DNA of 63,648 nucleotides, the filler included, from Collodictyon triciliatum (lineage: Eukaryota), in NCBI GenBank assembly GCA_043381765.1. It is 4 parts of 4 records of this genome, joined end to end, with 100 filler letters (N's around TTAATTAATTAA, not from the genome) between each part and the next. Parts side by side here need not be neighbours in the genome. Positions count along the whole stretch, not along the records: positions 1 to 20,694 come from JBHJMP010000103.1; 3 more parts are not named here. One strand, written 5' to 3'. Under the pieces are notes generated by a model, which was not told where the DNA came from, ran no database searches, and saw only the letters and a list, made by a program, of their open reading frames with translations. Both the position numbers and the translations under genes were made by a program. Of the stretch, positions 1 through 63,648 are shown piece by piece (within the stretch, counting starts at the first letter, position 1; each line of letters starts with the position of its first letter).

Positions 1-170
1 TCTTCTTTCTTCTTCTTCTTTCTTCTTCTTCTTTCTTCTTCTTCTTTCTTCTTCTTCTTTCTTCTTCTTCTTTCTTCTTCTTCTTTCTTCTTCTTCTTTC
101 TTCTTCTTCTTTCTTCTTCTTTCTTCTTCTTCTTTCTTCTTCTTCTTTCTTCTTTCTTCTTCTTCTTTCT
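1..170. repeat. (TTC)n/(TTTC) pyrimidine microsatellite
   Basis: Directly visible tandem repeat. Confidence 0.95.
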
Positions 171-1015
171 GCTTCCTTTATTCCTCTTTCTTTCTTTTCT
201 TCTTTTCTTTCTTCTTTTCTTTTCCTTTAATTTCAAATCTTTCCTTTCCTTCATTGTATTGATTTTCTGATGAGACAGAGGCACACAGAGAACCGGGGAG
301 CCCTTTTAAGCGAAAATTCACGCTCCAAGTCGGAGTTTGTTCCAGCGAGCTGCTTGTTCTGATCTGCCCCCCGTGTCCCACCGAGATCAAGAAAACGGGG
401 GTGAAGGAAGCCAAAAAAAGACGAAATCTAGATGAGCGGACAGAAAAGGGAAATACGGAAATTCATGTGCCGAACCAATCCCACCGTAGCTGTCATACAT
501 TTTCTTATGTGGTATCTCACAGCGAAACAGCACCCACTATTAACCTCTGGTTTACAACTCCTGCTCGGCCGAATTCGCGAACATTACGACACACGCCCGT
601 TGGCCAGCGCTGACAATTCCGTTAGATCGAGCAGCGACGAGACTGTGCTCTGAAGAGGCTGCGACAGACACGCTGGTTGAAGCAAAGAGTGAGGGCGACG
701 GCTCCTTCGCACGCTCCGCAGAGGACACGAAAGGATCAGCGACAGTAGTTAAATTAAAGATGGCTTGCAGTTTAATACGAGGAAAGGGGAAAAAAAAGTA
801 GTTAGGCCTCGGTCTGTCTCCGTCTGCCTCATCAAGTTGGTCTATCAGTCTGTCTGTCTGTCTGTCTGTCACATGCGAAGCCAATTGGAGACAAATGAAA
901 ATTGAAAGCAGGAAAGAAAAAAAATAGTGGGTGGGAGGTGAACACCGTGAAGGACTAGCATTTGGTGGGAGGGCCAAAGGCTGACGGCCGGTAAGGTACG
1001 TGACAAGTCAGGCAT

Positions 1016-1705
1016 TTAGGCGTTGCTGTAGTTGGCTCCTCCGACCTTCTTGACGCGCTGCATCAGGTCCTCCTCGACGAGCTCTTCACGCTTAGTGATG
1101 AGAAGCTCCAGAGCGAAGGACTGTGATACATAAGCAGAGAGGCGTCAATGACAAGTCAAGGTGGCCTAAACGAAGATAGACAGGAGGGGAATAGAAGGCA
1201 CGAGAGGGAACTGTGTGGTGCTGAGTGGGACTTCTGGCTACCTTGATAACAGTCTTGACTTCGTTCTTCTGGATGCTGACGCGGGCCTTCTTCATGACGG
1301 GGGCGTTGTCTCCAACCCAGGTCATGAACACAAACTTTGCGCGCTTGCTCTGTTCATCACCAGACACTACGCGGAGGAAACCGAACTGGACCTGATCATC
1401 CTGGAACTGGGAGCGCAGCTCGTCCAGACCACCATTTCCCTTGTTTGTGCAGACGATCGAGTTTCCGTCATAGCCAAAGACAGCCCTACGGTAAGACAAG
1501 GTCAATGGTGCTTTGTTGCGGACACGAAGCCATCTGGTGCAAAACTGTGTCAGTTTAGAAACGCTACAAGAAGAAATGATGATATTCCAGATATTCGAAT
1601 GGGCTTCGTTAGTAGCTCCACTAATGAGTTGTACCAGTTGGTTTCAGAGGAGTCGTTGCGGACATCCTCGTAGACGGGACCAATTTGAGAAACGTCAAGG
1701 GACAT
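1016..1705 (-). CDS. COTL1: Coactosin (ADF-H actin-binding protein), 3 exons
   Basis: Spliced: MSLDVSQIGPVYEDVRNDSSETNW|AVFGYDGN..LRVVSGDEQSKRAKFVFMTWVG..KKARVS..VIK|SFALELL..RVKKVGGANYSNA*. GT-AG introns; coactosin motifs SKRxKF and GGANY. Confidence 0.92.
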
Positions 1706-2144
1706 GTTTGGTGGTGCTGGCTACGATCAAAAAAAGTGGTCAGGATTGAGCACTGTAAGAATGTTGTGAAGTTGCGAGGCTGCTCCAATTATCTTCAGGG
1801 ACTCGTGCAGACGTCAGTTGTCTCATCGTCCTTCTCTCCCAGATTTGATTAGAAAAGAACATAGAGGTCATCAGAACCATCAGCATCAGCATTCTGGAGG
1901 TGACGGACGAAGGGAATGTTGGGTTGTGGGTTCGAATAAAGAGGCAGAGACATTCATAGAAACTATTAGGTAGCAGACGCCATGGTACGGCTTTGTCTGC
2001 GATGAGGAAGGCGATGCGGGGGCAGTTCGTTTGTCAACGATGGGTCTTCGCACGGCGCATTTGAGATTCTTGACACGTCGACCGAGGAAGCGGAAGGAGA
2101 CGATGGCGTGGCGGGATCGGCGTTTCATTCAGCTTGATTCAACC

Positions 2145-4233
2145 ATGGAAAGAGAACAACGTACCACGCTTATATACGGCTAAGGGAAGACTTGCTTTCT
2201 TTCGGCTTGTCGCTGTAACTATATATCATTGTCCACCACTGCTCCAGTTTAGGGAAGTTCCACGCAGACAGGGAAAGTTCCACGGACAATTCGTTGCGAA
2301 AGGAATATTCCATAGGGGAGCGGTTTTTGAATTTGAAATTCGGGTTTGGGGACAATATTTTATATATGTGAAGTTGACATCTAGTGGAGACAAAACATTA
2401 TACATAAATAGAATTATGTCTTTTAATTTAATTCGTTTTTTCCATATATGCTAAATCATTTGGAAGGGACAAAATCCAACCCTGCATTCATAGAAACTCT
2501 ATGCTTATGTTCATTTGGTTGGGAATATAACTTGGCTTCAATTGATATCACATTGTAATACATAATTATTATAATGCTTTCATTAATATATTAATTTATG
2601 GTTTATTACAATGTAAGTAAAATAAAAGTGTATAAATATACTATATTCCAGATTTTAAAAATAAAGTAGGCATGATTAGTTTGCTCTGCGGGAATCTTAG
2701 CCCAAGCTGACAGCCGATTGTCCTCAAATAACAACCAGCTTTTACCCTCAGGAATAATTGGCGAAACAGAAGAAATACAATTGCTTTTTTCTTCTTCGAG
2801 GGGGCCGCTGAGGAGAGGGTATCCTATTGCCAAAGGTGAAAGATGACTTAGACTGGGGGGTTTTAAGCTACTTGATTCTCTAATATTGCAAACGACTCGT
2901 GGTTGTGATATGACCAAACCGCAAGGACGTGTTCGGACTTCGCCTGAGTCGAATGAACGCAACTTCTGTGCTCGTGGAGGGTTGGTTGAAAATTCAGTAT
3001 GTTGGGACGACTGCATGGAAGAAAACATATTGCCGCGCCTCGAGCGATGGCAGGATTTACTTGTTCACCAAAGCGCAGGTATGAATTGGGTCTGATGTTT
3101 AGTAATTCTAAGCTTGACTTTTTACTATTATTCATATATTTATTTTGTATTTCCTTTCACTATTTCACTTCGACTTTTTATCTGGATCTATCCTCATGAG
3201 TTTATCAATTATACTGCCTTATGATGAGTTTTTGAACTTGCTCTGGTGCTTTCTTCCTCTCTGTAAACTCCTTTAATCGAATCACCAAGGATACAGAGCC
3301 TGACCGCTCAATTGACATTCGTGGACTTACGGTAACTCCGACTGGTGACGGCTCTGGGGATAGCTGGACTTTGAAGAATGGAAACGAGTAGAGATTTTTT
3401 ATTTTTAAAATATTTCTAATTGAAATATTCTGAGAAATGGATGTTTTAAACAGAAGGAAGGAGGGCTATTTGTGTCATAAATAGAATCGCAAGAGATGAT
3501 CCGTGAATTATTTAGTGAATCATGCAATATTTTGCAGATATAATAATTTTTTTTAAAACTATTATTGGGTATAGTCTTATTTCCACTTTCCAGACGGATG
3601 CCAAAAAAGAAGGTGTAAGATGGATGAACATTTTGGTGCAGTTATCGATTATGGAGAAGACCACAGCACAACCCGTAGTTTTTATTACATTTTTTTTTAT
3701 TCTTTGAATCAAAGGTTTTTTTTATATCATTATTTTCGTCTTAATCACTTAGAACTCGAGACTTTTTTTCTCCTGTAATCATAAGCCAAAAAATTCAGCT
3801 TTTAAGTCTCATAAGAATCAAAAGAGAAATTAGTTCCGATGTATATGAACATATTTATGTACCAAAGCCAACATCTCCACCATCCTGCACAAAATTGAAA
3901 GGAAGAATAAAAAAAGAACATATTTATGTACTGATAAAGTATACCACAAGGAAAATTGAATGATAAAGCAAAATAAGCTGAAATGGATATGAAATTGAGA
4001 AATTTGTAAGAATTTCAGTTTCATACTCTAATGTGTGAGGATTACAGACCGCAGCTGTACCCAAAGAGTGCGAGGATGTCGAAGAAGAATATGATGTCAC
4101 CATGGAAAAAGGAGATAAAGAGTCATCCATGAGGGATTCCATGCAGACCAGGGTTGCTGCAGTTATCGGAAATATAACGCTTCCTACTATACTTGTAATA
4201 TCCATCTTATGGCTTAACGCTGTTGCACGTTGA
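2145..4233 (+). CDS. PH-domain protein with C-terminal hydrophobic tail (5' exons uncertain)
   Basis: Spliced: VLVEGWLKIQYVGTTAWKKTYCRASSDGRIYLFTKAQ|DTEPDRSIDIRGLTV..SWTLKNGN|DLISTFQTDAKKEGVRWMNIL matches the PH pattern (EGWL..WKK.Y; C-terminal helix Trp). Last exon ends ..VAAVIGNITLPTILVISILWLNAVAR* at 4233. Confidence 0.65.
3847..3931 (+). mobile_element. 53-bp A-tailed retroposed fragment (family B) with 16-bp TSD
   Basis: GAACATATTTATGTAC at 3847-3862 and 3916-3931 flanks CAAAGCCAACATCTCCACCATCCTGCACAAAATTGAAAGGAAGAAT(A)7; near-identical sequence at 31727-31777. Confidence 0.85.
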
Positions 4234-4387
4234 ATCGAATAAGAAAAAAAATAATTAAAATAACAATTTTATTTACCAACTGTCTCATTAATCCTTTATG
4301 AAACAACATTATATTTCACAAGTGAATCATTATTTATGTTGCTTTAATTGACATAAAATCGATACTACGGTCTTCTAGTTTAACTAT

Positions 4388-4644
4388 ATGGAATGGAAAC
4401 ACGCGACTTATCCTGATGGAAGGGTGGTACGTTGCCAAAATATATTGAGAGAAGGCGCAGTCAACCATGGAAACATCGTTTGGAAAGACGGTAACAACCT
4501 TTATGTTCATTACTCGCTGTTATTTATTTTCCTATTCTTTTATCGTTATCGTTATTATTGTTTATATTCTTATATGGGATAAACTTCTTGCACAATGAAC
4601 CCCCCCCCCCCCCCCCCCCGAAAAGGAGGAAAATTTCATTATCA

Positions 4645-4704
<60 letters not shown>

Positions 4705-7700
4705 GAATTGTTTGGGACAATACACCTCATACACTATTTTTTGATCTAAGCAGAGGATAATCATCATGATTGCATAAAAGTTCAATTTCCTTACAATTCC
4801 ATTTCAATCTATTATGCACATCAGGGTCGATGTATAGTGGGCAAATTTCAGATGGTAGGCCTCACGGTTATGGTGTCTACGTAGACTCGATGAACAACAA
4901 GTTCATGGGTCAATATCTGAATGGAAAAAAGCACGTAAAGGGTTTATATTATATTAGATTGCAACATTAATTACCTGACATGTTGTAGCACGTGGTTTAA
5001 ATATCCTTGACAGGGAACTATGTAGTAATATCCATCACGTGTCCATAAAATGTTTTTAGGGATTGGGTATTTATGAATGGAGGGATGGGGACATCTATGC
5101 AGGACAATACAAAAATGATAGTGAGAACGGAAAAGGTGCTTGGGAATCGACAAGTGGATCATATTATGTTGGTTAGTCATTCTTAGTCATGACGGAAACT
5201 TGCAGATGTCCTTTTCTATTCTTGTCTTTCTGCTTTATGAAGAACGAAGTGATGGTAATCTAAAGCGTGACGTAGTGGACTTTTGATTTTTCTGAATGTA
5301 ATTATATTAGATATATCATAGATGATTTGCCACCTCAATTTCGAATTGGGTATACAATCTTCCTTATCACTGACTACTTTACGTATTTGGACTATCAAAG
5401 GTGAGTATCAGGACGGGCAATGGTATGGGTATGGGCAGTCGCAATCAGAAGATGGCAGAATTGTTAAGGTTCGAGTTTTTATTTTCGATAGCAATAAGCG
5501 GATTTATCTTCGCACCAGCCTCACGTTCCACTTTATATTTCAGAGTATGATAAATCGAATAAAGGAAAAAAAATATTTCAGAGTATGATTTGTAACTTGT
5601 GCGTTCAGTTCTTTATTGAAAGAAAAAATATCATTCAATTTTATTACGACTTTATAATACTGAGTTAAAGTTTTGTCTACCCTATTCAAAGTTCAAATCG
5701 TGCTGTAAAATTGCTAGAAACACGTATATTCAACTCGTCAAAACCAATTAGGCTTTGTTCAAAGACGGGGCACCCTCAAAACTTATGAATAGGGTAGCTT
5801 TGAAGAGAAACATCTTGATATATCACTATCTTATTACTCCTATGTTCAAATATTGCCACATAGATTTGCCCTTAAATATGTTAATTATATTCCCACTACC
5901 AACAAATACTTTGTGTTATTAATCTAGGCTGTTCCTGAAAATGAGAGAGATATCGCACAAGGCAATCCTCTTCAACCATCATTATACTTATTTTAAATCG
6001 TACATTGAATAGAATTGAATAGTTTTATATTGGATTCCTCCGTGTTGAGTCACCTTCAGTACACCCAAGGAGGGATAGTAGATTAAATTCCATACATTCA
6101 AATGTAGAGATCGTTAACAGATCGAAGCTTATCAAGGAAGAGGCTTTTGGAGTAATCAACCAAGTTTGTGTTTTGGAAATATACCCTTTCAGGAAGAAGT
6201 GTATCTTTGTGCTTTCTCCTCATTTACTTATCGCATATTCTCCCAAGTAAATTAAAAGTAGAAAAGAGAAATATTGAGTGTTTAAAAACGAATACACATA
6301 TGCAATTGAATAATTTTCAATTCATAAATGAGAGCATTAACCTTCGTCTTGTTGTACTTTCCCATCCAATATTCTTCTACAGGCACAAACAGCATCTGCT
6401 TATGCCAAAGCTTACGTTGATATAGGCAGCAGAGGTGATTTAAAATTTAAATAAATAACTGGATAAAAGGAAAGGCACAAAACATCAAATTTTCGGTTCA
6501 TAAAAATATTGATGCAAAAAAAATTATTGTAGAAATGGAAGTCATGAAGCTAAAAAGGGAGGCCTCAGAACGATTGGGCCACATAAAGAGCCTGTGCTTA
6601 CTGGAACAAAGAGTCATCATGGGTATTAAAGCAAGAAAATAAGAGCCCTTATATCTCTTTAAATTTTGGAGGGAGTCTATTTTTAATCCCAGTATCTCAA
6701 TTGACCTACGATGAGTTTATAAAAACTATAGCAACAGCGTATGAAGAAAATAAAGGAGAGACTCTTGGGGATTTATCATTTCCAGCAGGAGCTACAATTG
6801 CCATTTATTCATGTAGAACAGATAATAAATGGTTCGGGGTCAGTGTAAATATAAAACAGGCTGGGTGATTTACAGACTCCATATATAAATATACAATTAA
6901 TGTACTCTTGTTTTATATAATACAAATATTCTGGGTAAATTCACTCTTGAAACAATTCATTTTCAATAGGAGTTCCACGGGTCTTACGGATTCTTTCCCA
7001 AGGAAAAGATTGATGTATCCACTATGGCCTATTGTCAAGACGCTTCGCTTGCACAAGTAATTTATAATTACTATTCTTTTTGTTATTGTCGATGTTCTCT
7101 TAATAATTTGGACGCAATATCAGGAAACATAGCATCGGCGGTATTCATTGTAATGTAAACACAAACTCATCTCGATTTTTTTTTTCCAGGGTCGCTCAAG
7201 GAAAAATCTATAATTTGACTCTGCTGTTATTTTGTCGAACGAGAATAATTTTCAATTAACAATGTGTTGAAGTTGGAAATCAACAAAAATAAAATAAAAT
7301 CTTTTCCTATGACCTATTCTTCTTTCAAAAATGCAGAAATACTACAAAAATCTGACGAAATCGGGAAAATTACCATCCAAATGCTAGAATTGGTGTCCAA
7401 ACCAGAGGGTATATTCTATCTGAAACATTCGCTCTTAATCTTTTGATTATTACACCAATAAACTTCTCATTCATTTATGGCCCAATTTACAAACTCATTT
7501 GCACGACAGAAACCGACCCTGAAGTTTTAAACCAGGCGAAATATGTTGGAGTTGGTTAGTTTTGATAAATTATTTTAGATTTGGATGTTCACTAAATTCA
7601 TATTTCGATAAAAAAAAGAAAAGAAAAAAGAGAGACCGATAATGTGCAGCAATTTTAAATCGATTTAACATCAGTTTACTCCTTGGTTTTTAAACGAACA

Positions 7701-8125
7701 TATATGTCCGAAGAAAAAAAAACCGTCTATTATATTCTTGATACGTTTTGGCAAGAGAATATTCTATAGTCCCATGTCATTCTTAAAAGATTCTAACAAA
7801 TAACCTCATGTAACTCCGACACAAAGGCTTACTCAGTGCGAAGAAAAGTTTGACTGACCTGGCTAACAAATTCTCTGCTGGGATTGTTGCTCGAGTATTT
7901 TCTGAGTTTCAAACCATATATACTTTCTTTTTATGAAAAATTACATATTTCCTTTCATGAATGCATACTTGCATTACTTACTTTTCCTCATTCTCACTTT
8001 TTTTTTTTAAGGTTTCTGTAGACAACGCCATCAAAGATGTCCAGGCCTTTATTGTTGACTCTGTACAATTTTACGAACTCACAAGATTCAGCACGGATGA
8101 TGCCCTACATGTACGCCAATATTAA
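4388..8125 (+). CDS. MORN-repeat + SH3-domain protein, multi-exon
   Basis: MORN motifs YSGQISDGRPHGYG, FMGQYLNGKKHGLG, YAGQYKNDSENGKG, YVGEYQDGQWYGYG. SH3-like GDLSFPAGATIAIY..NKWFG|EFHGSYGFFPKEKI at ~6740-7010. Exon phases join consistently. Confidence 0.75.
4647..4704. repeat. (TAT)n microsatellite in intron
   Basis: Visible tandem repeat. Confidence 0.9.
5535..5589 (+). mobile_element. Micro-insertion family A with 17-bp TSD
   Basis: ATATTTCAGAGTATGAT (5535-5551, 5573-5589) flanks AAATCGAATAAAGG(A)7. Confidence 0.85.
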
Positions 8126-8183
8126 GCAAATATATACCTTAGACTAGATATTCAATCTTTTTTTTTTTTTTTTGCCTACACAG

Positions 8184-8476
8184 AATAGAGACAATAGAGA
8201 CAATAGAGACAATAGAGACAATAGAGACAATAGAGACAATAGAGACAATAGAGACAATAGAGACAATAGAGACAATAGAGACNNNNNNNNNNNNNNNNNN
8301 NNNNNNNNNNNNNNNNNNNNNNNNNNNNNNNNNNNNNNNNNNNNNNNNNNNNNNNNNNNNNNNNNNNNNNNNNNNNNNNNNNAACAAAAAACAAAAAACA
8401 AAAAACAAAAAACAAAAAACAAAAAACAAAAAACAAAAAACAAAAAACAAAAAACAAAAAACAAAAAACAAAAAAC
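8184..8476. repeat. (AATAGAGAC)n and (AAAAAAC)n arrays flanking an N gap
   Basis: Visible tandem repeats on either side of the N run 8283-8382. Confidence 0.9.
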
Positions 8477-8814
8477 AATAACAATAACAATTATATACAA
8501 GAGTACGAAGAAATAAAAAAGGCACAAAATCATAAAAATATTCAATTGCAATACTCCATCCATAAATAAACTACTTTGCCGAGATCAATGCTTTCTTGAT
8601 AACTAATTTCAATTCTAATCCTTTTAGTTTGAAGCTTTGGCCACTGGACTCACAAAAGAATTATATGCACTGATTCGGAGCCTTAACTAAAACATCTACA
8701 CCAGCAAACATGGAAAGCAGGCAGCATAAATTACAGGATATGCAGTCACACCAAAAATATGCCTACACAACCATGGACCTCTAAGCTCCAGTTGTTCAGT
8801 GGCTAGCGTTGGAT

Positions 8815-8890
8815 TGAAAAATGATGAAAAATGATGAAAAATGATGAAAATGATGAAAAATGATGAAAAATGATGAAAAATGATGAAAAA
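8815..8890. repeat. (GAAAAATGAT)n minisatellite
   Basis: Visible tandem repeat. Confidence 0.85.
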
Positions 8891-9138
8891 CGATAAATAA
8901 TAACAATAATACAAATTTAATACTTCAGCCAATTATCCTTTATTATTTTCCTCTTTTTTTCGATAATATGAGTCGTTGATTAAAACGAAAGAAAAAGCAG
9001 AGCAAGAGAACCCAACAGTTTGGTGAATATGGTTGGGAATTCAGCCCCGTTGTTGCTGACTATTGGCGCGTTTGCTATTGGGAAATGACCCGAGCCCGCC
9101 TCTTCTGGGGAATCGTATCGGCGCCTTCTTTCCATGTT

Positions 9139-10510
9139 CTATGGAGAATCATTTCGTCGCCTTCTTTCCGGCGAGCGTCTATTTTCTGGAGAATCATTTC
9201 GTCGTCTCCGTTCTGGTGAGCGTCTTCTCTCCGGCGAATCATATCGGCGCCTTCTCTCTTTGTTCTCTGGAGAATCATTTCGTCGTCTTCTTTCCGGCGA
9301 GCGTCTATTTTCTGGAGAATCATTTCGCCGTCTTCTTTCCGGCGAGCGTCTATTTTCTGGAGAATCATTTCGTCGTCTCCGTTCTGGCGAGTGCCCTTCT
9401 TTGGTGCTTTCTAAAGAATGACGAACACTCACTCGTTCGACACTCGCAGCACCAGACGGTTTCACATAAGAGGAATTGTGTTTTTCACTCTCGTATGATT
9501 CACTTGAATCGCTGCTGGCATCAGAGGACTGGCCACCAGACTCGCTTTTCATTTGCTTCTCTATTTTTCTCTGAGCCTTTCTCAGACGCTTTTCTTCCTT
9601 TTTCTTCCTTTTCTTTTCTTTTTTCTCTTGTTTCTTTTTCTCTTTTTCCAAGTATTCCTAAGATAAAATGGTAAAAAAAATAATTAATTAACAGTAATAA
9701 AACAAAAAAGTGAAAAAAAAATACGCATCGAACGGGGGTCACACCTGGTCCTTTGTAGGAGGGAAATATATTTCAGTAAAGTGTTGGTATAATTACCTTT
9801 GCAGGGTCTTCATCCTCAAGTTCTTCAAGATGCGAGTCTGGAACTATTCATTGTGGAAGATACAAAAAAATGAGAGAAAGTTATGGCAGTATCAATCATA
9901 TTATGACATGATTGCTTAATGATTTTTTTATTTTTACTCTTGACAGGATTGCTTAATGATCATAACAGAATGAATAAAGTACCCGGGGACGCTTTATCGT
10001 GAGGCCATCTCTTGGGTTCTTCTCCGACCGTCTTCACAGGGTTGAATGTTTCGATGACATTTCCTTCCTTTAAAGTAAGGAGAAATAAATAAAAAGAAAA
10101 TAATATTCACAAAAGTTGAAGAGGGAGCTAGAGACAAAATTATGTATAGGATCTAAGTCTAGCACATAGAGGAGAAAGGACCTCATCCGTTGGGGGGCGA
10201 TAATCCCGTACGTGGTCCACTCTGATAGTCTTTTTCAGAACCTGATTGTGTAATGTTAAAAATATGTGCCCATCGATTGGCTCGACATTACAGTAATATG
10301 CAAAACGAAAGCGATAAGATAAAAAACAAAACACAGTAAAAAAAAGTAGAAAGGAATAAGGCAATAGAGGAAAGACGAACACTGATTCCGTTTAGATTTG
10401 TCACTGCAAGAACGCAGCTTCTGGGGTCTTCATAGGCGATAAATGCAAAGCCGCGGGGCTTTCCCGTTTCTTTGTCTCGAACTAGATTTAGGTCATGGAT
10501 TTCGCCATAC
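9139..10510 (-). CDS. RBMX2: RBMX2/Ist3 (RES complex RRM protein), 5' exons missing
   Basis: YGEIHDLNLVRDKETGKPRGFAFIAYEDPRSCVLAVTNLNGI|VLKKTIRVDHV is the RBMX2/Snu17 RRM. K-rich and R/D/S/P-repeat tail. Confidence 0.9.
9910..9960 (-). mobile_element. 23-bp A-tailed insertion (family C) with 14-bp TSD
   Basis: GATTGCTTAATGAT (9910-9923, 9947-9960) flanks the reverse complement of CTGTCAAGAGTAAAAATAAAAAA. Confidence 0.65.
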
Positions 10511-10717
10511 CTGCACAAGAAAGTCGCGGGTTTTGGGTCATAAAAGGATGAATAATGAAGGAAAAACAAAACAAAAGAAAAAAGAAAAAAGAAAAAAGNN
10601 NNNNNNNNNNNNNNNNNNNNNNNNNNNNNNNNNNNNNNNNNNNNNNNNNNNNNNNNNAAAAAAGAAAAAAGAAAGAAAATATAGAAAACACTACTAACAT
10701 CGTGATATGCCCCTTAG

Positions 10718-13700
10718 ACTAGGAATACAGAGCAGAAGCAAATTCCATACTCTATGCAAGAAAAACTCCACTATTTTTCGGGGAGAGAGAGTGAAATACA
10801 ACAAATGCGCAATTTGGTAAGCTGTATTCTTTTGTAGAAATGCTTCCCTCATAGGATTCATGACTATAAAAATTAGATTTATGAAAATATCGAATATAGA
10901 TTGATATCCAGAAAGCTGTGGAGCATGGGCCAATTATAATCGAGGGGAAGAAGGGTTCTTGATTAAAACTAATTTATATTCATATTTAAAGAAATACAGT
11001 AGCATTAACAATTCTGTCTTGATTTAGTATTACTGCATATATGCTCCTATTTATACTTTCTTGTAATTTTTCAGGGGCTGGAAAGTCATCTTTGATGGCA
11101 AAAATAATGGAGGAAATTTGCAATCCCGTTGGGGAAGAGGCTGAAACTGAAGCCATCATGGTTTATCATTTTCTAACCTTACGAACTCGAGGCCAGACGA
11201 TTGAAAAGTGCTTATTGTATCTAATAATGAGTGAATATCAATATTTGTCTCTTTATTTCTACTTTTGTATCTCTAAAAGTAATATTTTTCTCGCAGGGTT
11301 ATAGACGTACTTTATCAGAAGACCAAACAAGTGCTAAAGTCGATGAATCCTACAATCCATATCAGCGATAAAAGTACTTTTTTTTTTTATAGCTATTTAT
11401 TATTCTTTTTTATGCCCTTACGCTATATTAAATTGTTATTGCGCCGCATGGTAAAGATTTTGTGAATCTAACCTCCTAATAAGTCGATTGCAGCCGACCT
11501 GATGCATTTTTCAGATTGATAGCACTGGTGCGCACCGAACAATTTCAGTAGGACTTTCTTTAAATAAAAATCTTACGATAACACTTATTTCACTGAATTA
11601 TTCTTTAATCTAAATATCTTGAATGCATTTTGAAGTTATTATGTACTTTTTCTTTAAAACATAAATTCATCACTAGAAATATGCCATTTTACATGCTCAT
11701 CGATGGTGTGGAGTACATTACTCCACGAGACGAGCAGGATAATCCGTTGGATATGAAGTGGCTTCCCATCATATTGCCCCCAAACGTCTTTTTAATTGTG
11801 ACGAACCCAAATGCAAGACCTCTGGCCGATGATATTCATGTATTATCATCTATATTCTAATTTTCTATGAAATATCAAACTATATCCCTCAATTATATTA
11901 ACAAATTCTTCAGCAAATCCAGCTCCATCATCGAGTGCTTTCTGTCGAGAATTTAAGTATCGAGGACACTCAAGCTATTGCATCCAAATTCTTTTTCAAT
12001 TTCTCGCCTCTTGTGTTCGACTCTTTCATGACCCTCATGGATGCCCATTATCTTGGTACCTTTTTTATTTTTTAAAAAAAAAGTCAAGTCAATCAAGTAT
12101 TTCTATTTAAATCTTAGCTTTAATTTGATTACTACATAATAATTTATTTCTTATGCGACAAAATAATTTAAAGAAATATGCCAAAAAAAAAAAAACGGCC
12201 GATATCACATACGTGATAGAAGAAGAGTACCTCACTACCACCATTCAACTCCTTCAATATCCTTCAATTTTTGATACAACTTAACTCAGTTTTGGCGGAT
12301 CCAATCTACCTGAGACTATTTCTGGGTGAAATTTCGAGATGGAGACATCAAACTGATATACTTACGAGAGCAAATGAGCTACTTGAATATAAAACTACAG
12401 ACTTACTCATGCAAAAGATTATCGAGGATTGGAGATCAGATTTTGGTATTTTACATAGAGAAGAAACATAAACGATGCTCGTGCTTTTATCAACTTAATG
12501 CTTTTCATATTGACCCTAATCCATTAAAAATGTTGTAGATACAGAAATAGTAGACATGATTTTATCATTTCTCTCAATATCGAAGAATGGGTTATCCGAA
12601 GACTATCTATGCCAATACCTGGAAAGGAAATTTGGGAGAAGATACAGACAGACGAATTCGTAATATCACTATTGATGCTATTGCTTCTTCTATTATACTA
12701 TCAATAGTCATATACACATTTATTTACATGATTAATGCATCTTTAGTCACAACTTTCTTCAAGTAATATCGGTCATATGTCTCTCTTTATACGAGGAAAA
12801 GTAAAGCCATCACATTGATCTGTACAAATCACTCAAATCAATAATATGTTTTTTTTTCAAAGTTGAATGGTGTAAATATATCTTTTTTCTTTGCAGGTTT
12901 GTATTCATGAATGACAGTGTGAAGCAAATAGCACAAAATATCTACTTGACAGAGAAAAAAGAAGAGGCTATTTTGGGCTACACAGAATACCTCCAAGGGC
13001 GACAGAGAACTGTGAAAGACGTCTTGGAAATCGATGTGGACGAAATTTGTCACGCGTATTGCGTGGGTATGATGCATGCTAAACTATCAAAGTATTTGAG
13101 CAATCCAGAGGTGAGCAATTCTATATTCGGCTGCCGGATAAAAATAAATAAATTACATGTTCATTCTATTTTACTCTATTGAAGGTGTTTTCTCTATCTC
13201 TTTGATTCAATAGCGCTTCTTTCGAGTTAAATAAAAAATTAAACCTGTCCAGGTTGTGGAGAAACTTTTATCCGGTGAATACAGGCAAACATTTTATGAT
13301 TGTTGGGATTTGTTGCGAAAGCATGGATATGGATTCAGAAGTGTTCACGGAAGTGTTATCGATGTAATCCTTAAATTAATAATATCAGAGTGACAGGGTT
13401 TGGTCGAATTCCCTCTTATTTCAAAATTTTCATTACTAGAAACCAGAAAAAGTTACTCATCTTTTGATGGAGTATTTAAAAGAAGTACGAGAATACAATA
13501 TTTTGTTATCATCAACAAGAACAAGGCTATCTAGGAAAAGAAAATATAGTAAAAAAAATCATACATTTGAGATATTCCACTAAATTTGCAGATTCGATAC
13601 AACTTTGTAATTTTTCAAAAATAAACATGAAATTCTGATCAACTTATAATTAGCCTCTAGAATTGACGATTTGCTTCTCCTTTGGTGGATGTTAACGGTA

Positions 13701-16700
13701 ACTGGCAGGTTTTATTTTGTATTCATGATTACATAATACCCATTTATCTCTCTTGTTTCTAGTAGGACACGTAGCAGTTTATCATTCTATTACTTTCCCC
13801 TTGAATCAATTAAATCAAGAAAAANNNNNNNNNNNNNNNNNNNNNNNNNNNNNNNNNNNNNNNNNNNNNNNNNNNNNNNNNNNNNNNNNNNNNNNNNNNN
13901 NNNNNNNNNNNNNNNNNNNNNNNTTTTTAACTCTTTCTTCTTTCATCCATTCGTATTCAACAGGCGGTGTGCTAATAAGACATCCATTCTAACTTCTTTT
14001 TCTCCTTCAGGAGCCCAGCAGCTGACACTCAACTCCACGTATATTTGGAGCTATTGGAAGCAAAGAACGACGAAATTCTAACTCTTGTCGAAGCATATGA
14101 TTACTTAGCAGATGTCCTTAGCAGTACCAAGAAGTATCATCTGTTCTTAATTTCCGCCCGACATGTGCCTAACTTACCACTGACTCATTTTTAGGTATCA
14201 AGAAGCGATTGATTTTTACAAGAAATCAATAGAATTGAGAATATCTCGTTATGGAGAGAACGACCCACTTTTGGCTCTATCATACGAGAAAATTGCGTTC
14301 ATATACACAGAATTCGGCTCGTATGTTCCTCTTGAATCGAATTTGCTTCTGCCCTAATCACAACGTTTTTTTTTTTAATTAATTAAAACCAAAAATACTC
14401 ATCTTTCTCAGAGCATATGACGTATATGAGTATCACCTTCGAAGTTACAATGTCAGACTACACGTGCAGAATGACGATGTCTATGGAATATCATGCTCAA
14501 GACAAAATGTCGGAATATCGTTATTGCAACTGGAGAAGTAATAGTGATATCTAAAGCAATATTCACTGTCCCTTTCACAATAATATTTTCTTTTTCTCTT
14601 TAGTGCTGAGCCTTCTTGTTATCTGCATGGAATGATTTTGCAAAATTAAGGGCCCTAACTAATGAAAAATGAACATTTCGTATTTAAATTATGCACCTAT
14701 TGTGCATAGATGAATATGAAGCTGTAGCACTTAAACAAATACTACATCTAAACAAACATACAGACCATCAGAGGCACTTTTTTATCTGGAGTCATGCTTG
14801 TTGGGGAGAGTTAGAATATTTGGAGAGTTAAATCCAGAAACAACGATGGCTTATTATAATGTTGGGAAGGCGTATGAATGCATGGGAAAGTAGGCACCCT
14901 TATTGCGATAAAAAAAATACTGCAGGCTTCATTTACATACTGAGACAAAACTAGGACTTGCGTTTTGGATTACCATCCATGTCGATTTCTTATTCTTGAA
15001 AAATCGTTCGTTTATACTAATTGAGGTCTTCCTTTGATTTAGAACATCTGAGGCAATTGAATACTACGAGAAATGTTTGAATCGCCGGAGAAGTTGTCTT
15101 GGGGCTGACCATCCAAGTGCCAATTCTGTCTTGAGGAGAATCGGTGATTTATATGAAAAGATGGGAAAGTAAAATCTACTTTACTAATTCTATAAATCAA
15201 ATTATGAAGAAACAGTGAGCTATTTCTGCTGTCTGTGTCTTTCTATTCTTGAAATTTTTTCCTTTGTTAATTTTAAATTCAGTTTCTCCTCTTTCTGCCA
15301 ATAACATACAATCAGGTTATCTATGTCATCAAGGGCCTATCAAGAGATTATCGAAATATACAAGCCCAGAGAAGAGAACAGGAAAATTAGGACAGTGCCA
15401 ACGCTGTTTGAGCTAGGATGTGTTCTTAAGCAACAGGAACGGTAATGAGAGCCCTCAAAACATTTTTAATACCGTGGAAAGCAAATTACCTACTTGACAT
15501 ATTAACTGCGAACGTATTGTTTTAAAAAAAAGTGATGCATCTGAACAATGAGCAGAAGATAATGTTATTTTTATTTATAAAGGGAATTTTGAGATTTATA
15601 TTGAAACTCTTTGAATTGAATAAAGGGGAAAAAAGAGGTTTATATTGGAACTAAAAACGTTTATACTTATTTCTCTTTTTTCTCTCTCTTTTTTTTTTTT
15701 TGTTATCAAGGTACGAGGATGCACAAAAATATTATCTAGAGGCCTTTGAGATTGCACAGGCAGAAGACATCGAATACATCAACTATGCAGCCGCTCGGTT
15801 CGATTTGGGAGACATATACTATGCTCTGGGCAGGTTTGTATAATCAGGATAAATCAAGGAAATTATTTTACACATCTGGCTCGGTGTAAAATCGAGTCAA
15901 TATTTTTAGAAGGAGGTTTGGTAATGTGCAATATTTAACAGAATTGACGAAGCTATATTGGAGTATAAACAGAGTTTAGAGTTAAGAGAGAATGGCTCAT
16001 ATGGTGATGTCCTAGGAATTGCTGTGCTTCGTTGTCACTTGGCAGATATTTACTGCGAAAATGATCAGTAATACTAGTGTATATGCAGTTTTATGCAAAT
16101 GTTGAGGCTGAATAGTCTCATACAAAAGTCTAATTCCTACTAAATATGTTTGAATATTACTCAGTGATAATCTCCAAACTTCAGACTAGGTGATGCGCTA
16201 GGACTTTATCTAAAAGTTTTGGAAACATATACTCAATACCAAGGGCAATTACATGAGAATGTTGCGTTCGCCCTAGAGAAAATAGGAGAAATTCAGTTCA
16301 AAACAAAAAAGTGAAGCTTTATATCATTAATATTCTCGATTCACCCAGCTCCCGCTCTTCAATTTTTAAATTTCGTTGAACTAACGTGCATCATCTATGA
16401 CAACACCAGCTTCTCAGCATCACTAGTAAGGTTCAAAAGGGCTATGAAGATAAGGGTGCATAATAATGGGCGAGACCACCACGGACTTGCGCGTCCATAC
16501 CATATGATAGGCATGATTTACAACATACTGAACAAGTGGGTTTACATGTACATGATATATACGTCTGAGTCAAATAAAGTTGCCGGAAAAAATGGCTTAT
16601 GCAAATCCCATACTTTTAGAGTTTAAAATTAAAATTAAAAGTAAAACATAATTAACTCGGAAATAACTCATGTAAGGAAAATAGTGTAAAGGAAATAGAC

Positions 16701-19131
16701 CATGATATAAATCTTATTTACCAATCCTTTATTCACAAGATTACTTAAATTAGCAACGAAAAGGCTATCAAATATTTTGACAAATATCTCCAATTGATGG
16801 AAGTTCTCCAAGGTACTGACGAGCAAATATACGACACTTATTACACCTTAGGTACTCTGTACTGGAGAGAAGGAAAGTAAGTTGAAAAAATATGCTTTAT
16901 AAAGGAATTATTGGAGAAAAATTTACTCGTTTATCAAAAAATGATGATTCATATGCCATTATAAGCGGGAATATTCTCTAATAGCTATAATTTAAATGGA
17001 TACAAGTTTCGACAGGGCGACGCATTACCTGGAAACATTACTTTCAAGACACCAGGAGGTAAAAGGATTTTCTCATCCGGATACAGGGGAAATCTTAATT
17101 CTACTGGCGCGCAGTTTACAAGAGCGTGGCAGGTTTTTGTTGATGAGTATTGATTTTTGCTGCCTATTTGAAGTGAAAGTTCCATCAATATTTATTTCAG
17201 AACAAGCCTGAAGTAAAGTTTTTGTCTGCCATATTGATGGCGCTCTCAACTAGAAAATGTCTAATGTTGACTTTACAATCTTAGATTTGAGGAAGCCATC
17301 ACACATTACGAAAAATTATTTGAAATAAGTTGGGATTCTGAGCAAAACAAGGAGAATGTAGCAAAAATTAAATACAATATGGGGCTGTGCTTTTTAAATT
17401 TGCAAAAGTGAGCAGAATGATATCTTTTATCCTTGAATTTTATATTGTAACAACAAATGTTTATCTGGATACAGTTTTACAATTTGATGATGATATTCTA
17501 TTTTTGTCACTATTCTTTTTCACGGCTTTTCATTATTCGAAAAGTTTTTGGAATCTTTTATAGTTAAGATTTCATAAATTTCTTATAGCCATCAAACTTG
17601 AAGGTTTTCTAAGATTTCCTTTTCCTTCTTTCACATTTTACAACCACATACACTATTCTGTTTCTCTTCCTCGTTGCAAAACAGGCTTGAATCGGCATTG
17701 GAGCAATTTACAGATACCCAAGACCTACAAACACAAGCGTTCGAAGAAGATGGTTCAGAAAGCTTTCATTTCTGGGAAATTTCTCTTCACATAGGCTGCA
17801 TTCTATATGAATTAGAGAAGTACGTATTACAATAATAGAATAGATCAAATAGCAGATTTCATGATGCATAGGTAGTGGCCAGGGAGCTCTGTTGGCATAA
17901 AATGAACAAACACCATTTCTAGGTATGCCCCTGCCGTTCAAAGTCTTGAAAAGGCTCTAGAGATACACGAAGGTGATTGGGAAGGACATACAAGGCAATA
18001 TATCAACCTAAAATTGGTATTGGCACGCACTTTAGTCCGCATGCTTAAGTAAAGTTTAATGCATTTTTGTAATTGGATTGATTTTCATTAAAATCTGTCG
18101 CTCGTAAAGAGCGATAGGTTTTGGAGAATGAAAGTGTTTTTTTTCCATATTTTTTTATTTACCTCCCGATTTTACCTTTTTTTTTTCTTCTTCTTTTTAT
18201 GGGTGTCCATATTGTCAGTTTAACTTCTCGGGACATAAGAAACGAGGATTTTTGAAATGTAGAACTGGCATCAAATGCTAATCTACGTTTTTTTTTTTTT
18301 TTTTTTGGTCTTGGGGGTTGCGTAGTTACGACTTATCCCTGGAAGCATATGGATGTGCGGTCGGCAAATTGAAAGAGGACGACGAGTCTCAACTGCTCGA
18401 GTTGGCTGTTGTCCACCGTGAGATGGGTTTAGTCTATATCTTCAAAGGAGAGTAAGTTTTGAATAGGCTGCAACCGTCGCCGAAAAATTGGTTTTTTTTA
18501 AAAAAAGAGATAAATAGTGTATTTAAACTGCCTATACCCCAAAAAAAACATCATGAGCACGAAGGAGAAAAAAAAGCCTTTCTCCCTTTCTTTTATTATC
18601 GACTGAAAAATTTATATAATTCTACAAAAATAAATAAACAAAGAAACAAACAAACAAACAAAAATATTTAACATGAACAAATAGCGCGCACACATAACAC
18701 ATTCCAATCTAACACGATTTAGACTGGAGCTGGCTGCGTTGCACCTAGAAAAATCACTCAGCATCCAGAAGGAAGTCCACCAAACCTGGACGGTCGATAT
18801 GCTCAAGGCACTGAACGATGCCGCAGTGGTGTACCAGAAGGCTGGGCAGGGCAAGCTGGCCATCGAGCGGTTGATGCAGGCATACTCCATTACCAAGGCA
18901 CACTTTCCCAAGGGCGATGCACGGACTGAAGCGGCTGAGGCCAAGCTCAAGACCGCTCGCTTGATACTGCAGGATGGCGAAGTTGCGGTTCGCACAGTCG
19001 CCCAAGTGCCGGTTGCCCAAGAGCCGAGTATTCAAGAACCGGCTGCCGAAGAGCCGGTCATCCCAGAGCCAGCCGTTGAAGAGCCGCTCGCTGAAGACCC
19101 AGCCACCAAGCCCGCATGCGTTGTCTCGTAA
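10718..19131 (+). CDS. STAND-class (NACHT/NPHP3-like) NTPase + ~17 TPR repeats + C-terminal CaaX; 5' end probably missing
   Basis: YFSGRESEIQQM; spliced Walker A IIIEGKK|GAGKSSL; Walker B FYMLIDGVE; WLPIILPPNVFLIVT; ADPIYLRLFL; then 42-aa TPR exons (e.g. YQEAIDFYKKSIELRISRYGENDPLLALSYEKIAFIY); ends KPACVVS*. Confidence 0.88.
15591..15652 (+). mobile_element. Micro-insertion family A with 18-bp TSD (2 mismatches)
   Basis: GAGATTTATATTGAAACT / GAGGTTTATATTGGAACT flank CTTTGAATTGAATAAAGGGG(A)6. Confidence 0.8.
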
Positions 19132-19169
19132 TCGATGCACATCCCATTCCAAAGTGGAGGGGAAAAGAT

Positions 19170-19257
19170 TGAAAAGAATGAAAAGAATGAAAATGAAAAG
19201 AATGAAAAGAATGAAAAGAATGAAAAGAATGGAAAGAATGGAAAGAATGGAAAGAAT
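19170..19257. repeat. (GAAAAGAAT)n repeat downstream of the TPR gene
   Basis: Visible tandem repeat. Confidence 0.85.
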
Positions 19258-19624
19258 AAACTGACGATAAGCCAGCAGTAAAATAATCGTCAGAAACCAG
19301 CCAACAAACCGCACATATCTCCGGTGGGCATCCAAGCCCATCTGCCAGAGTGCACTCTGTTCCCTCGGTGGCTGTCTGTGGTCTGTGGCGGGATACTAAA
19401 AGCACACACGCGGGCGGCATTCGCTGTTCGAGGCCGGTACTGAGAAACTCAGGTGCGAAGGACGTTTGTGTGCGGCTCAGAAAGCAGCCATCTGTCTCTC
19501 TGTGTCTCTGTCTGTCGAAAAATCAATCAGAATCAGAGGGCGGCCAACGCGCCAAACTTCAGCTGACTCACACTCGCTCACTAACACAATCCAGCCGCAA
19601 ACATCCAACTCGCCAGCCGCAGCC

Positions 19625-20592
<968 letters not shown>

Positions 20593-20613
20593 GTATTTCC
20601 ATGTCATTCTTCT

Positions 20614-20682
<69 letters not shown>

Positions 20683-20694
20683 CTTTTTTTTTTT

Positions 20695-20794
20695 NNNNNN
20701 NNNNNNNNNNNNNNNNNNNNNNNNNNNNNNNNNNNNNNTTAATTAATTAANNNNNNNNNNNNNNNNNNNNNNNNNNNNNNNNNNNNNNNNNNNN
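20695..20794. other. Artificial contig linker N44-TTAATTAATTAA-N44
   Basis: Six-frame stop 12-mer at 20739-20750 inside Ns; identical constructs at 39571 and 55304. Confidence 0.95.
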
Positions 20795-21294
20795 GAGTCG
20801 TGATGTGTTCATGGGAATCACCAATCGTTTTTTCTTTCTCTTTCACTTTCCGTCTCTCTCGTTTTCTTTTTCTTTTTCTTTCTCTTTCTTCCCAGGGCTC
20901 GAAAGCAGCGGAGGCAAGCAAACTCTCTCCCTTTCCCCTCTCACTATCGAATCGAAACCAAATAAAAATGCACGAGACACGGTAGCATCAGCGAAACAGA
21001 TATTTGAAGCCTTGAGTGAATTTGGGTATCCATCGATTATATAACACATTTTTTTTTAAATCTTTTCTATATGTTTATTTTTCTTCAATGGGAATAAAAG
21101 ATATGAACTGGTTGCATAGGGAAATACTGATATCCTAATTCAAAGGGAAAATACTGACTTCTACTTCAATAATTAAACAAAAAATGAAAAAGAAAAAGGA
21201 AAGACAACGCAATCTCGAAAAGGCAATCACAAAGGAATAAAAAAAAAAAGTTTTCGCGGGGGCTTGAGATGACAGTGGGCACAATTACTGAGCC

Positions 21295-24200
21295 TCAAAA
21301 AGGGTATATGCGCGACTCCAAGAAAAGTTTCAAGGTATTCAATTCCTCTGATACAAAGAAGTCTGCGTCTGGTATGATGTCCCTGCATTAAGTGGTGGGT
21401 TCAATTATACTTGATATACGTCACAGTTTTCGAAGGTATTCCTTCATACCTGTTTGCAACCAGTTCCTCATAACGCGGGGAGTGCTGTCTTATCAGCAAG
21501 GAGGCGAGCATCATTTCCATAGTATTCCCGGTTTGTTTTGCTATATTATATGCTCTACAGATGTTTGAATTAAAAGAGAAAAAAAGAGAGAAAAAAGAGA
21601 AAAAAAGGGAAAAAGAGAAAAAAAAGGACTTCTTGGGTGGTCGTGTGAAGAGCAATACATACTTAATGAAGCAAGAGGATGCCATCCCAGCATTTTTCGA
21701 GTGCAGGGACAGACAACCACGGTATCTCCAGACAATCCCATCTTTGCCTCTAGAGGAGGAACTAGACAACAATCTATTTATCAAAATCGATATAGTTTCT
21801 ACATCCTGACTATCGTTTGTATTTGGGTGCTTCAAGTCCTCTAGAATGGCATTCAGGACGCGATTCCATTCCGAATGAGGTGAATATCGGGCTACCAGAC
21901 GAATCACCCTGCCTTGGACTTCTGATCGTGATTCTGGTGTGCTGGAAAGATAACACAATAAACTGTAGAGGCATGATGCGTAAGCAAGGAGCAGTAGTGG
22001 CGAATTTGAAGACATTTTCATTATGGAATCTACGGTCTGTGTATATTTAACATTGCAATGGGGTGTTTTTTGTTAATAAATATTTAAGATGGGATTTGTA
22101 TTATTAACAATTCAGATAAGTGACTTTTTCTTTCAAATATGCTAGAAATAAAAATTTAAGACGATTAGAAATGAACTCACCAGCCTAGCAAAGAAAGGGT
22201 GACCGATGAGCGAAGAAAAGCAGCCAAGAAGAATGATTGTGTTGAGGTCGTATAGCGCGCTTGCTTGACTCAGCATTTTATCCGTTACATAGCCCCTAAG
22301 CCTGAGGACACATTTTGTTTTAATAAAAAGGCTAAAAACAAAAAACAAAAAACAAAAAACAAAAAACAAAAAACAAAAAACAAAAAACAAAAAACAAAAA
22401 ACAAAAAACAAAAAACAAAAAACAAAAAACAAAAAAACAAAAAAACAAAACAAAAAAAAACAATCAAATCATACATGTCCAAAATTTTCCCGTTTTCACC
22501 TATACCCAGACGCAAATGTATTGTGGCTATTTGACATGTTGTGATCATGTGCTGCTTCTTGTCTCCAAATTTTAGAGAATACCGATGCAAGTCTTGAATA
22601 AATTGCCGCACCGCAGACAAATCCAATACGTAAAATAAGTTGTACCCCTGTATCATCATCAACTGGAACTAAAAGTAGGCGTACGATATCTAACGTAAGG
22701 AATAAGACAACCATCCTGTACAACAAATGTGCCGCTCTACACATAATTCAATAGATTGGGCATATATATTTTGATATACGTGAGTATGGAAGTCTGAAGC
22801 AGCTTGTGCATATGCCAGGGCTGCATTACATATCGTCAGTCCTTTCGAGAATTCATATTTGTACATGTGGATATATGTTATCTTCTGAAGAGCTTTGGCA
22901 GCATCGGAGTATAGCAAAACCCTATCATTGAGAACATAGTGTAACCCTACTTAATAAATTAATTCAAGAGACAATCATGGATAAACTATTAGAAAATATT
23001 GATAGAAACTGTAAATGGACCTTCCTGATTCCTCTATCTGCTTAAGAACAGCTGAGACACGGTCTTGATGGATGCTGTATGTTACAGCACAATTGTGTAT
23101 CAACATAAAGTGATGGAATTATTACTTTACGGTATTATGATATTAAACTCATTTCTTGATTGATTATGCAATAACACAATAATTTTCTTACGATGATATC
23201 TTTTCATTTCGGAATGAGGAATGGATCAATCCCAGCAAAGCAGAAAGTCTTGCCACGGTACCCAAAAGTTTCAACTCTTCGCACAGTTCCATACCAGAAT
23301 ATGCGCAAACCAACGCATCTTTTATTCTTGACTGTCGAAAGTATATATCAGCGAGTGATTCATAGCACCTTGCACACACAAGCCGATACATTTGGATGGC
23401 GTCTTCATCTTCGAGCGAGGGATTGTTTCGGTCTATCCGAACAGATTCGGAGCGAACTCGTGTGGGCGTAGATAAAGCAAAACGAGACAAGCGCCTTTTG
23501 GATATTACATCAGATGACTCTTGAGACCCAATCGGGTGGAAATTACCAGACCGCCTGTCATTTGCATGTCCTCTTCCGTAAAAATTAGTTGTGACTGCTA
23601 GCCAAGTATCCCTCCACAAGGCGCGTACGACAAAAGGGAATGAGCTTAATTTAAACGTGGATGCTCTTGAATTTGATATCTCCAGACATTCGTTTAGGAA
23701 TCTATGTGACAGAGCAGCAAGAATAAATAAAAATCATTAAGGTTGACTTACGAACATTTCCAGAGAATTTTTATGGATAACTGAGGGTGAAATATTCACT
23801 ACAAACTATTTGAAATTACTTGGATGATTGCGTAAAATCTCCTCGGAGCTTACAACATTCTCCAAGATTAAATTTGCATAATACATCTAAAATTTTATCT
23901 TCCGATAGATTTTCTTGATTAATCAGACTATTTGCCTGGTGGAAACACTAGATTGCATTGTTAAGCGTTAAGAAATATTGCCAGCCTAGGAGTCATGCTT
24001 GAGACAAACTGAGTAGAGATATATAAATATATAGGTAAAATTTTGGGGTTTTTTCTATCAGAATAATATACTCTGATAGCTTCATCCAAGTTGTGTAAAT
24101 TGAGAGCGTCTTCCCCAGATAGCATATAGTATTCTATTGCATTTTTACAATCAGATTTTTATTCCTTCATACACAATTTTATTTTATATAAGACAATTAA

Positions 24201-51219: not shown

Positions 51220-53100
51220 AATCTTTAGGTAGAATAAATAAAAAACGAAACAAAAAAGACAAAAAACTGAGATACAACGGTTTAATTCTGAATTAGTCAG
51301 TATTCCCAAATGCATCAGATTGTGAACAGTTTACAAAGCACAACAAACTGTTCATATAAATAGTCCTATGTAAATCGCTATTTAATCAAATGAAAGGGCA
51401 GATTTTACTTGTTTCTCCTATTTTTCTATTGGAGGCGCCCGCACGCATGATATCGAACACATCCTTTTCGCAGCTTGCATATACTTCCGTAGCTCCATCA
51501 ACCCAAATACCTCGCTCTTTTTCTTCCCTAACTTGTAAGTTTGCCTTTGTGTCTGCATAAGAAAATGTAGTTTGTACGTTGGCGAGGGCAGTGACAGAAG
51601 TGTATGATGTCCTTTTTCAAGAAAATAATCAGAGACGAGAAAACAAATGGACAGATATTTGTTCTCTCCGATGACTGAAAAGAAACTGAGAAGAATGGGA
51701 ATGCGGTGTGTAGGGCGGTACTTGACATACGGTCAAGAAGGTCTCGGATCTTTTCCTGGTAGATTTCCAGATAGCTCACTTTCACAGTAAACTCGATGTT
51801 TGAATCAGCACCGGAAACCCCGTCAAAGATTGTCTTGACCATCCGAGGAATGACCCCGCGGTTGGTGATGTCGTCTATGCCCGGCCCTTCCATGGTGTGT
51901 GTCTTGCCGCTGGACGTCTGGCCGTAGGCAAAGACGGTTCCGTTGTACCCTTTGAGGACATCTGCGAAGAAGGGTTAGCTTTCCAAAAATATGACGGGCG
52001 GCTCCCATCCATCAAGCGACCAATATGTGGCGTGGAGTGGGGTTGGCAAGTAGAATACATTTGCATAGGACTCAAATAAATTAGATAGGATGTATAAAAG
52101 GAAATCGTATGTATGTCATAGAGTCAGTAGTTCAGTATAGTGGGCATCTAGGATGTAATTTTCCTGGGTGAACTCTCCGGGAGAAAAGAAGGGAAGAATG
52201 GCTCCACAAAAGAGAGTGTGTTGAAGGAATGACATCATAAATGTTGATTGGATTATTCTTATTCTTATTTGGCATTTTTCTCTGTGTTCTCAACAACCAA
52301 ATGAAAATGAAAATGAAAATGAAAATGAAAATGAAAATGAAAATGAAAATGAAAATGAAAATGAAAATGAAAATGAAAATGAAAATGAAAATGTAAAGCG
52401 AGGTTGCGTCAAATAAGCCCATGCTGTCGGCATTCAGGGGCCGTCTCGCTGTTTACAAGGAAGAGACAGCAATCATAAGGGTGGGTCTATTTTTAAGAAA
52501 ACGGATTACCCTCGACGATAGGCCTGGCTGCATAGTCGTATATCTCAGCCTGTGATGTTGTGGGAGGAAAGACTCTATCGAAGGTAAACTTCATGTTTGT
52601 GTCGCTGCCCTGAAAAAAATCACTTTTTTGTTACATTTGCTCATTGGATTGTCACGGAAGGGGAAAGATCATAGATATATTTCTAGATTCTGCACATGAA
52701 TGTCCATGACGGACTCTACAGAATCCAAAGATGTATAATTTTATGAATAGGATACAATGATTATTGTTAGAATGAACTCGCCTTAATGGCGACAGTTGCA
52801 ATGTCCGGGAAGTCAACAACAACCTTTGCTCCTTTGCTGTCTTCAATCTGGGCAGTGAGAAAAAAAGGGGAAAGAGTGCAGCGAGAAGGGGCGAGTGTTT
52901 GTGCGTGTTTGCGTCAGATCTCCTGGCAAGAGCTTTAATTTAAAAAGAGAGAGAAAAGAGGGAGAAAAAGAGGGAGAAAAAGAGAGAGAAAAAGAGAGAG
53001 AAAAAGAGAGAGAAAAAGAGAGAGAAAAAGATCTTTTAAAGCATAGAACCTTGTTTTGGGGACGGAATCTGCATACAACGCGAATGGAAGCGTCTGCCAT
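46420..53100 (-). CDS. KIF5: Kinesin-1 heavy chain
   Basis: [67 protein letters not shown]; coiled-coil stalk; tail [12 protein letters not shown] (IAK motif). Confidence 0.96.
52300..52393. repeat. (GAAAAT)n intronic microsatellite
   Basis: Visible tandem repeat. Confidence 0.9.
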
Positions 53101-53172
53101 GACGCTTTTTGTCCCTTCTTTTCTGCGGAGATGTGTTTTGCAGTGTTTGTTATGTTTGTTACGGTCCCGTCC

Positions 53173-53173
<1 letters not shown>

Positions 53174-53249
<76 letters not shown>
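53174..53249. repeat. (GT)n microsatellite upstream of the kinesin ATG
   Basis: Visible dinucleotide repeat. Confidence 0.95.
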
Positions 53250-53253
<4 letters not shown>

Positions 53254-53461
53254 TTTGTTTTATTGCTGAGGATCGAAAAGTCAAGGAAGGCTCGGCGGGT
53301 CTCTGTTTCTTCACAACCCAACCAAACGTGAGACACCAAACAAGCCGACGAGCGAATGACAGCGCGATGGAGGGAATGACAGGGCCAAAGGAGATATTGC
53401 CGTGATATGCAGGGGTTTGGCCTTTGGGCGGCGGATGAGAGCACGGAAACACACAGGAAAT

Positions 53462-53563
53462 GATGAGATGAGATGAGATGAGATGAGATGAGATGAGATG
53501 AGATGAGATGAGATGAGATGAGACGAGATGAGATGAGTTGAGACGAGTTGAGATGAGACGAGA
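53462..53563. repeat. (GAGAT)n microsatellite
   Basis: Visible pentanucleotide repeat. Confidence 0.9.
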
Positions 53564-53613
53564 TGGCTCTTGACGAGATAAGTTTCGACAGGATGCAGAG
53601 CCGCCCTGAGTCC

Positions 53614-54911
53614 CTAGTTGGTGTCTCCGTGCATCCACTCCTTCATGGGCTTGGTGAAATTTGAGTCTCGGCCGTAAGGATTTTGCCCAGAGCGAGCAGT
53701 GTGGTAAAACTCCACAGACTCCGTGCTGTAGACAGTGACTGGGTCACCTGCGAGCTGGATTTTCAAGGACAAGCCAGAACATAAACATATTGTTAGACAT
53801 CGATGGAAGCAACCAATCAGTGTATATGCACGTAAAATCTCAACAAAGGTGATGCCATTATCGCGCACGACTTGCCTGTGCTGCGCGAGACGGGTCGACG
53901 CCGGACGCATAGGACTCGTTCTCTGTTTACATTGGCAACATGAAAATTTTAATTGTTAAATGCTCCACAGGGTTAATCACCAAGCGGGGATGGATATGCG
54001 TTACTCGGACGGAGAAATATAACATGCACAAGATGAAAGGACTGGAAAATGTATTTTTTTAACTTTTTTTTTTTTTTTTTACCTTTGAAGCCGACTGGGC
54101 CTTTGTAGTCGGAGTGTGTGGTCGACTTCCAATCTGCCGCACCACTCGTGCCTTCCACGAATCTATGAGAGAGTGTAAGTCTGTGTATGGTAATCTGACG
54201 TGGTTAGTGGCTTTCCACATAATCGAGTTTGAAATAGGAGGGAATGAAATAAAGTCATGAAGGCTGTGATATAATTTGAATAGTTTCTTGAGAATGAAAA
54301 AAATTATGAGGGCAATGACCCGGATAAGAAAAAGAAAAAGAAAAAGAAAAAGAAAAAGAAAAAGAAAAAGAAAAAGAAAAAGAAAAAGAAAAAGAAAAAG
54401 AAAAAGAAAAAGAAAAAGAAAAAGACAAGACAAGAAGACAAAAAGAAAAAGAAAAAAGAAGAAAGAAAAAAGAAGACTAGAAGACAAGAAGACAAGAAGA
54501 CAAAAAGACAAGAAGAATAAGGAGAAAAGGAGAAAAAGGAGAAAGGAGAAAAAAAAGGAGAAAAAGGAGAAAAAGGAGAAAAAGGAGAAAAAGGAAAATA
54601 AAGAACAAGAGAAAGTGGGTAGTATATTAACACGGTATGACCTCGCCTGCTCTCGCACAACAGCCTCCATTGCCGCTTCGCGGACTCCTTTTGAGGGCTG
54701 TGGGCCTGTTGTTGCAGAGCCGTATGTTTGGTTTGATGTTTCAAACTTGTACTGGACCTGCGTAGTAGCATCCATGTCTCTTAGTCTGGGAGCAAATGCT
54801 ATGTTCGCATGGCAGAGAAGTGCTTACCGACTGCTCTGCAACGATGTAGTTTGTGTCTCGGGCATCGGGCTTTGGGTGGGAGCGCACATACTTCTCCCCG
54901 TCTTTCCAGCC
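53614..54911 (-). CDS. Putative SPAG8-like axonemal protein (5' end uncertain)
   Basis: Exons ..FETSNQTYGS..GVREAAME..|..WKSTTHSDYK..|..GDPVTVYS..PYGRDSNFTKPMKEW..*. The STT..DY motif and C-terminal (F/Y)G+.S.F(S/T).P pattern recall SPAG8 (from memory). Confidence 0.5.
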
Positions 54912-55163
54912 CTAGTATAGCAGAATGCGCAGGGTGAGAGGCTGCGTAGCTTAGATGCTAGAAAACAATAAATGGATATCATTCTATCCTATGGGAAGTG
55001 GGAGAAAAAAGCGTGCCATTATTCAAGAAAATCAGAATGGAAAAGAGAGAAATACAAAGGAAAAGAAAGTAGACATTAATGAAAGGTAAGCGAATTCCGG
55101 TTTAGAGGGGTAAAAGGGTGTGATGAAAGACAGGGCGCACCAAATAGAATAAAAATATGGAGT

Positions 55164-55165
<2 letters not shown>

Positions 55166-55259
<94 letters not shown>

Positions 55260-55359
55260 NNNNNNNNNNNNNNNNNNNNNNNNNNNNNNNNNNNNNNNNN
55301 NNNTTAATTAATTAANNNNNNNNNNNNNNNNNNNNNNNNNNNNNNNNNNNNNNNNNNNN
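55166..55359. other. (AAT)n microsatellite followed by artificial contig linker
   Basis: TTAATTAATTAA at 55304-55315 inside Ns. Confidence 0.95.
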
Positions 55360-55908
55360 AAGCTGCATGAAGATTATTACCACAACCATATCGACACCAT
55401 GCAAGCGCATCATCCTCGTTGATATCGTCTTGGCAGATAGGACTAATATATGTGAACTAAGATCCATGTATTCAAAAAAACAAAAACAAAAACAAAAACA
55501 AAAACAAAAACAAAAACAAAAACAAAAACAAAAACAAAAACAAAAACAAAAACAAAAACAAAAACGAAAAAAAAAGAATACGTATCGTAAAATTCTCAGA
55601 TGATAGCACAGTAAAAGCATAATCCGTAATAATAGTGTGCGTAATATTGAAAAGGGTTATACATGATTAATTTCTGACGCATACAAATGTTTGGCGTTCA
55701 TTTCATGTATGTTATGCAACGAGAATCCTATACATATAGTGGCATTATACTTACCAAACATCCTCTGCATCTAGTTTTCTACGTTCCACCAGGAGCCTCT
55801 CCTTTGGGTCCACAACAGGAGCAGGCTTCTTGGTTTGTTCTTGGACGATTCGACGCTACGATTATTAGTCAAGTAGTCAAATGATAAGTATGTCATGATT
55901 TACTATTA

Positions 55909-55986
<78 letters not shown>

Positions 55987-56778
55987 ATTCGACATAGAAA
56001 CATCACACGTACAGATCGCCCGCGTATAATTTCTGTGATTTCATTGTCAATCAGGGATATCTGCCAGACTAGAGGATTCTCCGGTGGCACTCGGAATATT
56101 TTCATCAATACAAAAAGCTATGAAAGAACAGTATAAAAAATAAACAAAAATATTCACGTTGCTTTCCAAAGCTCATTTTTGCTGATTATCAACCAAATGA
56201 TAAAGTAGCGTGCATGTGATAAGCACAAAAATCAAATAATAATATGTTTACACCGAGTTATTAAAAAAAAATCTTATATAAAGAAACCAATTTAAATCCA
56301 ATAAAAGAAACCATGTGCAGGCACAAATGGCGGCCATCGTTGCAGGAGCAGTAATGCCTATCGCCAATGGACACGCGGTATTTGCGCTCTCCTTGATCGC
56401 CCTTCAAAACAAAACTCGTGGGCCCACTCTCCTGGACAAGATAAAGCCGAGCCTCTCGTACCAGCTCGATTAGCCGCTTTATTTCCTACAGGAATGTGAC
56501 ATGAGTTTTCAAAAACTAAAGCACGATCGAGCACTGGAGTGAGCGAGAAAAAAAGAGAGAAGAGAGAGAAAAAAGAGAGAGAAAAAAGAGAGAGAAAAAA
56601 GAGAGAGAAAAAAGAGAGAGAAAAAAGAGAGAGAAAAAAGAGAGAGAAAAAAGAGAGAGAAAAAAAAGAAAAAAAAAAGAAAAAAAAGAAAAAAGAAAAA
56701 AAAAAGAAAAAGAAAAAAAGAAAAAAAAGAAAAAATTACTTCGGAGGGTTTCGACACGTAGGGCGCGGACCTTTGCAT
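55360..56778 (-). CDS. ZSWIM2: ZSWIM2/MEX-like E3 ligase (SWIM + RING), 3' truncated
   Basis: ARLYLVQESGPTSFVLK..YRVSIGDRHYCSC..LCLHM|LFVLMKIFRVPPENPLVWQ..|EDVC|PICQDD..LAWCRYGCGNNLHAA. Confidence 0.88.
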
Positions 56779-57138
56779 CGAGGGTGGGAGAGCCTGGGCC
56801 ACGATGATTAGAATGTAAGTTCACTCTTTACCATTCTCTCGCGCGTTGAGTCTACACAGCTTTTCTGTGCACAGGGCAGGGGAAGATCTTTTGTTTGATC
56901 AACGCAAAGCGGCCGATATCCTAGTTACTGATGCTAAATTCGGTATGATAGACCAGTGTCGCCATCACCGCATCCTTTTCTTTTTTTGGGTTGGGTCGCA
57001 GGCAACGAGTGTTCGTATTTTTTTTATGGTATTAATATGATAATGAAGTAAGAGCAGGCCTTCAGATATGTGCGCGAATGCCGCATACTCTCCCTAATAT
57101 TAGCCAGCAGGCAATGATTTCCTATCCCTTATGTTCTG

Positions 57139-57616
57139 TCATGTACTCTTGCGACCTTTCAGATAGATTCGTTTGTTTGTTGGGCGACCACGGGGATTCC
57201 CAACCGCGACGCTTTCTACTTCGCTTTCCTCCTTTTCTGGTTCTTCCTCAATCTCCGGCTCTCCGTCATAATGAGCTGTTCGTAGATTAATTATGGGTTT
57301 GTCATAAACTCGTCTGTACTGGTGTATTTTTTTGAATTAGTCCATTTCTTGAAGAAAAAATAAAATTTCAAAACAGGATAAAGACAAGAAAGAGAAGAGT
57401 AAATAAGAAAGAAACCAAGGCGATAATAATAATGATAATAATAATAATAATAAATAAGGAAGGAAGGAACGAAGGAGATGGAGCATGACTAAGGAAAGTA
57501 TTTAGATAATAAAACCACCAGAAGAATTTTGGGGCGTGTTGTGCTCAGATTTTGACTTCTTCATGGGTGTCTCCGTGCGTACCTTGCCAACAAAATAATC
57601 TTCTATCTAATTCACG

Positions 57617-57663
<47 letters not shown>

Positions 57664-60600
57664 AAAAAAAAAAAAAAAAAAAAAAAAANNNNNNNNNNNN
57701 NNNNNNNNNNNNNNNNNNNNNNNNNNNNNNNNNNNNNNNNNNNNNNNNNNNNNNNNNNNNNNNNNNNNNNNNNNNNNNNNNNNNNNNNCAAAGAACAAAG
57801 AACAAAGAACAAAGAACAAAGAACAAAGAACAAAGAACAAAGAACAAAGAACAAAGAACAAAAAAAAAAAATACGTTGAGGAAAAACAAATAATAATGAG
57901 CAGTTTGAAAACAAACAAAAAAAGCAGTTTGGTTATAACAAGTATGATCTGTTTACTGGAAAAGGTCCAGTGCTTGTCATTTTTTGTATCTTTCTATGAA
58001 AGAAACCTTTCAATACCGACTTTCATACGAACTTAATAGGATGATTGTGTATCCTTACACTTTACAGCGAGATGCTTACAGGAAGTTTCGTATATGTACC
58101 TGAAAAAGTGTCCTTGGTGAGCCGGTTAGACTTGCAAGCACAGCTTTCCTTATATCAGTGGATTGTGCCGGTCTTCCTCTATGCTTCATGCCCCAATACT
58201 CCTAATATTTCGCGGTTGGTTGGTCAATTCCAAGTATATCATAAACAGCAATATAAATATTCATATATTCTGTCTGTTTTCTTCTTCATTATCATTTTTT
58301 CCCTTTATTCGATTCAAAGTTCTTCATCATCTTAATTTCAAAGGAAAACTAAAAATGTTAAAATAGAAAAAAAAAAGGGATAAATTTCATAGCATTCGCC
58401 TTTCAGCAAACCTGTTGGACTTGCGTCAATAGCTTGTCAGTCTCGACAGACCCATCGTTTTGAGCAATAATACGACCGATTAACTCTACAACCACATGAT
58501 AATCGCCAACATAAAGTTAATGAGAAATTCATGACGCTAGATTCTAATTCAGAAACCATGACTATATAGGAGTATATTGAGGGAAACCTTTGTCCTTGTA
58601 GCATTTGTCTTACCTTGTAGATCGGTAAATCGGTGTTTAGGAGGTGTTTTCTGGTCTAATTCTGATTCCATTATCTGAGATGTAACTTTCGGAGACGGCA
58701 ATTCTTTGCGATGCTCGATGTCCTATAATATGCAGGGGGGGGGGGGAAAGAAGGAAGCATGAAATAAAGACTATTTATGTTGAACAATTGGATACTGTCA
58801 TATGCTAATTTATTATATTCAACCATCTTGTCATTTTTCTAGCACTTAAGGTAATTTTTTTTTTTTTCGTAAATGTAACAAACATCTTTGACTTCTTTAG
58901 ATTCCTTGTAATCCACACGCCAAAAGCTTTCCCCAGAACGGAGGATTTGCTATTGTAAGAAGTAAGAGAAAATAAGCAACTCGATACATGAATAGGAACG
59001 AATACTAACCGCAAAACAAAATCATATTATTTCGATAAACGATTGACCCACTACAAATAACCGATGGCTTTGAAGAGCATTTTTTACGGCCTTTTCTCTG
59101 TCCGATTGATACTCCTTGGCAACACATGGGCGTAGGTCACTCCAAGACTATAAAGTTTAATTATTCACATATTTTCGTCCATAAATTAAAGAGGAAGTCA
59201 CTTAAAATTGAATATTCTAAATTGAAAGGAAGAATAAAAAAATTATCTCTACATGTCGAGATAGCAAAAGATCAAAAAGTCAGTTCATTGAGAATTACAG
59301 ATGAAACAGCTTCCATGATTTTGCCGAACTTCATAGGCTCTGAATTCGTCTCTAACACTGCCTTTACAAAATCTGTCATTTATGTAAGAGTTATAAATAA
59401 TAATAAAAAAAATCACTTCAATTAGGTAAGTCACTACATTTGTTTTAATTATGAATTGGCTAGAATTTTACATTGCAAATCAGTCATGTCGTTGTTAAAC
59501 AAAAAGGGAGGTCGGTCATCTTTCTCTTTCAGAAGCTCTTTTTGAATTCTTTGGGCGTATGCATTTCTCTTCAAAGTAAAGGCATTTAAATAATAAAATA
59601 ATAAAGCAACGAAGTTTGTGTTCATAAATTACCAGCTCACTAATTATAAGCAAGTAAAAAAATAAAATAATAATAAAAATGAAAGAGCTACCCCTCTCGA
59701 AGTAATAGACCAAATCGACTCATCATCGCTATCTCTCTAGTGTGGTAGATAATCACAATTTTACTAATGAAGCAACTCAAGCTGAATGAGAGAATTTGCT
59801 TTACAATTTGGTCAACTCAGTAACATACGATAAAAAACGGCAACGCTGTATTGGTATTCAACGTAGCAGAAAGAGCTCTTTTGACATCATTTGTATACGG
59901 GTCTCCGTTTCTCTTCCTCAAAAATTTGATGTTCTGCAAAAAGAACCAGGCATATGTTATGATCATATAATATAAATATAGAAATAACAATAACAATAAC
60001 AATAACAATAACAATAACAATAACAATAACAATAACAATAACAATATCTTAGGGATATGGAAGAAAAGAAAGAGAAAAATAATAGGGAGAGGAGAAATCT
60101 ATTTGATAAGATTTACATACTTTAGAGGCTTGTTCCACAAGCACCTTGTCGGCACTTGATCCATTTGATTCAATTAGTGTCCTAGCAACGAGGGCTTCGG
60201 ATTTGAAGATTTTTTTTTTATAAAATAAATAGTAAAATCAGAAAAGAGGCAGCAAATACTCAAAATATTGTAGAAAAATGCAAACTTAACAAAGATTGAA
60301 ATTGACTTTCGGACCATTCGATGGATACCTTGTAAATCTGTAATGATATCAAGTGGGTCGATGGCTCGTAACTGGAGGGACCGTTTCATTTCTTTTTGGT
60401 TCATGCTGGCGTGTGATTCCTTCATTGTATAAAGATAGCATCGTATTTAAATCGAACAGAAAGAAAAACATACTCGAATATGCTTTCGAGTTGGCTAAAT
60501 AATGTAAGTTTTAAACTAATAAAAAAAATTAAATGAACATAAAATTTTAAGGATAAAGGAAAACCTCGCTTTTCGACTTATTCAATGAACTTGACCCAGA

Positions 60601-61085
60601 GTCATCAGAGTCATCATCTTTGGGTAATGTCTTTTCTTTTTCGCTGTCATCCTCCTCCTTCATAAGTTGGCCATCTTCATTTTCACTGTCGCTGATGCTT
60701 ACCCCATCACTCTCATCAACATCCTTCCCAGCTTGCTCACTTCCGCTTTCACTTATACTTTCACTTGCACTATTTTCTTCATTTTCACTCGGCTCGCTGT
60801 TATCGTCCGACCCACTAGGAGACTTAGACGAACTTGATTCAGATGACTGGGAAAAACTCACATCGTCCGCCATGGAGTTTCGAGACACTTCACTCGGGTT
60901 TGGGCTCTCGCTGCTGTCATCACTGTCATCATATTCTTCAAGGTCACATTCTTTCGCCAAGAGATATTGCTCTTCGAGTAACTTCTTTTCCTCTACAGAT
61001 ATTGCAGTCGAGCGAAGAACCCATTGGTTTGGGTCTTTAGGGTCAGCCTTCATCGCAAATAAAAATTAATAAACAAATAAACAAA

Positions 61086-61136
<51 letters not shown>

Positions 61137-63375
61137 AAATAAGCCAGCGATTTATCTATCAACCATGTATGATGATATGTATAAAAGCTTTCAACAAACC
61201 CTGAAAGTATTATAACATCTTCTTAGCTTAGCCAGAACTCGTTTTCTAATTTTTAGACTCTATTTAGAATATATTATATGTATAAAAAAATAATCCTATG
61301 GGACGGTATGATATTTTGCTATTAGTGTTACTTTTTCAAAAAGAAAAAGAAAATTTCGCGGGCGTTTACTTGGATATAGAGCTATAGGAACCATCGTCAT
61401 GACTGCGAATCAAATGCCATACCTTTTAGATAAAAATCAAGGGTAGATGAAGCAGTTGGTTTTATATAGAAAGGTACTTCTTTTTTTGTTTTACAATCGA
61501 GTCAAGGGAAAATAACCATGCTTTCATTAACACGATTGAACTAAATGATTCCGATAAAGAATTAGACTTACATGGGATAGCTTCTCTGTGATGAATGCAA
61601 GTGATAAGGGGCGGCGAACATTTTGCATGATATGGATGATAAACGCTGGAGCATATTTTTAAGAAATATTTTTTTTAATATGACATGCATATCATCACGT
61701 ATTTCAATAAATAGTCATTAGAAATGTAATATAATAACAAATGGTGTGAGGATTTCCCAACCTTCAAAGTCATCAATGTTAGTTGGCTCTATTCCTTCAT
61801 CGATAGGTCGCTTTACTTTGCTGATTACGTCGTAAAAAGCAACGGCGTTGTATTGAAAGGTGCATTCCTCTGCTTTTTGGTCCTAATGATTTAATGGTGG
61901 AAACATGATTCATATTCATTTACATATGTAATTGATTATATATTCATTTCTCAAAGTAAACCTTTTCATCATGAACATATATTGGGAGAGAGGATAAAGC
62001 AACAAGTAACTCCTCAGTTTAAGTACAATATTTTAATTTCTAGATCAAAAAGAAATTCAAGAGGAAAAAAAAAAAAGAAGCAAAGTAAATATAGTCTTCA
62101 CATTGTACCGTATTATGTTTTGATGGTGATGGAGGCACCTTTACAGATGCAGTATGAGGCACATGCTTATGGTCAGCTGCGGGAATTAGCTTTGGCTCTT
62201 GCATATAGGTATCAGATAACTCATCTTTTGTGACCAATAGAACGTCCTTAACGATAATATCCTGCTCTAGACTTTTATTCCTAACATCATCGGTATTATC
62301 TATTGTCATTTCTGAAAGTGTTTATTAAGGTTAGGAATCATACGATGTTAAACCATAATCAAGAAGAAAAGAGCGTGAATGTTTTTTTTTTTTTCCACCG
62401 GCATTCATTAAACTTTTGTAATCTGCGCCCACCTTCTTCCACTTTGGACAAAACCAGAGTTTGTACACCCGGCATAGCATCCACTCGGCCCACAAAACCG
62501 TCTGTATTCCCGGATGATTCGTGGGCCACAGCCAACGCCTCACCTTCATGCTCTTTCGGCGTCTCCGTCGATGGCATCCCGCAAACATCCACATCTCTGC
62601 ACAGTCCATCTTCGGCAGAGGCGATTGAAGCATCTTTCGCAGATTCCTTCTCATCGGCATCCTGCTTATCTGCCGGATGTGTATCCTCTGTTTCAGATGT
62701 TGCGTTGTGATCCAGGGAGCCTCTCACACCTTTTTTCCTCCGCGCTGGTCTGGCTTCTCTTGTCCGCTTAGACATGGCCGAATCCGACGCCCTCGAGCTG
62801 CTTGCAGAGGACCTTCTGCGGGTGATGCCTTCGTCCTCCACTTCGGTCTCCCTTTCGCGATCGGATTGCACAGTGTTTGGGCTGCCTTTCATGGCCTTTG
62901 TCTCGCCTCCTTCTGCCTGGGCCGTGTCCATCAGCGCTGCTTTCTCTGCGTCGACTCCTTCGCCAGCTACTTTGCTGACGGCTTTTTTGGCCTCTCTTTG
63001 AGAAAGATCAGCGCCGCTGAGGAGCGAGTCATTAGCAGGAGACGGAGTCGCAGAGTGTTGGGAGTCGGCTGCGCTTTCTGCTGTTTTCTGCCGCTTTGCT
63101 GGGCGTGTTGTGTACGGGAAAGGCAGAGGCTGCCATCGTGGGTTTGGGCCTTGGGCTGAGGAAAGCCGCTGATCGCGCAGAAACGCAGGCGCAAGTGAGG
63201 CTATGATCGGCTCCGAAAGCAGTGCGATGTTGGCTGCCGCACTGGCCGAAGGCGCGGGCGATGTTGAAGACAAAGAGAACGCTGAGTTTGAAGGAGCAGT
63301 TTCTGGGAAGCTTGTGCGGCGTTGGAAGAGCGGCAGTGGAAGTGGGCTGGGACTTGCTGGCGGCTTCACCCGCAT
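57139..63375 (-). CDS. Large low-complexity protein with four tandem ~75-aa helical (winged-helix-like) repeats and a C-terminal AT-hook
   Basis: Long first exon (ORF 62359-63375); repeats start IDDFE, ITDLQ, MTDLQ, FTDLQ; acidic Ser-rich exon ~60565-61050; last exon ..GNPRGRPTNKR..ST*. Confidence 0.7.
58282..58331 (-). mobile_element. Micro-insertion family A with 12-bp TSD (1 mismatch)
   Basis: TTCTTCATTATC / TTCTTCATCATC flank ATTTTTTCCCTTTATTCGATTCAAAG. Confidence 0.75.
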
Positions 63376-63474
63376 TGTCGGGCTGCTTGGCTGCTTGGCG
63401 GTTCTGCGGTGGATTTGGATTGTGTGGCTCAGGTTATGTTCGTAAGATGCTTGTTTTTCTTCGGGGGTTATTGT

Positions 63475-63648
63475 ATTTTATTCTGTTCTTTTGTTCAGTT
63501 CTTTTATTCTGTTCTTTTGTTCAGTTCTTTTGTTCAGTTCTTTTATTCAGTTCTTTTATTCTGTTCTTTTATTCTGTTCTTTTATTCTGTTCTTTTATTC
63601 TGTTCTTTTATTCTGTTCTTTTATTCTGTTCTTTTATTCTGTTCTTTT
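63475..63648. repeat. (TTCTTTTRTTCWG)n 13-mer minisatellite
   Basis: Visible tandem repeat running to the window end. Confidence 0.9.

What the first reader, a model, noticed from the sequence alone, without database searches (positions are those of the whole stretch)
14011..18451. NLR-like STAND-TPR gene built one repeat per exon (16 symmetric phase-2 exons)
Seen: exons 14011-14133, 14195-14320, 14412-14537, 14764-14889, 15043-15168, 15316-15441, 15711-15833, 15942-16067, 16185-16310, 16410-16535, 16754-16876, 17007-17132, 17285-17407, 17685-17819, 17923-18048 and 18326-18451. Eleven are 126 nt, four are 123 nt and one is 135 nt. All are bounded by phase-2 introns at the equivalent G-K/R codon of a 42-aa TPR, so any exon can be skipped, duplicated or swapped without frameshift. 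The NTPase exons have mixed phases and lengths. Known: STAND NTPase plus repeat sensor is the NLR architecture, and exon-per-repeat TPR/LRR arrays with shuffling were reported for candidate immune receptors in the brown alga Ectocarpus. Inference: a modular, diversifiable receptor system in this protist. The repeats here are highly diverged from one another, so shuffling may be old or occur between paralogues.
Basis: partly seen in the sequence, partly recalled or inferred. Interest (0 to 1): 0.82.

Follow-up and report, generated by a model that had tools for sequence, protein, structure and literature searches.

The report
One-TPR-unit-per-exon NACHT-like switch gene
This is a real, expressed gene for an ATP-switch protein whose 17-repeat sensor arm is built almost exactly one repeat unit per exon, but the repeats are very old and diverged, so it looks like a fossil of ancient exon duplication, not an actively shuffling immune receptor.

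Summary
All 16 listed exons have AG/GT borders and lengths of 123, 126 or 135 nt. All lie between phase-2 introns, and one frame stays open. Spliced RNA contigs confirm 11 of the 16 introns in the TPR array and 7 of 14 upstream.

The full model has 31 exons (10754-19131, 1311 aa). It encodes a P-loop NTPase, 17 kinesin-light-chain-type TPR units and a C-terminal CVVS motif.

The spliced NTPase aligns collinearly with a bacterial NACHT-TPR family (hhalign 74.8%; 0 of 200 shuffles reach the score). No Pfam NACHT or NB-ARC hit could be obtained, because only single exons can be sent to the tools.

The "diversifiable receptor" reading is not supported:
- Repeats are 15.6% identical on average, 36.6% at most.
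- There is no DNA self-similarity.
- The window holds no orphan exons and no paralogue.
- Every RNA joint shown links neighbouring exons.

The whole genome was not available, so distant paralogues remain untested. The closest known case is the Ectocarpus NB-ARC-TPR family with 126-nt TPR exons. The scan's earlier notes hold no case of this exon layout. Moderate interest.

The parts
10754..19131 (+). Whole gene model: 31 exons, 1311 codons plus TAA
   Evidence: Open spliced frame, 0 internal stops. 18 of 30 introns are supported by spliced RNA contigs. Exon GC is 0.28-0.59 against intron GC 0.22-0.41.
10754..13708 (+). 14 NTPase-module exons: 10754-10816, 10912-10954, 11075-11216, 11297-11373, 11484-11547, 11677-11839, 11914-12055, 12290-12445, 12539-12659, 12747-12800, 12897-13110, 13253-13363, 13440-13548, 13654-13708
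   Evidence: frames, GT/AG borders. RNA joints 11839>11914, 12445>12539, 12659>12747, 12800>12897, 13110>13253, 13363>13440 and 13548>13654. The five 5' introns, the intron 12056-12289 and the 11216 donor choice rest on frame and splice signals only.
10945..11088 (+). Walker A (GKKGAGKS, residues 33-40), split by a phase-1 intron
   Evidence: Aligned with high confidence to the P-loop of the NACHT-TPR family.
11687..11821 (+). Walker B strand (FYMLIDGVE) and the following strand (FLIVTNPNARP)
   Evidence: hhalign pairs them with the family consensus 'pVRLlvDGLDqL' and 'hV~LvvTsR'. Coordinates.
12550..12636 (+). Winged-helix-like segment, residues 288-316
   Evidence: Best-scoring hhalign segment against columns 264-305 of the NACHT-TPR family.
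13825..13923 (.). Run of 99 N inside the intron 13709-14010
   Evidence: A further phase-2 exon could be hidden here. The direct join 13708>14011 keeps the frame.
14011..18451 (+).
   Evidence: Including the final exon's unit, 7 of 17 single-exon peptides hit TPR_12 at E<=0.01. Register. 11 of 16 array introns are RNA-confirmed. Exon 1 is a weak TPR (19 bits to the self-built HMM). Exon 16 has no RNA cover.
18723..19131 (+). Final exon: TPR unit 17, Pro/Glu-rich tail, CVVS, stop
   Evidence: TPR_12 E 0.0018. RNA contigs cover 18723-19193. GC is 0.587. The join 18451>18723 was not shown by RNA.
19012..19101 (+). Pro/Glu-rich linker with a 15-nt tandem repeat that varies in length between strains
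   Evidence: TRF finds period 15, 2.7 copies, at 19065-19104. Run X1 has a 15-nt in-frame deletion at 19000.
19117..19128 (+). C-terminal CVVS (Cys, two aliphatic residues, Ser), a CaaX-type prenylation signal
   Evidence: for the sequence. That this pattern is a farnesylation signal is established knowledge recalled here; it was not tested.

Best explanation
This is one expressed gene of an AT-rich, intron-rich eukaryote whose lineage I did not determine. It encodes a 1311-residue STAND-type ATP switch with three parts: a NACHT-like nucleotide-binding module (P-loop, Walker B, helical domain, winged helix), a solenoid of 17 kinesin-light-chain-type 42-residue TPR units, and a flexible Pro/Glu tail ending in a CaaX box.

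Origin of the layout. The array was built long ago by tandem duplication of a unit made of one 126-nt exon and its intron. The break lies in the turn between TPR helices A and B. The intron positions have been kept since, while the repeats diverged almost to the limit of recognition. The symmetric phase-2 layout is therefore a fossil of how the array grew. It is not a sign of current shuffling.

Likely mechanism (inferred from the STAND family; nothing here shows it). The protein is farnesylated and sits on a membrane. The TPR arm holds the NTPase closed. A protein or peptide ligand bound in the TPR groove permits nucleotide exchange and oligomerisation. There is no N-terminal effector domain, so the output must go through recruited partners. 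I cannot decide whether the ligand is microbial (immune-type sensor, about one third) or endogenous (scaffold or signalling).
For: Shown:
- Exon borders, phases and open frame.
- Spliced RNA for 18 of 30 introns. All 15 joints shown link neighbouring exons, in two coded organisms.
- TPR_12 identity with the same register in every exon that hits.
- Mean repeat identity 15.6%, maximum 36.6%, no trend with distance along the array.
- No DNA-level repeats across 13924-19200.
- A self-built repeat HMM finds the 17 exons and nothing else in the window; the next best hit has E 0.47.
- No paralogue in the window by tblastn or phmmer.
- Differences between strains are mostly silent. In the NTPase part, 5 of 5 exonic differences are synonymous. 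In the TPR part, 7 are synonymous against 6 non-synonymous sites in 5 codons.
- hhalign of the spliced NTPase against 41 NACHT/NPHP3_N-bearing bacterial proteins gives score 44.2, probability 74.8% and E 2.6e-5. It is collinear over residues 5-417, with Walker A, Walker B, the following strand and the winged helix paired. 0 of 200 shuffles reach that score; their maximum is 20.5.
- The language-model atlas placed the Walker-B exon near an NPHP3_N cluster at 0.80. This is a lead only.

From print: repeat arrays that do shuffle in fungal NLRs are about 85% identical internally (PMC4986451, passages read).
Against: - The NACHT assignment rests on one profile comparison at 75% probability.
- Pfam gave no NACHT, NPHP3_N or NB-ARC hit on any of 7 NTPase exons at E<=1.
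- No relative of an NTPase exon was found in 5.8 billion proteins (Walker-B exon) or in 1.84 billion representatives (71-aa exon).
- The whole genome is not held, so paralogues elsewhere and exchange with them are untested.
- The TPR part carries more amino-acid differences between strains than the NTPase part (6 sites against 0). This fits relaxed or diversifying selection, though the numbers are small.
- Contigs drop rare isoforms, so exon skipping is not excluded.
- Exon 16, the 5' exons and the join across the N run have no RNA support.
- Farnesylation and every functional step are inferred.
Confidence: 0.62

Rival explanations
1. [quoted passage not shown]
For: - All 16 exons are symmetric and a multiple of 3 long, so any could be dropped or doubled in frame.
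- The exon size, 126 nt, is the same as in Ectocarpus.
- Between strains, amino-acid differences are found only in the TPR part: 6 sites against 0 in the NTPase part.
- The genome outside the window was not searched.
Against: - Repeats are 15.6% identical on average, with no recent duplicates.
- There is no DNA similarity between units.
- The introns hold no inactivated TPR exons, unlike Ectocarpus (against PMC3341825 section 16).
- There is no second copy in 63.6 kb.
- None of the 15 RNA joints shown skips an exon. Exon order is the same in organism B for exons 7-9 and 10-12.
- Most of the 18 exonic strain differences are synonymous: 12 sites against 6.
Confidence: 0.12
2. A housekeeping scaffold related to nephrocystin-3 or kinesin-light-chain-like proteins: a lipid-anchored TPR platform in trafficking or cilia, not a sensor at all.
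For: - The TPR units are of the kinesin-light-chain type (TPR_12 and TPR_10).
- One exon gives a weak TPR_NPHP3 hit at E 0.0037.
- The atlas lead points to NPHP3_N at 0.80.
- The repeats are old and diverged, the gene appears single-copy within the window, and splicing looks constitutive.
- A lipid anchor is present.
Against: - The TPR_NPHP3 score of 17 bits is far below the 100-bit cut-off.
- The protein starts MQ, so it has no N-terminal Gly for myristoylation, and it has no long N-terminal region.
- No orthologue was detected with single exons in very large libraries. That is unexpected for a conserved housekeeping gene, although single exons are weak probes.
Confidence: 0.18
3. The gene model is partly wrong. 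The GC-rich final exon would belong to a separate transcript, or exons would be hidden in the N run, so the protein is not as described.
For: - The final exon has GC 0.587 against 0.28-0.49 in the others.
- Its RNA depth is 25-30 against 3-7 upstream.
- A contig starts exactly at 18723 after letters that look like a cDNA adaptor (the adaptor identity is recalled).
- No joint 18451>18723 is shown, and depth over exon 16 is 0.
- A run of 99 N lies in the intron 13709-14010.
Against: - 18723 is preceded by AG, and it continues the phase-2 frame into a 17th TPR unit that fits the repeat alignment.
- The two letters before 18723 in that contig (GA) equal the last two letters of exon 16.
- A 3' bias in depth is usual in oligo-dT cDNA (recalled).
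Confidence: 0.08

Closest known systems
Ectocarpus NB-ARC-TPR genes with repetitive TPR exons (Zambounis et al. 2012, PMC3341825; sections 11, 16, 18, 19 and 26 read)
   Same: A STAND NTPase is followed by a TPR array in which each 42-residue unit sits on its own 126-nt exon, so exons can be gained or lost in frame.
   Different: - There the NTPase is NB-ARC. Here it aligns better with a NACHT-type family (74.8% against 11.9%, with unequal reference sets).
- There the genes form a family of 24 with pseudogenes, inactivated exons in introns and local exon duplications. Here none of these is seen in the window.
- I could not compare intron phase or register, because no Ectocarpus sequence was at hand.
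Fungal and bacterial NLR-like proteins with highly internally conserved TPR, ANK or WD repeats (Dyrka et al. 2014, PMC4986451, passages read)
   Same: A NACHT or NB-ARC module with kinesin-light-chain-type TPR sensor repeats.
   Different: Those repeats are at least 85% identical to one another, vary in number between isolates and are not split by introns. Here identity averages 15.6% and each unit is a separate exon.
Actinobacterial NACHT-TPR proteins (P0052, P0036 and 39 relatives; PF05729 and PF24883 plus TPR_12)
   Same: The domain order is the same, and the alignment is collinear over P-loop, Walker B, the following strand and winged helix.
   Different: - Sequence identity is about 20% over 308 columns.
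- A family HMM gives only 5.1 bits. That is the same range as true NB-ARC proteins used as controls.
- The bacterial proteins have about 290 residues in front of the NTPase. This protein has 21.
Nephrocystin-3 (Pfam NPHP3_N, TPR_NPHP3)
   Same: A lipid-anchored P-loop protein with C-terminal kinesin-light-chain-type TPRs. There are weak leads.
   Different: No hit reaches a Pfam cut-off. The anchor signal is a C-terminal CaaX, not an N-terminal myristoylation site (the NPHP3 lipidation is recalled). There is no long N-terminal region.

Membership tests
STAND NTPase, NACHT clade | Walker A GxxxxGK[ST] | tested here: met
   GKKGAGKS at residues 33-40, split by an intron. Paired with the family P-loop at the highest confidence.
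STAND NTPase, NACHT clade | Walker B strand ending in D, followed by G-x-acidic | tested here: met
   FYMLIDGVE is aligned to the family consensus 'RLlvDGLDqL'.
STAND NTPase, NACHT clade | Helical domain and winged helix at a fixed distance after the P-loop | tested here: met
   Residues 288-328 align to family columns 264-305. The whole alignment is collinear over 5-417, probability 74.8%, E 2.6e-5, and 0 of 200 shuffles reach the score. Moderate strength.
STAND NTPase, NACHT clade | Hit to Pfam NACHT (PF05729) or NPHP3_N (PF24883) above the cut-off | tested here: inconclusive
   No hit at E<=1 on 7 single NTPase exons. The domain is split over 6 or more exons, and the spliced protein cannot be sent to the tool. 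A family HMM built here gave 5.1 bits, but genuine NB-ARC controls scored 2-9 bits, so that test had no power.
STAND NTPase, NACHT clade | C-terminal superstructure-forming repeats | tested here: met
   17 TPR units. 7 of 17 hit TPR_12 at E<=0.01 as single 40-42-residue peptides.
NLR in the strict tripartite sense | N-terminal effector or adaptor domain | tested here: not met
   Only 21 residues precede the strand leading into the P-loop. An in-frame stop lies upstream of the ATG. The 5' end has no RNA cover.
Ectocarpus-type NB-ARC-TPR family | 42-aa, 126-nt TPR exons | tested here: met
   11 of 16 exons are 126 nt, 4 are 123 nt and 1 is 135 nt. Compare PMC3341825.
Ectocarpus-type NB-ARC-TPR family | NB-ARC domain | tested here: inconclusive
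   No Pfam NB-ARC hit on single exons. hhalign against only 4 bacterial NB-ARC-TPR proteins gives probability 11.9%.
Ectocarpus-type NB-ARC-TPR family | Inactivated TPR exons in introns, local exon duplicates, gene clusters | tested here: not met
   No extra TPR-like ORF in the window, best E 0.47. Maximum repeat identity 36.6%. No paralogue in 63.6 kb. Genome-wide clustering is not testable.
Shuffling NLR repeat arrays (high internal conservation) | Repeats at least about 85% identical within a gene | tested here: not met
   Mean 15.6%, maximum 36.6%. No DNA self-match.
Nephrocystin-3 | TPR_NPHP3 and NPHP3_N above the cut-off | tested here: inconclusive
   TPR_NPHP3 scores 17.1 bits against a 100-bit cut-off, on one exon only. 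The whole protein could not be scanned.
CaaX-prenylated proteins | Cys, aliphatic, aliphatic, X as the last four residues | tested here: met
   CVVS followed by TAA, unchanged in the RNA contig 19027-19193. The modification itself is not testable here.

The most novel reading that the evidence does not exclude
The 16 symmetric exons are a working cassette system. The cell, or the lineage, makes many TPR sensors from this locus by in-frame exon skipping, or by exchange with paralogues elsewhere in the unseen genome. That would be a single-gene, splicing-based counterpart of what was proposed for brown algae, here in a farnesyl-anchored, effector-less NACHT-like protein with no detectable relatives.
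Probability: 0.1. Interest if true: 0.8.

Novelty: new variant of a known kind. Interest (0 to 1): 0.4.

Why it matters
This is a clean, RNA-verified case of a STAND-TPR gene in which every repeat unit keeps its own exon, even though the repeats have diverged to about 16% identity. Until now that layout had been described mainly for Ectocarpus NB-ARC-TPR genes, where it was read as a sign of active exon shuffling.

Here the layout persists without any trace of recent shuffling. That shows symmetric one-repeat exons can be a long-lived relic of how the array grew. On their own they are weak evidence for a diversifying immune receptor.

The NTPase module is also an outlier, with no relative found using single exons in very large libraries. 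The CaaX tail suggests a membrane-tethered switch.

Tried and rejected
- Whole-genome search: no genome is held for this window.
- Protein searches with single exons:
  - Walker-B exon among longer proteins: 2 candidates, none scored.
  - 71-aa exon against 1.84 billion representatives: 0 hits at E<=0.001.
  - PDB with three NTPase exons at E<=10: only chance matches.
  - Atlas with the 71-aa exon: nothing usable.
- Profile of the 17 repeats against 5.8 billion proteins: 64 generic TPR_12 proteins, namely rotifer ART-TPR and bacterial CHAT-, kinase- or STAND-TPR. None is similar to the NTPase part. One hit, P0030, is a read-through ORF call over exon 9, intron and exon 10 from a near-identical public contig.
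- Metagenome contigs: two scans, no relative.
- Family HMM from 41 bacterial NACHT-TPR proteins: 5.1 bits, P-loop only, no better than the best of 1000 shuffles. Controls showed the test has no power across STAND clades.
- Rfam on the whole window: nothing.
- RNA runs: no listed holder is on record as RNA. The contigs are nevertheless spliced. Parts without cover are 10660-10951 and 18252-18543. Run X3 laid nothing.
- Earlier notes of this scan: none for this genome and none with this exon layout.
- Lineage of the organism: not determined.
- Supplementary tables of PMC3341825 (exon lists, per-exon trees) could not be seen. They may hold the intron phases needed for a direct comparison.


Full report
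**1. The observation**

Exon borders, lengths and frame:
- Lengths are 126 nt in 11 exons, 123 nt in 4 and 135 nt in 1.
- The joined exons have no stop in one frame and 39 stops in each of the other two.
- Every exon begins with one base that completes a codon started in the previous exon, so every intron is phase 2.
- The exon before the array ends in phase 2 as well. All 16 exons are therefore symmetric and a multiple of three long.
- Given the first intron, fifteen more in the same phase would occur by chance about once in 14 million.
- The 14 upstream exons have mixed phases (0,1,2,1,2,0,1,1,2,2,0,0,1,2) and lengths of 43-214 nt.
- Exons are richer in G+C than introns: 0.28-0.59 against 0.22-0.41.

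RNA evidence:
- One search for sequencing runs returned three coded runs from one study. They were labelled 'RNA? (a guess)'.
- Laid on 10660-19400, two of them gave contigs that skip GT..AG intervals exactly at the predicted borders.
- In the array, nine joints are listed: 14320>14412, 15833>15942, 16067>16185, 16310>16410, 16535>16754, 16876>17007, 17132>17285, 17407>17685 and 17819>17923.
- 14537>14764 is shown by a 13-letter loose end. 15441>15711 is shown by adjacent pieces of one 1406-letter contig.
- That makes 11 of 16 introns in the array. Upstream, 7 of 14 are supported.
- All 15 joints listed link neighbouring exons. Four more joints were not shown to me.
- Organism B shows the same order for exons 7-9 and 10-12.
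- One contig keeps the intron 15169-15315, and another is unspliced over 13930-14164. I read these as pre-mRNA.
- Exon 16 and its two introns have no cover.

**2. Two corrections to the description**

The 'G-K/R codon' is loose. The split codon encodes K or R in 9 of 16 exons. The residue before it is G in 7 of 16. Both hold in only 4 of 16.

The exon unit is a circular permutation of the textbook repeat. In every exon that matches Pfam, exon residues 1-3 fall on TPR_12 positions 19-21 and on TPR_1 positions 17-19. In exon 11 the last 14 residues fall on TPR_8 positions 2-15. Each exon therefore encodes helix B, the 8-residue linker and helix A of the next repeat. The intron sits in the turn between helices A and B. 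Dropping or doubling an exon would still keep the A/B alternation.

**3. The whole gene**

- Using frames, splice signals and the RNA joints, I built a 31-exon model running 10754-19131, 1311 codons with no internal stop.
- It starts at an ATG 36 nt after an in-frame stop. It lies head to head with an RRM-type gene on the other strand.
- Only 21 residues precede the strand that leads into the Walker A motif. That motif is itself split by a phase-1 intron.
- A 17th TPR unit lies on the last exon. It is followed by a Pro/Glu-rich tail and the last four residues CVVS.
- The tail contains a 15-nt tandem repeat. Run X1 has a 15-nt in-frame deletion there.
- A run of 99 N lies in the intron 13709-14010. 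It could hide another exon, although the direct join keeps the frame.

**4. What the NTPase is**

Single exons are poor probes:
- Pfam gave no NACHT, NPHP3_N or NB-ARC hit at E<=1 on 7 exons.
- PDB gave only chance matches.
- The word-indexed search found nothing for the Walker-B exon.
- A full HMMER pass over 1.84 billion representatives found nothing for the 71-residue exon.
- The language-model atlas placed the Walker-B exon near unnamed eukaryotic fragments (0.93) and an NPHP3_N cluster (0.80). These are leads only.

A local comparison of the spliced protein:
- The tools do not take a spliced protein, so I compared it locally.
- A profile of the 17 repeats had brought in bacterial STAND-TPR proteins. 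One of them, P0052, carries NACHT, NPHP3_N and nSTAND1 by hmmscan. It served to collect 41 relatives.
- A family HMM gave the spliced NTPase 5.1 bits on the P-loop only. This is no better than the best of 1000 shuffles.
- The same HMM gave genuine NB-ARC and NPHP3_N proteins only 2-14 bits, so that test has no power.
- hhalign against the 41-sequence alignment gave score 44.2, probability 74.8% and E 2.6e-5. None of 200 shuffles reached more than 20.5.
- At a low alignment threshold the match is collinear over residues 5-417 against columns 12-343. Four features are paired:
  - Walker A.
  - The Walker B strand, LIDGVE against DGLDqL.
  - The following strand, FLIVTNPNARP against LvvTsR.
  - The winged helix.
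- Against four bacterial NB-ARC-TPR proteins the probability is 11.9%. That reference set is smaller, so the two figures are not on an equal footing.

I conclude that this is a STAND module and most likely NACHT-like. The strength of that conclusion is moderate.

**5. Is it a diversifying system?**

Every test I could run points the other way.
- The 17 units are 15.6% identical on average. The best pair (units 4 and 5) reaches 36.6%. There is no trend with distance along the array.
- There is no nucleotide similarity between exon-intron units.
- A repeat HMM finds the 17 exons and nothing else in six frames of the window. The next hit has E 0.47. Ectocarpus NB-ARC-TPR introns, by contrast, hold inactivated TPR exons (PMC3341825 section 16).
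- No paralogue of the repeats or of the NTPase lies in the 63.6-kb window.
- Of 18 exonic differences between the window and the RNA contigs, all 5 in the NTPase part are synonymous. In the TPR part, 7 are synonymous and 6 sites (5 codons) are not. This fits purifying selection that is looser on the TPR arm. The counts are too small for a test.
- In fungal NLRs, repeat arrays that do shuffle are about 85% identical internally and vary in number between isolates (PMC4986451, passages read). Earlier notes of this scan describe the same near-identity signature in bacterial and archaeal cases (unchecked notes).

What remains open is the rest of the genome, which is not held, and rare isoforms, which contigs cannot show.

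**6. Mechanism**

Shown: the gene is transcribed and spliced as modelled over most of its length.

Inferred from the family and from the motif:
- The CaaX box is farnesylated and tethers the protein to a membrane through a flexible tail of variable length.
- The TPR solenoid binds a protein or peptide ligand and controls nucleotide exchange and oligomerisation of the NACHT-like module.
- With no effector domain, the signal must pass to partners.

An earlier unchecked note of this scan describes a Naegleria NB-ARC-TPR protein that also ends in a lipid-anchor signal. If that holds, lipid-tailed STAND-TPR switches recur in protists.

**7. Comparison and novelty**

- The nearest described case is the Ectocarpus NB-ARC-TPR family: 24 genes, 13 with repetitive TPR exons, and 124 exons of 126 nt.
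- The layout is the same. The NTPase clade, the extreme divergence of the repeats, the lack of pseudo-exons, the missing N-terminal domain and the CaaX tail all differ.
- Full-text searches for 'NB-ARC-TPR' (20 papers), 'NACHT-TPR' (1 paper), NACHT with TPR, 'intron phase' and exon (1 paper), and tetratricopeptide with 'symmetric exons' or 'exon duplication' (10 papers) turned up no other description of one TPR unit per exon in a STAND gene. I saw listings and abstracts, plus passages of PMC4053784, PMC12909245 and the bioRxiv preprint 10.1101/2024.02.19.579948.
- I rate it a new variant of a known kind.

**8. Verdict**

The interest is moderate. It lies in a well-documented example showing that symmetric one-repeat exons can outlast any shuffling.

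Noticed in passing
window 21000-30000, minus strand: There may be a second large STAND-type gene on the other strand. By eye, ORF pieces look like class III cyclase motifs (about 29900-29170) and a degenerate P-loop with helical repeats. The only tool support is a weak AAA_16 hit (E 0.029) on 25992-26213. Eight other pieces gave no Pfam hit. It shows no similarity to the gene studied; the best hit has E 0.59.
   Followed up: partly
window 18723-19131: The final exon has GC 0.587, against 0.28-0.49 in the other 30 exons. Its RNA depth is 25-30 against 3-7 upstream. A contig begins exactly at 18723 after letters that look like a cDNA adaptor. This could be 3' bias or an internal transcript start.
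   Followed up: partly
window 16197-16605 (P0030): A public 135-residue ORF call (P0030, from a 1202-base contig) reads from exon 9 through the 99-nt intron, which is open in frame, into exon 10 and beyond. It is a gene-caller artefact on a near-identical strain.
   Followed up: yes
window 15169-15315 and 13930-14164: One RNA contig retains the 147-nt intron between exons 5 and 6, which would give a stop at once. Another contig is unspliced across the exon 1 borders.
   Followed up: no
window 19000 and 19065-19104: Run X1 has a 15-nt in-frame deletion inside a 15-nt tandem repeat. This repeat encodes the Pro/Glu-rich tail before the CaaX box.
   Followed up: partly
window 9075-10530, minus strand: An RRM-type gene lies head to head with the studied gene. 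Its RNP-like motif is read by eye in ORF 10288-10713. It has an Arg/Ser/Pro-rich repeat region at 9139-9657. An N run at 10599-10657 lies between the two genes.
   Followed up: no
window 40791-42548: A GC-rich island (0.56 in 40001-42000) sits in an AT-rich window. On its minus strand are ORFs that by eye carry a MADS/SRF-type box and His/Gln-rich runs. It was not scanned against Pfam.
   Followed up: no
window 31273-31689: A reverse-transcriptase fragment: RVT_1, E 9.4e-9.
   Followed up: no
window 1092-1643 (-), 33737-34105 (+), 43591-45684 (+), 51528-51974 (-), 19626 onward (+): Ordinary neighbours. A cofilin/ADF domain (E 2.7e-19) and WD40 pieces are supported by Pfam. A kinesin motor P-loop and an isoleucyl-tRNA-synthetase-like start are read by eye.
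   Followed up: partly
window 16754: Both RNA runs have T where the window has C at the first base of exon 11. The aligner reported this as a GT..GC joint with one letter between. The split codon stays Asn.
   Followed up: yes
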